Origin: Promethearchaeota archaeon
Lineage (GTDB): Archaea; Asgardarchaeota; Lokiarchaeia; Sigyniarchaeales; SOKP01
Assembly: GCA_048938895.1 (NCBI GenBank)
Contig: JBHLLU010000003.1
Location: 1 to 64,000, forward strand
Length of the DNA stretch: 64,000 nt
Reading direction: 5' to 3'
The notes under the pieces were generated by a model. That model was not told the origin of the DNA, did not search any database, and saw only the letters and a list, made by a program, of their open reading frames with translations. The position numbers were made by a program, and so were the translations under genes. Shown piece after piece: positions 1 through 64,000 of the stretch; positions within the stretch are counted from its first letter, which is position 1, and each line of letters opens with the position of its first letter.

Positions 1-203
1 CGAGCAAATGGACTCATTAGTTTAAAAAATAAATTTGCTGTTTTTAGTTTTCCAAATATATGAATAAATACTCCTTTCGTTGGAAGCTCCATAAGCGAGG
101 GGATTTTTTCAGTAATCTCACTCTCCAATGATTGAGGTGCTTTTAATACTATTTGAGGCCCATAGAGAGGATCAAAACGACTTAAAATTAATGCAGCTTC
201 CAA
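1..203 (-). CDS. Partial (runs off window start) uDENN/longin-like domain protein, not in the ORF track
   Basis: Read by hand from TTG at 203: MEAALILSRFDPLYGPQIVLKAPQSLESEITEKIPSLMELPTKGVFIHIFGKLKTANLFFKLMSPFAR. Open to base 1. The FDPxxGPxI and FAR(G) motifs resemble NPRL2/folliculin-type longin domains. Confidence 0.6.
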   Translation of the reverse strand, partial: MEAALILSRFDPLYGPQIVLKAPQSLESEITEKIPSLMELPTKGVFIHIFGKLKTANLFFKLMSPFA

Positions 204-378
204 GATATTTCACGAAATCAAAGTAAATAGTCTCGAAATTTAAGTAAAAATTGAATTATTTAAATTTATTTTTAAGTTATAATTTTTAAATTAAGTGCTT
301 TACATTTTTCTAAATTCTAAGTTCGCAAAGAAATGACGTTAAACAAATCTTATAAAACGATCAATATTTTACTTAAAT

Positions 379-1062
379 ATGACGATGGATGAATATTTAC
401 AACCCACTGAATTTTTTGATTTTGATAAACCTTTAGTAAAACAAAAAGCTCTCGAAATAACTGATGGATTAGAAACTGAAAAAGAAAAGGCAATTGCCTT
501 ATTTTATTGGGTTCGGGATGAGATAAAGTATAATATGTTAACATATATTCCCTCTATTAAGGCAAATTTCAAAGCAAGTGTTACTTTAAGAAGACATAAT
601 GGATTCTGTGTATCTAAATCTATACTCCTATCATCTTTCGCTAGAGCCGTAGGAATCCCTGCACGGATTCATTTAGTAGACCTCATAAACCATAAGATCT
701 CTCAAAAAGTCATTAATTTTATGCAAACAAATGTTATGCATTACCATGGCTACAGTGAACTTTTTATAAATGGAAAATGGATTAAACTTACACCTTCATT
801 TGACCAAGGAACTGCCGTTAAAGGCCGTTTTCTCCCTATGTGTGAATTTGATGGAGAATGTGATGCTGTGTTTCCGGAATATGACAACGAAGGTAATCGG
901 TTTGGGGAATATATTTTAGATAGAGGGATCCATTCAGATTTACCACTTGAGGAGATTGCTAAAATCTTTGAGGAGAAATATCCGGCAATTAATAAATTTA
1001 CTAATGGGGAGTATCCGAAGCAAATAAAGGATAAAACTGTAACTTATAAGAAATTGGATTAA
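379..1062 (+). CDS. Transglutaminase-like cysteine protease family protein
   Basis: FYWVRDEIKY, GFCVSKSILL...RAVGIPAR, HGYSE, WIKLTPSF motifs (Cys-His core). Confidence 0.85.
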   Translation: MTMDEYLQPTEFFDFDKPLVKQKALEITDGLETEKEKAIALFYWVRDEIKYNMLTYIPSIKANFKASVTLRRHNGFCVSKSILLSSFARAVGIPARIHLVDLINHKISQKVINFMQTNVMHYHGYSELFINGKWIKLTPSFDQGTAVKGRFLPMCEFDGECDAVFPEYDNEGNRFGEYILDRGIHSDLPLEEIAKIFEEKYPAINKFTNGEYPKQIKDKTVTYKKLD

Positions 1063-1065
1063 GAA

Positions 1066-1992
1066 TTAACTAAAATAATCATCTTTTAAACCTAATTCTC
1101 TTAGATAAATTTTATATTTACCTAATTTACCTCCATAATTTCCTGCAGAAATTTTTATTAAGCCTTCCATATCTAAAATACCCTGAATTGATTTTAACAT
1201 AGTTTCTTCAACAGTTTCAAGATCTAAAGCATTAAATACAATTTCAGGAATTGAATTGACACCTTCCGGGACTTTAAATTCTTGAGTTGATAATTTACCT
1301 TTTAAGGTTGGGCAATAAGGATGATTTGTAGAAGGTCCAATTTCTGGAAAGTTGGTTTCAGGTTTAGATCCTGCAGAACAAACGTCAAAAGTCGTACACA
1401 CATTATCAATTTCAGTAATAATTTTTACTACTTCTCTCCCAATTTTAATTCCTGAGTCAACAGAATCACAAAACAACCATAAATTACCCCCCATTACCCC
1501 AGGTGCATATGAAATCTCATTTTCTATTAAAAAATCATAACCCATCATAATTGGGACATCTATTAATTTCCTTTCATATTTTTCAATTATCCATTCATAC
1601 CCATCCCCGCAGTGTCCTACGTTATTCATTACATCAAATTTATTTTCAACGTTTTTTGGATAAAAATCAAATAAAGCAGTAGTGGGCACCACTAAGATTC
1701 CCTGTCTTATTCTTCTTCCCAATTGGTCGTAAAATTTTAAAGTAGATTTTTTACCTGTGCCTGTAACCCATAACTGAACAATAGCACCTAATCTCCCATC
1801 AATACTCTCATTTTCAGTCAACCATCTCACAATTCCTCCTTCGGAATCTCCGAATACTGTTGATGGAAGTGCTGTAAAGGCATCTACTGCTCTTTTTAAA
1901 AATTGGGCATCTTGAGCAGTCACCTGCATTTGAACACACAGTCCTTCGAACGCCTCACAGTATGTATCTTCAATTATTGTCATTTTTAACAA
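1066..1992 (-). CDS. ftr: Formylmethanofuran--tetrahydromethanopterin N-formyltransferase (true start probably ATG at 1983)
   Basis: IEDTYCEAF N-terminus, GVMGGN, SAGSK, STNHPYCPTL and SAGNYGGKLG signatures. Confidence 0.93.
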   Translation of the reverse strand: MLKMTIIEDTYCEAFEGLCVQMQVTAQDAQFLKRAVDAFTALPSTVFGDSEGGIVRWLTENESIDGRLGAIVQLWVTGTGKKSTLKFYDQLGRRIRQGILVVPTTALFDFYPKNVENKFDVMNNVGHCGDGYEWIIEKYERKLIDVPIMMGYDFLIENEISYAPGVMGGNLWLFCDSVDSGIKIGREVVKIITEIDNVCTTFDVCSAGSKPETNFPEIGPSTNHPYCPTLKGKLSTQEFKVPEGVNSIPEIVFNALDLETVEETMLKSIQGILDMEGLIKISAGNYGGKLGKYKIYLRELGLKDDYFS

Positions 1993-2101
1993 CTTAATAT
2001 TAATTTCTTCTATTATTTTTTAGATACTATAAGATCTGATAAAAATTTAAAACCTATTATTAACTCTACATTATTAACTCCAAAAACAGCTCAATATTAA
2101 A

Positions 2102-3025
2102 ATGCCAAAAGCAATTGTTTTGTTTGAAATTGATCAATCATTTGGACCAAATATCTTAGCAGAATATTATCTGAAACAAGATGAAAAAATCCCATCAAAT
2201 ATATTAAAAGAATTTTCTGAGAAACATGTTAAAAAAGGTTATCCAGATGTAACTATTCGAGATGAAAATAATCGCTATTATTCAAATATGGTAAATAGCG
2301 AGTCTATAGAAAAAGAAAATCTCTATTTAGCATTTATCCTACAAGAAGAAGAGGATCTCCTCTCTGTACAAAGTGCATTTAAAAATATCGAAGAAATACT
2401 ACTTCAAAATTTCTCAAACGATAAAAAGAAGATGACTGGAATTTTAAAAGAAGGTTTAAACTCCGTGATGAGTATGATTGAGAAACTTAAAGAACCCAAA
2501 ATAATAAAAGATATTTTGAATGAAAGAACAAAGAAAATGCTTGATGATGGGTTACTCCAAGAAGCCAGAGAATTAATTGATATTGGGGAAGAAATTCCAG
2601 AAAAACTTGCTGAAGAAGTAAAGATTGCCGATGAATTTTTAGAAGTCAAAGACTATAAAAAAGCTAAAAAGAGTTTTTTGAAAGCTTCTGAGTTAGCTTC
2701 AGTTATTCAAGAAGAAGCAATTTCATCTTTTTTAGTAAATAAAGGTGAAAAAGTAGGATTGTTTCCAGATTTGTTAAAAGAACGTGAAAATCTTAATAGA
2801 GAAATAAAAAAAGTTACCACTGAACTAAATTCAAATAAATTATACCTTTTTGAAATGTTAAATGATCCCGTTGATAGATTAATTGAGATTTCTAACAATT
2901 TTGAAGAATCTGAAGAAAGTAATGAATTAACAAAATTAAAAAATAATATCCAGAGAGCTTCACGTCTTGCGAAAGAATTAGAAGGACTTAAAAATAAGAT
3001 AAAAGAAAATTTCTCAAAATATTAG
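2102..3025 (+). CDS. Asgard-type protein: uDENN/longin-like N-terminus plus helical TPR/coiled-coil C-terminus
   Basis: AIVLFEIDQSFGPNILAEY N-terminal motif; helical repeat (ADEFLEVKDYKKAKKSFLKASELA) and heptad-rich tail. Confidence 0.55.
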   Translation: MPKAIVLFEIDQSFGPNILAEYYLKQDEKIPSNILKEFSEKHVKKGYPDVTIRDENNRYYSNMVNSESIEKENLYLAFILQEEEDLLSVQSAFKNIEEILLQNFSNDKKKMTGILKEGLNSVMSMIEKLKEPKIIKDILNERTKKMLDDGLLQEARELIDIGEEIPEKLAEEVKIADEFLEVKDYKKAKKSFLKASELASVIQEEAISSFLVNKGEKVGLFPDLLKERENLNREIKKVTTELNSNKLYLFEMLNDPVDRLIEISNNFEESEESNELTKLKNNIQRASRLAKELEGLKNKIKENFSKY

Positions 3026-3032
3026 TTTAACC

Positions 3033-4844
3033 TTATGGTTCTTCATCTAATGATGGTTCCTGCGAGATTGGTGGAACATATTCCCCAATATCTTTAAATA
3101 TTATTTTTGCGATATCCCATCCTTTCTGAGTTGGGTATACTAATGCATTTTGTATCAAATCTTCTCCAATTTCATTGTTTAACTCAACTTTATGAATATC
3201 CGGATTATCCTTAAGAATCATTTCATATTTGGCTCCCCCTGTACCTGTTGGCACAATTAAAATCCCATAATCTATTACTTTTTCAGTAATAGCGTCTTTC
3301 AAGCGTTTTGCAGCATAGTATCCCGCGACTCCTGCACTTCTATCAAAGGTTTTAATTGATGGGATTTCTAAACCCCATTTTTTACCTTCTGCTTCAATTA
3401 AAGCAGCTAAAGTCTGTGATCTTTTGCCCATTTTAAATTTAAATTCCATCTGTGTTTTGTATTTCTTACGTTTATCGTCACCTACCATATTGATACACTT
3501 TAGAGTAGCTCCTGCAACAGATTGAGGATTAACATCTATAGAATACTCTTCTTCAGCCAAAATATCTTCAATCGTTTTCTTAATTACCTCTCTAGGTTTT
3601 GAAAAATCAACAACTTCCTCTTCTATCTCTGATGGAGGTTTAGCAGTTGCTACAATGTCAGCACCTACTTCTAATAATTCTTCCACGGTCATCTCTTCCA
3701 TAACAACCTTGTCAATAAATCTTCTACAAAGTTTGATGGAATTCCGTGGATTTCCTTTGGTTTTTTCATATATCATCTCAATTAATTTTTCATTTAATGG
3801 GAACAAGGGATACAGTGGAGGATTTAAATTATTATCTTCCCAAAAAGTCTCCATAGATCGAGAAAAGAATATTTTTAGATCATTTAGGCTAAAAGGTTTT
3901 AATTCTTGTTCAGGCTCCATTCTTGATCGTAATGGAGCATCTGCAATTTCAATAATTCTTGGCCAAATTTCCTTTAATACAGCGATAGTAATAACTAATC
4001 CCTTCACTTCATTATATAATCTTTTTAAAATTTCAAGAAATTTTCTCTCAGCAGCTTCACCAAGCATTCGATATGGTGATTCAAGTTCATCGAAATACAA
4101 AATAAGTACTTTATCTAAGTTTTCAGTAACAATTTTAATTAAAGCAAGGCATACATCATCCTCTTCGACAACCGAATTTATACCTAATTCAGTCAACTCC
4201 TCATCTTCTAAATCTTCTCCAAGGAGCCACCTTTCTGCGAGAGCTTTCTTTGATTTATCTAATTGATAAGTAACCAATGCTTTTACACAATCTGCAAAAA
4301 CGCCAGGAAATTCTCTAATACCAATTTGAATTACTTCATCAATCTTAGGTTTTTGAAATATCCCTTTTTTTTCACCCCCCCATTTTCTCACTAATTTTTC
4401 AGAAACTATATCTAGCAATCCAGCACCAAGTTCTTCAATCATACAGGTATACACATGAAGTAATACACGGATACTCGCAGGGGGACTAGGAACGTAAACA
4501 ATAGTCCAATCAACCGGAAGTACACCTACTTCTATTTCTTGGTCCTCTTGGGATTGTTCTAATTTCTTTTTATTTTCTCGTTCCTTATCTTTAAAAGAGT
4601 GGTATGCATGGGTTTTCCCTGAACCCGCACTTCCTAATACAGGAATTAATCGACTGCTTCTATCCCTAAATGTTTGTTGTACAAGTCTATAAACTTCTCG
4701 GTCAATATAAGCTCTAGGTCTGGCTACATCTATTTTATCGGGTAGATCACCACGAGACACAAAATTAGAAAAAGGCAATATTGGGGCTTCTCGCAGCACA
4801 TCTAAATACATTGCTTTATCGTCATCTGAGAGTTCTGAGTACAT
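3033..4844 (-). CDS. AAA+/STAND-like P-loop ATPase with extra C-terminal domain
   Basis: Walker A GSAGSGKT, Walker B LYFDELE, Arg-finger-like LRSRM, GNPR motif; about 190 aa alpha/beta C-terminal domain. Confidence 0.75.
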   Translation of the reverse strand: MYSELSDDDKAMYLDVLREAPILPFSNFVSRGDLPDKIDVARPRAYIDREVYRLVQQTFRDRSSRLIPVLGSAGSGKTHAYHSFKDKERENKKKLEQSQEDQEIEVGVLPVDWTIVYVPSPPASIRVLLHVYTCMIEELGAGLLDIVSEKLVRKWGGEKKGIFQKPKIDEVIQIGIREFPGVFADCVKALVTYQLDKSKKALAERWLLGEDLEDEELTELGINSVVEEDDVCLALIKIVTENLDKVLILYFDELESPYRMLGEAAERKFLEILKRLYNEVKGLVITIAVLKEIWPRIIEIADAPLRSRMEPEQELKPFSLNDLKIFFSRSMETFWEDNNLNPPLYPLFPLNEKLIEMIYEKTKGNPRNSIKLCRRFIDKVVMEEMTVEELLEVGADIVATAKPPSEIEEEVVDFSKPREVIKKTIEDILAEEEYSIDVNPQSVAGATLKCINMVGDDKRKKYKTQMEFKFKMGKRSQTLAALIEAEGKKWGLEIPSIKTFDRSAGVAGYYAAKRLKDAITEKVIDYGILIVPTGTGGAKYEMILKDNPDIHKVELNNEIGEDLIQNALVYPTQKGWDIAKIIFKDIGEYVPPISQEPSLDEEP

Positions 4845-5034
4845 TTTAATCTCCTTTCCATTTTTTACTTTTTGATAACTATAATTTTATTTGGATTAAA
4901 TTTATTAGTTTAGACAATTTTCTCTAGTATATAAGCTATTTAGTTATTAGCTTTTATAATATTAAATTAAAAATATAGCTTATTAAATTTAATTGATATG
5001 TAGAAATTCAATTACAATCGGAGATTGATATAAT

Positions 5035-5712
5035 ATGCCAAGTGGAGATGATTATGAAGATGAGGAAGATGAAGAAGATGAGGAGGAAGAAAATGATACT
5101 TTTGACTTTTCTAAAATATTTGGTGATCCAAGTAATTTTTATTCCGATCCGAATAAATTTTTCATAGATCCAAATAAACTATTTAGTTCCAAACAATTTA
5201 GACAACTATTTAATGATATTTTTGAGAAAATAACCAAGAATTTACCTCCTGAGTTTCAGAATTTATCCCCAGAAGATTTGATGAGGGAATTCAGAAAGAA
5301 TAAGTCTAAATTTGGTTTGAATTCTCCAATAATGTATGGTTTTAATATTAACATTGATAAAGACGGAAAACCAAGAATAGATTCTTTCGGAAATATTAAA
5401 CCAAAACCTTATTCAGGAAAACCAGTAGTAAAGTCAAAGAGAGAGCCTTTAGTAGAAGTTAGCGAAGAAAAAGATCAGATTATAGTAATTGCAGAAATGC
5501 CTGGTGTTGATCGTGATGAGATTGAACTTAATTATATCAACCAAAGCTTAATTATATCCACCAAAGAAACAGCTAAAAGAGATTATTATAAAGAAGTAAA
5601 ATTATCTTCAGCTGTGAACTTAGATGTAGCTAAAGCTCGCTATTCTAATGGAATTCTTGAAGTTAGATTGAAGAAAAATGATGAAAGACGTACTAATATC
5701 CAAATTGATTAA
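5035..5712 (+). CDS. hsp20: Archaeal small heat shock protein (Hsp20/alpha-crystallin)
   Basis: YGFNINIDKDGKPRIDSFGN, REPLVEV, AEMPGV, ARYSNGILEV. Confidence 0.93.
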   Translation: MPSGDDYEDEEDEEDEEEENDTFDFSKIFGDPSNFYSDPNKFFIDPNKLFSSKQFRQLFNDIFEKITKNLPPEFQNLSPEDLMREFRKNKSKFGLNSPIMYGFNINIDKDGKPRIDSFGNIKPKPYSGKPVVKSKREPLVEVSEEKDQIIVIAEMPGVDRDEIELNYINQSLIISTKETAKRDYYKEVKLSSAVNLDVAKARYSNGILEVRLKKNDERRTNIQID

Positions 5713-5842
5713 ATATTCTAACTTAATTATTAAACTTAATCCTTTTAATTATTTTCAAAAACTTGGTCTATTTAAAACAAAAAGATTTATTAATAATTTT
5801 AACAAATAGACTTCTTAATTAACTCTTTATAGGTAAAAAAAG

Positions 5843-6859
5843 ATGTCTGAAGATAAGGAATATTTGTCTAAGCGAGCACTAATGATAATCGGAATAGTTT
5901 CATTAATTATACTGCTTTTAGGAATAATACTTATCTATGCAGGTTTAAACGAGGAGTTCTATAGTGAATCGGGGCAATCAATCTTTAAAATGATTACTTA
6001 TCTTGGTGAACCAGTAGTATTTCTGGTGATCATTATTATTTTATACCTCGTTTACAATAAAAAAGTGGCAAAAAATGTACTTCTTAGTTTATTAGTTACT
6101 TATTACATAAATGCATGGGTTAAAAATATATTTCAAGATGACTACAGGCCGGCTGGAAACAGCGACCCTTCAGAAGATTATGGATTAATAGAAACTTCCT
6201 ATGGATTCCCATCAGGTCATACTCAAAATGCAACAGGTTTTTGGGGATATCTAAGTTATAAGTTTAAAGATAATTATAGATATAAACAAATTCCTATAAT
6301 TCCATTAATCCTTTCATGTGTAATTTTTCTTGTCGCCCTCTCAAGAGTAGTAATAGGAGTACATGATTTACAGGATGTTATAGGAGGATTACTATTAGGT
6401 ATTGGAATATTGTTATTATTTATTTACCTCGAACCTATTCTGTCCAAGCAGTTTAATCGGTTAACTATTATGACGAAGATAATTGTAACAATAATAATCT
6501 CTGTCGGTTTATTTCTGATTGGAACTCTTTTATATCCAACGACAGGTATGGGATTGGTTACACCATCAGTGTCTTATGCAGATGCAGGAGCTTTCGGATT
6601 GGTTGGAGGAGTTATATTAGGATTTGGTGTAGGATATAGTTTAGAACAAGAGTATGTAAAATATGATCCTTCCTCATTGACCAACAAAAAGAAAATTATC
6701 AATGTATTATTAGGTTTAATAATTGCATTAGTTATCTTTATTCCTTTTGAATATCTCTTAGAGATTGACAGTGTTTTCTATAGGTTTTTCAGATATGCAC
6801 TAGTGGCATTCATAATAAGTTATATAGTTCCCTTGATATGTGTAAAAATTAATAAATAA
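5843..6859 (+). CDS. PAP2-family membrane phosphatase
   Basis: K...RP, FPSGH and SRVVIGVH motifs; multiple TM segments. Confidence 0.9.
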   Translation: MSEDKEYLSKRALMIIGIVSLIILLLGIILIYAGLNEEFYSESGQSIFKMITYLGEPVVFLVIIIILYLVYNKKVAKNVLLSLLVTYYINAWVKNIFQDDYRPAGNSDPSEDYGLIETSYGFPSGHTQNATGFWGYLSYKFKDNYRYKQIPIIPLILSCVIFLVALSRVVIGVHDLQDVIGGLLLGIGILLLFIYLEPILSKQFNRLTIMTKIIVTIIISVGLFLIGTLLYPTTGMGLVTPSVSYADAGAFGLVGGVILGFGVGYSLEQEYVKYDPSSLTNKKKIINVLLGLIIALVIFIPFEYLLEIDSVFYRFFRYALVAFIISYIVPLICVKINK

Positions 6860-6900
6860 CTTACCCTTTTTTTTTGGTTTTTGGATAAAAGTATTAGGGC

Positions 6901-7059
6901 TTAATTTGCTATCTCAATACTTTCCCTTGCGACTTCTTTTAAAAGAATCCGATTTATGATATTTTTGTCGCTTTCTCTGACCTCATTATGAGGGGTAATA
7001 ATCTGATTTATATAAATATCATCACGAGTGGGATGACCAAGTACTTCTTCTAATATCAT
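6901..7059 (-). CDS. Possible 52-aa small protein or gene remnant (below ORF-track cutoff)
   Basis: ATG..TAA open frame MILEEVLGHPTRDDIYINQIITPHNEVRESDKNIINRILLKEVARESIEIAN fills an otherwise empty gap. Confidence 0.3.
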   Translation of the reverse strand: MILEEVLGHPTRDDIYINQIITPHNEVRESDKNIINRILLKEVARESIEIAN

Positions 7060-7291
7060 CTTAACTAAAGAAAGCGGGTACTGGTATATAAAATTTCCTA
7101 TTCATCAATGGACTAAAAGAAAGAATTTTTTATATAAAAAATAAAAAATTGTTTTAAATCGATTAAATTAGTTTGAAAAAGAGATATATTTTGAGATCCA
7201 ATTAAAGAACTCAAATTTTTCTAATCAGCTATAAAGGAGCACGATGATATTGCCGAAAAAGCAATCAGGATATTCATGTATTTTTCTAATT

Positions 7292-7780
7292 CTATTTTAA
7301 TAGGGCTAAATAAGGGAAAATTTTCTTCCTTTTCTTAGGATCTTTTACACTTTCTAAGATTTTTTTTGCTAATTCCTTTTTCTTTTCAAAATAAGTTTTC
7401 ATTATCTCTTCAATAGTCATTCCGGGATAACGCTCAACTAAAGCAACATCTCTCCGGGGGCATCCTCCAGCTCTCATACAGCAATAAGACATTGATTCAA
7501 AACAAGGAATATCTGAATCCCAATTATTCTCCTCTGAGAATTCTTCCTTAATTCTAATAAATTCTTCTTGAGTTATACCTATTTCTAAAAGTACATCATC
7601 TCTCCTACATTTATATCCAAAAGTCAGAGAAAAACCGGGTTTACAACAGAATGTTAAGGCTCTATAATCACCCCCCATGCAAATTGGGACCGGAGCGTCT
7701 CTTTCCCAACCTGGTAAATCACGAAGCTTGTTTTTATCTAAATTCACCATTATCTCATACCCCCCTTGCACCAGATTCAA
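7292..7780 (-). CDS. Methanogenesis marker 9 domain-like Cys-rich protein (start probably the second Met)
   Basis: WERDAPVPICMGGDYRALTFCCKP...CFESMSYCC...CPRRD pattern. Confidence 0.7.
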   Translation of the reverse strand: MNLVQGGYEIMVNLDKNKLRDLPGWERDAPVPICMGGDYRALTFCCKPGFSLTFGYKCRRDDVLLEIGITQEEFIRIKEEFSEENNWDSDIPCFESMSYCCMRAGGCPRRDVALVERYPGMTIEEIMKTYFEKKKELAKKILESVKDPKKRKKIFPYLALLK

Positions 7781-7797
7781 TATGTTAAATAAAAGAG

Positions 7798-7869
7798 GGC
7801 TCGGAGGGGGTATCGATCCCCCGTCTAAGGATTCACAGTCCTCAATTCTACCATTAAACTACCCGAGCC
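7798..7869 (-). tRNA. tRNA-His (GUG), G-1 encoded, no intron, CCA not encoded
   Basis: Cloverleaf on the minus strand: G-1, acceptor GCTCGGG/TCCGAGC, discriminator C, anticodon arm GAGGA-CTGTGAA-TCCTT, T arm GGGGG-ATCGATA-CCCCC. Confidence 0.95.
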
Positions 7870-7917
7870 AAAATAGATTTTTACGTAGTTTTTATAATAT
7901 TTACCGTTAAAAAAGTT

Positions 7918-8490
7918 TTAAGGTTTTTTCTTCTCTACTATTTTTACAAAATATTTTAGGAGAGAGTTAATTGCATCCTCTAATTTTCCTGAATTGTCTA
8001 TAATAAAATCGGCTAATGGAAAATGTTGGTTGACCCTTGCTCGTTCAATTCTTTCTTTAAGTAGATCTTGTCTCTCTCTTTTTCGATTCTTAATACGTTG
8101 GTATGTGATGTCAAAAGGGACTTCAATAAATATCACCTTAACATTCTTATATTTCTCTTTGGCTTCTTTTACAATAGTACGACTAACGTTTATGATTACA
8201 GGGTTTCCCTTTTCAAGGTAATTCTCTATTTCTACCGGTATTCCATAGTTTAGACCATATATAGACCATTTCAATGCAAATTTTCCTTGTAATTCCATTT
8301 CATTAAACATTTCTGGAGAGACTGGAATATTAGTTTCAAATTCTGATGGTTCTCTTGTAATATATCTTTTAGGTGCATAAATTCGCTTTAAACTTGAAGG
8401 ATATTTTTGAATTACGCCAGAAATTATTGAATCTTTACCAGAACCTGAGTTTCCTACAATCAAAAATAATATCCCATGGAAGTTTTTCAC
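7918..8490 (-). CDS. phnN: Ribose 1,5-bisphosphate phosphokinase PhnN (guanylate-kinase fold)
   Basis: VGNSGSGKDS, RYITR, FALKWSIYGLNYGIP, INVSR, IDNSGKLEDA. Confidence 0.8.
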   Translation of the reverse strand: MKNFHGILFLIVGNSGSGKDSIISGVIQKYPSSLKRIYAPKRYITREPSEFETNIPVSPEMFNEMELQGKFALKWSIYGLNYGIPVEIENYLEKGNPVIINVSRTIVKEAKEKYKNVKVIFIEVPFDITYQRIKNRKRERQDLLKERIERARVNQHFPLADFIIDNSGKLEDAINSLLKYFVKIVEKKKP

Positions 8491-8656
8491 AAAATATCCT
8501 CTTTTCGATTCAAATTGACTAATTTTAGTAATATTAGCTTGAATATATAGATTCTAATAATAACTTTTCATTCATAAACAAAAAAAATTAAAGGATGATT
8601 GGTGTTATCAAACTTACTGAAATATTTTTTATTTATTAACTATCAAATTTAAGAAA

Positions 8657-9079
8657 ATGGTGAAAAAAAGCAATCAAGGAAAAACAGAAATAACAGAGGT
8701 ACCTGAGAGTTATCAGAGATATTTAGATGAAATCTACATTATTTCAAGAAAAAAAAAAGGAGGTTGGGTAACCAACAAAGAAATTGCTGAAAGTTTAAAA
8801 ATAGAACCTCCTTCAGTAAGCGGTATGTTAGAGAAATTAAAAAAAAAGGGATTAATTAAATGGGAACCAAGAAAATCAATACGATTGACTGAAAAAGGGA
8901 AATCAATTGCTAAACAATTAGATGAGGTCCATAGCCTGCTATACCAATTTTTTGCAAAAGTGTTAAAAATCACAGATAAAGATGTTATAGAAAATTTGTC
9001 TTGCGAGATAGAGCATCATATTACTCACGATGTTAAATTATCCTTAGAAGAATTTCTCTCAAAATACTTAGATGGTTAA
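8657..9079 (+). CDS. DtxR/MntR-family metal-dependent transcriptional regulator
   Basis: YLDEIY, EIAESLKIEPPSVSGMLEKL HTH, LTEKG, CEIEHH. Confidence 0.92.
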   Translation: MVKKSNQGKTEITEVPESYQRYLDEIYIISRKKKGGWVTNKEIAESLKIEPPSVSGMLEKLKKKGLIKWEPRKSIRLTEKGKSIAKQLDEVHSLLYQFFAKVLKITDKDVIENLSCEIEHHITHDVKLSLEEFLSKYLDG

Positions 9080-9143
9080 GTTTAATTGATATTATTAATT
9101 CAATGAATCAAACACCATACTTACTTTATTATCATAGATTAAG

Positions 9144-9902
9144 ATGTCAGAAGAATTAAACGAAAAAGTCGATTTTGTAAAGCAGCATTTTAAAGATTTT
9201 TCTAATTTTATCGAATTACCTGATTTTAGATCTTTTTTGTTGTTTACTCTCACTAGTCAGGTACCTACCAATATCTTAGCTCAAATGGGCTTAGGTGGTA
9301 GTAAAGAAATAATTAACTTACCTTATAATCCCATTTTCAAGATTTATTATCAAAAAATAAATCTAATATCAGCAGGGTCATTAATAATATATGTAAAGAG
9401 TGATCCAATTTCCGAGAAATTTCTCTTAGAAAATGATGACAAATTAATAAAAGAATTCTTAAATTCTAATGAAATGAGTCTAGCTTTTCGTGGAAAAGAA
9501 AAATTTCTCTTACCTCAGATAAGTGATTGTAGCACTTTTAATGGAGAAGATAATTCAAAGATAACCATAAAAATTGATGATCTTTTTCATTCCTTAGAAA
9601 GTTTTATAGCAGTAGCGGAACCTAATTTACTCTTTGTCCTTGGAACTAAGAGCAATCAAGAACCAGATATTTTATTTACATTTAATATGATACCGGAGAT
9701 ACCAACCAAAATTGATCAAAAAGTTTTAAAAATCGATATATTTATAGATAAAGAACATAAAACTAAAGGAGTTACTTATATTAAGCGAGAGGAAAATTAT
9801 GTCATCAAATATCTAACAGATATTAAAGATGTTAGCCATTCTGATATATATAAATCAGTATATTCATTACTTTTGCATGTTAAATCCTTTAATAAGCCAT
9901 AA
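9144..9902 (+). CDS. Hypothetical protein
   Basis: 252-aa ORF with no recognised motif. Confidence 0.6.
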   Translation: MSEELNEKVDFVKQHFKDFSNFIELPDFRSFLLFTLTSQVPTNILAQMGLGGSKEIINLPYNPIFKIYYQKINLISAGSLIIYVKSDPISEKFLLENDDKLIKEFLNSNEMSLAFRGKEKFLLPQISDCSTFNGEDNSKITIKIDDLFHSLESFIAVAEPNLLFVLGTKSNQEPDILFTFNMIPEIPTKIDQKVLKIDIFIDKEHKTKGVTYIKREENYVIKYLTDIKDVSHSDIYKSVYSLLLHVKSFNKP

Positions 9903-10100
9903 TTTAATAGCATATTCTCAATAGTTTTCTTTTTAAGTATTCTTTACAATAATGAGAAATTTGTAACTTTAATATTCGTTAGTGCTTAAGCTGTTAATAT
10001 CATTAAAGCATTAATATAATGAATTTATAAACCATCCGACGAAATATATTAAGTATAAAATTCTTTGAATATAGTTTTTTAGAATTTTTAACCAAAAGGG

Positions 10101-10304
10101 TTGATTCTTGTGAAGATAATAACAATTAATTTACCAGAAAAGTACTTACAAGCAATTCAAATTTTAAATGATATGGGAATTTACCCTTCCCGAAGCGAAG
10201 CTATAAGGATCGCTCTTCATGATTTTCTTACAAAAGAGCTAAAAATGTATAACGACCTTGACGACGAAAGTTTTAAAATACTTATCCGAAGTAGAAAAAA
10301 ATAA
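10101..10304 (+). CDS. Ribbon-helix-helix (CopG/MetJ-like) regulator
   Basis: KIITINLPEKYL...GIYPSRSEAIRIAL. Confidence 0.88.
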   Translation: MILVKIITINLPEKYLQAIQILNDMGIYPSRSEAIRIALHDFLTKELKMYNDLDDESFKILIRSRKK

Positions 10305-10362
10305 ATCTTCTCATATTTTTTCTATTTTCTTTATTTTTTAGATTCATAAAGGAGTAAATTGC

Positions 10363-11649
10363 ATGAGAAGTCTAAAGTCTATACAGATATTAACAATCCT
10401 AACACTATTTAGCAGTGCTTTATTTAGTATTATAACTCCAATGTCCGAAGAAATTTCAGCAGCTTTAGATTTTAATGAGAACCAAGTAGCTTTTATAAAT
10501 TCAATGTTTTTAATCGTAGGGGCTCTAAGTTCCCTCATATGGGCTGTTTTAGGAGATAGATTTCCTAGGAGAATCTTACTGATTATATCCACAATCGAAT
10601 GGTCTCTTTTTACATTATTTACAATTTTTTCAGGTGATTTTCTTTCCTTATTAGTATTCCAATTGATTACGGCAATAGGGTTTGGAGCAATTTTACCTCT
10701 CATTTTTTCATTAATTATTGACCTCGCAGAGTCTCAAACTCGAGGTAAACAATTTGGTAGTTTGAGTGCTGTTTACGTATTGGGCAATGGGTTAGGTCAA
10801 ATTCTTTCAGGGTTCTTAATCGATTATTATTCATGGCAAATTCCAATTTTAATTATTTCTATAAGTGGGTTTGTTTGTACGGGATTACTATTTATTGTAG
10901 AGGAACCCCAAAGAGGAGCTAAAGATGAGATTTTTAAAATGAGTGCTGAAAAGGTTACTGGATTAGAATATAGGATTAAAATGATCGATTTTAAGCTCAT
11001 TTGGAAAATTAAATCAACAATTTGGATACTATTTTTAAATTTTGCAATGTTCATATCAATTGGTGCGATTTCGTCTTTCTTCATATCAATGTTAAAAAAT
11101 GATTACGATTTTAGTTCAACTCTAGCAACAGGCTTCTTAATTTTAGTCTTTGGTAGCCAAGTTCCATCAGGACCGGTAATAGGAAGAATAGGAGACAAGA
11201 AGTTTGAAAATGATAAAAATGGAAGAATTAAGGTTGTTTTTCTATGCCTTTTGGTAGGATCTATATGCTATATTATTGCCTTTTCACTTTTTTTCATCTC
11301 TACTAGTTTTATCCTCGTAATTATCTTCCTATTAATTTCTCTAATTGGCGCTTTTCTTTTTGGTGGTATTGATCCTTTAACCCAAGCTACATTGGGAGAA
11401 ATTAATCCCCCTCAAGTCAGATCAACCATCTATAGTATAAATTATTTAACCTATACTCTTGGTAGAAGCATAAGTCTATTAATTCTAAGTCAATTCTTTT
11501 TATTATTCAATAATTTTTATAGTCCTGGTTACTTTATTTTAGCAATTATGGCGCTTATCTGTACTTTATTTTTAATTCCAATTTTGAAAAATTTGCCAAA
11601 AGATATTGATATTATTAACTCTGGGAAATTAGTTTATAAAAAAAATTAA
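10363..11649 (+). CDS. MFS transporter, Spinster-like
   Basis: About 12 TM segments, motif A (LGDRFPRR), EPQRGAKDE central-loop motif. Confidence 0.88.
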   Translation: MRSLKSIQILTILTLFSSALFSIITPMSEEISAALDFNENQVAFINSMFLIVGALSSLIWAVLGDRFPRRILLIISTIEWSLFTLFTIFSGDFLSLLVFQLITAIGFGAILPLIFSLIIDLAESQTRGKQFGSLSAVYVLGNGLGQILSGFLIDYYSWQIPILIISISGFVCTGLLFIVEEPQRGAKDEIFKMSAEKVTGLEYRIKMIDFKLIWKIKSTIWILFLNFAMFISIGAISSFFISMLKNDYDFSSTLATGFLILVFGSQVPSGPVIGRIGDKKFENDKNGRIKVVFLCLLVGSICYIIAFSLFFISTSFILVIIFLLISLIGAFLFGGIDPLTQATLGEINPPQVRSTIYSINYLTYTLGRSISLLILSQFFLLFNNFYSPGYFILAIMALICTLFLIPILKNLPKDIDIINSGKLVYKKN

Positions 11650-11670
11650 CTCTATTCAAGGGAATAATAT

Positions 11671-12372
11671 ATGGAAATTAAGACGGATATTTGTAATGGA
11701 TGTGGGCAATGTATTATTGTTTGTCCTGTCCAAGCAATTAAAATAGTTGAAAAAAAAGCTGTTATAGATGAAGAACTATGTGTAGAATGTTCAGTTTGTT
11801 ATAGGAATGCGAATTGCCCCGTCAATGCAATTAAAATGAAAAGATTACAATGGCCGAGAGAAGTTCGAATCCCCTTTAGTAATGTAATTACTACACATAA
11901 AGTCACAGGTGTTCCTGGGCGTGGAACTGAAGAAATGAAAACCAATGATGTTACCAATAGATATAGATTTGATGAATTCGGAGTTTCCATTGAGCTGGGA
12001 CGTCCAGGGATAGGGACCAGACTTCAAAATATTGAATTATTCACAACTAAATTTACTGAAATTGGTGTAACCTATGAAGAGAAAAGCCCAGTCACAGCAT
12101 TATTTATCGATGATAGAGGACATATAAAAGAAGAAGTAAAAGAAGAAAGAGTTCTATCAGCAATAATAGAATTTAAAATTACCCCCGAGAAATTGCCTTT
12201 CATTCTTGAAATAATAAGAAAAGTGGAAAAAGAAATTGATACTGTGTTTTCTGTAGGGATTGTTTCAAGAATTAAAGATAACAATACAGATGAGGTTATA
12301 AATCAACTTACTCAATTAGGTTTTGAAGTAAGACCAAATGCAAAAATAAATATCGGCTTAGGAAGACCATAA
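11671..12372 (+). CDS. 2x[4Fe-4S] ferredoxin-domain protein with conserved-looking C-terminal domain
   Basis: CNGCGQCIIVCP and CVECSVC...CP, then TGVPGRGTEEMKTNDVT and ELGRPG. Confidence 0.8.
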   Translation: MEIKTDICNGCGQCIIVCPVQAIKIVEKKAVIDEELCVECSVCYRNANCPVNAIKMKRLQWPREVRIPFSNVITTHKVTGVPGRGTEEMKTNDVTNRYRFDEFGVSIELGRPGIGTRLQNIELFTTKFTEIGVTYEEKSPVTALFIDDRGHIKEEVKEERVLSAIIEFKITPEKLPFILEIIRKVEKEIDTVFSVGIVSRIKDNNTDEVINQLTQLGFEVRPNAKINIGLGRP

Positions 12373-12392
12373 TTTTAGGAGGCGTAACAAAT

Positions 12393-12980
12393 TTGACTCA
12401 TACTTTACATAGAAAAGGGAATCAGAATGATTTAAAACAAGATTTTGTCTTATTAGCCATGGTAGCAAGAGATATAAATGATAATTATGATGATTCACGG
12501 CAAAAGTTAATACAAATCGCAGAAGTTATGAATAACCACAATCCGATAAATATTATGTCCGAGTTTGGCTGGAAGACATCTTCCACTATAACTGCTGCTT
12601 TTGATAATCTTGAATCCGTTAAAGCAGTCATAAACCAACTTAAAAAAGATGACTTAGGAATTTCAATAGTAATTAGTGGTTTAATCTCTGAAATCAAAGA
12701 CATGCTCGAAGAACTCGAATTAAATATCCATACTGTCCATTTTTCTTTAGGCACTTTCGGTAAGAACGAGGAACTTCCAGGGAACAAAATATTAGAAATT
12801 ACAACGATGTGTGGTCATCATACGGTCTCCCCCCAATCAATTTCTCATTATGTTGAATTAATAAAAAAACAGAAAATAACTATCGAAAAAGCGGCTCGAA
12901 AATTAACAGGACCATGCGTATGTGGAATTGTTAATTCTTCTCGAGTTATTAAGATACTTAAGTCTTTAGTTAATGAATAG
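12393..12980 (+). CDS. Uncharacterised Cys/His-motif protein, partner of the upstream ferredoxin-domain gene
   Basis: TTG start after AGGAGG; MTHTLHR N-terminus, TMCGHH and CVCG motifs; 20 bp from the upstream gene. Confidence 0.7.
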   Translation: MTHTLHRKGNQNDLKQDFVLLAMVARDINDNYDDSRQKLIQIAEVMNNHNPINIMSEFGWKTSSTITAAFDNLESVKAVINQLKKDDLGISIVISGLISEIKDMLEELELNIHTVHFSLGTFGKNEELPGNKILEITTMCGHHTVSPQSISHYVELIKKQKITIEKAARKLTGPCVCGIVNSSRVIKILKSLVNE

Positions 12981-13113
12981 ATTTTCGTCAGAGCTTAAGA
13001 TATAAATACTCAACTATTATATTTTCATTTAAATCTAAGTAAATACTTTTAAAATAATTTGAAGTATTATAATCAAAATTATTCTGTATATTTTAGCGAT
13101 AGAAGGTGGATAA

Positions 13114-13758
13114 TTGAAATTGAAGATTGGAATAATTGGAACTGGAAATATGGGGCAAGCATTGGGAAAGCTATGGGCTACTAAAAACCATTTAATAATG
13201 TTCGGCTCTCGTGATCCTGTGAATGTACTAAAATTAGCTAGCTCATTTGGATCTAATGTATCCGGAGGAACCTATGCAGATGCTGCTCAATTTGGAGAAG
13301 TTGTGATCCTCGCAATTCCATGGTCATCAGCAAAGCAATCTATCGAAGCTGCAGGTGAACTAAAAGGAAAAATTCTTGTAGATTGTACCAATGCTGTAGC
13401 ACCACATTTAGGAGGGTTATTGGTGGGACATACAACATCTGCAGCAGAAGAAATTGCCATATGGGCTGAAGGGGCAAAAGTTGTTAAAGCTTTCCATACT
13501 ATAGGTTCTGAAAATCTGAGTAAACTAGAGTTTGGAACACAGAGAGCATCTACATTCATCTGCGGAGATGATTTAGAAGCAAAATCAGTAGTAAAACAAT
13601 TAGGAATTGATCTTGGTTTTGATGTTGTAGATGCGGGACCCCTTAAAAACGCTAGGTTAACAGAACCTCTTGCGATGCTATGGATCGAGTTAGCATATAA
13701 TCAAGGAATGGGAACGGATATAGCATTTAAATTATTAACACGTCGTAAATCAAAATGA
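13114..13758 (+). CDS. NADPH-dependent F420 reductase / F420H2:NADP+ oxidoreductase family
   Basis: GIIGTGNMG, GSRDP, ILVDCTN, VVKAF, CGDD, VDAGPLKNAR. Confidence 0.88.
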   Translation: MKLKIGIIGTGNMGQALGKLWATKNHLIMFGSRDPVNVLKLASSFGSNVSGGTYADAAQFGEVVILAIPWSSAKQSIEAAGELKGKILVDCTNAVAPHLGGLLVGHTTSAAEEIAIWAEGAKVVKAFHTIGSENLSKLEFGTQRASTFICGDDLEAKSVVKQLGIDLGFDVVDAGPLKNARLTEPLAMLWIELAYNQGMGTDIAFKLLTRRKSK

Positions 13759-13862
13759 ATTCTATTTCTCATCTATTTTAATCATATTTTTTTAATTATA
13801 TTTCTTTTAAAACCAAAATGTCCTTAAGAATAATTTAATAGGAATGGTTTAAGTATAAAATT

Positions 13863-14804
13863 ATGAGAATTTCAAAATATAATCGAGGATTTCCATTAGT
13901 TAATACATATTCTATTGTTGCTAGAGACCCAGAAACAGGAGATATGGGTGTTGGTGTGCAAAGTCATTATTTTTCTGTAGGTGCAATAGTTGATTGGGGA
14001 AGATCTGGTGTTGGTGTAGTAGCAACACAATCATTTGTTAATAAATCTTTTGGATTGAGAGGACTAGACTTGATGGAACAGGGTAGATCCCCTCAAGAAG
14101 CATTAGATATATTACTTTCTGATGATGAGGGAAAAGATGTAAGACAAGTGGCACTATTAGACTATAAGGGTAGAGTGGCTGTACATACAGGATCAAAGTG
14201 TATAAAAGATGCTGGGCATATAAAAGGAGAAAATTTTTCAGTTCAGGCAAATATGATGCTAACCGATAAAGTATGGTCTGCCATGGCGAAAGCTTTTGAA
14301 AGAAATAAAAACCTTCCTCTACCCGAAAGAATAGTAAAAACCTTAGAGGCTGCTGAAACAGAAGGTGGAGACATTAGAGGCAAACAATCTGCTGCTCTAT
14401 TAATCGTAAAAGGTAAACGGGTTGAGAATGAATGGAATGATCCTTTTATGGATATAAGAGTTGAAGATCATACTGAACCCTTACATGAACTCTCTAGGCT
14501 TTTAAAACTTTGGAGGGCTTATGAAAATATGGATAAGGGGGATATTGCAATGGAAAAAGGCGATATGAAAGAAGCTCTAAGAGTTTACAACTTAGCAAGT
14601 GAAATGGTTCCTGACAATCTTGAAATGAAATATTGGACTGCAGTATCTTTAGCTAACAATAACAAGCTTGAAACAGCCTTACCATTATTTAAAGAAATAT
14701 TTAAAAAAGATAAAAATTGGGTTACTCTTACCGAAAGACTTCCTGAAGTGGAAGTACTTAATATTTCAGTTGATGACTTAAATAAAATATTAAAGTTGAT
14801 ATGA
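13863..14804 (+). CDS. DUF1028 (Ntn-hydrolase-like) protein with C-terminal TPR
   Basis: TYSIVARDPETG, GVVATQS, GGDIRGKQSAA, RVEDH; helical TPR tail. Confidence 0.88.
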   Translation: MRISKYNRGFPLVNTYSIVARDPETGDMGVGVQSHYFSVGAIVDWGRSGVGVVATQSFVNKSFGLRGLDLMEQGRSPQEALDILLSDDEGKDVRQVALLDYKGRVAVHTGSKCIKDAGHIKGENFSVQANMMLTDKVWSAMAKAFERNKNLPLPERIVKTLEAAETEGGDIRGKQSAALLIVKGKRVENEWNDPFMDIRVEDHTEPLHELSRLLKLWRAYENMDKGDIAMEKGDMKEALRVYNLASEMVPDNLEMKYWTAVSLANNNKLETALPLFKEIFKKDKNWVTLTERLPEVEVLNISVDDLNKILKLI

Positions 14805-15859
14805 TAAATATGAAAGTTGTACGATACTATAATAATAAAGACATTAGAGAAGATAAAATCCCTAAACCTATAATTGGTGAAGGAGAAATATTAGTAAAAG
14901 TAAAAGAATCTGGCATTTGTGGTTCGGATGTATTAGAATATTATAGATTTGCTAAAATGAAGAAACTGGGTGTTGATTCTCTAATTTTAGGTCATGAAAT
15001 CGCAGGAGATATTGTTGAAAAAAGTGAATCAGTTAATAATTTGAAAATTGGAGATCGAGTATTTGTTTCTCATCACGTTCCATGTTTTGATTGTCATTAT
15101 TGTATGCAAGGGCATCACACAGCCTGTGACCTCCTTCATAATACAAATTTTGATCCTGGGGGTTTTGCTGAATTTGTCAGAATTCCTAAAATCAATATTG
15201 AAAAAAAAGGAGTATATGTTTTAGACAAGAGCGTATCTTACGAAGAAGCAGTTTTTATTGAACCACTTGGCTGTGTTTGTCGAGCACAAAGATTAGCAAA
15301 TGTGAAGAAAGACCTAACTGTTTTAATCTTAGGTTGCGGTACATCAGGATTATTGCATATACAGTTAGCGAAGCTCAGGGGTGCAAAAAAAGTTTTTGCT
15401 ACAGATATCAATGAGTTTAGATTAAAGAAAGCAAAAGAATTTGGTGCTAATGAGGTCTTTCATGCTAAAGAAGATCTCCCAAACGTAATAAAAGATTTAA
15501 ACCAGTTTAGATTAGCAGATATTGTAATTGTGTGTACCGGCGCTATATCAGCAGCGCGACAAGCCTTAGAATGTGCTGGTCCTGGAAGTAAGATCATTTT
15601 TTTTGCTGTTCCCGAACCAGGTGTTAACTTAGAAGTTCCTATCAATAACTATTGGAGGAATGAGATCACAATTATGACATCCTATGGTGCAGCACCTCAA
15701 GATCTTGATGAGGCATATAATTGGATTCTCTCTAAAAGAATCAATGTTATAGACTTAATCACTCATAGATTCCCGTTATCTAGAGCTCAGGAAGCATTTA
15801 AAGTTGTATATGAGGCAAAAGAATCAATGAAAGTAATTTTAAAATTAGATGAAGATTAG
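14801..15859 (+). CDS. Zinc-dependent medium-chain alcohol/polyol dehydrogenase
   Basis: GICGSD, GHE, CFDCHYC...C structural Zn site, GCGTSG. Confidence 0.92.
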   Translation: MINMKVVRYYNNKDIREDKIPKPIIGEGEILVKVKESGICGSDVLEYYRFAKMKKLGVDSLILGHEIAGDIVEKSESVNNLKIGDRVFVSHHVPCFDCHYCMQGHHTACDLLHNTNFDPGGFAEFVRIPKINIEKKGVYVLDKSVSYEEAVFIEPLGCVCRAQRLANVKKDLTVLILGCGTSGLLHIQLAKLRGAKKVFATDINEFRLKKAKEFGANEVFHAKEDLPNVIKDLNQFRLADIVIVCTGAISAARQALECAGPGSKIIFFAVPEPGVNLEVPINNYWRNEITIMTSYGAAPQDLDEAYNWILSKRINVIDLITHRFPLSRAQEAFKVVYEAKESMKVILKLDED

Positions 15860-15870
15860 AATTCCTCTTT

Positions 15871-18369
15871 TTATCCTATGAATCTAGTTTGTACCTGTTC
15901 ATAAAGATTCGTCTTGTAAATTGTCTTTAAACTGATAATCGAACCTAAGATTATCAGAATTATTGGCGGTACGATTATATATATAATAGCATTTTGTCCA
16001 ATAACCACTTTAAATGGCCCATCTCCTTGAAAAATTGCAGCGAGAGGAAGGCTTAATGGATAAGTAAATATTAATGCCAATATTATAGCAATTAAACCTT
16101 GTATCATATTTTCTCCTAGAATCAGGCTAAAATTTCTTCTTCTATCAAAACCTAATGATCTTAATATTCCGTATTCATAGTTTTTATCATAAATATTCAT
16201 AACAGAATTATAAAATATAATGAAAAAAGATACAATCAAACCGTATGCTACAACTATAGACATTAGAGGTACAAAATCCTCATAAAATTCCGCTAATTTC
16301 TCTGCCATTATTTGACAATCAAGAATAATTTCGATATTATCTAACTCATAAATTTCATTTATTATATTTTCCTTATCAGCCCCGTTATCAAGAAGGATAT
16401 ATATACCGTCAACCATCTCCGCACTATTATGAAGAACAATTCGTCCAGCATTTAAAGTAACATAACCCGAACTTATCATTTCATTATGGATCCCAACAAT
16501 TTTCATGGTAAAATTAAGATCTGTAGATGTTAAAATGGTTAAATTATCTCCTATATGTTTATTTAATCTTACAGCATGTTGATGTGAAATAACTATATCA
16601 CTTTCACCTAGAGGAATCGAATTTTGATCTCCGTACCAGGTGAAATGATGCATTTTTGTATTCTCAGCATTAAATCCATTTAATAAAAACATTTGATCTT
16701 CGTCTCCTTTAGCAGTAACCAAACCTTTTACATAAATTTGAGATTCAATTATACCATCAATGTCTGTTATTTGACTAACTGTATTATTAACAAAACTCAT
16801 ATCTACATTTTGTTGAAAATCTACATTTAAATCCCAAATCTCATTTGCTCGTGTATCGTTATTGTTTGACTTAAACACTCTCCCGACGTTATAATCCATA
16901 CTATCAACTATTGTTTGAGTTGCCGAAATGATTAATAAAGAAAAAGTCATAGCAATTGTGGTAAATAATAATCGCTTCTTGTTTCGAAGGATATTTCTAT
17001 GGATAAGATTATGAAAAACTCTTTTCTTTGCTCTTGATGATTTTTTAAGCCTTAATATGAAAAGTTTAGTTTTGGATTGACCATAAACTAAATCTGCTGT
17101 ATTTACTTTTTTAACACTAATCACAGGAATAAACAAACTTATGAAAGTAATAAAAAATCCTAATCCTAATCCGATATATATGATTTCAGGTAAAAACATA
17201 AAATTTAGGGAATTCATTGGAAGATTAGCTAAATTTGAGATGATAACTCCTAGAATTGCCCAACCTACTGTATAACCAATAATAAAGGAAAGAGGAATTG
17301 TGATAAGAGATATTAACAAGAAAATATGAAGAAAATATTTAGTTATATCCGATTTCATATAACCAAAGGTCATTAATGTGCCTATTTGCTGCTTTTGGTT
17401 ATAGACATATCTATTAAAAATAACATAAGAGATAAATAGCCCCATAAGGAGCATAAAAATTAATATAATAGAGGTGAACTTTTTAGCATCATCAATACTT
17501 CCATGAAACCTTTCGTATATCCTCATATCTTCAAACTTTTCTGCGGTTTCAATATTTAAACCTAAATGACCTTCTAAGTAGGCCTTTATAGCATAATTAC
17601 AATCGACGACTTCAATCTGATCATTGAAAGTAAGAGCAATATTGTTATAATCTATACTCTTATAGTAAGAAATAAATGGTGTTAAATCTTCGGGAGACGT
17701 CTTGTTTAGATATTCAAAATGTTTGATTATATAGTTTTTTAGGGTGTCTTTTGAGAGGTATCCCACTGTTATTGATCCTTGAATAGGAATTGAATATTCT
17801 GGATTTGATGTTAACACTAAAAACTCAGGAGTATTACAAATACCTGAAATATTCAATTTAGCTTCATTTAAACCACTAAGATTTAACAAATCTCCTATTT
17901 CTAAAGAATTCCTTTTTGAAAAATCACTATCTATGACAATACTCAAATTATTATCATTATCATTAAAGTTTTTTCCTGATTCCAATGTATAATTAAACAC
18001 TTTTGGCATTTCTATTGAAGTGTCTAATCCTACAAGAAGTATATACTTCATTTCATTTTGTCCTTCTAACTTTAATGAAGATCTCCAAAATAATCTGCCA
18101 GTATAAGATTCTACTTCAACTATATTCTTTAAACCATCTAGATCTGTTTGATTTATCCATGTACTATCTTCTAATTGATACACATAATCAGCATGATTGA
18201 CATTATCAAAGTATGAATTCATCCATGGATCTGCTGCCAAGAGTACATAAATGAAACCTAAGCTCCCACCAATAGATAAAACTAAAATAAAAATTATTAA
18301 ATAACTACGCCAACCAAAATTTTTGAAATCTTTTATTGCCTTTTTATGAAAAATTCTCATTCTTGCCAA
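15871..18369 (-). CDS. FtsX/MacB-like ABC transporter permease (duplicated architecture)
   Basis: Two repeats of TM + large extracellular domain + QKQQIGTLMTFG / EYGILRSLG motifs. Confidence 0.88.
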   Translation of the reverse strand: MARMRIFHKKAIKDFKNFGWRSYLIIFILVLSIGGSLGFIYVLLAADPWMNSYFDNVNHADYVYQLEDSTWINQTDLDGLKNIVEVESYTGRLFWRSSLKLEGQNEMKYILLVGLDTSIEMPKVFNYTLESGKNFNDNDNNLSIVIDSDFSKRNSLEIGDLLNLSGLNEAKLNISGICNTPEFLVLTSNPEYSIPIQGSITVGYLSKDTLKNYIIKHFEYLNKTSPEDLTPFISYYKSIDYNNIALTFNDQIEVVDCNYAIKAYLEGHLGLNIETAEKFEDMRIYERFHGSIDDAKKFTSIILIFMLLMGLFISYVIFNRYVYNQKQQIGTLMTFGYMKSDITKYFLHIFLLISLITIPLSFIIGYTVGWAILGVIISNLANLPMNSLNFMFLPEIIYIGLGLGFFITFISLFIPVISVKKVNTADLVYGQSKTKLFILRLKKSSRAKKRVFHNLIHRNILRNKKRLLFTTIAMTFSLLIISATQTIVDSMDYNVGRVFKSNNNDTRANEIWDLNVDFQQNVDMSFVNNTVSQITDIDGIIESQIYVKGLVTAKGDEDQMFLLNGFNAENTKMHHFTWYGDQNSIPLGESDIVISHQHAVRLNKHIGDNLTILTSTDLNFTMKIVGIHNEMISSGYVTLNAGRIVLHNSAEMVDGIYILLDNGADKENIINEIYELDNIEIILDCQIMAEKLAEFYEDFVPLMSIVVAYGLIVSFFIIFYNSVMNIYDKNYEYGILRSLGFDRRRNFSLILGENMIQGLIAIILALIFTYPLSLPLAAIFQGDGPFKVVIGQNAIIYIIVPPIILIILGSIISLKTIYKTNLYEQVQTRFIG

Positions 18370-18373
18370 CGAT

Positions 18374-19147
18374 TTAGCTGTTTTGATCTACCATGCCATT
18401 CTTGATTCTAATGGTTTTAGTGGCAAATATTTCTGCAATATTTGGATTATGAGAAACAAGAACGCAAGTAATATCTTCTTCTTTATTTAGTTCTATTATC
18501 AATTCAATTATTTTTTCCCCTGTATCAGTATCTAAATTACCAGTGGGTTCATCGCATAGCAGTATAAATTCTTTACCTATTAATGGAATTTTAGCTAAAG
18601 CTCTTGCGATTGCAACCCTTTGTTGCTCTCCGCCGCTAAGTTGATAAGGATAATGATGCAATCTTTCACCTAACCCAACCATTTCTAAATATTTGGTTGC
18701 TATCTCATAAAGATGTAGTTTTTTTTTCCTATTTAATAATTCAATTGAGATAGCCACATTTTCAATAGCAGTTAGAGCAGGAAATAGGTTATAAAATTGA
18801 AAAACAAAGCCTATTCTATGCTTACGATGATTACATAATTGTTTCATGGTATATTTCTTAATATTTGATCCAAAAATCTTTAGAAAACCTCCATCATTAT
18901 CTGGAAAAGTTATACCTCCTAATAAATTCAAAAGAGTTGTTTTTCCTGCTCCAGAAGGTCCAAGGATAACTAACCGTTCTTTTGGTTCTAATTGCAAATT
19001 TATATTTTGAAGTGCTTTTACTTGTACCTCTCCTGAGATGTAAGTTTTGGAAAGATTTTTTATATCGATAGCATAATCAGATTTACTAAGTAAAGGGAGA
19101 TCCTCATTTATTTCAATATTAAAAGTGTAATTTGAATTATTTACCAT
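18374..19147 (-). CDS. ABC transporter ATP-binding protein (LolD/MacB type)
   Basis: GPSGAGKT, GFVFQFYNL, LSGGEQQRVAIARAL, DEPTGNLD. Confidence 0.95.
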   Translation of the reverse strand: MVNNSNYTFNIEINEDLPLLSKSDYAIDIKNLSKTYISGEVQVKALQNINLQLEPKERLVILGPSGAGKTTLLNLLGGITFPDNDGGFLKIFGSNIKKYTMKQLCNHRKHRIGFVFQFYNLFPALTAIENVAISIELLNRKKKLHLYEIATKYLEMVGLGERLHHYPYQLSGGEQQRVAIARALAKIPLIGKEFILLCDEPTGNLDTDTGEKIIELIIELNKEEDITCVLVSHNPNIAEIFATKTIRIKNGMVDQNS

Positions 19148-19356
19148 CTCTAAACCCCGTGATTATTATTAATTATTTAATAAACCTAATATAATTAATA
19201 GTTCGTTTTAGCAAAACTTTAAAAATAGAGTTTTGTGCTCAAAAATTCTAATTATATAAATTCCATATAATTTCATTAAATCAAAAAAATAGATGGCAGT
19301 GTGTCCCGCAGTTATATTAATTTCCTCATTATTAAAAACAAATCTTAAGAAAACTG

Positions 19357-20331
19357 TTATAATTTATTATCTTTCCAGAATTTACTAAGTTCTAAATGTT
19401 TTTTTATTATCCATGATTCCCAAAACCTATATACATCAAAAACTACTCCCTTTAATTTTTTCTTAGGGAAAAATAAATCCTTCCCCAGTAGTTTATCAAT
19501 AATTTTTTTCTCTGATAAATTTGTATCTTGAAAATATCTAAGAGCTTTATCAACAATTTCTTGGTTATTTCCAATCTTTTTTCTCATATACTCAAATGGA
19601 GTTAAATCAGGGTTTTTTATTATGTAAGAATGGCTTGAAGTTAAGAATTTTGCTTTTTGTAGGAATAATTTCTCAGCTAATTCGATATCTTTGATATACT
19701 GTGAAATCGAAGCTTCCTTAAATCCATACCACGGACCAAATCCCTCTACCTCTGGATTTGGTTTGTCAAATCCTAAACAACTAATATGGAATACATTTTC
19801 ATCAGGAAGCAAAAAACCAACATGAGCTTTAGAATGCCCCGAAAATGAAATTGTTTTAACGATACAATCTTCAAATTTAAGCATTTCCCCCGGTTTATAT
19901 GCACTGACATTCTTACACTTTTGATATCCATTTAATGAGGCAAATTCCCTGACCGTTTCATAATCTAATCCTTCATTGAAACCAAATCCTCGATAGAAAT
20001 TATTAAATTTTAACAAACAATTAGATTCAGGATAAGGAGCATGTATGATTGCTCCAATTTCTTCCCATGCATGAACGTGGCATGTATGGTCAAGATGACC
20101 ATGAGAACAAACATAATCTGAAATAGGACCATAATAGTGGTTTAATTCATTAACATATTTTTGCTCAATATTTAAATCAAGTGATATGGTATTTTTATTT
20201 CGTCTTTTCTGGGGTAAAATGAGAAGTCCATCACAACATGAGAAAAAAAAAGGATGTTTAATTTGATGAACTAGTAAAATATCTTCAGTTACTTTTCTTA
20301 TCTCAAGATTTTCTATTTTGGGTAAATTCAT
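19357..20331 (-). CDS. Metallo-beta-lactamase-fold hydrolase
   Basis: SHGHLDH motif, GHSKAH, TSSH. Confidence 0.82.
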   Translation of the reverse strand: MNLPKIENLEIRKVTEDILLVHQIKHPFFFSCCDGLLILPQKRRNKNTISLDLNIEQKYVNELNHYYGPISDYVCSHGHLDHTCHVHAWEEIGAIIHAPYPESNCLLKFNNFYRGFGFNEGLDYETVREFASLNGYQKCKNVSAYKPGEMLKFEDCIVKTISFSGHSKAHVGFLLPDENVFHISCLGFDKPNPEVEGFGPWYGFKEASISQYIKDIELAEKLFLQKAKFLTSSHSYIIKNPDLTPFEYMRKKIGNNQEIVDKALRYFQDTNLSEKKIIDKLLGKDLFFPKKKLKGVVFDVYRFWESWIIKKHLELSKFWKDNKL

Positions 20332-20478
20332 TAATAATGATGGGTAATTTTTTTGAAAATTTGCGATAAAAAATAAAGAAGAACTTAATAATTTACCCTA
20401 AATCTTATTTCATTTATTCAAAGACTAATTAATTACAAATAAAATAATGTAATAATAAAAAAACAAGATAAAGGGAGA

Positions 20479-21261
20479 TTATAAACCTATTGGGCCCTGA
20501 TTATAAATTTCATATGCCTCATCAACGGAAATACTCTCATGTACTATCGATCTGACAGCTTTTATCATCCCAATTGGTTTATCTGATTGGAAGATATTTC
20601 TTCCCATATCTACACCAACAGCCCCTTTATCAATCGCATTTTTTGCCATCTCTAGAGCTTCTTTTTCAGGAATTTTTTTCCCACCTGCTATTACAATAGG
20701 TACAGGACATATACTTGTTACATTCTCAAAATTTTCGCAATAATATGTCTTAACAAATGTAGCTCCCATTTCTGCTGCCATTCTACTTGCCATTCCTAAA
20801 TACCTATCGTCCCTAACCATTTCTCTTCCAACAGCTGTGACAGCTAGTGTTGGAATACCATACTCTTGCCCCCAATTCACAAGTTTGGATAAATTCATCA
20901 GACTCTGTTTTTCAAATTCCCCACCTACAAAAATTGAACAAGTTATCGCAGAAACATTCAATCTTATAGCATCTTCTATAGTTACATTAATTTCTTCATT
21001 TGAAAGTTCTTTAAGCATACTAGCTCCCGCTGAAACTCTTAGAACGATTGGAATATCTATATTTGGATCGACACAGCTTCTCAACATCCCGCGTGTGAGC
21101 ATCAAGGCATCAGCATACTCAAATAAGGGGTTCAAATCACCAAAACATTTTAATGTTCCGGGTATGTTCCCAAAATACCCATGATCTACAGCTAGCATTA
21201 CACAATGTCCTGATTTTGGTTTTATTATACGTGAAAGTCTATTTTGCATTCCATAATCCAT
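20479..21261 (-). CDS. lsrF: LsrF-like class I aldolase/thiolase (DhnA family)
   Basis: GMQNRLSRII, MLAVDHGYF, VKTYYC, PIVIAGGKK, GVDMGRNIFQS. Confidence 0.88.
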   Translation of the reverse strand: MDYGMQNRLSRIIKPKSGHCVMLAVDHGYFGNIPGTLKCFGDLNPLFEYADALMLTRGMLRSCVDPNIDIPIVLRVSAGASMLKELSNEEINVTIEDAIRLNVSAITCSIFVGGEFEKQSLMNLSKLVNWGQEYGIPTLAVTAVGREMVRDDRYLGMASRMAAEMGATFVKTYYCENFENVTSICPVPIVIAGGKKIPEKEALEMAKNAIDKGAVGVDMGRNIFQSDKPIGMIKAVRSIVHESISVDEAYEIYNQGPIGL

Positions 21262-21374
21262 CTTACTTCACTTCCATATGTTAGTTTTGAGTTAATTTAA
21301 CTTAATAAAATAATTTAAGATTGTTATTTTACTTTTACTAAATTTAAGAGATCAAAAAATAATATTAAAAGACG

Positions 21375-22223
21375 TTAAATAATACTTAAAAATTCTCCGA
21401 CTCTGCTTTTTATTTTTGAAGCAACAGATTTGGAGATGTTTCTTTTAATGTATTCTCTAATTAAATTTAAGCGATAATTACTTATTGGTTTTATTTTTAA
21501 ATCTTTAGAGAGCTGTTCTATTAAAACATCCTCATAAATATCTTTCACACCTTGAAGAATATAGATTGCTTGGTTTGCTTCAGTAATCAATCTTCCAATA
21601 TCTTGTTGCAGGAGTTTTAACTGTTCTTGCTCATCAATTATTTCTAAAGCACGTCTTACTATTTCTTCTTCAAACTTCATTTTCACATTCCAAGGTGTTT
21701 GAAAAATGTGTTGATGAGTATCCATTATTAATGCATCTTTGTCTTTAATATTCAACTTATTCAACACTTGTTCATCAAGTAAATAGATGTTCTTATTCCC
21801 TTTAAGATTCTCTGGTAGTATCATATCACCCACATTATTAAGAATTTCCTCATCATATTCAAAATCCGTACTTTTCATAATATAAGCAGGAAAATTAAAA
21901 ACTTTCGCATGGATTAAACTAAATATACCATAGATCCCAAAAATCTGTATTAAATTTCTAAAATTAAGTCTTCTTTCAACTTCTCTCTCAGCTTCAGAAG
22001 TCGTTACACCCATTTGGATATCTATTTTTTCATATCCTCTCACAATACCCTTTGTGTCAACAAAAACTATAAATTGGTGATTAGGACAAACAGCATTCAC
22101 AGGAACCTGAATCTTAATTGTACCAAACTTCTTTTGTGAGAATATGCCTACGGGGATATTGATACTTTTTTTTACTCCACAAACCGGGCATCCTACTTCA
22201 AGGCTTTTGAAGGTATCACTCAT
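21375..22223 (-). CDS. Hypothetical protein with N-terminal zinc ribbon (Asgard-type family)
   Basis: CPVC...CPNH, FVDTKGIVRGYEKID; helical C-terminus. Confidence 0.65.
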   Translation of the reverse strand: MSDTFKSLEVGCPVCGVKKSINIPVGIFSQKKFGTIKIQVPVNAVCPNHQFIVFVDTKGIVRGYEKIDIQMGVTTSEAEREVERRLNFRNLIQIFGIYGIFSLIHAKVFNFPAYIMKSTDFEYDEEILNNVGDMILPENLKGNKNIYLLDEQVLNKLNIKDKDALIMDTHQHIFQTPWNVKMKFEEEIVRRALEIIDEQEQLKLLQQDIGRLITEANQAIYILQGVKDIYEDVLIEQLSKDLKIKPISNYRLNLIREYIKRNISKSVASKIKSRVGEFLSII

Positions 22224-22291
22224 AGTATTCTATATCATATTTTATAGTACTAATAATAATACAATTAACCTACATAAAAATTTTCACTCAT

Positions 22292-23938
22292 TTAAATGTA
22301 GTTCTTACAGATTGGTTGTCCTGATAATGAACCTGTAAAAACTCCCCCATCAAGGGCGAGTACACCATTTATAAAAACATATTCAACCCCTTCAGAATAT
22401 AATCTAGGATTTTCATAAGTTGCTTTATCGATTATCTTCTTAAAATCAAAAATTGTAATATCAGCCGAGTTTTCTTCCCTCAATAGTCCACGATATTTTA
22501 ACCCTAATTTTTGGGCAGGATATGACGTCATTCTCCTTATCGCATCCTCCAAAGTGAGTAATTTCTTTTCTCTTACATATTTTCCTAATACCTGTGTAAA
22601 GCAACCATTGGCATATGGATTAGGAAAATAATTTGGATCATCTTCAGGAATTATTCTCCCATCGGAAGCAAACATTGTAAGGGGATGTGTAATAGTTATT
22701 ATGTTTTCTTCCTCTGTCATAGAAAGATATGTACCGTTTACAGAACCCCCTTGTTCAATCAAGACGTCAATAATGATTTGTCTGGGATCTTCCTCTTTTT
22801 CTAATGCATTTTGATAAATTGTTTTACCATTATATAATTTACTTCCAGGGGCATTTATGTATACTTTTTTCCAATCTCTAGGATCATTAATCTTTAAGAA
22901 GCTCTTACCAATTAAGTCTATCTCCCTATATATTTTCTCCTTTAAAGAAACATCAGTTTTAGATTTTTTCAATGTTTCTATTGCCCCAGGTATGTTTATT
23001 TTGTTATCTGAGAGATAAACCCATGGCGGAACTAATACGAATAAAAATGTAGAATTAGAAGCATGAGGAAAAACATCAAAGGTGACATCTAAGTTTGAAA
23101 TTCGAGCTTTTTCTACATGTTTATACGCTTTTTTTATATCTCCCGGCCAAAATCCAAATGGCTTAAAGTGATTAATTTCAACTGATATTCCTGTTTTAGC
23201 TATCTTAATCGCTTCTTTTGTAGCTTTTACAAGTCCACCGGGAAAACCTCTAAAATGAGTAGTATATATTCCATTATATTTTTTAACAACTTTACAGAGT
23301 TCAATTATCTCATCAGTCTTTGCAAATGATCCAGGAGGATAATCTAAACCAGTCGACATACCAAAAGCGCCCATCTTCAATTCTTCTTCAAGTATATCCT
23401 TCATCTCCTTCATCTCATTTTCAGTTGGTGATCGATTTTCTAGCCCTAACGTATACATACGTAATGTCGAATGCCCAATTAAGGGGATTAGATTTATAGG
23501 GATCCCTTTCTTCTCTAATCTTTCCAGATATTCATTTAGTGTATTAAATTGAAATTGAGTGTCCATCATAGAAAGCATTGATTTCATTTGTTCGCTTGCT
23601 TTATCATCCTTAGGTCTATTGGGATTTATCGGTGTCATAGAAAATCCACAATTTCCTACGACATGGGTGGTGACACCTTGAGAGATTACATTTTCCCCTC
23701 GACTAAAAAGAACGGTTAAGTCTGAATGGGTGTGAATATCTATAAAGCCTGGTGATACAATAAAATTTGAAGCATTAATTACTCTGTCTGTTGTCTTATC
23801 TGATATATTATGAGAAATTTTTTTGATTTTTCCATTCTCAATTAAGATATCTCCTCTATACCATGGATTCCCTGTACCATCTATAATTTTCCCTTCCTTT
23901 ATTAAGAATTTTCCTTCTAAGGATGAAATTTTATTCAT
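22292..23938 (-). CDS. N-acyl-D-amino-acid deacylase (D-aminoacylase), amidohydrolase superfamily
   Basis: PGFIDIHTHSD, VGNCGFS, GMSTGLDYPPG, AIRRMTSYPA. Confidence 0.92.
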   Translation of the reverse strand: MNKISSLEGKFLIKEGKIIDGTGNPWYRGDILIENGKIKKISHNISDKTTDRVINASNFIVSPGFIDIHTHSDLTVLFSRGENVISQGVTTHVVGNCGFSMTPINPNRPKDDKASEQMKSMLSMMDTQFQFNTLNEYLERLEKKGIPINLIPLIGHSTLRMYTLGLENRSPTENEMKEMKDILEEELKMGAFGMSTGLDYPPGSFAKTDEIIELCKVVKKYNGIYTTHFRGFPGGLVKATKEAIKIAKTGISVEINHFKPFGFWPGDIKKAYKHVEKARISNLDVTFDVFPHASNSTFLFVLVPPWVYLSDNKINIPGAIETLKKSKTDVSLKEKIYREIDLIGKSFLKINDPRDWKKVYINAPGSKLYNGKTIYQNALEKEEDPRQIIIDVLIEQGGSVNGTYLSMTEEENIITITHPLTMFASDGRIIPEDDPNYFPNPYANGCFTQVLGKYVREKKLLTLEDAIRRMTSYPAQKLGLKYRGLLREENSADITIFDFKKIIDKATYENPRLYSEGVEYVFINGVLALDGGVFTGSLSGQPICKNYI

Positions 23939-24057
23939 TATATCAGTTCTCCAATTTTAATATTATTAGGTTCTATTTTTTTGTTTATAAATATTCTATA
24001 AACTTTTATAACTTTTAACATTGAATAAATACTTAGTCCACATTCATAGTGTAGTAA

Positions 24058-25221
24058 ATGATATATTCTGAACCAAAAGAAATCGGGAATGTTTTAATAA
24101 AAAACCGATTTGTTCGATCTGCGACCTATAGAAGGATGGCAAAAGAAAATGGTGAGGTATCAGAAGAACTTTTAAAGACTTATAAAGCGTTAGCTGAGGG
24201 GGGAGTTGGGTTAATAATAACAGGCTATGCTTATGTAGATGAGAAAGGCAAATCTTTTCCTATGCAATTAGGTGCCGATAGGGATGATCTTATTCCCGGA
24301 TTGCAAAAGATCTCTAAGATTATCCATGAAAATGGTGAAAACTGCAAAGTTTTCTTTCAAATCGCTCATTGTGGAAGGCAATCATATTTTGCAGACGATA
24401 TATTTGCACCTTCAGCGGTTCTTGAACCAATAACAAACAGGATGCCTAGAACTATGACACTTGAAGAAATAGAAGTAACTGTGGATCAATTTGCTCAAGC
24501 TTCCAGAAGAGCAATGGAAGCTGGTTTCGATGGTGTTCAATTGCATTCTGCTCATGGATATCTCTTAAGTAGCTTTTTATCTCCATACACAAATAGGAGA
24601 GAAGATAATTATGGTGGATCTATAGCGAATAGGGTAAGAATTTTTGAAAATATATATAGAGAAACGAAAAAATTGACTGGAAAGGATTTTCCAATCTCGA
24701 TAAAAATGAATGCTGTTGATAATTTAAAAGGAGGTCTTGAAATACAAGATTCTAAAAAAATTGCTCAAGAGCTTGAAAAAATTGGATATGCTTCCTTAGA
24801 AATAAGTGGAGCAATGTGGGAGGTTCTCATGCGAAATAAGGATGAGCTTGGTTGGCAACCAGTGATGATCCCTGAAAGTCGTATAAATATTAATACTAAG
24901 GATAAAGAGGCTTACCATAAAACATATTCAAAAGAGATTAAGGAATGTACTAATATCCCAATCTTGTTAGTGGGAGGAATAAAATCTTTAGACGTAATTG
25001 AAAATTTGTTATCTCAGGGGTTTGCTGATTTTGTAGCATTAAGTAGACCACTTATCCGAGAACCTGATCTACCCAATAAGTGGTTAAAAGGCGTCGGAGA
25101 AACGACATGCAAATGTATCTCTTGCAACGGATGTATAGGAGCAGGGATGTCTGGTTCAATTAATTGTACTCAAGAAAAAATAAAAAAGAAAAAAATGAAA
25201 ATTAAAAACTTACATCATTGA
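24058..25221 (+). CDS. NADH:flavin oxidoreductase (Old Yellow Enzyme family) with C-terminal Cys motif
   Basis: KNRFVRSAT, AGFDGVQLHSAHGYLLSSFLSP, CISCNGC. Confidence 0.93.
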   Translation: MIYSEPKEIGNVLIKNRFVRSATYRRMAKENGEVSEELLKTYKALAEGGVGLIITGYAYVDEKGKSFPMQLGADRDDLIPGLQKISKIIHENGENCKVFFQIAHCGRQSYFADDIFAPSAVLEPITNRMPRTMTLEEIEVTVDQFAQASRRAMEAGFDGVQLHSAHGYLLSSFLSPYTNRREDNYGGSIANRVRIFENIYRETKKLTGKDFPISIKMNAVDNLKGGLEIQDSKKIAQELEKIGYASLEISGAMWEVLMRNKDELGWQPVMIPESRININTKDKEAYHKTYSKEIKECTNIPILLVGGIKSLDVIENLLSQGFADFVALSRPLIREPDLPNKWLKGVGETTCKCISCNGCIGAGMSGSINCTQEKIKKKKMKIKNLHH

Positions 25222-27810
25222 TACTTCTTGTCGGTTATTTAAACTCAATAAGTAAGTTAAAAACATTATAAGTATCATTGGTACAACGCCTATACCGAAA
25301 ATAAAGTATATAGTTAAATTTGCAATATTGGGAAATAAACCCCTTAAAAAAATTTGCCCCACTGAATCAATTAAATAATGTGCAACCATACATGGTAATA
25401 AACTCTTAGTTTTAGTATACATATAAGCAAAAGAAATACCCAAACAGCTGGCATATATAACTTGCATAGATACAGAATATAAATCTGGATTCCCAAGTAG
25501 GTTGATATAATGAAATAATCCAAAAAGTACGCCATTAATGATAACCGAAGTTGATTGTGAATATTTCTTTAATTGGAGATTTAAAATAACCCCTCTAAAT
25601 GAGATCTCTTCCCATATTCCAGGCCTTAGCATAAAGATAAAGAGAAACCAACCAAAACCAGTAGAAATACTAGGCCTACTAAAAACAACCTCAGGATCAA
25701 AAATCCATCTTCCAAGTAAACTTGCAAACAATGCCGTGGAAAGACCTAATATTACTAGACTTCCAATCGCAAGTATGAGGTTTCGCCAAAGAGGTTTAAC
25801 TTTACTGAGTCCTATTGTTTGAGAAAATTGACTGAAATTTTCCTTTTTAGGGAGTTTAAGTCCAATGGGGATGACTACAAGCCATAGGATAAATAACAAC
25901 CCAAAATCAATAATAAAAGTAGCAAATAGGTAACCAATAAATGAAAAATTTTCTAATAATGGATATAAGATACTAAGAATAGGGCTAGCTAAATACATGA
26001 AATAAAAATACAACACTAATAAAGCAATTGTAGCAAAATTAGTGTGTTCCCTTAAGTACTCGCCCGTGATGTAATCGGGTATTTTTTTCTCTTTTGGAAA
26101 CATCTTTGTAAATGTAAATATTAGCATCGCTAATCCAATTAAACCGATTGTAAGTAGGGTTAACATTGCGTTAAACACCCCCATAGTAAAAATCCATATA
26201 CTCCCAAAATATAATGTGCTGAAATATAGACCAACCTCAATGAAGATCATCAATATCCATTTCGCTATTTTGTTTTCCTTATGTAGTTCCTCAAGAATAT
26301 ATTTATATTTCATTTTTCCAAAGAAATGGATCTTCAGTTCAAACATAACTAGCAGTAAACTCCAGGCTATTGGTAAGGTAACCGCTAGTAAAGTAATAAC
26401 CATAATTGACCCTGTTAATATAGTCAGAATTATTGACGTGAAAGTGAGAGAAATACCTTGAATTGAAAACATTAATATAATTTTAGCCTTAGCTTGGTCA
26501 CGAGGAATCATAGGTAATGATGCCACAACAGAAGACCCTGATTCTTCAAGATTTAGTAAACCTACAATTAACATTGGGGGTATAAAGAGGTAGATACCTA
26601 GTATACTAGACCATAAAATCAAAATTCCTACTGTACCAGTAACCTCAGTGACGATGACCCCTTGCATTGAAAATATTAATATCAATGGATAAAATATTGG
26701 GAAAAATAGAAACATAAATGATTGCATATCTCGAGTTGCAGATACCAGATCTTTCCTTATATATGCCAATATGGTTGACTCTTGTTTAATGTCTACTTCA
26801 ACATCTTTTTTCTTTGTGTCACCAACAATTATCTCTGTAGAAATAGTTGTACGTAATGCTCGTTGAGCTAACTTAAAAACGCCAAACGTAATGAATATGA
26901 ATATTATTAATCCAATAACTGTACTAAAATATAATTCTAAAGGAAATTGATTTGGCATTGTACTTGAGGCAATAAAGTATGAAGGGGCAAAAAAAAGCGG
27001 GATTAAACTCAAAATAATATTTAAATTAGTAGGAGGTTCAGATGTTTCGAATCCTGTAAGAAGTGTATCAAATGTCTGAAAACCAAAGCTAAATATCAGT
27101 CCCGAACCGAAAGCCATTATAAAATAACCAAGCATAGTTACTGTCCTCAATAAATTTACTCTTTTCGATTTACCTTTTGATTCTGAGAAGATAAAACTCA
27201 ATTTCTCCCCAATAATAATCAGTAAACTGAAATTGAAAATGGTATTCAGGGTAGATACTAACAAGGAGGACAGAAAAATGATAATATTCTGAGTCCCAAT
27301 CAGCATGATAATGGGGAATGCAAGGATTAGTATTACCAATGGAACATCAATATTCCGAAAAAGTGTCATGAAACCAATTTTTCTAATTTGTTTCTTAGAG
27401 AATGGAAGAGTTTGCAGCCATTTGAATGAATTTCCTGACATAAAAGAGCTTGTTGAAACCATACCAAACATAATTGTATATAACAGTGTCATCCCAAAGT
27501 AAATTACAAACAGATAACTAGATAAAAACGAAATTGAGTTTATGGTATAAGAGGAACTTTCACTACTAAAACCTAGATAGGTAATTAATGGTATTATAGG
27601 TATAAAAACAAGAAGGAACGAAAAAATAACTTTAAGCGCTAAAAATTGGTGATTAATGTAATTTTTATTTTTTTTAAATTTTTCAATAAGTCTAGATTGG
27701 TGAGCTCCTGCGCTAGCAATCTGACCATCCATTAAAATTTCGTGAGTTGTAAATTTAGCTATAGAATAGTAGGATTTTTGAGTATCTCTGTCCATATCTA
27801 CAACCCTCAT
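25210..27810 (-). CDS. ABC exporter permease fused to a C-terminal CPBP (CAAX/Abi) intramembrane metalloprotease
   Basis: Multi-TM permease (WLQTLPFS, AYIRKDL); C-terminal EEISFRG, FGLFH, AHYLID; overlaps the ABC ATPase gene by 4 bp. Confidence 0.8.
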   Translation of the reverse strand: MRVVDMDRDTQKSYYSIAKFTTHEILMDGQIASAGAHQSRLIEKFKKNKNYINHQFLALKVIFSFLLVFIPIIPLITYLGFSSESSSYTINSISFLSSYLFVIYFGMTLLYTIMFGMVSTSSFMSGNSFKWLQTLPFSKKQIRKIGFMTLFRNIDVPLVILILAFPIIMLIGTQNIIIFLSSLLVSTLNTIFNFSLLIIIGEKLSFIFSESKGKSKRVNLLRTVTMLGYFIMAFGSGLIFSFGFQTFDTLLTGFETSEPPTNLNIILSLIPLFFAPSYFIASSTMPNQFPLELYFSTVIGLIIFIFITFGVFKLAQRALRTTISTEIIVGDTKKKDVEVDIKQESTILAYIRKDLVSATRDMQSFMFLFFPIFYPLILIFSMQGVIVTEVTGTVGILILWSSILGIYLFIPPMLIVGLLNLEESGSSVVASLPMIPRDQAKAKIILMFSIQGISLTFTSIILTILTGSIMVITLLAVTLPIAWSLLLVMFELKIHFFGKMKYKYILEELHKENKIAKWILMIFIEVGLYFSTLYFGSIWIFTMGVFNAMLTLLTIGLIGLAMLIFTFTKMFPKEKKIPDYITGEYLREHTNFATIALLVLYFYFMYLASPILSILYPLLENFSFIGYLFATFIIDFGLLFILWLVVIPIGLKLPKKENFSQFSQTIGLSKVKPLWRNLILAIGSLVILGLSTALFASLLGRWIFDPEVVFSRPSISTGFGWFLFIFMLRPGIWEEISFRGVILNLQLKKYSQSTSVIINGVLFGLFHYINLLGNPDLYSVSMQVIYASCLGISFAYMYTKTKSLLPCMVAHYLIDSVGQIFLRGLFPNIANLTIYFIFGIGVVPMILIMFLTYLLSLNNRQEVSMM

Positions 27811-28604
27811 GAGTTTTTTACCTTAAAAGAAGCTCTCAACTTTTGTACTATCTCATTGACTGATGTATCTTGCTCTGTCAATCTTAAAAAGACATCTTCT
27901 AAGCTGGCTCCAATTTTATCTGCCTGTTTACGAAGTTCTTCGATGGTTCCAATTCCTACCATTTTTCCTTTACTAATTATACCTATTCGATCACATAATT
28001 CTTGAGCTATCTCCATAATATGAGTGGAAAAAAGAACGGTACCCCCACGCTGAGTGTGGAGCTCTAAAATAGATTTAAAAACTCTTACAGATTTAGCATC
28101 AAGTCCTGCTATTGGTTCATCTAAGATAAGTAAATCAGGTTCATGGAGTATAGCTGCTATAATTTGCAATTTCTGCTTATTTCCATGAGATAATGTAGCA
28201 ATTAATTGATCATAATATTCAATAGCCTCTAGACTTTCCAAATATTCTTTAGCGCGATTTGTTGTGATTTCTTCATCTAATCCTCTAATCGAAGCAATAA
28301 AATTAAATAAGTCTTTGGGTGTTAAGGATTTAAAAATTAGTGGTTCTTCACTTACGTATCCTATACGACGTTTAATTTCAACCTCATTTCGTTCTGGATT
28401 TAATCCAAATACACTCATTTCACCTTCATTCGGTTCAAGTAAACCTAAAAGGAGCTTAATCGTTGTTGTTTTTCCTGCACCATTAGGACCTAATAATCCA
28501 AACACTTCTCCTTGACAAACTCCAAATGAAATATCATTTACAGCTTTAACGTCACCAAAGAATTTCTTTAATCCTTTAATTGTAATTATTTCGTTAATAG
28601 ACAT
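27807..28604 (-). CDS. ABC-2 type transporter ATP-binding protein
   Basis: GPNGAGKTT, LSHGNKQK, LDEP, STH. Confidence 0.95.
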   Translation of the reverse strand: MSINEIITIKGLKKFFGDVKAVNDISFGVCQGEVFGLLGPNGAGKTTTIKLLLGLLEPNEGEMSVFGLNPERNEVEIKRRIGYVSEEPLIFKSLTPKDLFNFIASIRGLDEEITTNRAKEYLESLEAIEYYDQLIATLSHGNKQKLQIIAAILHEPDLLILDEPIAGLDAKSVRVFKSILELHTQRGGTVLFSTHIMEIAQELCDRIGIISKGKMVGIGTIEELRKQADKIGASLEDVFLRLTEQDTSVNEIVQKLRASFKVKNS

Positions 28605-28821
28605 AGTTAATCTTTAAAATGGTTCTTTTCTATAAATTTTATTTGATATAAATTTCATATATTTGTATATATATTTCCATATACTACTGTATTTAAATGT
28701 TGTGAATACTCGCAGATTTATGACTAATAATGGTCTATCCATAATTTATGGATATATAATAATTATATACTGATATATATTATCGTAAAAATCGCTTATC
28801 TTGAACTTTATTATTAAGATT

Positions 28822-29760
28822 TTAGGATTCTGTTGTTTGGTTTACAATAACAATTATAGAGATAATAACTAATATTACTCCTATTAAATGAAAAATGGTG
28901 AATCTCTCTCCTAGAATAATACTGGCAAATATCGCTGATGTTATTGGTGTAGGAGCAAATATAATGCTTGCTTTAGACACATCTAAATATGAAAGAGTTT
29001 TATACCAACATACTAAACCCGAACCATACACAGCTCCCATCGTCAGGTAAAACAGCATGTTTTTTGGTTCAAAAAATATTTTATAGTCTATAGGAAAAAA
29101 AATGAAATATGTAAGGAGTAATATAAACCCAGATAAAATATTTCTAATAAAAACCATTTGAATTGGAGTTGCCTCTTTCCTATTAAAAATGGGTTTTGTT
29201 AATGTATGCCCGAACATCCATAGGAAAGATATCATTAACATTATTAAAACTCCTATTAAGATAGTAATATTAAAGCTAATAAGTGAAAAAAACTGTGTAA
29301 TTCCAATAGCTAAACCTAAAAATAAAACAATTGAAAATATTAATTGTAATTTTGTTATCTTTTCTTTAAGAATCAAATATCCTAAAATCATTGAGAAAAA
29401 CACTGTTGTTTTTTGAGTTAAAGAACCATTTATTGCGCCTGCCATATCATAAGCAACAAAAAAAAATATTTGATTTATCCCGAAAATAAATCCAATAAAT
29501 ATCAATAACCAGATATTATTTTTCCAATCTTTTAGTACAGATTTTATTGTATATTCTTCAAGAGGATTAACTTTTTTATTTTTTATTAGCTCTATTAAAA
29601 TAAGGGGGAGGAAAACCAATGCTTCTACTAAACAAGTCATAGTAGCAGAGATATGCGCATTAACCATCGAGGGTCTTGAGATCGCTATAACCGATTGTAA
29701 TCCAACAAATATAACCCCAATAGTTCCGAAAATAAGTCCTTTTTTCGTATTATTAACCAA
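28822..29760 (-). CDS. DMT/EamA-family transporter
   Basis: About 10 TM segments in two repeats (ILKEKIT, ILGERFT). Confidence 0.88.
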   Translation of the reverse strand: MVNNTKKGLIFGTIGVIFVGLQSVIAISRPSMVNAHISATMTCLVEALVFLPLILIELIKNKKVNPLEEYTIKSVLKDWKNNIWLLIFIGFIFGINQIFFFVAYDMAGAINGSLTQKTTVFFSMILGYLILKEKITKLQLIFSIVLFLGLAIGITQFFSLISFNITILIGVLIMLMISFLWMFGHTLTKPIFNRKEATPIQMVFIRNILSGFILLLTYFIFFPIDYKIFFEPKNMLFYLTMGAVYGSGLVCWYKTLSYLDVSKASIIFAPTPITSAIFASIILGERFTIFHLIGVILVIISIIVIVNQTTES

Positions 29761-29870
29761 GATGATTATGAAAACAGTAGAGTAATTAAAAAATTTTAGA
29801 ATCTAAAATATTAAATCAAATAGGGCGTTTGACAAATAAGTATATATATAAACATTGAATAGAGTGTTTT

Positions 29871-30902
29871 ATGAGTTTGCTTAAATATATAATTAGAAGA
29901 TTAATTATAATGATCCCTGTTCTTTTTGGAGTGTTAACCCTAACCTTCATCCTTTCCAGATTGATGCCAGGAGATCCGATTGCGGCACGATTAGCTGCTC
30001 AAGGAATTCGAAATCCATCTGCGGAGCTTTATACTCAAATGAAATGCCAACTGGGTTTATGTGATCCAATAATAGTTCAATATTTTAGATATATGGGAGA
30101 GTTGTTTACAGGACATTGGGGTAAATCAGTGTCGATTGTAAGAAATCAACCTGTCTGGGATCTTATAATGGATAGAATGCCTTTAACTATTGATCTTACC
30201 ATATTTTCATTAACAATAGCATCCTATTTCGGGATTAAAGCTGGAGTAATTTCAGCTACTCATAGGAATAAAACACCTGATACATTTGTAAGAGGGTTTG
30301 CTTTAGTAGGAGTAGCACTACCAGTTTTCTTCTTAGGGATGCTACTACAGTTCCTTCTAGGATATCAATTAAATTGGTTTGAACCTACAGGATATTTGAG
30401 CTCAAAATACCAAGATCCTGAATATACAACTGGTTTTATTATTATTGACGCATTACTATCAGGCGAGTGGTATCTCATTGGAGACTATTTATGGCATTTG
30501 GTACTTCCCGTCTTCTGTCTATCATTCATTATGCTTGCTTCAATTACACGACAAACACGTTCAAGTATGTTGGAGGTGTTAGAACAAGATTTCGTTAGAA
30601 CTGCCAGAGCAAAAGGTTGTAAAGAAAAGTCAGTAATACATTCCCACGCTTTAAGAAATGCTATGATTCCGACTGTTACCATAATAGGAATGAGTATTGC
30701 AGGATTATTGGGAGGCGCCGTTCTAACTGAAACCACATTTGGGCTAACTGGGATGGGAAAATTGTTTGTTGATGCAATATTGTTATATGATTACTGGGTG
30801 TTATCCGCATTGGTCTTTATGATTACAATCTTGTTTATCTCAGCAAATTTACTAACTGATGTAATTTATGCTGTTCTCGATCCAAGAATTAGATATTCAT
30901 AA
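29871..30902 (+). CDS. dppB: Peptide/nickel ABC transporter permease DppB/OppB, copy 1
   Basis: YIIRRL, MPGDP, TRSSMLEVLEQDFVRTARAKG, DPRIRY. Confidence 0.93.
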   Translation: MSLLKYIIRRLIIMIPVLFGVLTLTFILSRLMPGDPIAARLAAQGIRNPSAELYTQMKCQLGLCDPIIVQYFRYMGELFTGHWGKSVSIVRNQPVWDLIMDRMPLTIDLTIFSLTIASYFGIKAGVISATHRNKTPDTFVRGFALVGVALPVFFLGMLLQFLLGYQLNWFEPTGYLSSKYQDPEYTTGFIIIDALLSGEWYLIGDYLWHLVLPVFCLSFIMLASITRQTRSSMLEVLEQDFVRTARAKGCKEKSVIHSHALRNAMIPTVTIIGMSIAGLLGGAVLTETTFGLTGMGKLFVDAILLYDYWVLSALVFMITILFISANLLTDVIYAVLDPRIRYS

Positions 30903-31183
30903 TTGAATTATGAATTTCTGCACCCACTTTATTTGTTAAAGAGAAGATGTCAAAATATCTTGAAAAGTAGGAAAAATATAACTATTTAAGAGACATTTAA
31001 CAAGATTTATATTAAAACGAGCGGTTGTGTATGTAATTGCATTTTGATTGAACAAGAAATGTAATTAAATGTGAGAGTAAAATTGATATAAAACAATTAT
31101 TCTTGAAATCTAGAATTGCACTAAGGAAACTACTATTATTTACTATTAATTAACAATATTAAATATGAAAAGTTTTGTAATAT

Positions 31184-32215
31184 ATGAGCCTAATTAAATA
31201 CATAATCCGGAGATTAGTGGTAATGATCCCTGTATTATTTGGGGTTCTAACCTTAACTTTCATTCTTTCTAGAATGATGCCGGGAGATCCTATTGCAGCG
31301 CGATTAGCAGCTTCGGGAGTACGTAATCCTTCAAACGCGCTCTATCATCAAATGAAATGTCAACTAGGATTATGTGACCCTATATTCGTCCAGTATTTAC
31401 GATATATGGGAGAATTATTTACAGGTCATTGGGGTGTCTCAGTTTCAATAGTTCGGAATGAACCGGTGTGGGATCTTGTTATGGAGAGATTACCTTTAAC
31501 CATAGATCTTACTGTCTTTTCAATGGCAATTTCCTCTTATTTGGGAATAAAAGCAGGAATTATATCAGCAAAGCATCGAAATAATTCTCCTGATACTATC
31601 GTACGAGGAATTGCATTAGTGGGTGTTGCTTTACCGGTATTCTTTTTAGGAATGCTTCTTCAATTCACATTTGGGTATGTATTTAAGATTTTCGAACCAA
31701 CAGGACATTTAAGAGCTAAATACCAGGATCCTCCCTATCTGACAGGTTTTGTTTTAATTGATTCGCTTATGTCAGGTCATTGGTATTTGATTGGGGATTA
31801 TTTATGGCATTTAACCCTACCTGTCTTTTGTTTATCATTTATTACCCTTGCTTCTATTACAAGGCAAACAAGATCAAGCATGCTGGAAGTGTTAGAGCAG
31901 GATTTCGTAAGAACTGCACGTGCTAAAGGGTGCAAAGAAAAAGCAGTAATACATTCCCATGCGTTAAGAAATGCACTGATACCGACAGTAACAATAATCG
32001 GATTAAATATTGCAGGTTTACTTGGAGGAGCGGTTATTACTGAAACGACTTTTGGATTAAATGGGGTAGGTAAATTATTTATTGATGCTATACTATTGTA
32101 TGATTATTGGGTGTTAGCAGCGTTGGTATTTCTTATAACCATTATCTTCATTATTGCAAATCTAATGACGGATGTAATCTATGCAATTTTAGATCCAAGA
32201 ATAAGATATTCCTAG
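31184..32215 (+). CDS. dppB: Peptide/nickel ABC transporter permease DppB/OppB, copy 2
   Basis: Same motifs and same length (343 aa) as copy 1. Confidence 0.93.
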   Translation: MSLIKYIIRRLVVMIPVLFGVLTLTFILSRMMPGDPIAARLAASGVRNPSNALYHQMKCQLGLCDPIFVQYLRYMGELFTGHWGVSVSIVRNEPVWDLVMERLPLTIDLTVFSMAISSYLGIKAGIISAKHRNNSPDTIVRGIALVGVALPVFFLGMLLQFTFGYVFKIFEPTGHLRAKYQDPPYLTGFVLIDSLMSGHWYLIGDYLWHLTLPVFCLSFITLASITRQTRSSMLEVLEQDFVRTARAKGCKEKAVIHSHALRNALIPTVTIIGLNIAGLLGGAVITETTFGLNGVGKLFIDAILLYDYWVLAALVFLITIIFIIANLMTDVIYAILDPRIRYS

Positions 32216-32222
32216 TAAGAAT

Positions 32223-33245
32223 GTGAATTTTTTAATGGAAAAATCTTATTTAATAGTAGGACAAGAAGAAATAGAAGAATTTGAATCTCAAACTAAAATT
32301 CCAAAGAGAATAACTTTATGGTTTTTTAATAATATCAAATTTCTAATTCTCCCGGGATCCAGACTAGAAGAATTAGATATTAGAGAATTTGAATTTGAGA
32401 GAACTGCAACAAAAAGACATCTAATTAAGAGATTAAAGAATCCCTTAACTATTCTGGGTTTTTGTATAATTTTTTTAATCGTTACTTTAGCAGTTTTTGC
32501 CCCATGGATTTCACCCCAATCATTTGAATATGCAATGATCCCTCAGCCAGGTTCATGGAGCCCTCCATCTCTCGAACATCCCTTAGGACAAACAGCTATG
32601 GGTGGGGATGTATTGTCCAGATTAATTTGGGGTGCGAGAACATCTCTAACAATTGCTCTTCCGTCGCTTACTCTAAGTGTAGTAGGAGGTGTAGTATTTG
32701 GTGTACTCGCTGCGTATTATGGAGGATGGGTAGATACATTGATCATGAGAATTTGTGATGTCTTCCTTGCATTTCCAGGTTTAATACTAGCATTAGTGTT
32801 CATAGCAATTTATGGTCCAATAATGGAGATGATACTTTTAATTTATGGATTTCTAGGTATTCCTTTTTATGCTCGTCTTATTAGAGGAAATGTATTATTA
32901 GCTCGAGATCTTCCTTATATTAGTGCAGCTAAAACATCTGGAGCGGGGAATTGGAGGATTATGTTTAGACATATTCTGCCTAATGTGATACAACCCATAA
33001 TCATTTCTGTTACTTTTAATCTGGGGACAGTAATCTTAGGATTAGCTGGTCTTTCCTTTTTAGGTATGAATCAGTCTGTCTTAATTGAATGGGGAAATGA
33101 CATAAATGTTGCTCGAGAAAATCCATATGAGTCACCATGGGCAGGATTATGGCCAGGATTTATGATATTTTTAACAGTATTGGGTTTTATGCTGGTTGGC
33201 GATGGCTTACGAGATGCTTTAGATCCAAGGTTGAAAAATTTATAA
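32223..33245 (+). CDS. dppC: Peptide/nickel ABC transporter permease DppC/OppC
   Basis: HPLGQTAMGGDVLSRLIWGARTSL, RHILPN, GDGLRDALDPR. Confidence 0.93.
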   Translation: MNFLMEKSYLIVGQEEIEEFESQTKIPKRITLWFFNNIKFLILPGSRLEELDIREFEFERTATKRHLIKRLKNPLTILGFCIIFLIVTLAVFAPWISPQSFEYAMIPQPGSWSPPSLEHPLGQTAMGGDVLSRLIWGARTSLTIALPSLTLSVVGGVVFGVLAAYYGGWVDTLIMRICDVFLAFPGLILALVFIAIYGPIMEMILLIYGFLGIPFYARLIRGNVLLARDLPYISAAKTSGAGNWRIMFRHILPNVIQPIIISVTFNLGTVILGLAGLSFLGMNQSVLIEWGNDINVARENPYESPWAGLWPGFMIFLTVLGFMLVGDGLRDALDPRLKNL

Positions 33246-33396
33246 CTTTTTTTTCTTTTATTATTAACTTTCAATAAGTATATGAAATATTCATTAAGTT
33301 GGCTAGTTTCTCATAAAACTTTTTTTATTAAGAAAATTTAAAAAGAAATTAACCAAGAATATAGGAAAACTTAATTCTATTTGGATGTGAATTAAA

Positions 33397-34230
33397 ATTT
33401 CTGAAAATTATGCAATACTAACCAATAATCTCACAAAAAATTTCGGAAACGTCATAGCAGTTAACAATTTAAACCTAAAAATTCCATATGGGATAACATT
33501 TGGATTACTTGGTCCAAACGGAGCCGGAAAAACAACGACCGTTAGGATGCTTAATTCAATTATAACTCCAACGTCTGGTACTGCTAAAGTGGTAGGATAT
33601 GATATTATTGAACAAAGCCAAGACGTAAAAATCAATTCTGGATTCTTGCCTGAAACACCAGGTTTATACCAGAAATTAACCGCAAAAGAATTCTTAGAGT
33701 TTGTAGGTGAATTATATTATTTGCCAAAGAATGTAATTTCTAATCGCATTGATGAATTGATAAGTATTTTTGATTTAGAGGGGCGTGAAAATGATCTTCT
33801 AGAAGGATATAGTAGGGGAATGAAACAAAAAGTATGCTTATGTGCAGCTTTAATTCAAGATCCAAAGATTATATTTTTAGATGAACCCACGTCAAATTTA
33901 GATCCTGCAGCTGCGAGAATGGTTAAAGATCTAATATCAGATCTTGCAAAGAAGGCAGATAAAACGATATTTATCTGTACCCATCTTCTCGATGCCGCTG
34001 AAGAATTATGCGATTTAATCGGGATAATTGATAATGGTATATTAAAAGTAAAAGGAACCCCTCAAGAAATTATTAAATCAACTGAAACAAATGATTTAGA
34101 AGAGGCATACCTCAAAATAATGGGTGCTAAACATATGGAAGATTTATTAGTGTGGCGAGAAGAACTTCCAAAAAACCTTGAGAAAGTGAAGAAGGTTAAA
34201 AAAAAGAAAAAGAAGTTGAAAAATAAATAA
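33397..34230 (+). CDS. ABC-2 type ATP-binding protein; real N-terminus lies upstream of the track ORF, with a probable ATT start
   Basis: The frame upstream of 33547 encodes SENYAILTNNLTKNFGNVIAVNNLNLKIPYGITFGLLGPNGAGKTT (Walker A). It is bounded by TGA at 33388-33390 and has no ATG/GTG/TTG before Walker A. Confidence 0.85.
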   Translation: MSENYAILTNNLTKNFGNVIAVNNLNLKIPYGITFGLLGPNGAGKTTTVRMLNSIITPTSGTAKVVGYDIIEQSQDVKINSGFLPETPGLYQKLTAKEFLEFVGELYYLPKNVISNRIDELISIFDLEGRENDLLEGYSRGMKQKVCLCAALIQDPKIIFLDEPTSNLDPAAARMVKDLISDLAKKADKTIFICTHLLDAAEELCDLIGIIDNGILKVKGTPQEIIKSTETNDLEEAYLKIMGAKHMEDLLVWREELPKNLEKVKKVKKKKKKLKNK

Positions 34231-35831
34231 TGGCACTCTGGAAAGCTATAGCTAAAAATGAGATCAAATTAAGAACAAGTCGTTTTCGTAAAAACAGAAT
34301 ATTATTTTTAGGGATGATATATAGTTTTCTTTTGTTATGGGCATTCTTGTTATGTCCCGTTATTTTTGACCTTTTTATGCCTACAATAATAAATGAAATT
34401 GGTTCTGAAATTTTAATGGTTGTTTCTCTATTAATTGAATTTGGGATGATGGCATTCTTTTTGGGCATCCTAATTTATCCACTAAATACCGTATATAGAA
34501 AGACTGAAATTGGTTTCAAAGAAGTATTATTAGCTTCCCCCGCTACCTCTGGGGATATTTTTTTGGGAGAATATATAGGTAAATTCCCAATTTATACCGC
34601 TATTATTTTAATCGTGACTCCATTAATCATTGGTATGTTAAATCCAATTATAAATCTAACTATTATTCAATATCTAATTATATATCTGTGCATTTTTGGA
34701 ATGGTACTTTTTGCTGCGTTGCTAGGATCAGTAATCTCATCTTGGCTTGAACATAGAATAGCAAAAAGCGAAAGAGCTCGAGATTTAGGTAAAGTTATTA
34801 TGTTTTTGCTTTCTATAGCAATTGTTGTAATAATGTATTCTCTCCAATTCTTGTTTAATTTTCTTATTAACAACCCCCAACTGAGAAATTGGGTTAGTTT
34901 CTATCCTTCAATATGGTTTTCAAATATAATCTTGTATTATATAGATCCAAGCTTAATAAGCAATTATTTTTTAAATATCTGGTTTAGTAGTTTAATTGTC
35001 ATTTCAGTTCCTACCTTTATACTCTATATTTCATATAAAAAAGCAGAGAGATTTTTCACTGTTGAAGGAGGGATTGAAAAAATATCAATTGTTATTGAAA
35101 GGGAAAATAAATTCTTTCAAATGATTAGGAAATTTGCAGGTCACAAGTGGGAAGGATTAATTATTACTCAACTAAAAGAATTTCTAAGAAAAAGAGAAAC
35201 AATTATGAAAATTGTTTATGTCTGTGGTATCGTGAGTGTGTTAGGTGTGTTTTTCTCTCTTCCTATAGGTGCAGAAGAAAATATAATACAATCAATGATT
35301 ATTGTAACACTTATTATTACGGGAGGGATGATGTATGGGTTTCTTTTTGGAAGTTATATTTTTGTGGGATCAAAGGATTTAATTTGGGTCTATAAAAGGA
35401 GTCCCAGAAATATTCGAGCTTTAGTTTATTCCTATATCTTATCAATGTTAATACTTAATATTATCATGACCTTAGGTTTAACCTGCTTTTTTACATTCTT
35501 TTTCAAGTTTGATTTCTTTACAATTCTCTTTTTCTTTGCATTTTATTTAATCTATAATCAGTTAGTCCTTTTTCAAGCAATAGGACTTCAATGTTTTAGT
35601 CCATCTTTTGAAGAAAAAGGGCGCGTAATGGCTACAAATAATTTAATTCTCATGGTCCTACAATTTGTTCCATTCCAGTTTATTATTACAGCCCTCTTGA
35701 TTTTATTTAGCCCTCCATCATCCCCAAATGCCGCAAAATTTTACTTCTTAAGTCCATTTCTGCTCATTTCTACCATAATTGCCCTTCCTTTATTATTTGT
35801 TGGTATTAAGCATTTGAGTAAAATTGAGTAA
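34230..35831 (+). CDS. ABC-2 type exporter permease
   Basis: Multi-TM protein (LLASPAT..DIFLGEY, YKRSP), coupled to the ATPase by a TAATG overlap. Confidence 0.82.
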   Translation: MALWKAIAKNEIKLRTSRFRKNRILFLGMIYSFLLLWAFLLCPVIFDLFMPTIINEIGSEILMVVSLLIEFGMMAFFLGILIYPLNTVYRKTEIGFKEVLLASPATSGDIFLGEYIGKFPIYTAIILIVTPLIIGMLNPIINLTIIQYLIIYLCIFGMVLFAALLGSVISSWLEHRIAKSERARDLGKVIMFLLSIAIVVIMYSLQFLFNFLINNPQLRNWVSFYPSIWFSNIILYYIDPSLISNYFLNIWFSSLIVISVPTFILYISYKKAERFFTVEGGIEKISIVIERENKFFQMIRKFAGHKWEGLIITQLKEFLRKRETIMKIVYVCGIVSVLGVFFSLPIGAEENIIQSMIIVTLIITGGMMYGFLFGSYIFVGSKDLIWVYKRSPRNIRALVYSYILSMLILNIIMTLGLTCFFTFFFKFDFFTILFFFAFYLIYNQLVLFQAIGLQCFSPSFEEKGRVMATNNLILMVLQFVPFQFIITALLILFSPPSSPNAAKFYFLSPFLLISTIIALPLLFVGIKHLSKIE

Positions 35832-35864
35832 AAAAAGATGATAAATAGCACTACAAGGAATTAA

Positions 35865-37700
35865 TCATTTTTCATAACTCCCAAATTGAGGAATTTTCTT
35901 AAGTTGATCTGAATTAAAAATTGGCCCATCTTTACAAATAGAAATATCATTATTCTCACCAACACAACAGGACCCACATAAACCAACACCACATTTCATT
36001 TTTCTCTCGAGGGAAGCTTGAATTTGAATATTCTTTGACTCCGCTAAATCTAATACTTTTTTCATCATTACCTCTGGACCACATGTGATAATTAAATCAA
36101 TTTTGCTATTAATTATAAGATCCTCAATTGTGTCTGTTACATAACATTTTCTTCCAAATGAGCCATCGTCGGTAGAACACATGGTGTTTGGGAGAAGTTC
36201 TATTAACCTATCAGCAAAAATTAAAGAAGCTTGGTCTTTAGCGCCTATAGTTACTATTACATTCTTTTTATTTTGTTTTAATGGTTCAATTAATGACGTT
36301 AAAGCAGCAATTCCCATTCCTCCTCCAACAATTAGAATGTTTGATGCATCTTCATAATTCCATGTATTGCCAAAGGGTCCTCTGATGCCAATTTTTTCAC
36401 CTACGTTAAGTTCAAATAATCTGGCTGTACCATCACCAATTTTTTGGACAGTAATTTCGACAAGATTGCCCTCTATGTTTGAAATAGACATAGGTAAAAA
36501 ATCTGTGTCGGGAAGCCATAATATCACAAACATACCTGGTCTATATACTTTTGCAATTCTTTCACTCCGAATTTGAAAACTTCTAATTTCTGGTGAATGT
36601 TTGACAATTGATTCAATTTTTACCATGTCTGTTTTATGTCTTGTTAGATCTAGTACTAAATCCTTACTTTCATTTAAAAGATTTTTAGTCTCAAGAAAAC
36701 CTTTTTCCACACAAATATCAACTATTTCCTTTCCTCTTTTATTTCTAATAATCAGAGTTTTCCATTCATTCTCACTTCCGATATTTCCAACTGATATATC
36801 AGCAAATTCTGCAGTATAATCCGAACATGAAAAGCAAGCGTTTCGAATTGATTTATCATATATATAATTTAATGGTAAATCTTTAACACTAGAGTTTGTA
36901 AATATTTTTAATTTAAATTCGCTTTTATTTGAGTCAAATTTAATAATATCATTAGGATTTACACTAAAATCCTTAAAACATTGATTCAATAATTGGTTAT
37001 AATAAGTCCCAAAGCAAAACGTACCTATTGCCAGTGAAACTAAATCATATGCCTCAAAATCAAAAATAGGATGATTTTGGAGTTTTCTTAATGCTTGGAT
37101 CTGGCATGGGGTGCCCACGACGGCACTACTCGTATATTCCTTATTAATTGCTTCTCCTAATAATGATAATGTTGGGCTTTGGCTTGGTTTATATCCCACC
37201 CCACGAAATAATTCTTTTTGATTTGATGCCATTATAGGATAGGGTATAAAGTTTTCATCTTTATCTGTAATTATGGCACAATCAATTAATTCCTCTTCCA
37301 TTGCCGTATATAATAATGTAGTAATTGGTCCTGCTTCAATAGAGAGTTGTTCTTTTGCCTTATCAGTTAATCTTACAGATATTATTTCCAGGTAATGCCC
37401 CAATATTTTCTCATACTCCTTCCCAAAAACCCATTTATCTAGTAGATCTACAGGGATTTGATCGATTCCTGTTTTTGGGCAAAGATTATAACATAGTCCA
37501 AATCCATCTCTACATGTATTACTGTCTTTGCAGGAACCATCCTCTATTGGAATTTCTTTTGACTTATCAAATTTGATATTAGCACAAAAAGCAGCACATG
37601 CTCCGCAATATACACATTTCCCTGTTCTAATTATTTCTGATTCTAATTCCTTCCAGCCTTTTTTGATTTTATGAATATACATATCTTTAATTACCCCCAT
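35865..37700 (-). CDS. Fusion of an F420 hydrogenase/dehydrogenase beta subunit (FrhB/FpoF-like, with ferredoxin) and a PyrK/HydG-like FAD/NAD(P)/[2Fe-2S] subunit
   Basis: N-terminal CVYCGAC..C, VGTPCQ, IGTFC, CFSCSD, ADISVGNIGS; C-terminal PMSIS, GIRGPFG, VGGGMGIA, TDDGS, CGPE, ERKMKCGVGLCGSC...CKDGP. Confidence 0.88.
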   Translation of the reverse strand: MGVIKDMYIHKIKKGWKELESEIIRTGKCVYCGACAAFCANIKFDKSKEIPIEDGSCKDSNTCRDGFGLCYNLCPKTGIDQIPVDLLDKWVFGKEYEKILGHYLEIISVRLTDKAKEQLSIEAGPITTLLYTAMEEELIDCAIITDKDENFIPYPIMASNQKELFRGVGYKPSQSPTLSLLGEAINKEYTSSAVVGTPCQIQALRKLQNHPIFDFEAYDLVSLAIGTFCFGTYYNQLLNQCFKDFSVNPNDIIKFDSNKSEFKLKIFTNSSVKDLPLNYIYDKSIRNACFSCSDYTAEFADISVGNIGSENEWKTLIIRNKRGKEIVDICVEKGFLETKNLLNESKDLVLDLTRHKTDMVKIESIVKHSPEIRSFQIRSERIAKVYRPGMFVILWLPDTDFLPMSISNIEGNLVEITVQKIGDGTARLFELNVGEKIGIRGPFGNTWNYEDASNILIVGGGMGIAALTSLIEPLKQNKKNVIVTIGAKDQASLIFADRLIELLPNTMCSTDDGSFGRKCYVTDTIEDLIINSKIDLIITCGPEVMMKKVLDLAESKNIQIQASLERKMKCGVGLCGSCCVGENNDISICKDGPIFNSDQLKKIPQFGSYEK

Positions 37701-38283
37701 TTAGCTTTTTTAAGAAATCTAGTGCTTCTTTTTTTCCAAGTTCAAAAGCTTCCATATTTTTTTTGAGTGTGGCGCTAGGCACAAATTTTTTCAGAGTTTC
37801 AATTGCAGATTCTTCTGATATTATTCTTGAAAGAATGGTGAACGCTCCAAATAAAATTGAATTTCCAAACACAATATTTCCAAAATTTTCAACGGCTAAT
37901 TTCTGAACAGGGATACTTAAAGATTTTTTTATCTGTTGTGCTATTTTAAATTCCTGGATCGTAGATGGATCCCAGATAAGATATCCTGTATTTTCCTCAG
38001 CTTTAAATTGATCAGGACCAACTCGTGCTGCTGATTCCCCAGAAAGTACAATCAAAAAATCATATGGTTTTAGAGCTTGAGGATAATCAATAGATTTTAT
38101 ATCTTTATCCAACTCCACAACCACTTCTGCCCAACACGCACCACCTCGAGCAGAAGCGCTATATGCTTCCGTTTGGGTAGCAGCTAAGTTTTCATAAAGT
38201 GATGCAGCAGTAATAATCATTTTTGATAATGTAATTACTCCCTGTCCACCAAATCCCGCAATACGTATTTCATATCTAGCCAA
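37687..38283 (-). CDS. 2-oxoacid:ferredoxin oxidoreductase gamma subunit
   Basis: IRIAGFGGQG, YSASARGG, NSILFGA, NMEAFELG. Confidence 0.92.
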   Translation of the reverse strand: MARYEIRIAGFGGQGVITLSKMIITAASLYENLAATQTEAYSASARGGACWAEVVVELDKDIKSIDYPQALKPYDFLIVLSGESAARVGPDQFKAEENTGYLIWDPSTIQEFKIAQQIKKSLSIPVQKLAVENFGNIVFGNSILFGAFTILSRIISEESAIETLKKFVPSATLKKNMEAFELGKKEALDFLKKLNGGN

Positions 38284-38286
38284 TCT

Positions 38287-39192
38287 TTATTCCTCTCCCA
38301 TAGCTATTTGCTTTATTTTTTCATATTCTTCACAATATTCTGGTTTATTAGGTTCATATCTGAATTCTCCGATGACATATTTATTTAGCAATTCTTCTTC
38401 AGTCATGAATTTTGCTTGGTTAATACGTACACTATTTCTTTTTATCCAATCAATCATTATACCTGTATTATCCATTTTCTGTCCTTTTATACCTAAATTT
38501 TCAGCACCTAAACTATCGAGATTTTTTCTTCCAAAATACGTAATACAAGGAGTTATTATCTCTATTACAGAAGTACCTTTATGATTTAATCCCTTCTTAA
38601 AATATTTCATTAATGTCCTTGGGTGAGCAACTGTTGTTCTGGCAACATAAGAAGCACCTGCAGTGAGTGCAAGTTTTACCCCATCGGTTCTATTTTCAAA
38701 CATTTTATAAGGTGTTGTTGAACTCATTGCACCAAATAAAGTTGTGGGTGCCCCTTGTCCTCCTGTCATGGCATAAATACTATTATTGAAAATAAGAATT
38801 ACACAATCAAGATTTCTTCGGCAAATATGCATAAAATGATTTCCTCCGATTCCTAAACAATCACCATCTCCAGTAAAAATAATAGGTTTCATTTTTGGGT
38901 TTGCCATTTTCATTCCTGTTGCTAGTGCTGGTGCGCGCCCATGTAATGTAAGTATTCTCTGAGTAGCATGGTGTAAAGTCAATAAAATCTGACCATAGCA
39001 TCCAATGCCAATTACTACCGGATATAGTTTAGGATCTAATTTTTCATCTTCAAAAACACGATTGAAAAGGTGACCTATAATTCCATATCCACATCCCGCG
39101 CAGAAAAGAGAGAAGTATCTCTTGAAATATTTTCCTGGCATCGAAATAGAGAGGTATGGATGCTCTGGTTGTTCACTTGGATATGTCGACAT
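38287..39192 (-). CDS. 2-oxoacid:ferredoxin oxidoreductase beta subunit (TPP-binding)
   Basis: FCAGCG, GIGC, LHGRA, GDGD...NNSIYAMTGGQ. Confidence 0.93.
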   Translation of the reverse strand: MSTYPSEQPEHPYLSISMPGKYFKRYFSLFCAGCGYGIIGHLFNRVFEDEKLDPKLYPVVIGIGCYGQILLTLHHATQRILTLHGRAPALATGMKMANPKMKPIIFTGDGDCLGIGGNHFMHICRRNLDCVILIFNNSIYAMTGGQGAPTTLFGAMSSTTPYKMFENRTDGVKLALTAGASYVARTTVAHPRTLMKYFKKGLNHKGTSVIEIITPCITYFGRKNLDSLGAENLGIKGQKMDNTGIMIDWIKRNSVRINQAKFMTEEELLNKYVIGEFRYEPNKPEYCEEYEKIKQIAMGEE

Positions 39193-40364
39193 TATTTTGC
39201 CACCTCCCTTATTACTTTTAAAATATCATCTGGATGATGAAAATCGCATATTTTAGGAATTTTTATTATAGGAATTTCTAATTTTGTTACTCGTTCGACT
39301 TGTTCTGCTATTATCCCAGTATAATTCAATTCAGGTACAATTACGGCTTTCGCGTTTTTTACGACATTCTTTACTTTTTCATCTGGAAATGGCCATAAAG
39401 TTATTAGCCGAAAAATCCCAACTTTAATTCCTTCCTTGCGTGCGATATCAACAGCACGATAACTAGTTCTAATTGGTAAGCCATATGAGATAATAATTAT
39501 TTCCGCATCCTCCATTTTATATTCTTCAGTCAGAGAAATTTTATCTAAATTAGTCTTTAGTTTATCAGTTAGCATCTTTGTGAAGGGAAGTGCCTGTCCC
39601 CTAGAGGACATTCCATTAGAACTATGTGGTTGATGAAGGAACATTAATGGTACATAATCAGTGCCCATAATTGGTGGTTTTGGGATTATGTATGAGTTTG
39701 TTTTATTATCAAAATATGAAAATTTATTTGTGAAATCACTAGGTAATTCACGAGAAATTACTCTCTCGATAATTTCCTCTTTTGGCGGTATAACCAATGG
39801 TTCATGAAGATGGCCTAAATACGCATCTGATACAAGAAAAACGGGACAGCGATACATCTCAGCAAAATTAAATGCTGTGATTGTTAAATCAAAAAGCTCT
39901 TGACAATTCATTGGGGCAAGTGCTATAACCCCAAATTCTCCATTACCTGCAAATCTCATTAAACCTAAATCATTATGATGAGGTTCGGTTACAAATCCAG
40001 TACCAGGACCATTTCTTTGAACATCACAAAACACAAAAGGGATTTCCAAGCAAGCTGCCATACTAATAGTTTCCACCATCAAAGAAAATCCGGGGCCTGA
40101 TGTTGCTGTCATTGATTTTGCTCCCACTAAAGATGCGCCCATTACTGCATTTATTGACGCCAATTCATCTTCCATCTGCATACAAACTCCTCCAACTTGA
40201 GGCATCCTAAATGCTAAATGCTCAATAACCTCTGTACTAGGTGTAATTGGATATCCCCCAAAAAAGTTAAGGCCTGCAGATAAAGCACCTTCTGCCATAG
40301 CAACATTACCCATCATAACATGCTTTCCTTCTGGTAAATATCTTTTATTATTTTTATCTCCCAT
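39192..40364 (-). CDS. 2-oxoacid:ferredoxin oxidoreductase alpha subunit (KorA-like)
   Basis: GYPITPSTE, QMEDE, TATSGPGFSL, LWPFP. Confidence 0.93.
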   Translation of the reverse strand: MGDKNNKRYLPEGKHVMMGNVAMAEGALSAGLNFFGGYPITPSTEVIEHLAFRMPQVGGVCMQMEDELASINAVMGASLVGAKSMTATSGPGFSLMVETISMAACLEIPFVFCDVQRNGPGTGFVTEPHHNDLGLMRFAGNGEFGVIALAPMNCQELFDLTITAFNFAEMYRCPVFLVSDAYLGHLHEPLVIPPKEEIIERVISRELPSDFTNKFSYFDNKTNSYIIPKPPIMGTDYVPLMFLHQPHSSNGMSSRGQALPFTKMLTDKLKTNLDKISLTEEYKMEDAEIIIISYGLPIRTSYRAVDIARKEGIKVGIFRLITLWPFPDEKVKNVVKNAKAVIVPELNYTGIIAEQVERVTKLEIPIIKIPKICDFHHPDDILKVIREVAK

Positions 40365-40377
40365 TCATCTCGCCTTC

Positions 40378-40641
40378 CTAGGTTTTAGCTTTCTCATTAC
40401 TTCTTTCTTTTTCGTCTAATACATAAATGCACCAATCAGGACATGCAAATTCACACCTTCTACATCCAGTGCAGTACTTTTCTTTACCTTCTACAACTTT
40501 AGGAACATAAGCAATCCTATAATTTAATTCTTCACTGAGTTCTAAGATCCCAGTTGGACATACTGCAATACAAGCTCTACATCCACCGCATCTACCTTTG
40601 TTTAAAAATAATGAGAATTTCTTTTCCTTATTTTCGATCAA
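40378..40641 (-). CDS. 2-oxoacid:ferredoxin oxidoreductase delta subunit (2x[4Fe-4S])
   Basis: CGGCRACIAVCP and CTGCRRCEFACPD. Confidence 0.9.
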   Translation of the reverse strand: MIENKEKKFSLFLNKGRCGGCRACIAVCPTGILELSEELNYRIAYVPKVVEGKEKYCTGCRRCEFACPDWCIYVLDEKERSNEKAKT

Positions 40642-40808
40642 TTTCGGAATTTTAGTTCAACTTCTATTTTATTAAATTATAAATTAAAAATATTCTACTA
40701 ATTATAAATTTCAATCAATTTAGTATTAAGTTTTTGATTGAATTCTTAAATATTTTAAAATAGGAAATTAGATTATTAAAAACAATAGTGAATTCTGTTT
40801 ATTAATTA

Positions 40809-41540
40809 ATGATGCTTCTTAAACCGATGGAACCATTTGGGCTAGCCCTTAAGGAATTTTATCAAGGAAATGAGCAAGCTAAGGTAATATTTCTTCGAGA
40901 TGATGGATTAAGAGATGAATATTTTGTATCTCATTGTTTTAGAACTGAACGAGATTTTTCATCTATCGAAAAAAAGGCGTTAGATTTATGTTATGGAAAA
41001 AATCTAGATTTAGGAGCAGGAGTGGGACCACACAGTCTTGAACTCCAAAAAAAAGGATTTGAGGTTTACGCATTAGATATTTCATCTCACGCATGTGATA
41101 TTATGAAGAAGCGAGGTGTCAGAAATGTTATTTGTTCAGATGTTTATCAACTGGAAGAGAAGAATTTTGATACAATCTTATTAATGGGACGTGCAATTGG
41201 ATTTGTAGAAGATATATCTGGGTTACGGAAGTTTTTGGAATATTGCAAAGTTTTACTAAATCCAAATGGTCAAATTTTATTAGATTCTCTAGATGTAACC
41301 TTCCCTGATAATCTTCCCCCCCAACATTTAGCATATCAAGAGAGAAACCGAAAAATGGGGAGATATGTTGGAGTTATAGGTCTTCAAATGGAATACAAGG
41401 GGATGTTAGGTGAAAAATTTAGACTCTTACATGTTGATTCTCAAACCTTAAAAAAATGTGCAACAGAATTAGGGTGGTTTTTTGAACTGATTATTCAAGA
41501 GGCAGAAGGAAGCTACTTATGTAGAATTTTCAGAGATTGA
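40809..41540 (+). CDS. Class I SAM-dependent methyltransferase
   Basis: LDLGAGVG, ALDIS, FDTILL, LNPNGQI. Confidence 0.88.
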   Translation: MMLLKPMEPFGLALKEFYQGNEQAKVIFLRDDGLRDEYFVSHCFRTERDFSSIEKKALDLCYGKNLDLGAGVGPHSLELQKKGFEVYALDISSHACDIMKKRGVRNVICSDVYQLEEKNFDTILLMGRAIGFVEDISGLRKFLEYCKVLLNPNGQILLDSLDVTFPDNLPPQHLAYQERNRKMGRYVGVIGLQMEYKGMLGEKFRLLHVDSQTLKKCATELGWFFELIIQEAEGSYLCRIFRD

Positions 41541-41569
41541 TTTTATACAAAATAATTGTTAAGATTAAA

Positions 41570-42082
41570 TCATTTAAGTTCTTCCAATAAATATCGGTCT
41601 AAGCCACCGATTTTAAGGAGATTTAAAAGTATTGGATGAATTTCAACTCCTTTAAACTTTTTTCCGGTAAACAAATTAATAACTTCCGCCTTGGGAATGT
41701 TAATTTCGATTTCTTCACCTGTCTTGAATTGCTTTGAGACATTTTCAACCTCTAATACAGTAAGAGCACGAGCAAATGAAGAACGATAAAAAATCCTAGC
41801 AAATGATTCAGCAACAATAGCTAAAATCCCTTTTTGCTGTAATATAGATGGAGCTGTTTCTCTACTTGAACCGCATCCAAAATTTTTACCTGCTACAATA
41901 ATATCACCATCTTTCACTTTACTTGGAAATTCCTTATATATTGTTTCACAGGTGTGTTCTGACATTTCTTTTGGATTATCTATATATTTGCTAGGGGAAA
42001 TAACATCTGTATCAACATTATCAGGAAAAACCCATATCTTTCCTCTTATAATATCTCTATATTCCTTATCCCTCTTTGTAAT
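41570..42082 (-). CDS. leuD: 3-isopropylmalate dehydratase/homoaconitase small subunit; probable ATT start upstream of the track ORF
   Basis: The extended frame gives the family N-terminal motif GKIWVFPDNVDTDVISP, then NFGCGSSRE and SFARIFYR. ATT at 42082 lies 7 nt after GAGGTG. Confidence 0.9.
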   Translation of the reverse strand: MTKRDKEYRDIIRGKIWVFPDNVDTDVISPSKYIDNPKEMSEHTCETIYKEFPSKVKDGDIIVAGKNFGCGSSRETAPSILQQKGILAIVAESFARIFYRSSFARALTVLEVENVSKQFKTGEEIEINIPKAEVINLFTGKKFKGVEIHPILLNLLKIGGLDRYLLEELK

Positions 42083-42095
42083 TTTTTTCCACCTC

Positions 42096-43364
42096 TTAAA
42101 AATTTCGTGGGTCTGTTATTTTCCCTTTTATTGCTGATGCTGCTACGGTTGCTGGTGATCCCAGATAAATTTTTGAATTAATACTACCCATTCTACCTTG
42201 AAAATTCCTATTTGAGCTAGATATACATGTTTCACCTGGTGCAAGAAGCCCTCCATGACCTCCAAAACAAGCTCCACAGCTGGGATTTGTGATTATCGCA
42301 CCAGCGTTTAAAAAAACTTCAAAGATTCCCTCAGTTGCTGCTTTCAACCATACGGTTTTTGAAGCTGGTGTAATTATCATGCGAACATCCTTGTGAATTT
42401 TCTTTCCTTCCAAAATATTTGCTGCTACCTTTAAATCTTCATATCTCCCATTTGTACAAGATCCTAAGAATGCTTGGTTGATGTTAATACCTTCTACTTC
42501 AGTAACGGGTTTAACATTATCAATGGTATGCGGGCAAGAAATTTGAGGTTCTAATTCATCAACATCCATTTCATAGATTTTTTCATATATGGCATCCTCA
42601 TCAGGTTTCACTAAATTGAATGACTTTTTTGTTCTTTTTCTAACCCAATCGATAAGTTTTTGGTCAGGAACTCCAAAGGCAAACTTTGCACCTAATTCCA
42701 AAGCAAAATTAGACATTGTCATTCTAGAGGAAATACTTAAATCTTCCATGGCATTTCCTGTAAATTCAATAGATTTGTAATTCGCAACTTCAGCAGTGTA
42801 ATCTCCGGCAATTTTTATAATTATATCTTTGCTCATTATGTTGTTAGAGAGCTTACCAGAAATGTTAAATTTTATAGTATGGGGTACTTTAAACCATAAT
42901 TTTCCTTTCACATATGCATAAAAAAGATCAGTATTTCCAACACCACAACTTGCTGCATTAAAAGCTCCATATGTCGTTGTATGACTGTCACCACCAATAA
43001 TTAGCATACCTGGTCTAATGTGACCCTTCTCTGGTAATACTTGGTGGCAAACACCCTCTTTTATGTCATAAAAATGTGTTATTCCTTGTTTTTTAACAAA
43101 ATTTCGAATCATATCATGGACTGTCGCCCATCTTTCAGTTGGGGCAGGATTATAATGATCGAATAACACTACAATTTTATTTGGATCAAATACTTTTCTC
43201 TTTTCGGAGGGTTTTATTTTATTAAAATCTAAAGAAACCTTTGCAGTACCAAAATGACTCATTATAAGGTCGATTCTGGCATTTATTATATTTCCTGGTT
43301 TAACTTCATATTCAGAAATATTATGAACCGAAAGAATCTTTTCTGCAATAGTTTTTCCATCCAT
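42096..43364 (-). CDS. leuC: 3-isopropylmalate dehydratase/homoaconitase large subunit
   Basis: GVCHQ, DSHTTTYGA, GSCTNGR, CGACFG, NRNFQGRMG. Confidence 0.93.
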   Translation of the reverse strand: MDGKTIAEKILSVHNISEYEVKPGNIINARIDLIMSHFGTAKVSLDFNKIKPSEKRKVFDPNKIVVLFDHYNPAPTERWATVHDMIRNFVKKQGITHFYDIKEGVCHQVLPEKGHIRPGMLIIGGDSHTTTYGAFNAASCGVGNTDLFYAYVKGKLWFKVPHTIKFNISGKLSNNIMSKDIIIKIAGDYTAEVANYKSIEFTGNAMEDLSISSRMTMSNFALELGAKFAFGVPDQKLIDWVRKRTKKSFNLVKPDEDAIYEKIYEMDVDELEPQISCPHTIDNVKPVTEVEGININQAFLGSCTNGRYEDLKVAANILEGKKIHKDVRMIITPASKTVWLKAATEGIFEVFLNAGAIITNPSCGACFGGHGGLLAPGETCISSSNRNFQGRMGSINSKIYLGSPATVAASAIKGKITDPRNF

Positions 43365-43438
43365 TTAATAACATCAGTATGAATTTTTGTATATAAATAA
43401 TAGAAAGGGTAAAAATTTGAAGAATAAAGCATACCCAT

Positions 43439-44863
43439 TTAAAGATATGCTAATGCAATGTTATCTAACTGCTTTTGGAGTGATGAATCAATAGGTTTTA
43501 GAGAAGGTTTATTAAGTAATCTAATTGCTTCTTCTCTTGCTCTCTTTCTGGATGACTTTGATCCGTTTTTCTTCCATGTTTCCCGAGTCATTCTATCTAT
43601 AATTTGACTAGGAAGAAATAATTCTTTTCTAAAATATTTCAAAGTTAAAGGATGCGATAACAATTCTTCTTTATCTTCATAATCTTTCAAAATTTCTGAA
43701 GCAAATGGTTTCCCATAATCTTCAATACCGCGAATCAATCTTTTAACCATACCTGCAATTTCATTGTCGGTGATAAGTTTCTCAATACTTTGAGTAGATT
43801 CAAAATCAAGCATTCCGGGACCAGAAATCATATTAATTCCAGCAAGACCCGCAAGCAGTGCCCCCATTCCTGCCTCAAAACCCGCTTGTCCATCAGGAAT
43901 TTTGGAATCGCTTAAACTCATATAGGCATGAGTAGGCAAGTTCAAAAACTTACCCATTTCAACATCTCCAAGATTAATCATCATGGTTTCAATCGCGCCC
44001 ATCGGTGTAGTACCATGTTTCATATCGAATACAGCAGGGGAACCACCCCAAATTAATGGAGCACCTTTATTAGTTGATTGAACAATCACAACTCCTGCAA
44101 GGCACTCGGCACAATGTTGGGTAATTGACCCTATTAAAGTAATAGGAGCACTGGCTCCTGATAAAGGCATTGAGACAAATTCCGAAGGAATCATGCTTTT
44201 AGCAGCATCTATCAATGATTGGGTTGTTAGATCAGACCATTTTAATGGAGGACTAGGACAAGCATCAAATATTGCTAACGGTTTCCGAGCTAAATCATCT
44301 TCAGAATTTCTACATACTAATAAAATTTCTTTCATAATTGAAAAGCTTTCTTTTCTAAATGTTCCCGTTACTACAGGTTTAAAACAATTCGATAATGCTA
44401 AATATAAACGATGCCAATCCTGTGCATCATTAGGAACGTCTTGATAGATCAGAGCAGTACTTTGGGCTTCAATATACTTCAATTGCTCAACGATCTTGGA
44501 AAATCTAATGAAGTCATTAGATTGTCCCTCTCTTAGTTGTCCTGTACTTTCATCGAGTATGAAAATAGCAGCTGACCCAGGATCGTAATGAACTTGATCC
44601 TCTGTTAAAGTTATATGTTCTTCCCCTTCTCTATCAAATAGCGTAATCTTATTAGGGGTTGAATTCAAAGCTTTATCAATCAAATCTGATGGGATAAAAT
44701 ACCTTGAACCATCATGGTTCAACCCCATCTTTTCAAACATATCAATTGCTTCTTGATTTTCAATAAATATTCCTTGGGTTTCTAAAATTGTTTTTGCTTC
44801 CTCTAAAATGAGTTTTTTATGTTCAATATCTAAAATACTAATCTTTGGTCTAATTATTGTCAT
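43439..44863 (-). CDS. MttB-superfamily (trimethylamine methyltransferase-like) corrinoid methyltransferase, non-pyrrolysine
   Basis: SPPLKW, GASAPITLIG, AECLAG, DSKIPDGQAGFE, GMLDFE, DNEI; uninterrupted ORF with no in-frame TAG. Confidence 0.9.
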   Translation of the reverse strand: MTIIRPKISILDIEHKKLILEEAKTILETQGIFIENQEAIDMFEKMGLNHDGSRYFIPSDLIDKALNSTPNKITLFDREGEEHITLTEDQVHYDPGSAAIFILDESTGQLREGQSNDFIRFSKIVEQLKYIEAQSTALIYQDVPNDAQDWHRLYLALSNCFKPVVTGTFRKESFSIMKEILLVCRNSEDDLARKPLAIFDACPSPPLKWSDLTTQSLIDAAKSMIPSEFVSMPLSGASAPITLIGSITQHCAECLAGVVIVQSTNKGAPLIWGGSPAVFDMKHGTTPMGAIETMMINLGDVEMGKFLNLPTHAYMSLSDSKIPDGQAGFEAGMGALLAGLAGINMISGPGMLDFESTQSIEKLITDNEIAGMVKRLIRGIEDYGKPFASEILKDYEDKEELLSHPLTLKYFRKELFLPSQIIDRMTRETWKKNGSKSSRKRAREEAIRLLNKPSLKPIDSSLQKQLDNIALAYL

Positions 44864-44885
44864 AATTTATCCTTTATCTTGAAAT

Positions 44886-45764
44886 TTAAATTAAATCTAT
44901 AATTTTTTTAATTTCCCTTATTGTATCAGGTGATGTACCGCAGCAACCACCAACTACTTTTACTCCTAATTTAATCATTTTCTTTATATCATTTACAAAT
45001 TCTTGAATAGGTTGTTCATAAAAAGTTTTGGTTCCTTCTATTCTTGGTTTCCCTGCATTAGGTTTTATGGATATTGGTAAATCTGTAAGTTCTACTGCTT
45101 CTTTTACCAAATCAAGCATATCATTTGATCCAATAGTACAATTTGCTCCTATCACATCAACATTTTCATTTTCTAATGTATGAATACATTTTTCTAAAGG
45201 ATCACCCATAATTGTAAAAAAACCTCTTTTAGTCTTTTTATATGTAATTGAAGCAATAATAGGTTTCGTTGATACTTCTTTTACAGCATGGACTGCAGCA
45301 AGCATTTCTTCTAAATCTGAAATTGTCTCAATATGAAATAAATCAACTCCCTTGTCTAAAAGTTCGGTTTGTATTTTAAAACTTGAAAACCATTCATCAC
45401 GTGTAATTTTTCCTACAGGGGGTCTAAACTCTCCAGTTGGCCCAATATCACCAACAATTAAACGTTCTGGAGGGCAAGCTTTTTGAATATTCTCTAATGC
45501 TTTTTCAATTATAGTATCGATTTTATGTTCAAGGTTATGATTTCTCAGATTTAATGGAGTTGATCCAAATGTATTTGATTGACACATATCTGAACCAGCA
45601 TTATAATAAGATTTATGGATATTAAAAATTGTATCTGGTTTTTCTATATTCAATATGTCTGGTACTTTACCTGGCTCTAATCCCCGTTTAATCAGTTCAG
45701 TCCCCATTGCCCCATCAAAAAGTATTATTTTTGATTCATCTTTCAACCAATCATGAAATGACAT
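44886..45764 (-). CDS. Stand-alone homocysteine S-methyltransferase domain (MetH N-terminal/BHMT fold)
   Basis: FDGAMGTEL, NTFG, GDIGPTG, GANC, PNAG, GGCCGT (Zn ligands). Confidence 0.92.
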   Translation of the reverse strand: MSFHDWLKDESKIILFDGAMGTELIKRGLEPGKVPDILNIEKPDTIFNIHKSYYNAGSDMCQSNTFGSTPLNLRNHNLEHKIDTIIEKALENIQKACPPERLIVGDIGPTGEFRPPVGKITRDEWFSSFKIQTELLDKGVDLFHIETISDLEEMLAAVHAVKEVSTKPIIASITYKKTKRGFFTIMGDPLEKCIHTLENENVDVIGANCTIGSNDMLDLVKEAVELTDLPISIKPNAGKPRIEGTKTFYEQPIQEFVNDIKKMIKLGVKVVGGCCGTSPDTIREIKKIIDLI

Positions 45765-45793
45765 TTTTTCAATTACCTCCTATAAATTAAGCT

Positions 45794-46441
45794 TTATTTG
45801 TTAAGTAGAGAGGTAACTAATCTTACCGCATCAATAGCATTTTCAGCGAACCCATCAGCATTACATTCCTTAACCCATGAACCAGTCACTGGAGCACCAC
45901 CAAGAATTACTTTAAACTTATCCAATAAATTGCGTTCCTTTAGAATTTCGATAATTCTTTTTTGTCCAAACATAGTAGTTGTCAGAAGTGCAGAAACACC
46001 AATTATATCTGCATTTTTTTCTATAGCTACATCCACAATTTTCTCGGCTGGAACATCAGTACCTAAATCATATACTTCATACCCATACGCTCTTAACATA
46101 GTAGCGACTATAGTTTTCCCTATGGAGTGAATATCTCCTTCTATCGTTGCCATGACTATAGTACCACGCGAAATTTCTTCAGATCCCTTTTTTAAGTGGG
46201 GAATTATTAAATCTAAGCTTTTTTGCATAACCTCTGCACCCTTCATTAATTCTGGAAGAAAAAATTCTCCTTCTTCCCATAATTCTCCAACTTTACGAAT
46301 TCCAGTTGCAAATCCTTTTTCAATGACATCCATTAAATCCATATCTTCAGAAATAGCTCTCTTTGCGAGATCTATCGCTTTTTCTTCATCTAAATCAACA
46401 ATAGAATCAACCATTTCTTTAAAAATATCTTCTTGAGACAT
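45794..46441 (-). CDS. Corrinoid (B12-binding) protein of the MttC/MtbC family
   Basis: FLPEL cap domain, GDIHSIGK, SALLTTT, GGAP. Confidence 0.93.
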   Translation of the reverse strand: MSQEDIFKEMVDSIVDLDEEKAIDLAKRAISEDMDLMDVIEKGFATGIRKVGELWEEGEFFLPELMKGAEVMQKSLDLIIPHLKKGSEEISRGTIVMATIEGDIHSIGKTIVATMLRAYGYEVYDLGTDVPAEKIVDVAIEKNADIIGVSALLTTTMFGQKRIIEILKERNLLDKFKVILGGAPVTGSWVKECNADGFAENAIDAVRLVTSLLNK

Positions 46442-46608
46442 TTCATATCACCTTTAGTCAAATTGATAGAAATTAATTTTTTGCTTAAAACATATCAATA
46501 TTATTTTACATATTAAGAATAAGAAAAACCTTATTGTTAAATAGAAAAAAATATTTGTAAGCCTTCCTTTTCGTTTTTAATTAAAGTTAGATCCCTAGTG
46601 ATTTAATC

Positions 46609-47958
46609 ATGAAGAAATTTTCAAAAGAGCCCCTTAGAGGATTTAAAGACTTTTACCCAGAGGATTTAAGAGAATTTAATTGGATCGTTGATAATATTGC
46701 ATATATTGCTGAATTATATAGTTATGACGAGTTTAGAAGTCCACAATTAGAACCTGTTGAAATTTTTGCTGCGAAAACTTCAGATGAACTTGTATATGAA
46801 CAATCATTTATTGTTGAGAAAAAGGAGGGAGAACGATTAATCTTGATTCCTGAACTAACACCATCATTAGCTCGAATGATTGCCAGAAAAAGTCAAGAAC
46901 TTAAGAAACCTATAAGATGGTTTTCAAATCCTACTTGTTTTCGGTATGAACGTCCCCAGAGAGGAAGACGTAGGATGTTTAATCAAATTAATTTCGATAT
47001 ATTAGGAGAAGAGAGTCTTTATGCGGAACTTGAAATTTTTAATATAATTGTGGACATTTTTAATGAGTTTGGGGCTACGGCTAAACAATTCCAAATTTAC
47101 TATAATAGCCGACGATTTATAGATGAGTTATGCAGATCCATCCTTAAATTCTCTCAGGATGAGATACCAATGGTATATAAAGTCATAGATAAGTCGGATA
47201 AAATGGAAAAGGAAGAATATAGGAAGTTTGTTAATGATTCATTTCAAGATGAATCCAAAATTAATGGGGTCTTAAAACTGACAAGTGCAAAATCTATCAA
47301 GGAATTATTGAATCAGTTTGATGTGATACCACAAGAGTTTTATAATTCAGAAGGATACTTAGAAATCGTAAACTTCGAAAAACTTATAATGGAATCTGGT
47401 CTTTCAGATTATTGTACTTTCGCTTCTAGTGTAGTAAGAGGCTTAGATTATTATACTGGCATTGTGTTCGAAGTTTTTGATACAGGTAGGGAAAATATAA
47501 GAAGTATTTTTGGAGGGGGGAGATATGATGATTTGTTATCTATATTTTCTGATGAAAGAATTTCTGGAATAGGTTTTGGATTGGGTATTTTAATGTTGTC
47601 ATTATTTTTAAAAACGTATAATTTAATCCCTGAAGAAGTATACAAAAAAGATTATTCAGATACAATATATATAACATCAGTCAATAAGGAGGTTGCAAGT
47701 TATTCAATTGATCTAGCACGCTCAATTCGAGATGAGGGTTTTCCTTGCATAGTTGATTATCGATTTTCAAATTTAAAAAATCAAATCAAGAAAGCAGATG
47801 AACTTGGTGTTTTTATAGTATTAATTATTGGTCCTGAAGAGTTTGAGGGAAATAAGGTTACCTTAAAAAATCTGATTTCTGAAGAACAAAAAACGGTTGA
47901 TTTTGAAGATATTATTGATGAGATTTATAGCATTCTTGATGAACTTGAAGAATCATAA
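46609..47958 (+). CDS. hisS: Histidine--tRNA ligase
   Basis: RGFKDF, PELT, FRYERPQRGR, VRGLDYYTG, GGGRYD. Confidence 0.96.
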   Translation: MKKFSKEPLRGFKDFYPEDLREFNWIVDNIAYIAELYSYDEFRSPQLEPVEIFAAKTSDELVYEQSFIVEKKEGERLILIPELTPSLARMIARKSQELKKPIRWFSNPTCFRYERPQRGRRRMFNQINFDILGEESLYAELEIFNIIVDIFNEFGATAKQFQIYYNSRRFIDELCRSILKFSQDEIPMVYKVIDKSDKMEKEEYRKFVNDSFQDESKINGVLKLTSAKSIKELLNQFDVIPQEFYNSEGYLEIVNFEKLIMESGLSDYCTFASSVVRGLDYYTGIVFEVFDTGRENIRSIFGGGRYDDLLSIFSDERISGIGFGLGILMLSLFLKTYNLIPEEVYKKDYSDTIYITSVNKEVASYSIDLARSIRDEGFPCIVDYRFSNLKNQIKKADELGVFIVLIIGPEEFEGNKVTLKNLISEEQKTVDFEDIIDEIYSILDELEES

Positions 47959-48335
47959 ATCAACCAAAAGCTTAGCTTTTCATCTAAAATTAGCCCAAAA
48001 TAAGAAAAGAAGCAAAATGGGGGATGTATAGAGCTTTAAAACTAAGGCAATTATATAAATTCAGAATGAACCCTATTATTGATTGGGAAAAAAGTTACAT
48101 TTAATTTTCATTTAATAAAGAAAAATCAAAAAGGTTTCAACTTTCTAATTTAACTGCTTTATTGAATTAGATTTAGAGAGTAAAGAATTTAAAGGAAAGA
48201 AAACGTCAAATTCAAATTCTTAAAAAATTATTCATATTAAAAGAAAAATTGGAAATGAGTCCAAAAATTACTTAAATTCATAACCAACAATTACTAAAAT
48301 TATTGATTAAAAAACACAATTAAGTTAGAATAATT

Positions 48336-49256
48336 ATGCATTTTATTGAAAAATTAATTCAATTAATAAAAGAAAAAAAAAGTGTAATTTCGATGGGATT
48401 GGATCCTAGAATGGATAAAGAGGGTGAAATCCCTCAGTATCTCATCAAGGAATTACAAGATCCTAATAAGGTTATTTTAGAGTATAATAAGAGTTTAATC
48501 GAGAGTACATCAGATTTAATCCCTGTAGTTAAACCCCAAATTGCATTTTATGAAAAATATGAAGCCTTAGACGCGTTAAAAGAAACAATTAAATATGCAC
48601 ATAAGAATGATTTACTGGTAATATTAGATGCGAAACGAAATGATATTGGATCGACTTCCGAAGCATATGCTTATTCCATATTCAAAAATTATAATGCTGA
48701 TGCATGCACTATCAATGCATATCTAGGAATTGATGGTGTTAAACCTTTTCTTGATTACAAGGAGAAAGGTTTGTTTATTCTTGTAAAAACTTCAAATCCA
48801 AGTAGTGAGGATTTCCAAAATTTATTTAGTGCTAAATTAAAGGATGTACCTGATGATATTTCTGAATACCGAGTCCATGAATACGATTTGAAAAGAAATT
48901 ATATTATGATGGCTGAATTAGTGCAGTTTTGGTCTAAAGAACTCACTAAGTTTTCTAATTTTACTAATCTTGGAGTAGTTGCGGGTGCTACTTTCCCTAC
49001 AGAACTTAAAAAGATAAGAAAAATTGTAAAAAACTCTTTTATTCTAATTCCGGGTTATGGTATTCAAGGTGCTCAAGTAAAAGACATTAAAAATGGCTTT
49101 ACTAAGGATGGATTAGGAGCCATCGTGAATTCTTCAAGAGGGATAATTTATGCTTATAGTAAGAAGAAAGAATATACTCCAAATGAATTTTGTGAAGCTG
49201 CTAAAGATGAGATACTGAAAATGAATAAAAAAATTAATCCGGAAATTGGTATATAA
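48336..49256 (+). CDS. pyrF: Orotidine-5'-phosphate decarboxylase
   Basis: GLDP, KPQIAFYE, DAKRNDIGST, KTSNP, GAT, PGYGIQG, NSSRGI. Confidence 0.95.
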   Translation: MHFIEKLIQLIKEKKSVISMGLDPRMDKEGEIPQYLIKELQDPNKVILEYNKSLIESTSDLIPVVKPQIAFYEKYEALDALKETIKYAHKNDLLVILDAKRNDIGSTSEAYAYSIFKNYNADACTINAYLGIDGVKPFLDYKEKGLFILVKTSNPSSEDFQNLFSAKLKDVPDDISEYRVHEYDLKRNYIMMAELVQFWSKELTKFSNFTNLGVVAGATFPTELKKIRKIVKNSFILIPGYGIQGAQVKDIKNGFTKDGLGAIVNSSRGIIYAYSKKKEYTPNEFCEAAKDEILKMNKKINPEIGI

Positions 49257-49271
49257 AAGATTATTGAACGA

Positions 49272-49691
49272 CTACAAAACATTGCCGATATTTCTAAATA
49301 TTAAATAATTAGCTCCGATTATTGGGCCTAAAATTAATAACGTTAATATAAATGAACGTGTAAGACCAGGTTTATGAATTACGTTTATAAGATTTAAGAC
49401 CAATAAAGTTGAAAAAATAACTGCCATTGCAATAAATGCTGGATTAGGGCCACCATAATAATCACATATACCATTTTTCGTACAATCCAGCTCTGTTAAA
49501 AGCATATCCAGAAGCATAGGACTACTGACAAATAAAGTTATTCCATATTGTATAAGATAACTCCCAGCAACCCATTTAATATTAGTTTTAGATTGAGCTT
49601 TAGTAATTGCCAAACCAATCCTCAGTATAAGAATACCACCTATAATTAAAACTCCTGCGATTATAAATGGTACATATTGCTGAATTTCCAT
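49272..49691 (-). CDS. Hypothetical membrane protein
   Basis: 139 aa with about 4 hydrophobic segments. Confidence 0.65.
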   Translation of the reverse strand: MEIQQYVPFIIAGVLIIGGILILRIGLAITKAQSKTNIKWVAGSYLIQYGITLFVSSPMLLDMLLTELDCTKNGICDYYGGPNPAFIAMAVIFSTLLVLNLINVIHKPGLTRSFILTLLILGPIIGANYLIFRNIGNVL

Positions 49692-49702
49692 CGTTTTTAT
49701 GA

Positions 49703-49726
49703 ATGAATTCTATTTGTAGAATTCAT
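49703..49726. promoter_or_regulatory. Perfect 10-bp inverted repeat in the divergent intergenic region upstream of hdrA
   Basis: ATGAATTCTA-TTTG-TAGAATTCAT. Confidence 0.35.
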
Positions 49727-49887
49727 ATTTATTTTTTAAACAATTTTTAATTAATCATATTATAAAAGATATTAGTTTTAAATTTATTTGGATTTACCTT
49801 TATTTAATTAGAATAAAAATTTATATTCATAATATTATAGAAAATTGAATTGGAGGAAGTAATAAAGATAGAAAGGTATGATATGCA

Positions 49888-51870
49888 ATGGTAGAAACTA
49901 AAGACGAAACTGTTCAAATTGACGATAACATTCCAAGGATCGCTGTTTTTATTTGCCAATGAGGTTTAAACATAGCGGAAGTAATTGCTACTAAGAATTT
50001 AGCGGAATTCGCGAAGACACTTCCAAATGTAGTTGAGGCAATAGATTATATAAGCTTGTGAACCGAATCTGGTGCGGAATTTATCAAGGAGAAAATGATT
50101 GAAACGAATGCAAATAGACTAGTAGTTGGTTCTTGTACTCCTAAAACTCATGAACCTGTATTTAAAAGCGTATTAGAAGCGATGAACATCGACTCTTCAT
50201 TCTTAGAATTTGCTAATATTCGCGAGCATTCTTCCTTTGTCCATAAACAAGATAGAGAGGGTGCTCGGAAAGTCGCTGAAGATGCCTTAAGATCAGCTGT
50301 GGCAAGAGCCTCTGTATTAGAAAAAATTATGATTAAAGAGGTTGATATTACGAAAAAAGCGCTTATAATTGGAGGTGGAGTAGCGGGATTATCGGCAGGA
50401 ATAGATTTAGCTGAAGAAGGATTTGAAGTACATTTAGTAGAAACTCAACCTACAATAGGGGGTAAAATGGCAAAACTCGATCGTACTTTTCCTACAGATG
50501 ATTGTAGCATATGAATTCTGGGACCTGTCATGCTACAAGCAGCACGAACGCCTGGGTTAAACATATATACTTACAGTGAAGTGGAAGATGTACAAGGATT
50601 CGTCGGGAACTTTACTGTAACAATTCGAAAAAAAGCCCGGTACGTGAATAACGATTGTAATGGTTGTGGCGCTTGTTGGGAAGTCTGTCCTGCGTATGGT
50701 TATAATGAATTTAACGAAGGTTTAGATTCAAGGAAAGCAATATATAGTTCATTTGCACAAGCTGTTCCTTCCTTAGCCCAAATCGACATGGATAGATGTA
50801 TTAAATGTGAGTTATGTAAAGCTGCTTGTGAAGTAGATGCAATTGATTTTGATCAGAAAGATGAAATGGTTGAATTAAAGGTTGGTTCAATCGTAGTTGC
50901 TACAGGATGGGACGAATTTGAACCTCCAACAGGATATTTAGGTTATAATAAATATCCTAATGTAATTACACAACTAAAATTAGAACGAATACTTGCTCCC
51001 AATGGACCCACTCTTGGACATCTAGCAAGGCCATCAGACGGAAAAGTACCAAAAAGAATACTATTTATTCAATGTGTAGGTTCGAGAGATTTAAATATGA
51101 ATACCTATTGTAGTTCTGGAGTTTGCTGTATGATTTCGATTAAAAATAGTAAATTAATTAAGCAGCATTCTCCTGAAACGGATATTACTGTTGCCTATAT
51201 GGATATGCGAGCCGCAGGTAAAGATTATGAAGAATATTTCACACTTTCACGAAAAGAAGGAATAAAATACATACGTACAAATGTCAGCAGAATAAAGGAA
51301 GATCCTGAAACTCATAACCTTAAAATCGTAATGCAAAACACATTAAGCTCAAGCGAATTGAAAGAATTAGAATTTGACATGGTAGTCCTCTCAGCAGCAA
51401 TGGTTCCAGCCAAGGGTGTAGAAAGTATTCAGAGAATTTTAAAACTTGAAACAAGTCAAGATGGATTTTTCAAAGAATTTCACGCACGACTTAACCCCAT
51501 TGATACGAAAATACCGGGTATAACTTTAGCGGGAGTTAGTCAAGGGCCAAAATCGATAGTCGAATCAATCGCTCAAGGAAGAGCTGCAGCATCTTCTGTT
51601 GCTAGGCTAATGAGTAAAGATAAATACCGAATATTATTAATTCGAGCCGCTGTGGAAGATAAAGAAAAATGTGCCAAATGTGGATTGTGTGAACTTAATT
51701 GTCCTTATAACGCTATTACTGTAAACGACGACGGTGCTGAAGTAAATGAAATTCTATGTAGGGGTTGTGGGAGTTGTTTAGCTAATTGCCCTTCAGAAGC
51801 AATTACATTACGCTATTATAGGGAACCTCAATATGAAAAACAAATTGACGCTATTTTGGAAGAAATATAG
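49888..51870 (+). CDS. hdrA: Heterodisulfide reductase subunit A, selenoprotein with three Sec (U25, U58, U209), 660 aa
   Basis: One continuous frame from ATG 49888. TGA at 49960 (IAVFICQ-U-GLNIA), 50059 (YISL-U-TESG) and 50512 (FPTDDCSI-U-ILGP) each fall on a conserved HdrA Cys. Also GGGVAG FAD motif, ferredoxin motifs and QCVGSRD. Confidence 0.93.
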
Positions 51871-51884
51871 AGAGGTGTAAAACC

Positions 51885-52346
51885 ATGGCAAGCAAATCTG
51901 AAAATGATATTAAAATTTTAGCTTTCCTTTGCTGGAAATGAGGTTATGGTGCAGGTGATATGGCAGGAACTATACGTGCACAGTATCCAGCCACACTTAG
52001 ACCGGTAAGAATAAATTGTACAGGACGAGTTACCCCTTCACTTATGATGCGAGCAATAGGGAAAGGCGCAGATGGAGTGGTTATAGGTGCTTGATATAGA
52101 GGAGAATGTGATTACGAAACGGGGAATTTAATTGCTGAAAGAAATGTTGGATATGTAAAAGAAATTTTAAAAACCACTGGAATTTCACCAGAACGAGTTC
52201 AAATGTTTCACTGTAGTGCTGCGGAGGGACAGAGATTCCAAGAAGAAGCAACAAGAATCACAAAATTAATAGAAAATTTAGGCAATAATCCCATTAAGGA
52301 TTCATTAAGATCTAGTGATCCAGAAATCAAGAAAAAGAAAAAATAA
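51885..52346 (+). CDS. mvhD: Hydrogenase iron-sulfur subunit MvhD/VhuD, selenoprotein with two Sec (U19, U70), 153 aa; missing from the ORF track
   Basis: After RBS GAGGTG: MASKSENDIKILAFLCWK-U-GYGAGDMAGTIRAQYP...INCTGRV...GADGVVIGA-U-YRGECDYETGN...SAAEG. TGA at 51939 and 52092; stop TAA. Confidence 0.93.
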
Positions 52347-52411
52347 ACCGATTGAATGACTCTTATGAGAAAATCTTAGTCATAAGAAGACAAACTATAA
52401 TGTAATGGTTT
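52345..52411 (+). promoter_or_regulatory. Candidate eukaryote-like SECIS element in the 3' UTR of hdrA-mvhD
   Basis: ATGA (52356-59) C, helix TCTTATGA/TCATAAGA (52361-68/52380-87), apical loop GAAAATCTTAG with an A run, 3' AGAC giving tandem G.A pairs; lower helix AAACC-G-ATTG/TAAT-GGTTT. Confidence 0.8.
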
Positions 52412-52489
52412 CGGAAAATGAAATTTTTCAAAGTAATTAAAAAAAAAAAAAGTAATTTTTTATTAGATTAATTTAGAAAGTTTGATTCC

Positions 52490-52933
52490 TTATTCTCCTA
52501 AAAATTTTTCAAAAACGAAAGCCACCACGCATAATACTCCTGCAAGTAGAACTCCAATTGGAGCGAAACCTACGGTTAACCCCTCAGAATCAAAAACAAA
52601 CATCAATATTGGAAAAATAATTAATGCAATTCCGGTTAAAATGTAGACTAACCAATCCCATTTAAATTCCATGCCTTTCATATTGTGAAGTCCATAGAAT
52701 AACAATAATGCCGCTGCAAAAGCAGCAAATCCGAAAGTCCAAAGAGTGGCTGCATTACCACCAATCCACATATCAGTACCACCACCACTAGCATAAGTAA
52801 TAATAGCGCCCCACCAGTACTGAACGGTTACAGGACCTGTCTTATCACTGGCTACAGGAGTTAAGAGTGCGATAATCAATAAAACCGCGGCAATTAAAAT
52901 ATACAACCAAGTATCCTTTTTAAAATCAACCAT
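52490..52933 (-). CDS. Hypothetical membrane protein
   Basis: 147 aa with about 4 TM segments; T-run downstream on the minus strand (about 52439-52451). Confidence 0.7.
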   Translation of the reverse strand: MVDFKKDTWLYILIAAVLLIIALLTPVASDKTGPVTVQYWWGAIITYASGGGTDMWIGGNAATLWTFGFAAFAAALLLFYGLHNMKGMEFKWDWLVYILTGIALIIFPILMFVFDSEGLTVGFAPIGVLLAGVLCVVAFVFEKFLGE

Positions 52934-53526
52934 TTTTTTTCAACTCAATTTTTGTAAATTTTATTACAAGCTTTTTTTAAAAATTGTACGTTAAGTTTTC
53001 TATCGTTGTTAAAATATATAAATCTTAGGAATAATCCCTTCTTTTTAAGTCTAACCTTAGAATTAATGTGCAAAAAAAAATACGACAAAAAAATAAGTAT
53101 TGCCCTATTAATAAAGAAAAATTGGTTTTTCTCGATTTCTTTTGGGTTTTAAGAGAACATAATTAATTTTAATTTCTAATTTACTAACAATAAATAAATA
53201 CGTTGAATCTGTCAAGGTCAAATTACAAAGAGTCATATTATTTATTTAAATTCGATTAATCCTCAAATTATAGATATTTCATATATGAAACAATATCTTA
53301 AAATGAATATGGTGTTTTTTGAACATCATTAATTAATAAATGCCTTTAATAATATATTTATAGCACGAAAATCAGATTCGATTTCAATTAGAAATCCCCT
53401 TTTTTTAAATAATTACCTAATTAAACATATCTACATGTTTTTATACTTGTTCTCCCCTTTATTCTAATAACATTTCAATTTATAATTTGTTTAAATACAA
53501 GAAAATAATGAATCAAGTGGTTTAAT

Positions 53527-54276
53527 ATGGGAGAAACTGATAAATTAGTCAGATTTGATGAAGAAACCTCACCATCAAAATTCATTGCGCTCATCGCAGT
53601 TCTCTTTATGATTTTCGAAGCTATAGAAATGTTCTATCAGTCAGATACATATCCAATTATAATATTTTTTGGTATTCTCGAAATAATACTTGCCGCGGTA
53701 ATCTTTTTTTCACTAGGTCTTTTTAATTTCTGGAAGATAAAAATACCATATTTATGGTGGCTTATGCTTATCTTTTTTCTAGTTTTATCAGGCCTTGAAT
53801 CTTTAGCTGCATTTCTCGATTTTCGATATCCATTTATGAGTAATTTTGATTTTACTTATTTTCCTTCGGTTCTATTGTTCTTCGTATTTTTAGTAGAAAT
53901 AATTCAACAAAAGAAGGAATGGAAAGCTTCAGAGATTTTAACTCTTTTCGGTGCTCTTTTTGCAATTTGGGATTGTATTTTAGTGTTCGGCTATTGGGCT
54001 AACCCTGGTGGTTTTATCTCTCCACGTAGTGGGGAATATTTTACATATGCATTTTTTGGATTGTTTTCAATAATCATTATGCTTCTAGCATACCAAGACT
54101 GGTTTGATATCAGAATTCCTTTCACATGGTGGGGCCTTTTAAGTGTCGGATTGTTCTTTTTTGTGATGGTGTCCCCGATTGCAAATTTTCAAGGGCAAAT
54201 TGAAGATCGTACTTATGCGGGTTTTGGTGGTATAATCCTCTTAATTGCAGCTGCATTGGGATTAAAAGATTATTAA
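53527..54276 (+). CDS. Hypothetical membrane protein with internal duplication
   Basis: About 8 TM segments; KIPYLWW and RIPFTWW occur at equivalent positions in the two halves. Confidence 0.7.
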   Translation: MGETDKLVRFDEETSPSKFIALIAVLFMIFEAIEMFYQSDTYPIIIFFGILEIILAAVIFFSLGLFNFWKIKIPYLWWLMLIFFLVLSGLESLAAFLDFRYPFMSNFDFTYFPSVLLFFVFLVEIIQQKKEWKASEILTLFGALFAIWDCILVFGYWANPGGFISPRSGEYFTYAFFGLFSIIIMLLAYQDWFDIRIPFTWWGLLSVGLFFFVMVSPIANFQGQIEDRTYAGFGGIILLIAAALGLKDY

Positions 54277-54383
54277 ATTTATCAATAATAAATTTTTTTT
54301 TATTTTTTATCTGAATTCTTTGCTTAATTTTTAATTTCAAAATAAATTACTAAAGATAGTTATATTCATCAAAGTGAGTTTTT

Positions 54384-55670
54384 GTGGTTAAAGACATTGA
54401 AAAACAATTCATGAAAGCTGAGAAACTCTTCAAGGCTATGCAGTATAAACGAGCGGCAAAGTTATATGATAAAGTAGGGGATTTTTACATAAATCAAAAT
54501 AATTTTGAACTCGCTAGAAACTGTTATTTTGATGCTGCTAAATGCTGTATGAATGAGGATAAGTATTTAATTGGAATTGATTTTCTTAGGAAAGCCGGAA
54601 ATGCTTCACTTTCTAATAATGAGGTTGTAGATGCTAATCAATTTTTCAAAGAAACAATGAACTATATACCAAACTTACGAAGCGTTTCAGACCGAAATCA
54701 GAATTTTATTCTATTTTCCTGTTTATCGTATTTATGTCATTTTATTAAAGGTGAACAAGAAGAAGGGCTTAAGATTGTAAAGAAAATAAAGAATTCTGTT
54801 GATGATACTTATTTTCGGGAAAATCCGTTGATTCACCTAATAACAAATTTAACTATGATAATTAAAGAGAAAGATAAAAAATACGTTGAGAGAATTCAAA
54901 AAGATTTTAATAATTATAAATTTCGAGAAGCTGAAGCTTTTTTAGCAAAAAAGGCTTTGACTATAGCAAAAATGTATGCTTATTTGCTTATTACATTAAG
55001 TCTTAAGAAAAATATTTTTACTACAAATGAAACAATAAATTTATCGCTTGTTGTCAATACTAAACCTCTATTAGATATTAAACGAGATATTGAAATAAAA
55101 GATTTAACTATATCTAAAATCGGTATTACGCTTTCTGATAATTTAACTTCTCAGAAAAATCCTGAACTTCCGATTTCCATTCAACTAGGTCAAACTCGGG
55201 AAATTAATCTACTAATAAAACCCCACTTTCAAATGGAAAAGCCCTACATTGGTCCGATTATGTTGACATCAGATTTAGACGGAGATTTATTTTTTTCATA
55301 TGAAATATCTCAAATTTTAAAACCAAAATTAATATCTCCTCCTCCAACTCTCGAAATTTCAATGAAAAGTTTAAGACCTCCGCTCATTGATCAAACTTTT
55401 CCACTTGAAATCTTAATTGAAAACAAGAGTGAAGGAGAAGCTCTAAATCTTGATATAGAAGTGGAATTTCCAGAACAAATTAAGGTTATGAGAGGAACAT
55501 TAAAGAAACAAATATATTCCCTAAGATCTAATGAAAATATTAAATGGGAAGTTAATCTAAAGCCAATTGAAGCAGGAAATTACAAAATTAAGATTTTCAG
55601 TAAATTTAACGATCCTGATCAAAACTTAATTGAAGAAAAGAAAGAATTCCCACTTGATATAAAAATGTAA
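54384..55670 (+). CDS. TPR/SNAP-like alpha-solenoid plus two Ig-like beta-sandwich domains
   Basis: N-terminal repeats (AAKLYDKVGDFY, ARNCYFDAAKC); C-terminal beta-rich domains (LEILIENKSEGEALNL, LKPIEAGNYKI). Confidence 0.65.
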   Translation: MVKDIEKQFMKAEKLFKAMQYKRAAKLYDKVGDFYINQNNFELARNCYFDAAKCCMNEDKYLIGIDFLRKAGNASLSNNEVVDANQFFKETMNYIPNLRSVSDRNQNFILFSCLSYLCHFIKGEQEEGLKIVKKIKNSVDDTYFRENPLIHLITNLTMIIKEKDKKYVERIQKDFNNYKFREAEAFLAKKALTIAKMYAYLLITLSLKKNIFTTNETINLSLVVNTKPLLDIKRDIEIKDLTISKIGITLSDNLTSQKNPELPISIQLGQTREINLLIKPHFQMEKPYIGPIMLTSDLDGDLFFSYEISQILKPKLISPPPTLEISMKSLRPPLIDQTFPLEILIENKSEGEALNLDIEVEFPEQIKVMRGTLKKQIYSLRSNENIKWEVNLKPIEAGNYKIKIFSKFNDPDQNLIEEKKEFPLDIKM

Positions 55671-55684
55671 AAGAGTGAATTATC

Positions 55685-56824
55685 CTAGATTACTATTGGT
55701 CCTTTATGGTTATATGTTACCTTTTCACATATGTCTTTGCCGATAATAATATCATCCTCTAATCGAAGACCCCATTTTCCTTTCCAATACAAACCTGGTT
55801 CATTCGTGTAAACCATATTCTCCTTAAGTAGGGAATCCTTAGAGACTTTCCAACTTACTCTTGGACCAACGTCATGGGCTTGAAAACCTAGGGAGTGTCC
55901 GAAACCGTGAAAAAATAATTTCTCATGATCGTATCCATTTTCTTCTAAATATTCACGACATTTTATAGCCGGTAGATTTGCAGGAGTGTTATCAACAAAA
56001 TACTTATTAGCTATTTCTTTTGATTCATAAAGAACATTATAAGCTTTAAGAAAATCTTCTGATGGTTTTTTACCGACCCAGAAAGTCCATGTTATATCAG
56101 AACACATCTGATCAATTTTTAACCCGGTATCAATTAATAGTACTCCTTCTTCAATTTTTTTATTAGATGTATTATGATGTGGATCAGCTGAGTGAGCTCC
56201 CGTTCCAATAATCATTGGGAATGAGGATTTCCCTATCTTCATATATTTATACTCAATTTCAGCTTTTAATTCATTTTCTTTCATTCCTTTTTTGAAAATA
56301 TCGGGAATGGTTTCCAATATTTCCAAAGTTGCTGTACATACATTTCGTAAATCTTTTAATTCCTCTTGATTCTTTACACTTCTTAATCCAAATATAATCG
56401 GTGCTGAGGATACAAATTCGGTGTTTGGGGCTAATTCTTTAATAGAAAAATAATCTCCAACTTTTAATTGATCAGCGTAAAAGAAGCTTTCATCAGTGAG
56501 AAGACCTTCAGCGATGTTCAGTGCAATCCGAGGTTTATTAATTATAGACTTCAATTTGGGAATAACATCTTTTAATGAACTAAATGAATCTACGTTGGCT
56601 TTAATACCTTTATTCTTCAATGAGTGTTCAATCATTGGAGCTTCCATCTCAACAGCAAGAATCTGATGTTCTCCATTTGCAGCAATGTAAATATATGTAA
56701 GAGAGGGAGCATTTACACCTAATAAAAAATGAGAGTGAACATCACTGCTTTCTTTAGAAATAGTTAACCAACCATCTACATTCATTTCTCTTATTAATTC
56801 CTGAGCGCGTTCAAATTTATTCAT
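55685..56824 (-). CDS. Xaa-Pro aminopeptidase/prolidase (M24B)
   Basis: PHH, IDTG, SDITWT, HGFGHSLG..HD, TNEPG, RLEDD. Confidence 0.92.
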   Translation of the reverse strand: MNKFERAQELIREMNVDGWLTISKESSDVHSHFLLGVNAPSLTYIYIAANGEHQILAVEMEAPMIEHSLKNKGIKANVDSFSSLKDVIPKLKSIINKPRIALNIAEGLLTDESFFYADQLKVGDYFSIKELAPNTEFVSSAPIIFGLRSVKNQEELKDLRNVCTATLEILETIPDIFKKGMKENELKAEIEYKYMKIGKSSFPMIIGTGAHSADPHHNTSNKKIEEGVLLIDTGLKIDQMCSDITWTFWVGKKPSEDFLKAYNVLYESKEIANKYFVDNTPANLPAIKCREYLEENGYDHEKLFFHGFGHSLGFQAHDVGPRVSWKVSKDSLLKENMVYTNEPGLYWKGKWGLRLEDDIIIGKDICEKVTYNHKGPIVI

Positions 56825-56980
56825 ATAGTAACCACATAGTTTCTAATCATTAATATAAACTTAATCTTAATTTGTTTATTTTTATTTTGATTTTCCATTT
56901 TATTAATCATAAAGCAGTAAAAAAATTATTAATCACTCTTTTCTTATATCTGTATAGAATAGAAAAATAATGATAATGTC

Positions 56981-58519
56981 ATGAAGCTTAAAGTTAAGGA
57001 AATTAATTTTGAAACCGGAAATACTAAGGATGTAGTTTTAAACATTAAAGACGCGCAGGAATTAGGGCAGAAAGCTGGAGAACGTATTTTTATTAAAAAC
57101 ATTCAGTCAAAGGCTATTCAAGATAAATTTTGGACTGCAATTATCCAAATCGATTACTCAAATTCAATAGTAGAACCTGGAGAAATTGGTGTATTTCTTG
57201 ATATTCTTCGTGAAAATAAAAATATGAGTAATAATGCAATTGTCTCTGTCAAACCTGCTGATCCCCCTGAATCATTTAAATTCATTCAAAAAAAAATTAA
57301 AGGAAATAAGCTTAAAAGCGAAGAAATAAATGCTATTGTCTCTGATGCTGTCTCAGGATCACTTTCTCGAATAGACTTGGCAGCATTTATTACAGGTGTT
57401 TCTATTAATGGGATGGACAATGAAGAAATGACTGCTCTAACTTTGGCTGAAACTAAAAGCGGGGAAATCTTTTATTTCGGAATGGATGTTTATGACAAGC
57501 ATAGTACCGGTGGAGTTCCAGGGAATAAAGTTTCCCTTATCATTGTTCCTATTGTTGCAGCTGCTGGGCTAACAATCCCTAAATCTTCGACAAGAGCAAT
57601 AACTTCACCATCAGGGACTGCTGATTCTATGGAAGTTTTAGCACCTGTTGCTTTTAATCCAGCTGAACTAAATGATATTGTTTCCAAAGAAAATGCATGT
57701 ATAATATGGGGAGGTGCCCTTGAAACAGCTCCCGCAGATAATATTCTAATTGAAATCGAACGTCCTTTACATATGGATCCAATCGGTTTGATGATTCCCT
57801 CTATTCTCACTAAAAAACTTTCATTGGGAGTAAAAAAATTAGTTCTTGATATTCCTGTTGGAGGTGGCACAAAATTTCCTACTCCGAACAATGGGAAACA
57901 ATTTGCTTATATATTTAAAGAAATTTCGGCAAATGTTGGTATTGAGGCTGAATGTGCTTTAACATTAGCCCATCAGCCAATTGGTCATGCGATTGGACCA
58001 GCATTAGAAGCAAAAGAAGCATTAAACCTACTTATGGATTATTCTGCAGGACCTAATTCACTAATAGAAAAATCTACCGATCTAGCGGGCATAATCCTCG
58101 AAATGAGTGGTAAAGCTCAGAAGGGTCAAGGTCAAAATCTAGCTAAAGATATCCTTCGTTCTGGAAAAGCATATGAAAAAATGAAAAGGATTATATCCGC
58201 CCAGGGAGGTAATCCCGATATAAAGCCTGAAGAGATTGAAATAGGTCCACATCTGAAAGAATTCTTTGCCGCAAAAGAAGGATACATTGTAGAAGTGAAT
58301 AATTCAATAATAAATCAGATAGCAAAAACAGCAGGCTGTCCAAGCTCAAAGACATCTGGTGTGGAAATAATTAAAAAACAAGGAGCAAAAGTTAAAGAGG
58401 GAGAAGTTGTTTTCAGAATTTATTCGCACAGTCAATCAAAATTAAGAAAAGCAGAAAAAATCTATAATGCGACTGGTGGTCCTATCCACTTAGGAGGAAT
58501 GATGATAGAGAGAATTTAA
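56981..58519 (+). CDS. AMP phosphorylase (archaeal NMP phosphorylase, thymidine phosphorylase family)
   Basis: N-terminal extension, DKHSTGGVPGNK, KSSTRAITSPSGTAD, APAD, IGPALEA. Confidence 0.92.
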   Translation: MKLKVKEINFETGNTKDVVLNIKDAQELGQKAGERIFIKNIQSKAIQDKFWTAIIQIDYSNSIVEPGEIGVFLDILRENKNMSNNAIVSVKPADPPESFKFIQKKIKGNKLKSEEINAIVSDAVSGSLSRIDLAAFITGVSINGMDNEEMTALTLAETKSGEIFYFGMDVYDKHSTGGVPGNKVSLIIVPIVAAAGLTIPKSSTRAITSPSGTADSMEVLAPVAFNPAELNDIVSKENACIIWGGALETAPADNILIEIERPLHMDPIGLMIPSILTKKLSLGVKKLVLDIPVGGGTKFPTPNNGKQFAYIFKEISANVGIEAECALTLAHQPIGHAIGPALEAKEALNLLMDYSAGPNSLIEKSTDLAGIILEMSGKAQKGQGQNLAKDILRSGKAYEKMKRIISAQGGNPDIKPEEIEIGPHLKEFFAAKEGYIVEVNNSIINQIAKTAGCPSSKTSGVEIIKKQGAKVKEGEVVFRIYSHSQSKLRKAEKIYNATGGPIHLGGMMIERI

Positions 58520-58540
58520 TTAACATTTTAAAATGAACCT

Positions 58541-60031
58541 ATGCCTTTAACACCGCAAGCAATTTACAGAGATTTTATAAATGGAGATTTGGATAAACCA
58601 TTTGCTACAGAACTGTTAATAACTCTTATAGATAATGCAGAAAATATTGAAACTCGCATTGAGAGTATCGATGTACTAAATAAACTTCAAGTCAATGATG
58701 ATAAAACCTTTGATTTTTTAGAACATTTATTGATTTCTGACCTAAATGAGGATATAAGAAACTTAACAATCTCTGTACTCAGAGATAGATATTTAGATAG
58801 AGCACTTGAACCTATGATTTGGGCTAGTGAGCATGAAAATTCATTAAAATGTTTGATATCTATTATTTTAACAGTTGGTCAAATTGATAATCATAATGCT
58901 AGAGAAGTCTTAATTAAAAAATTAAAAAAGTTCAGTAAGAATGAAGAAAAGCATATTTTACTGAATAATTCAGAAAAATTAGCAATAGAGAAATTGCCTA
59001 ATAGGGAATTAGCAGATATTTTAATTAATTATTATATAATCTCTTTCTTAAAGGCAACATTTGGATATTTTAGGTTTAAGCATAATGAATTGTGGAAGAT
59101 TACTGAATTAGATTTATCTAATGTTGAGAGATACAGCTCTGGCTTGAATAAACTAGAATATTTCCTAGAGCCTATTTTTTCTCTGAAAGCTCTTACTTCA
59201 TGTGATTTACGGTTTAATCACTTAACAACAATTCCAGACTGTTTCAATAACTCAATCGAATATTTAGATTTGAGTTATAATAAACTAATAAAACTTCCTA
59301 GCTTAAGTAATTATACGAATATTATAAGTTTGAATTTGAAATCAAACCGATTGAGGATCCTTCCGGAATCTATTGGTTCTCCACTAACTCTTGAGTATTT
59401 AAATTTGAGGAATAATATGTTAAAGTCTCTTCCCAAATCCATAAGCTTTCTTACTTCACTTAAAATTCTTGATTTACATGGGAATAAACTAGATTCCATC
59501 AAATTTGATCTGAGTAATTCAATAAAAGAATTAGAATTAGGATGGAATAATTTTAAATCAGTACCACAAGGTATAAAGTCATTGTTGTCATTAGAGAGAT
59601 TAGGATTAGGAGGTAATAAGTTATTGGAATTGCCAACTTGGATAGGTGATTTTAAGTTTCTTAAACAATTAGATTTATATGATAATAAATTAAATGAGAT
59701 TCCGGAATCAATTGGCAACCTTGGATCTTTGGAGAATTTAAACTTGCGAAATAATCAATTGAGTGTACTTCCTTCCTCATTACAAAATTTGAAATCTATT
59801 ATAAGTCTAAACTTAAGTTGGAATAATTTCTCAGTACTCCCAAATTGGATTGGTTCCTTATCGTTATTAGAGGAATTAAACCTATGGGGTAATCGATTAA
59901 CAGCCCTTCCTAAGTCAATAGCTTTACTGCCATCATTAAAAGTATTGGATTTGAATTTCAATCAATTTAATGAAATTCCCCCCTTTTTAAAAGAATTAAA
60001 AAAATCAAAAGGGCTAATCATAAAGTTATAA
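58541..60031 (+). CDS. HEAT-like N-terminus plus leucine-rich repeat protein, paralogue 1
   Basis: LEHLLISDLNEDIRN; repeated approximately 23-aa LxxLxLxxNxLxxLPxSIG units. Confidence 0.9.
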   Translation: MPLTPQAIYRDFINGDLDKPFATELLITLIDNAENIETRIESIDVLNKLQVNDDKTFDFLEHLLISDLNEDIRNLTISVLRDRYLDRALEPMIWASEHENSLKCLISIILTVGQIDNHNAREVLIKKLKKFSKNEEKHILLNNSEKLAIEKLPNRELADILINYYIISFLKATFGYFRFKHNELWKITELDLSNVERYSSGLNKLEYFLEPIFSLKALTSCDLRFNHLTTIPDCFNNSIEYLDLSYNKLIKLPSLSNYTNIISLNLKSNRLRILPESIGSPLTLEYLNLRNNMLKSLPKSISFLTSLKILDLHGNKLDSIKFDLSNSIKELELGWNNFKSVPQGIKSLLSLERLGLGGNKLLELPTWIGDFKFLKQLDLYDNKLNEIPESIGNLGSLENLNLRNNQLSVLPSSLQNLKSIISLNLSWNNFSVLPNWIGSLSLLEELNLWGNRLTALPKSIALLPSLKVLDLNFNQFNEIPPFLKELKKSKGLIIKL

Positions 60032-60077
60032 GAAGAAACCAGTAATTTAAAAAGGTTATGTCAATTCTTTTAAACTA

Positions 60078-61436
60078 ATGGAACTTACACCCGATAAAAT
60101 CTACAAAGACTACTTAAAAAACAATTTAGATAAACATTCAGCAGCAAGACTTTTATTATCCTTAATTGAAAATAGTGATAGTGATAAAATTAGAATTGAC
60201 TGTATTCGGGAAATTTCACGTATAGGAATCAAAGATGAGAACACTTTCAAAATTTTGGAGAATTTACTTATTTCTGACTCTAATGAAATAATTAGAAACA
60301 CAGCCGCTCTTACTTTAAGAAGTAATTACTTAGATAGAATATTTGAGCCAATGAAATGGGCACTTGTTCATGAGGAATCCCTAGATTGTTTAGAAACTAT
60401 TTACGAGACTCTAATTAGGATTATTCAAAAATATAAGGAAGACTCAAATCCGTTAGCTAAGTCAATATTACTTTCAGAGGTTGAAAAAATTCGACGGAAA
60501 GAATTTAAATTGGGATTTGAAATATTATGTGAAACAAAAAAGATTTATTCATTTACAAAAAAAGATCTTAGTGAAATCGTCATTAATTATTTCACTCTAC
60601 TTCTATTAGAGAAATCATATTGGCGAATAAAATATAAAATTGAAAAGTGTAAAATAACTGAATTAGATTTTATTTTTAAAGGTATAATAAGTCTTCCTGA
60701 AGCGATTAAGCACCTTAGCGATTTAAAGACTTTAATTCTAAGATATAATCAATTAATTCAACTTCCTGATTGGATTGATTCTCTTCAATCCCTTGAAGAA
60801 TTAAATGTCAACGTTAACAATCTAAATGAACTTCCTAATTCGATTGGAATGTTGAGCTCTCTCAAAGAATTATCTTTGTGGAAGAATGAGTTAACTTATC
60901 TCCCAAATTCAATTGGAAAATTGAGTTCATTAAAAACCTTAAATTTAAGGCTTAATCAAATAAAAAGATTACCAAAATCAATTGGGAACCTAGTTTCATT
61001 AAAATTGTTAGACTTACATGATAATCAATTGAATGAAATCCCCGAATCATTGGAGAACCTTAATTCCTTAGAAGAACTATTTCTAAGTTGGAATAATGTA
61101 AAAGAATTGCCAGAATCTATTGGATATATACCATTACTAAAGTTGCTTGACTTGGAAAGGAATGAATTAGTTGATATACCTGATAGTATTGGACATCTTA
61201 ATTCTTTAGAGATATTGAACTTGAGTGATAATAATTTAAAAAGAATTCCTGAAAGTATTGGTAATTTAGACAACCTAAGATATTTAAATCTATCAAGAAA
61301 TGAAATTGATGTACTCCCTAAATCACTTAAGTCATTGAACTCATTAAAAGAATTATATCTAGGAGAGAATCAAATAACAATCATCCCAGAACATCTAAAA
61401 AAACTTGAAGAAAGGGGATTAAAAATTTTTTTATAA
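60078..61436 (+). CDS. HEAT-like N-terminus plus leucine-rich repeat protein, paralogue 2
   Basis: LENLLISDSNEIIRN; regular 23-aa LRRs; N-terminus clearly homologous to the upstream gene. Confidence 0.9.
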   Translation: MELTPDKIYKDYLKNNLDKHSAARLLLSLIENSDSDKIRIDCIREISRIGIKDENTFKILENLLISDSNEIIRNTAALTLRSNYLDRIFEPMKWALVHEESLDCLETIYETLIRIIQKYKEDSNPLAKSILLSEVEKIRRKEFKLGFEILCETKKIYSFTKKDLSEIVINYFTLLLLEKSYWRIKYKIEKCKITELDFIFKGIISLPEAIKHLSDLKTLILRYNQLIQLPDWIDSLQSLEELNVNVNNLNELPNSIGMLSSLKELSLWKNELTYLPNSIGKLSSLKTLNLRLNQIKRLPKSIGNLVSLKLLDLHDNQLNEIPESLENLNSLEELFLSWNNVKELPESIGYIPLLKLLDLERNELVDIPDSIGHLNSLEILNLSDNNLKRIPESIGNLDNLRYLNLSRNEIDVLPKSLKSLNSLKELYLGENQITIIPEHLKKLEERGLKIFL

Positions 61437-61439
61437 TTT

Positions 61440-63203
61440 TTATTGAGTGTCATATAACTCTTTTATTTCTTGTACAGTTGTAATATCTTTTGGACCTTTT
61501 TCAGGACGTAATCTTTGAAATACAGGAAATCTCATGGAATACCCTAAGGTTATAAATTTTTCACTAATTGTTATTTCATCACCTGTTATCTCCATAACAA
61601 CTTCTGGGTTTAGCCAAATATCTGGTTTATCTTCACATATAACATTAGATGGTCTCCTTTCCATTCTGTATTCTTCTAATTCTTTTGTAAGTGTTTCTGA
61701 CAATTCATCATTGATCCCTGAAAAAAAACGTGTAAAAGCTATGTAATTATCGCTTTCAGGATCGTATACTGCGCCTATATACGTCCCCAATACACCCGTC
61801 CTACGTCCTTTCCCGTAAAAAGCTCCCACTAAAACCACATCAACATTATCCTTTAATTTTCCCCCCTCTAAGCTTTTCAATTTTAGCCATTTATAACCAC
61901 GATTTCCTGCTTGATATACTGAATCGTCTTTAATCGATTTAGCCATTATTCCTTCACATCCTTTTTCTCTAGCCTCATTAAAGAAATCAAGTAATTCTTC
62001 TGTAGTATTGATATACACTGATTCAACTAACCTTAACTCATCCCTCTCTTTTACAATTTCTTCAAGTTTGGATCTCCTTTCTTGGAAAGATCTGTCGATA
62101 TAAGATTTATCTTCCAACTTTAGTAGATCAAATACATAAAAACATACAGGAACTTCCTTTATAATATCTTTAACATCATATTTTCGTCGTCTTTGACTTA
62201 ATACTTGAAAAGGAAGCATTTTTTCATACACATGGTCCATGGCAACAACTTCCCCCTCAAATATTACATCTTTGGCTTTTATGTTTTCTTGTATAATTTT
62301 GCAAACATCAGGATATTGTTCCGAGATATCAAGTAATCGTCTGGAAAATAATATAATATTGTCATCCTTTTTATGGATTTGGAGTCTTTCACCATCTAAT
62401 TTATATTCTCCTATAAATGGTACACCTAATCTATTAATGAATTCGGTGTATATTTCTCTTGAAGCAAGCATACTAAGAATTGGAATACCATATTCTATTT
62501 CGATTTCTTTAACTTTTTCTAAACCCTTCTCTGCTAATATTTTTGAAATTTCGCCTAAATCAGGATGCAAATTATAGGCTTTTTCAATACTATCCTTGTT
62601 TTCTCTATTACCTGTGAAAGCTAGAGCTAAACCTTCAATTATTGTGGGAGACTGAACCCCAACCCTTAATGTAGATGTGATAATCCTTAATAAATATTTA
62701 GTTTCCAATGGGGAACTTCTTCTTATTAATCCTCTTAGTATTCCTAGTTTGACATCATGCGATCCAGTGCCTTCAGTCAAGGCAATTTTTTTTAATTCTG
62801 CATATAATTCAGAAATTTTTAGAGATAATTCTGAATTATCATCACTTTGATTATAATCAAATAAAGATTTCTGTTTCTTTTTTTTCAAAAGTATAAATTC
62901 TGCTGTCGCTCCAATATCCCCCTGTTTAACGAGCACTTCTTTTATTCTTTTACTTTCTAATCCAGAATGTAGAGCTAAAGCTTCAATGATCATCTTTTCA
63001 GCTATTCCCATCTTGGGAAATTGTTTTATATTAGGAACTAATTGGCCTTGTAAAAGGTAAATAATTTTATCCAAATCCTTAAAATCTCCAGTTTTTCTTA
63101 TATCTTCAAAAAAAGATGATAGGATGTCAATCATTTCAAGTCTTTTTGTAGTGTTCTCCAGTGCAGAAAACAAGTGTGCTAGCTTATTGAATTTCATTAT
63201 CAT
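61440..63203 (-). CDS. lig: ATP-dependent DNA ligase
   Basis: EYKLDGER, FEGE, FDLL, EGIMAK, WLKLK, RFPVF. Confidence 0.96.
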   Translation of the reverse strand: MIMKFNKLAHLFSALENTTKRLEMIDILSSFFEDIRKTGDFKDLDKIIYLLQGQLVPNIKQFPKMGIAEKMIIEALALHSGLESKRIKEVLVKQGDIGATAEFILLKKKKQKSLFDYNQSDDNSELSLKISELYAELKKIALTEGTGSHDVKLGILRGLIRRSSPLETKYLLRIITSTLRVGVQSPTIIEGLALAFTGNRENKDSIEKAYNLHPDLGEISKILAEKGLEKVKEIEIEYGIPILSMLASREIYTEFINRLGVPFIGEYKLDGERLQIHKKDDNIILFSRRLLDISEQYPDVCKIIQENIKAKDVIFEGEVVAMDHVYEKMLPFQVLSQRRRKYDVKDIIKEVPVCFYVFDLLKLEDKSYIDRSFQERRSKLEEIVKERDELRLVESVYINTTEELLDFFNEAREKGCEGIMAKSIKDDSVYQAGNRGYKWLKLKSLEGGKLKDNVDVVLVGAFYGKGRRTGVLGTYIGAVYDPESDNYIAFTRFFSGINDELSETLTKELEEYRMERRPSNVICEDKPDIWLNPEVVMEITGDEITISEKFITLGYSMRFPVFQRLRPEKGPKDITTVQEIKELYDTQ

Positions 63204-63299
63204 TCATGGGATTAGTTTGAAATATTTTTATGTAAAACCTATTACATAATAAAAAAGAATATAATAAAAATAATAATAATTATGAGTATCTGAATTTTT

Positions 63300-64000
63300 T
63301 TATATTAATTTTGAAAGCTCAATAAACTTCTTTTGGATTGCTGTTTTTATTTTAGGATCTATTCTACTAAAAGATTGGGCAGAAAAGTTTATTTTCTTTC
63401 CTTCTTTTAAGGAAAAACTGCATATAGGACCATCCATTTCTTCAACAGAATAACTCCCATCTTTCTTTTTAGATATCCAAATGTCATCAAAATGATCTAA
63501 TATAGCACTAAACACAAAAGCGATCTTAGCATTCGTAGTTAAACCTGCTTTTGAGACTAGAGCTGTTGGGATTGGTTCATTTGTTGCTTTTATTGAAGGT
63601 AATGGTTCAGCCACATCATATTCGGAAGCTGTACTAGTGGACTTGGTTGGTGTTGATGTAGGCTTTGATAGTACCGGTGAAGAAACAGGTTGGGGTTCTA
63701 CTGGTTTTGGTAATGGTTTAGTTTCAACTTTAGGTGTTTCTATAACCTTGGGTGCTTCTACCACTTTGGGTGCTTCTACCACTTTGGGTGTAGGACTAGG
63801 AGCAGTTACTTCCGTTTGAAAAGTAATTATAAAATTATCTAATTCCGTAAATTTTCTATCTAGTAAACTTTGTAACTCGTCATTCATTTGGGTATCTTCT
63901 TGAACTTTTCCTACTTTTCTCGCGTCTATTTCTTTTATTGATTTAATATCGCGACCAATAATGCTTTTTCCAACACTATATCCATGTCCCTTTAGAGATT
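63300..64000 (-). CDS. Partial hypothetical protein with Pro/Thr-rich linker (5' end outside the window)
   Basis: The frame stays open upstream of the track Met (SLKGHGYSVGKSIIGRDIKSIKEIDARKVGKVQEDTQ) to the window edge. Confidence 0.7.
   Translation of the reverse strand, partial: SLKGHGYSVGKSIIGRDIKSIKEIDARKVGKVQEDTQMNDELQSLLDRKFTELDNFIITFQTEVTAPSPTPKVVEAPKVVEAPKVIETPKVETKPLPKPVEPQPVSSPVLSKPTSTPTKSTSTASEYDVAEPLPSIKATNEPIPTALVSKAGLTTNAKIAFVFSAILDHFDDIWISKKKDGSYSVEEMDGPICSFSLKEGKKINFSAQSFSRIDPKIKTAIQKKFIELSKLI
63748..63790. repeat. 18-bp in-frame tandem repeat (PKVVEA units)
   Basis: TTGGGTGCTTCTACCACT twice plus a partial third copy; degenerate PKVIET/PKVET copies follow in the protein. 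Confidence 0.85.

Follow-up and report, generated by a model that had tools for sequence, protein, structure and literature searches.

A ferredoxin-FrhB-PyrK fusion protein as a candidate electron-output subunit of a 2-oxoacid oxidoreductase in an Asgard archaeon

Main finding

The window (the whole stretch of 64,000 nucleotides that was analysed) carries on its minus strand, at 35865-40641, a run of delta, alpha, beta and gamma genes of a KorDABC-type 2-oxoacid:ferredoxin oxidoreductase (OFOR), followed by the gene of a fusion protein (ORF list). Judging from the sequences, the fusion may be a dedicated electron-output fifth subunit, and the five genes together may encode an oxidoreductase that couples a 2-oxoacid, perhaps pyruvate, to NAD(P)+; the probability of this reading is put at about 50%. 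The fusion would likely lead the OFOR electrons along an iron-sulfur wire directly to NAD(P)+, bypassing free ferredoxin. No published description of a fusion-OFOR cassette was found in the literature. In models of Asgard metabolism, each OFOR counts as a supplier of reduced ferredoxin, and the fusion is taken for a pyrimidine-synthesis subunit; both NCBI and JGI label its gene as the electron-transfer subunit of dihydroorotate dehydrogenase.

Organization of the cassette

The delta gene (40378-40641, minus strand, TTG start) encodes an 87-aa KorD/OorD-like ferredoxin with two [4Fe-4S] clusters (Fer4 families of Pfam), whose eight cluster cysteines are unchanged across 33 aligned deltas. Alpha (39192-40364, minus strand, 390 aa) matches POR_N and PFOR_II and carries the YPITP motif, with 1yd7_A and 8ys5_A as the top PDB matches. 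Beta (38287-39192, minus strand, 301 aa; TPP_enzyme_C) is predicted to bind TPP and one [4Fe-4S] cluster; its top PDB match is 8ys5_C (OorB), and it was also aligned to 5b46_B and 6n2n_B. Gamma (37687-38283, minus strand, 198 aa) matches Pfam POR. The signature of a four-subunit OFOR is thus present: YPITP in alpha, a TPP-binding beta, gamma, and a delta with two [4Fe-4S] clusters. All four subunits score under the cut-offs of their NCBIfam equivalogs, namely OorD for delta, PRK08659 for alpha (395 bits against a cut-off of 411) and PRK08537 for gamma among the best models.

The fusion gene lies at 35865-37682 on the minus strand. Its open frame extends to 37700 and would give 611 aa, but the ATG at 37682, giving 605 aa, is the more likely start, because the gene call in the genome collection has 605 aa and the best-listed 120 homologues mostly span 602-609 aa. 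With this start, the intergenic gaps along the cassette are 13, -1, 3 and 4 bases, in agreement with the tight packing noted in the sequence-only reading, which had taken the frame as 611 aa. Upstream on the same strand is a LeuC/LeuD-like hydro-lyase pair of the homoaconitase family (41570-43364; domain scans). Of the 24 genomes (among 154) with the LeuC-like orthologue, 23 also have the cassette; as a candidate for the cassette core the LeuC-like gene was rejected, being present in only 23 of the 84 cassette genomes of family f1 and hence loosely linked. A scan for sigma-70 promoters and terminators at the cassette stayed at chance level, the bacterial-type model being ill-suited to archaea.

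Domains of the fusion protein

Three modules are joined in the fusion. One is an N-terminal ferredoxin domain with two [4Fe-4S] clusters (37467-37625, minus strand; Cys 23, 26, 29, 33, 51, 57, 64 and 68 by alignment), which occupies the same position as the ferredoxin domain of 8riu_B. Another is an FrhB-fold domain (36648-37415, minus strand), in which the [4Fe-4S] ligands Cys 193, 223, 283 and 286 are kept and the FAD/F420 motifs are substituted; in a Foldseek search with the predicted structure it matched 8riu_B with an E-value of 3.7e-28, and the FrhB-type matches reached TM-scores of 0.78-0.81 of the target. The last is a PyrK-type domain for FAD, NAD(P) and [2Fe-2S] (35865-36629, minus strand; Cys 564, 569, 572 and 583, with the GGGxG, TDDGS and CGP motifs), which scores 258 bits against NCBIfam NF000796 (cut-off 224). 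The 8 + 4 + 4 cluster cysteines of the three modules are all invariant across 40 aligned fusions. In the ESM Atlas the top scores (0.75-0.76) were to AsrAB-like fusions, a match taken as a lead.

The domains FrhB_FdhB_N, FrhB_FdhB_C, NAD_binding_1 and DHODB_Fe-S_bind all lie above the Pfam cut-offs within one chain. This fact, together with at least 120 homologues and a gene order that recurs across loci, confirms that the fusion is real and rules out an assembly artefact. The sequence-only reading had called the C-terminal half PyrK/HydG-like. In a quick tree, the PyrK halves of 12 fusions form one clade (SH-aLRT 99) nested among archaeal PyrK, which bears out the PyrK part; NfnA and HydG lie on long outer branches, and an origin from either is unsupported.

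Conservation of the gene order and genomic distribution

The best-listed 120 homologues share 68-100% identity with the fusion at 90-100% coverage, and the gene order of the cassette is conserved even where fusion identity falls to 34-41%. Gamma lies immediately upstream of the fusion in all 38 loci that have upstream DNA: the full delta-alpha-beta-gamma run precedes the fusion in 28 of them, the contig ends in 8, and another ORF stands before gamma in 2. The same order was found in 6 of 6 additional regions around distant fusions. Among the 154 genomes of the host's order (a Lokiarchaeia-type group of Asgard archaea), the fusion occurs in 86 and the OFOR beta orthologue in 83; both occur in 80 and neither in 65, where about 46 shared genomes would be expected under independence, although these counts overstate the association since the genomes are related. 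The linkage claimed in the sequence-only reading is therefore conserved. Outside the order, the fusion was not found among the matches listed for the other 246 of 400 phylum genomes (three candidates scored per genome; 326 weaker matches are not part of this count), nor among 79 loci obtained by an exact-pattern scan of 185,579 species genomes.

These data bear on the database label. That the fusion is a dihydroorotate dehydrogenase subunit is highly improbable, even though its C-terminal half passes the NCBIfam PyrK cut-off and nests among archaeal PyrK. The host pyrD (contig C77, 5866-6792) overlaps a 278-aa pyrK of its own (271 bits), and pyrD was found in none of 48 fusion loci, including the cassette of the window, as against 17 of 31 loci of stand-alone PyrK; moreover, the fusion has no match in 68 of the 154 genomes of the order. 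On this genomic evidence the fusion was rejected as a PyrD partner; the earlier remark that no pyrD is adjacent holds, and a role in electron routing is supported instead.

A second alternative is that free ferredoxin links the two: it would be reduced by the OFOR and re-oxidised by the fusion, a co-transcribed but separate ferredoxin:NAD(P)+ oxidoreductase, with no stable complex. The net reaction would be the same and no new form of enzyme would be needed. Synteny and co-occurrence suit co-regulation as well as binding, and no longer form fused to gamma or delta was found in the best 120 of 242 longer matches. A general recycler, however, need not track one of seven OFOR loci; at the six other OFOR loci inspected in the host genome, no fusion-like gene adjoins. 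In addition, the zeta and FwdI proteins described below dock on their enzymes via the same N-terminal domain (PMC11493965). This alternative is judged unlikely.

The sequence-only reading had also proposed a free-standing F420H2:NAD(P)+ transhydrogenase, whose position in the operon would be incidental. Both hydride-carrier folds are indeed present in a single chain, but such an enzyme leaves unexplained why gain and loss track this one OFOR, and the F420 pocket has diverged more than any other module. We regard it as very unlikely.

Cofactor sites of the FrhB half

In FrhB, FAD is bound through the start of the pyrophosphate helix and the Lys75-Tyr76 loop, and the F420 side is marked by the IGKGK turn and the small residues S209-V210 (PMC3591093). 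In 119 fusions, the FAD-side motif QDGGVVT is replaced by xEAGPIT and AGTKY by xGYKP, with G, T and K retained. Compared with 59 unfused controls (uncharacterised proteins, many of them near-identical), the 119 fusions show G117 to A in 113, Pro at position 119 in 116, T to Y164 in 118, Y to P166 in 118, and E to G225 in all. The F420-side motifs of the FrhB type are lacking: IGKGK is variable, with SNKSE in the window sequence and N-I at its small-residue site. Position 300, a small residue in FrhB, is N, E, K or D (mostly N, E or K) in 108 of the 119, a lax test because N also occurs in 9 of the 59 controls. It should be added that the zeta subunit, an F420 reducer, also deviates from the FrhB consensus (NY for KY).

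The fate of this pocket differs among lineages. The altered pocket is near-fixed throughout the main family: G163, Y164, K165, P166 and Q168 reach 99-100% conservation, in an alignment whose median column has 82% but in which 29% of columns have at least 97%; G118, T121, K165, the DISxG stretch, G302 and W307 are also kept. Because these residues are kept and near-fixed, FAD and even F420 may still bind there. In the family f4 loci L041, L131, L133 and L135 and in L036, the FAD/F420 motifs are lost and the cluster cysteines are all kept, so that the pocket was lost at least twice with the cassette intact. The FrhB half drifts fastest in f4 (29-31% identity, against 44-57% for the ferredoxin and 41-47% for the PyrK module), and the genomes G276, G281 and G282 retain cofG despite the loss. 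Locus L134, a putative fusion whose sequence contains a gap, in contrast to these retains the canonical GGAIT and AGTKW; the trees are quick trees in which long branches meet, and the branching order that they give for L134 and f4 is tentative. Since canonical motifs survive in L134, the FrhB half probably descends from a zeta/FwdI-type F420-reductase module, and it probably now serves mainly as a wire and docking scaffold.

It is also possible, if doubtful, that the fusion is a dual outlet on the OFOR, with two working flavins: the FrhB half could reduce F420, the PyrK half could reduce NAD(P)+, and electrons could pass from one to the other as a side activity. The altered pocket, conserved at 95-100% in the 119 fusions, the motifs of L134, and nearest structures that are F420 reductases agree with this idea, as does the presence of the F420 synthesis genes cofE, cofD and cofG in the host (cofG in 117 of 134 genomes of its family). 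Against it are the Pro placed where the pyrophosphate helix starts, the changes TKY to YKP and CME to CFG, the missing IGKGK and small residue near the F420 ring, and the repeated loss of the pocket with the cassette still whole. The earlier suggestion of a router between two cofactor pools is thus possible for the main family, in a host that makes F420, but its F420 side is weakened.

Possible substrate

In StOFOR1, the K49I exchange abolishes 2-oxoglutarate activity and leaves pyruvate activity, although a 2-oxoglutarate-specific KorAB that lacks the basic residue at this position is also on record (PMC5020499). In the GIGC motif region of the cassette betas, Gln occupies this position in 35 of 35, in place of the basic residue associated with 2-oxoglutarate use. 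A paralogous OFOR on contig C125 has Arg there and adjoins TCA-like ORFs named from their sequences as fumarase-like and fumarate-reductase-like. The substrate of the cassette OFOR is probably other than 2-oxoglutarate.

Within family f1, a LutB-like orthologue was found in 70 of 84 genomes with the cassette and in 5 of 51 without it, counts from kin genomes in which the co-occurrence is overstated. In 11 of 42 loci this gene is a neighbour of delta, encoded on the other strand; in the host genome, the LutAB-like pair is on a different contig from the cassette. In families f2 and f4, all 5 of the cassette genomes examined (63-88% complete) gave no LutB-like match. Our best guess for the substrate is pyruvate or a similar 2-oxoacid formed by the LutAB-like 2-hydroxy-acid dehydrogenase. 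The co-occurrence thus points to a 2-hydroxy acid such as lactate rather than to the amino-acid fermentation proposed earlier.

The same data might suggest confurcation: the fusion would combine electrons from the OFOR with those from LutAB-like lactate oxidation and pass both to NAD+, and the two streams would cross at the altered FrhB flavin. The pocket residues are altered yet fixed in exactly the main family, where the LutB-like gene co-occurs with the cassette and is often found across from delta, and f4, where LutB was not found, has lost the pocket. However, G276 has a Lut gene yet an eroded pocket, the host pair is on another contig, and flavins of the FrhB or PyrK type are not known to bifurcate. 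We consider this scheme very unlikely.

Proposed electron route and its implications

In the preferred reading, that of a fifth subunit with an outlet to NAD(P)+, electrons would pass from the TPP site and the beta cluster to the two delta clusters, from these to the two ferredoxin clusters of the fusion, and then via the FrhB cluster and the PyrK [2Fe-2S] cluster to FAD and NAD(P)+. NAD+ would be favoured over NADP+, since PyrK and NfnA, which use NAD, have a matching TDDGS motif. The potentials span from about -500 mV at the OFOR to -320 mV at NAD(P)+; because of this drop, the reaction would be strongly downhill and one-way oxidative. Neither of the two flavins belongs to a type known to bifurcate.

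The host also encodes an NfnAB-like pair (on contig C4) and Flx-Hdr-like complexes. For such an anaerobe, an NAD(P)+ outlet for electrons at -500 mV would be a waste of energy, which counts against the preferred reading.

More tentatively, the cassette may encode a five-subunit OFOR that bypasses free ferredoxin and supplies the pools of both F420 and NAD(P) from a single chain via a remodelled FrhB flavin site, possibly merging electrons from LutAB-like lactate oxidation; it would be the first F420-reducing OFOR.

If the proposal is true, a large Lokiarchaeia-type order has a one-way 2-oxoacid:NAD(P)+ (or F420) enzyme in over half of its genomes, and the electron and energy balance of those organisms is altered. 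A soluble acetyl-CoA-forming enzyme that gives NAD(P)H or F420H2 directly would then also be useful for pathway engineering. Furthermore, the family forms a natural series in which the F420-reductase domain is intact (L134), remodelled (host) or lost (f4) while the Fe-S wire is kept, and provides a clean test of how redox modules are re-purposed.

Comparison with known systems

The closest sequence (E = 1.9e-55; about 33% identity) and fold matches of the fusion are zeta (PDB 8RIU chain B) and FwdI (8RJA chain E), the bound, F420-reducing outlets of CODH/ACDS and Fwd in Ca. Ethanoperedens thermophilum (PMC11493965). They have the same N-terminal domain with two [4Fe-4S] clusters and FrhB fold with one, and they too are attached, by gene position or by binding, to an oxidoreductase that normally uses ferredoxin, whose outlet they form. 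The fusion has an OFOR as its partner instead, carries an added PyrK domain, and shows substitution or loss of the FAD/F420 motifs.

With PyrK of family 1B dihydroorotate dehydrogenase, NfnA and sulfhydrogenase gamma (PDB 1EP1, 5KSW, 4YLF, 5JCA and 9NEZ), the fusion has in common GGGxG, TDDGS, CGP and four Cys ligands. It differs from them in being fused to ferredoxin-FrhB and in not lying beside pyrD in any of the 48 loci; it also falls outside the NfnAB type, with Cys instead of the NfnA Asp as [2Fe-2S] ligand and no NfnB in the cassette.

An OFOR core with a flavoprotein outlet to pyridine nucleotide, as proposed here, is also the architecture of the NAD+-dependent phenylglyoxylate dehydrogenase PadEFGHI and of pyruvate:NADP+ oxidoreductase (PNO). 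The outlet families differ: PadH is of the disulfide-reductase type and the PNO outlet is a P450-reductase-type domain, and the OFOR of the window scores far below the Pad NCBIfam cut-offs. Finally, the cassette shares with the four-subunit 2-oxoglutarate:acceptor oxidoreductase KorDABC/OorDABC (PDB 8YS5) and StOFOR (5B46) the delta-alpha-beta-gamma order, YPITP and the top PDB matches, and differs from them in having Gln for Lys/Arg at StOFOR beta position 49 and an extra fifth gene.

Gene layout, domains and fold

The five ORFs of the cassette lie on the minus strand (35865..40641) at the positions assigned by the sequence-only reading, and the joining of FrhB and PyrK modules in one ORF was borne out: FrhB_FdhB_N, FrhB_FdhB_C, NAD_binding_1 and DHODB_Fe-S_bind were found in the same chain (Pfam), and the four upstream genes carry POR, TPP_enzyme_C, POR_N and Fer4. 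The length of 611 aa holds for the open frame (611 codons) but not for the likely product, which has 605 residues from the ATG at 37682, 4 bases past the gamma stop. This is also the length of the collection's own gene call and of most homologues, and residue numbering follows it.

The C-terminal half exceeds the NCBIfam PyrK cut-off (258 vs 224), which explains the database label of the fusion (PyrK); the N-terminal half reached no NCBIfam FrhB or FpoF cut-off. In the AlphaFold2 model (40 sequences; pLDDT 74.8, pTM 0.74), one half matches the fold of 8riu_B and 8rja_E, i.e., zeta and FwdI, the ferredoxin-FrhB outlet subunits of F420-reducing CODH/ACDS and Fwd, and the other half matches NfnA, PyrK and sulfhydrogenase gamma. 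No chain with both FrhB and PyrK-type modules occurred among the structure matches listed.

Linkage and distribution

The protein search returned 448 matches among 8000 candidates; the 120 listed of them are 68-100% identical to the fusion and are Asgard wherever named. In the species-genome scan, the fusion was present in 42 of 79 loci, four of which lack upstream DNA, and the linkage counts rest on the other 38. The claimed linkage to the OFOR genes is conserved: gamma is immediately upstream in all 38. A complete delta-alpha-beta-gamma run was found in 28; the run stops at the contig edge in eight, and a different ORF precedes gamma in two (L007, L018). At locus L008, a 679-aa ORF sits between beta and gamma. 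Gene order is also retained in six fetched regions around distant fusions (34-62% identity), two of which repeat loci already in the set. That the fusion acts as an unbound ferredoxin:NAD(P)+ reductase seems improbable, and a free transhydrogenase is very unlikely. As separate observations, the gamma gene of two loci (L007:677-1301, L008:5036-7981) is divided after codon 43, and six fusion-bearing records whose titles name Odin-, Hod-, Thor- or Hermodarchaeota (L007, L008, L016, L018, L020, L033) fall inside the Lokiarchaeia-type clade (67-80% identity); these titles may be loose.

Among 400 phylum genomes, a fusion orthologue, whole or cut, occurs in 86 of the 154 genomes of the source genome's own order (families f1, f2 and f4; 0/14 in f3); no such orthologue turned up in the remaining 246. 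The OFOR beta orthologue occurs in 83 of the 154; both are present in 80 and neither in 65, and the three genomes with beta without the fusion are all partial matches, these counts coming from related genomes that are not independent. Near-complete genomes of the same genus carry neither, and the cassette is therefore an accessory unit, gained or lost as a whole.

Relation to PyrK and PyrD

The reported lack of an adjacent pyrD was confirmed in every fusion locus (0/48), as compared with pyrD in 17 of 31 stand-alone PyrK loci. The PyrK halves of the fusions form a single clade among archaeal PyrK, and the domain was therefore likely recruited from PyrK, judging from the tree. A present role as a PyrD partner is nevertheless extremely improbable, because pyrD is absent from all these loci and the genome's own pyrD, on contig C77, overlaps its own 278-aa pyrK. 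The remaining two PyrK-kind domains lie in an NfnAB-like pair and a Flx-Hdr-like cluster. The former (C4:34802-38525, L099) is immediately ahead of an ORF reading as glutamate dehydrogenase; the latter (C71:16761-29501, L100) is large, combines HdrABC-MvhD with an FrhB-type subunit and HydB/HydG-like genes, and has inputs of the F420 as well as the NAD(P) type.

Cofactor sites and the FrhB pocket

Across 40 fusions, none of the cluster cysteines varies (eight in the ferredoxin domain, four in FrhB, four at the [2Fe-2S] site), and conservation of the PyrK motifs extends as far as family f4. On this basis, three [4Fe-4S] clusters, a single [2Fe-2S] and a single FAD can be predicted with confidence. 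In FrhB, PMC3591093 places the FAD pyrophosphate at a helix start, with Lys75-Tyr76 close to the FAD, and S209-V210 and the IGKGK turn close to F420. We compared 119 near-full-length fusions (the window's own included; one shorter omitted) with 59 unfused ferredoxin-FrhB proteins (two fusion fragments omitted): QDGGVVT is replaced by xEAGPIT, AGTKY by xGYKP and CME by CFG, and IGKGK is absent from the 119. Six FrhB paralogues of this genome retain DGG and near-canonical loops.

Three pocket states were found. The pocket is near-canonical in L134, a single genome (66% complete) whose parts are only likely to be fused because a run of N lies in the linker region; the main family has a changed pocket that is nearly fixed; and in L041, L131, L133, L135 and L036 the pocket has been lost. 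Within the fusion, drift is fastest in the FrhB domain. The loss is not accounted for by F420 supply, since this genome encodes cofE, cofD and cofG, and cofG occurs in 120 of 154 genomes, including three with an eroded pocket. The FrhB cluster is kept where the flavin pocket is gone, which suggests that it lies on the electron path to the PyrK half. Two points count against the pocket-loss reading: zeta, which reduces F420, also deviates from the FrhB consensus, and in the main family the pocket residues are fixed, which suggests that the site still binds something. A dual F420/NAD(P) outlet is a tentative, rather unlikely alternative. Twelve FrhB_FdhB_C matches occur genome-wide; three measure about 500 aa, and another is an 821-aa ORF (C73:8373-10838) with an FrhB-like sequence apparently interrupted by a GltD-like stretch.

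The OFOR and neighbouring genes

The structures closest to the cassette OFOR are those of Helicobacter OorDABC (8YS5), StOFOR and the Magnetococcus OGOR. In PMC5020499, StOFOR1 beta K49I lost 2-oxoglutarate activity and kept pyruvate activity, and one 2-oxoglutarate-specific enzyme lacks an equivalent of StOFOR Lys49. OorB and 6n2n_B have Arg there, whereas Gln was found in 35/35 cassette motifs read (two duplicates included; L038 has no exact motif). This genome has ten POR_N matches. A paralogue, 38% identical, belongs to a second KorDABC-type operon (C125:67552-73911), whose beta has the canonical Arg; the operon lacks a fusion gene, its neighbours read by inspection as fumarase and fumarate reductase, and it likely encodes the TCA 2-oxoglutarate enzyme. 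From this contrast, the cassette OFOR is therefore read as a specialised second enzyme.

A LutA/LutB-like pair (CCG; LUD + Fer4; C105:9117-11155, L152 in this genome) is encoded close to delta, but on the other strand, in 11 of 42 fusion loci and downstream in one. Its orthologue occurs in 70/84 cassette genomes vs 5/51 others in f1 and in 24/28 vs 0/26 within the genus, and was not found in the five cassette genomes of f2 and f4. Lactate confurcation on the fusion is highly improbable. Other recurrent genes encode serine dehydratase (at 3 loci), a UxaA/SuyAB-like pair (at 8 loci) and a decarboxylating dehydrogenase (at 3 loci). Several such enzymes produce pyruvate in established pathways, which is a lead to the OFOR substrate, not proof.

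Upstream on the cassette strand (window 41570-46441) are a LeuC/LeuD-like pair, an MttB-family methyltransferase, a homocysteine methyltransferase domain and a corrinoid protein; the MttB-corrinoid group is also present at 10 of the 42 fusion loci. The open frame of the small hydro-lyase subunit upstream extends about 40 codons 5' of its listed ATG, and window 29871-32215 contains a tandem pair of peptide ABC permease genes, each of 343 aa and closely similar to the other.

Comparison with known systems

The cassette is real, and its architecture is undescribed in the literature covered: no published description of ferredoxin-FrhB-PyrK was found outside subscription journals and bioRxiv supplements. 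In the part of an archaeal fusion survey available (PMC11237513), an FrhB-PyrK fusion is not named, and none of the eight FrhB rows listed pairs FrhB with a PyrK-type module.

According to PMC11493965, zeta and FwdI are linked to the catalytic core through the same N-terminal domain, and a higher-potential acceptor is argued to provide thermodynamic pull. By this analogy, the fusion's N-terminal domain may dock on the OFOR. We consider, with a probability of about one half, that the fusion is a bound fifth subunit, within which OFOR electrons would pass over three [4Fe-4S] and the [2Fe-2S] cluster to FAD and NAD(P)+. Each of the fusion's modules has been seen before, and Pad and PNO are examples of OFORs whose outlet is a pyridine nucleotide.

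Follow-up and report, generated by a model that had tools for sequence, protein, structure and literature searches.

Tandems of hdrA and vhuD encoding selenoproteins have been described in Lokiarchaeota, and the model in which one SECIS element is shared by multiple UGA codons of a polycistronic mRNA is already in print (Mariotti et al., 2016, PMC4989117; Huang et al., 2024, PMC11227280), the latter paper having extended it across Asgard archaea. According to the accessible portions of these papers, the two genes lie on the same strand in the order hdrA-vhuD and are separated by a very short spacer. HdrA contains multiple selenocysteine (Sec) residues, one of which is always at the canonical position around residue 200. 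VhuD contains two, and a single SECIS (AUGA, a 9-bp stem, an 11-nt loop, and GA) follows VhuD, near or overlapping the end of the coding sequence. The stop codon of HdrA is never UGA.

Outside Lokiarchaeota, Methanococcales and Methanopyrus have the same protein families, with the same synteny, the canonical Sec of HdrA, and the two Sec positions of VhuD (residues X in the solved chain 9sfi_K). Their SECIS is likewise located in the 3' UTR and acts at a distance, as stated in the available text of PMC9622424. By contrast, their HdrA has one Sec (PMC4989117, accessible text) rather than three, and the SECIS is of the GAA_A kink-turn-like type. The longest UGA-SECIS distance given as tested in an archaeon in the same available text of PMC9622424 is 679 nt, compared to 2396 nt in the locus described below, and Peiter and Rother (2025, PMC11881835, accessible text) report that a lokiarchaeal SECIS did not function in Methanococcus maripaludis. 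In eukaryotes, too, there are mRNAs with several UGAs, for instance that of SELENOP, which are recoded by distal 3' SECIS elements whose core is AUGA/GA and whose apical loop is rich in A; however, the SELENOP mRNA is monocistronic and carries two SECIS elements (PMC4989117, accessible text), while here one element would serve two cistrons split by a real stop codon.

The locus considered here comes from a Loki-type (Asgard) archaeon and consists of adjacent hdrA and mvhD/vhuD genes with five in-frame UGA codons in total; it lies in a 64-kb stretch of DNA, which was analysed as a whole and is referred to as the window. Nothing essential sets it apart from the published Lokiarchaeota tandems, as far as their accessible descriptions go. 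It shares with them the gene order, the strand, the very short spacer, the multiple Sec residues of HdrA with the canonical one among them, the two Sec residues of the second protein, the hdrA stop other than UGA (UAG), and the architecture of the single SECIS, which here is near the end of the coding sequence. The differences are minor: the apical loop starts with GAAAA rather than AAAAA, the stem begins with a C.A mismatch, and the genome also has a lone Sec-type hdrA with its own SECIS. In addition, a paralogous hdrA-mvhD pair in the same genome has seven UGAs, whereas the accessible text of PMC4989117 speaks of up to six. A preliminary description of this DNA had offered one distal SECIS for two cistrons as an inference of its own. 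The idea is supported by our analysis, but it had been published almost verbatim by Mariotti et al. (PMC4989117, accessible text).

When TGA is translated as U, the hdrA homologue occupies 49888..51870 on the plus strand, the strand of all features given below unless stated otherwise, and encodes 660 amino acids, with the stop codon UAG at 51868-51870. Its UGA codons are at 49960-49962 (U25), 50059-50061 (U58), and 50512-50514 (U209). The mvhD/vhuD homologue (51885..52346, 153 amino acids, stop codon UAA) has UGA codons at 51939-51941 (U19) and 52092-52094 (U70). The two genes are separated by a spacer of 14 nt, AGAGGTGTAAAACC, which contains the Shine-Dalgarno-like sequence GAGGUG (51872..51877) 7 nt 5' of the mvhD AUG. 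Spacers of the AGAGGT or GGAGGT type were seen repeatedly in operons of the same genus, and of 79 related loci, 78 have a spacer of about 4-15 nt, while in the last one it measures 41 nt. Translation with table 11 leaves only the fragments 50095..50514 and 50530..51870 of hdrA and only 51960..52094 and 52203..52346 of mvhD, meaning that standard gene calling would break hdrA into pieces and miss mvhD. Thus, the layout agrees with the preliminary description, which had claimed a hidden hdrA with three and mvhD with two in-frame TGAs, a 14-bp gap with a ribosome-binding site, and the splitting of hdrA and omission of mvhD by standard annotation.

The neighbouring gene (52490-52933) is on the opposite strand, and since the flanking genes are so oriented, the unit can contain these two genes only. 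Upstream, when the 130 nt 5' of hdrA were aligned between the window and 17 operons of the same genus, a conserved AT-rich block emerged at 49790..49811, about 75-95 nt 5' of the hdrA start, with the consensus ATTTAAATTTATTTAATTA (conservation of at least 80%), which may be a TATA-like archaeal promoter. The same alignment contains a second conserved motif, TTGGAGGAA, at 49850-49858 of the window. At the other end, a run of five U residues at 52424..52428, 10 nt past the SECIS, is a candidate archaeal oligo-U terminator, and T-runs are also found in same-genus operons shortly 3' of the UCGG strand of the SECIS.

The HdrA sequence matches the solved chain 5odc_A over query residues 16-657 and chain residues 4-650 (phmmer, E 3e-200), and four more HdrA chain sequences with E at most 4e-162. 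Its Pfam content is that of an FAD/NAD Rossmann domain plus 4Fe-4S ferredoxin domains, with NAD_binding_8 and Pyr_redox_2 at 157-255, Fer4_8/Fer4_17 at 255-316, and Fer4/Fer4_7 at 589-641. The scores against the NCBIfam equivalogs for CoB-CoM heterodisulfide reductase HdrA/HdrA2 (768.5, 600.7, and 549.1 bits) are below the curated cut-offs of 1100, 1400, and 1300, respectively, and therefore we call the protein an HdrA homologue rather than a proven subunit of CoB-CoM heterodisulfide reductase. MvhD covers the entire Pfam profile FlpD, PF02662 (positions 1-123 of 123; 140.3 bits, gathering score 22.3). It scores 140.6 bits with the NCBIfam model VhuD, NF045873, under the cut-off of 215, and hence is not the methanococcal VhuD equivalog.

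Together, the two proteins span the fused HdrA2 (NCBIfam NF040770) end to end, as HdrA covers positions 1-643 and MvhD positions 644-774 of the 777-position model. Unlike in the fused enzyme, there are two cistrons here, and Sec replaces five Cys. With scores of 768.5 bits (HdrA) and 123.1 bits (MvhD) against the cut-off of 1100, this makes the pair a relative of HdrA2 and not an HdrA2 equivalog. Judging by sequence, the hdrA product is a homologue of the flavin/Fe-S electron-bifurcating subunit, and the mvhD product is its putative small [Fe-S] partner. All five TGAs fall, as had been claimed, at Cys positions: U25, U58, and U209 of HdrA have Cys opposite them in 5odc_A (chain residues 13, 46, and 197, respectively, counted from the printed alignment), and U19 and U70 of MvhD are both opposite Cys in 9sw2_D and both opposite the non-standard residue X in 9sfi_K (E 3.4e-33).

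Two nucleotides after the mvhD stop codon starts a lokiSECIS-type element of 67 nt (52348..52414), which was delineated by a pattern scan, RNAfold, and a covariance model (R1) built from orthologous SECIS elements. RNAfold gives a lower helix formed by CCGA (52348-52351) and UCGG (52411-52414) and an auxiliary hairpin at 52393-52410. Between them, the pattern scan places AUGA at 52356-52359 and GA at 52389-52390. The upper stem comprises nine positions (52360-52368/52380-52388), the first pair being the C.A mismatch, and the apical loop of 11 nt (52369-52379), GAAAAUCUUAG, has A at four of its first five positions and ends with AG; an A-rich start and an AG end of the loop are also found in the orthologous elements. 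All lokiSECIS features named in section 11 of PMC4989117, in its accessible text, are present: AUGA, the 9-position stem, the 11-nt loop with its A-rich start and AG end, and GA. That section allows AA in place of GA and describes the last loop nucleotide as G, in most cases with A before it. The SECIS-like hairpin noted after mvhD in the preliminary description is thus real, while its end is at 52414 and not at 52411. The Rfam eukaryotic SECIS model did not match the element at E<=10. We know of no SBP2 homologue in archaea.

The minimum free energy structure of the element has the same three helices (-12.8 kcal/mol, z -1.9), and all of them are part of a conserved three-helix element. In an orthologue alignment anchored at CCGA, with the structure given by hand, compensatory changes were observed in eight of nine upper-stem pairs among 21 orthologues. 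Among 77 distinct sequences, all nine pairs have such changes, and the covariation score was reached by none of 500 shuffles. For the lower helix, compensatory changes affect four of four pairs among nine paralogous SECIS elements of the same genome; the variants are CAAA/UUUG, CCCC/GGGG, and CCCA/UGGG in paralogues, and UCGA/UCGA in other families.

We tentatively suggest, while considering it rather unlikely, that the working lokiSECIS is the 67-nt three-helix junction and so goes beyond the published 9-bp/11-nt hairpin with the AUGA/GA core. The 4-bp lower helix would then close a loop holding the kink-turn hairpin and, 3' of GA, a second small hairpin. Neither the lower helix nor the auxiliary hairpin was encountered in library searches or in word searches of the accessible lokiSECIS texts, PMC4989117 among them. 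Should the archaeal SECIS-binding factor recognise this extended fold, the failure of the Loki SECIS in M. maripaludis could be explained, and the fold could be the feature by which a single element reaches UGAs at a distance of 2.4 kb and across a stop codon.

The preliminary description had also stated that the only SECIS-like hairpin found lies after mvhD, and by the three kinds of search described below, all for known shapes, no other was found. When the 64-kb window was scanned with R1 with filters off, the element was recovered at 52348-52416 with 68.5 bits (E 8e-17); the next best match in the rest of the window had 14.3 bits, and inside the operon the score was at most 8.2 bits (E 8.3). 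The 80 related loci agree, as a single strong R1 match (53.8-90.3 bits) is situated directly after mvhD in every one of them, with one further match of 14.7 bits in the whole set. No SECIS family of Rfam was found in the entire window at gathering scores or in 49600-52600 at E<=10; the weak matches to TCL6_1, GlsR10, and IS009 in the latter region, at the same threshold, were judged to be due to chance. The euryarchaeal GAA_A pattern had no matches in the operon (shuffle mean 0.7), and in orthologues its matches are scattered, non-conserved, and mostly within the lokiSECIS region itself. A plain stem-loop pattern is non-specific on the genome scale (138 matches compared to 81, 109, and 127 in three shuffles), and we therefore relied on the covariance model; with an A-rich loop required, the genome has 17 matches compared to 5, 3, and 7. 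The SECIS is 264-2396 nt downstream of the five UGAs.

The UGA codons are conserved in relatives, so chance in-frame TGAs are excluded. Orthologues of the two-gene unit are present in every same-genus genome searched, and hdrA is upstream of mvhD on the same strand in 79 of 80 related loci, the 80th being cut by the contig end. Both mvhD TGA positions are kept in all 79 related loci. In hdrA, TGA is retained at codons 25 and 209 in 20/20 same-genus operons each, and at codon 58 in 15/20, the other five having TGT (Cys). The sequence was also compared with contigs from four other DNA runs, which span the stretch with all 30 bins covered per run; among the 40 differences listed, of 40 + 153 rows, none is in a TGA codon. 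Of 18 sequencing runs listed as containing the stretch, none is on record as RNA.

The genome encodes the machinery for Sec synthesis and insertion. The tRNA-Sec scores 61.1 bits (gathering score 47), and its gene is 183 nt from that of SepSecS (499.7 bits); on the same contig, there is a gene for EFSec/SelB, with 243.3 bits just above the cut-off of 242.25. Two Sec-containing SelD genes (190 and 169.3 bits) have one TGA each. The best match to PSTK is a PSTK-like gene with 151.4 bits (E 5.5e-44; model positions 1-241 of 249) against the curated cut-off of 290.5. The preliminary description had regarded absence of the Sec machinery, TGAs that do not align to Cys or are not conserved in relatives, or a separate SECIS or transcript for hdrA as grounds for abandoning its reading. 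On the first two counts the opposite was found, and on the third the searches for known shapes yielded no second SECIS. At the same time, TGA terminates 233 of 1956 stop-to-stop ORFs of at least 300 codons (12%), and so it is still a normal stop codon in this genome. As regards pyrrolysine decoding, an Rfam PYLIS_3 match at 43816-43913 sits in an MTTB-family ORF without in-frame TAG and was rejected, and the genome has no PylS above the cut-off (best 25.5 bits).

Taken together, we consider it likely that this is a two-gene Lokiarchaeota (Promethearchaeota) selenoprotein unit in which one 3' lokiSECIS recodes all five UGAs. In such a unit, hdrA and mvhD would most likely be transcribed as one bicistronic mRNA ending just past the single lokiSECIS. 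Ribosomes on hdrA would encounter its three UGAs (codons 25, 58, and 209) before terminating at UAG, and those starting at the Shine-Dalgarno site of mvhD would encounter the two UGAs of that gene (codons 19 and 70) before terminating at UAA. In each of the five cases, EFSec with its Sec-tRNA(Sec) would be recruited to the ribosome by the SECIS, and Sec would be inserted where relatives carry Cys. Direction of Sec insertion is the predicted function of the element; co-transcription of the two genes, actual insertion of Sec, and an effect of the SECIS beyond the stop codon of hdrA are inferred.

It could be instead that hdrA has a recoding signal of its own, such as a bacterial-like local element or a eukaryote-like Sec redefinition element, which is invisible to the models, and that the 3' SECIS serves mvhD only. 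Searches for known shapes do leave room for other shapes, and synonymous diversity in hdrA is low at codons 193-210, just 5' of U209 (0.26 compared to the mean of 0.43, uncorrected for codon degeneracy). Still, synonymous change is not strongly suppressed elsewhere in hdrA; among windows of 15 codons, the lowest values are in the first 18 codons, 193-210, 113-127, and the last 20 codons, and the synonymous-site scan, made without normalisation for codon degeneracy, did not yield a strong internal element. Moreover, Mariotti et al. (PMC4989117, section 17, accessible text) applied RNAz to HdrA genes with 200-nt flanks and found no significant structure besides lokiSECIS. The stop codon of hdrA, being TAG in 49, TAA in 30, and TGA in none of 79 related loci, behaves as expected if a downstream SECIS would recode a UGA stop. 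Finally, a lone Sec-type hdrA in the same genome (contig C102), with no mvhD following, has its own lokiSECIS 2 nt past its stop, which means that the UGAs of hdrA go together with a 3' SECIS. Given these observations, a separate signal in hdrA seems improbable.

The lone gene, by retaining its SECIS in cis, also argues against separate hdrA and mvhD mRNAs, arising by transcription or processing, with the SECIS acting on hdrA in trans or with SECIS-independent read-through. The spacer, which is short here and in nearly all related loci, could not accommodate an intergenic promoter, and in HdrA2-type enzymes the two proteins are a single fused polypeptide. The synonymous dip at the last 20 codons of hdrA might equally well conceal an internal promoter or the ribosome-binding region of mvhD, but none of our measurements speaks for separate mRNAs, and we would give them only a slim chance. 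It is harder yet to believe that the TGAs are real stops caused by gene decay or assembly errors, or that TGA has been reassigned genome-wide to a standard amino acid: all that speaks for this is the bare presence of in-frame TGA, whereas the TGAs occur at Cys-aligned columns only and are kept across species while the rest of the protein is 76-95% identical. Also against this are the use of TGA as a stop in long ORFs, the four DNA runs, with none of the listed differences in a TGA codon, and the complete Sec pathway, in which the PSTK-like gene is under its curated cut-off.

If recoding of both genes by the one lokiSECIS is true, a single 3' element would act on five UGAs of two cistrons across 2.4 kb, and this would be the only cross-cistron case of Sec recoding and the one with the longest range. 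The locus also belongs to the transition that has been proposed between the SECIS systems of archaea and eukaryotes. The idea of a shared SECIS has been in print since 2016, and the locus is one more example, clean, well-conserved, and isolated, of a two-gene unit. When a Loki-type culture or translation system becomes available, the locus could provide a construct for tests. For annotation, it means that standard gene calling splits hdrA and misses mvhD in these genomes.

The genome contains further variants of these genes. None of ten copies of Cys-type mvhD has a pattern or R1 match alongside (for R1, 150 of about 10188 first-look candidates were scored). The paralogous pair on contig C115 has a SECIS with a bulged stem, which was seen by eye and is not matched by R1. 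The lone Sec-type hdrA with a SECIS, the Cys-type pairs without one, and the pair with seven UGAs are ready natural controls for experiments. A small two-helix ORF with one UGA (P0004) had no homologue in 40 relatives. As a side observation, small membrane ORFs with a UGA and a SECIS after them occur at 10 loci and constitute a candidate selenoprotein family, which was not encountered in print by library searches or by word searches in the accessible lokiSECIS literature.

As the preliminary description had proposed, the plus strand of the window carries two frames with five in-frame TGA codons: hdrA at 49888-51870 (660 aa with TGA read as selenocysteine, U; TGA at 49960, 50059, and 50512; stop codon TAG) and mvhD at 51885-52346 (153 aa, TGA at 51939 and 52092, stop codon TAA). 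The proposed 14-nt spacer with a ribosome-binding site was also confirmed, the motif being GAGGTG, and so was the expectation that standard annotation would split hdrA and lose mvhD, as the standard table yields only fragments of this region. The hdrA product has a Rossmann FAD/NAD domain and ferredoxin domains (Pfam), matches positions 1-643 of the NCBIfam HdrA2 model with 768.5 bits, and aligns to the solved HdrA chain 5odc_A (E 3e-200) with cysteines opposite all three U residues (U25, U58, and U209). The mvhD product matches Pfam FlpD (140.3 bits); its U19 and U70 are opposite two non-standard residues (X) in 9sfi_K and opposite cysteines in 9sw2_D. Moreover, its match to the fused HdrA2 model spans positions 644-774, and hence a single polypeptide in other archaea is the counterpart of both cistrons. 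As neither product reaches the cut-offs that NCBIfam has curated for the methanogen equivalogs, we name them, on the basis of similarity, only homologues of HdrA and MvhD/VhuD.

Both neighbors of the pair are small membrane-protein genes on the minus strand without Pfam matches, one divergent (49272-49691) and one convergent (52490-52933); therefore, the unit has room for hdrA and mvhD only. Two blocks upstream of hdrA are conserved, same-genus operons being alike in both: an AT-rich block at 49790-49811, ∼75-95 nt 5' of the gene, and TTGGAGGAA, containing a GGAGG block, at 49850-49858, ∼30 nt before the hdrA AUG. The latter is too distant from the AUG for a normal ribosome-binding site.

The source genome (4.65 Mb, 174 contigs, 31% G+C) encodes components of the selenocysteine (Sec) decoding machinery. 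We found tRNA-Sec (61.1 bits); SepSecS (499.7 bits), whose gene lies at a distance of 183 nt from that of the tRNA; an EFSec/SelB homologue on the same contig (243.3 bits, just above its cut-off); two SelD genes with a single in-frame TGA apiece; and a PSTK-like gene (E 5.5e-44, under its curated cut-off). At the same time, TGA terminates 233 of 1956 long ORFs, and thus the codon has not been reassigned genome-wide. In the NCBI taxonomy, the name Promethearchaeota/Promethearchaeia shares one taxid with Candidatus Lokiarchaeota.

A 67-nt element of the lokiSECIS type (the SECIS described in Lokiarchaeota) occupies 52348-52414 on the plus strand, beginning 2 nt after the mvhD stop. From its 5' end, it comprises CCGA, four nucleotides without pairing partners, AUGA, a stem of nine positions that starts with a C.A mismatch, and the 11-nt loop GAAAAUCUUAG; these are followed by the second stem strand, GA, a small second hairpin, and UCGG, the partner of the initial CCGA in a lower helix. 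The element satisfies every lokiSECIS feature given in the accessible text of Mariotti et al. (PMC4989117). We aligned 21 elements from orthologous operons of same-genus genomes and built from them a covariance model, R1. In this alignment, compensatory changes occur at eight of the nine upper-stem pairs, the paired fraction of cells is 89%, and the covariation score was equalled in none of 500 shuffles. Scanned with R1 over all 64 kb with filters off, the element scored 68.5 bits and the next best match 14.3 bits, so that no second SECIS was found in the window, in line with the initial observation that the only SECIS-like hairpin seen was after mvhD. Inside the operon, the sole R1 match (filters off) had 8.2 bits (E 8.3); neither the Rfam scan of the operon nor a scan of it for the euryarchaeal GAA_A pattern yielded a further SECIS. 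When the same model was applied to 80 related public loci, each taken with flanks of 2.5 kb, it gave one strong match per locus, directly 3' of mvhD (53.8-90.3 bits), and a single additional match of 14.7 bits, while all nine upper-stem pairs covary among 77 distinct sequences from these loci.

The UGA codons are retained in relatives. In the window and 19 same-genus operons, all 20 hdrA genes have TGA at codons 25 and 209; at codon 58, 15 have TGA and five have TGT. The public loci, which overlap with the same-genus genomes and hence are not an independent set, have hdrA upstream of mvhD on the same strand in 79 of 80 cases, the 80th being cut by a contig end. Both mvhD TGAs are present in 79/79 loci, and the hdrA stop is TAG in 49 loci and TAA in 30, with no case of TGA. 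In 78 loci the spacer measures ∼4-15 nt; one locus has a spacer of 41 nt. Among the 68 loci reaching the hdrA N-terminus, U occurs at 25 and 209 in 38, at 25, 58, and 209 in 28, at 25, 58, 83, and 209 in one, and at 209 alone in one. The stretch is also covered by contigs of four other DNA runs, and among the differences listed, none falls in the five TGA codons. We also observed that synonymous diversity, uncorrected for codon degeneracy (20 orthologues, mean 0.43, standard deviation of 15-codon windows 0.06), dips to 0.26 at hdrA codons 193-210 (∼50464-50517), just before UGA209.

Further copies of these genes in the source genome provide a comparison. By tblastn, it has five hdrA genes of the Sec type and ten mvhD copies of the Cys type. 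Downstream of four of the five Sec-type hdrA lie a Sec-type mvhD and, after it, a SECIS, three of these SECIS being found by pattern and R1 and the one on contig C115, with a bulged stem, by eye only. The fifth, on contig C102 (50800-52883 including the SECIS), lacks a following mvhD and has TGA in the alignment columns for residues 25 and 209; it carries its own lokiSECIS 2 nt after the TAA stop (51.7 bits) and thereby contrasts naturally with the tandem pairs. No SECIS match adjoins any Cys-type hdrA-mvhD pair of this genome. This distribution indicates that hdrA UGAs are, as far as the genomic sequence tells, always accompanied by a 3' SECIS in cis, placed after mvhD where mvhD follows, and, of the evidence at the sequence level, it supports a shared signal best. 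In the paralogous pair at C43:1245-3698, hdrA has five TGAs, opposite window residues 25, 58, 83, 209, and 310 (every column Cys), mvhD has two, and one lokiSECIS follows mvhD. Seven UGAs per SECIS is one above the "up to six" stated by Mariotti et al., 2016 (PMC4989117).

The most likely course comprises one mRNA, independent translation, and a shared SECIS. Transcription would start at the AT-rich block ∼75-95 nt 5' of hdrA and end at the U-run just after the SECIS; hdrA and mvhD would be translated independently from this mRNA, and the single 3' SECIS, together with EFSec and a putative binding factor, would recode all five UGAs, which lie 2396, 2297, 1844, 417, and 264 nt away from it. The longest UGA-SECIS distance given as tested in an archaeon in the accessible text of PMC9622424 is 679 nt, and one lokiSECIS is reported to have failed in M. 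maripaludis (PMC11881835).

The idea that one SECIS would serve five UGAs in two cistrons, put forward initially, is supported by every test at the sequence level, and it had already been published. For Lokiarchaeota, Mariotti et al., 2016 (PMC4989117) describe VhuD with two Sec, an invariable HdrA-VhuD tandem whose genes overlap or are separated by very few nucleotides, a lokiSECIS that occurs once and after VhuD only, an inferred polycistronic mRNA, and the rule that UGA is never the HdrA stop. Across Asgard genomes, the same clustering of hdrA with frhD and shared eSECIS-like structures are reported by Huang et al., 2024 (PMC11227280); the accessible portion of a 2026 review (PMC13188914) has nothing further on the arrangement. 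Since these two studies describe it, the window operon is a correct rediscovery in one more genome; it adds a clean example to those known, and the internal controls are useful.

The SECIS of hdrA-mvhD is a three-helix element. In the window and paralogous SECIS, a 4-bp lower helix encloses the AUGA/GA hairpin and the second small hairpin 3' of GA. This helix, close to invariant among orthologues, is CCGA/UCGG in the window and CAAA/UUUG, CCCC/GGGG, or CCCA/UGGG in paralogues, with compensatory changes at all four pairs among nine paralogous SECIS of the genome in an alignment fitted to R1. It is shared by SECIS at C33:123237-123307, C102:8665-8731, C144:55436-55502, C51:52316-52381, C43:3632-3698, C162:1269-1335, and C102:52814-52883, and the layout recurs in other families of the order (e.g., UCGA/UCGA). 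Published Asgard SECIS models (PMC4989117, PMC11227280), as far as their accessible text goes, comprise the core, upper stem, and apical loop only, and this text does not mention the lower helix or the second hairpin.

An Rfam PYLIS_3 match at window positions 43816-43913 on the minus strand (48.8 bits, gathering score 38) lies within an MTTB-family ORF (43439-44863; Pfam MTTB 251 bits). As in-frame TAG codons are absent from this ORF and the genome has no PylS match above the cut-off (best 25.5 bits), we rejected pyrrolysine decoding and ascribe the match to mttB coding similarity.

Elsewhere in the genome, strong SECIS matches follow small one-UGA ORFs of no Pfam family. A 55-aa ORF at C102:8486-8653 (plus strand), followed by a SECIS at C102:8665-8731 (61.8 bits), has a K/R-rich N-terminus, one membrane helix, and a Gly-rich linker before U-G-C. 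Of 24 same-genus genomes, 13 have a weak homologue, and nine of these 13 matches contain one TGA. Across its loci (related loci L153-L161), R1 matches 10/10 (45.5-70.7 bits), and U after the linker is retained in 9/10. This may be a family of small membrane-anchored selenoproteins beyond the seven Asgard families given in the accessible text of Huang et al., 2024 (PMC11227280). Single-UGA ORFs also precede the SECIS at C144:55436 (motif SSUS, no homologue among 40 relatives) and C51:52316 (motif CKIU), and a weaker R1 match at C99:40907-40970 on the plus strand (32.3 bits) follows frames with several TGAs, including a UU pair.
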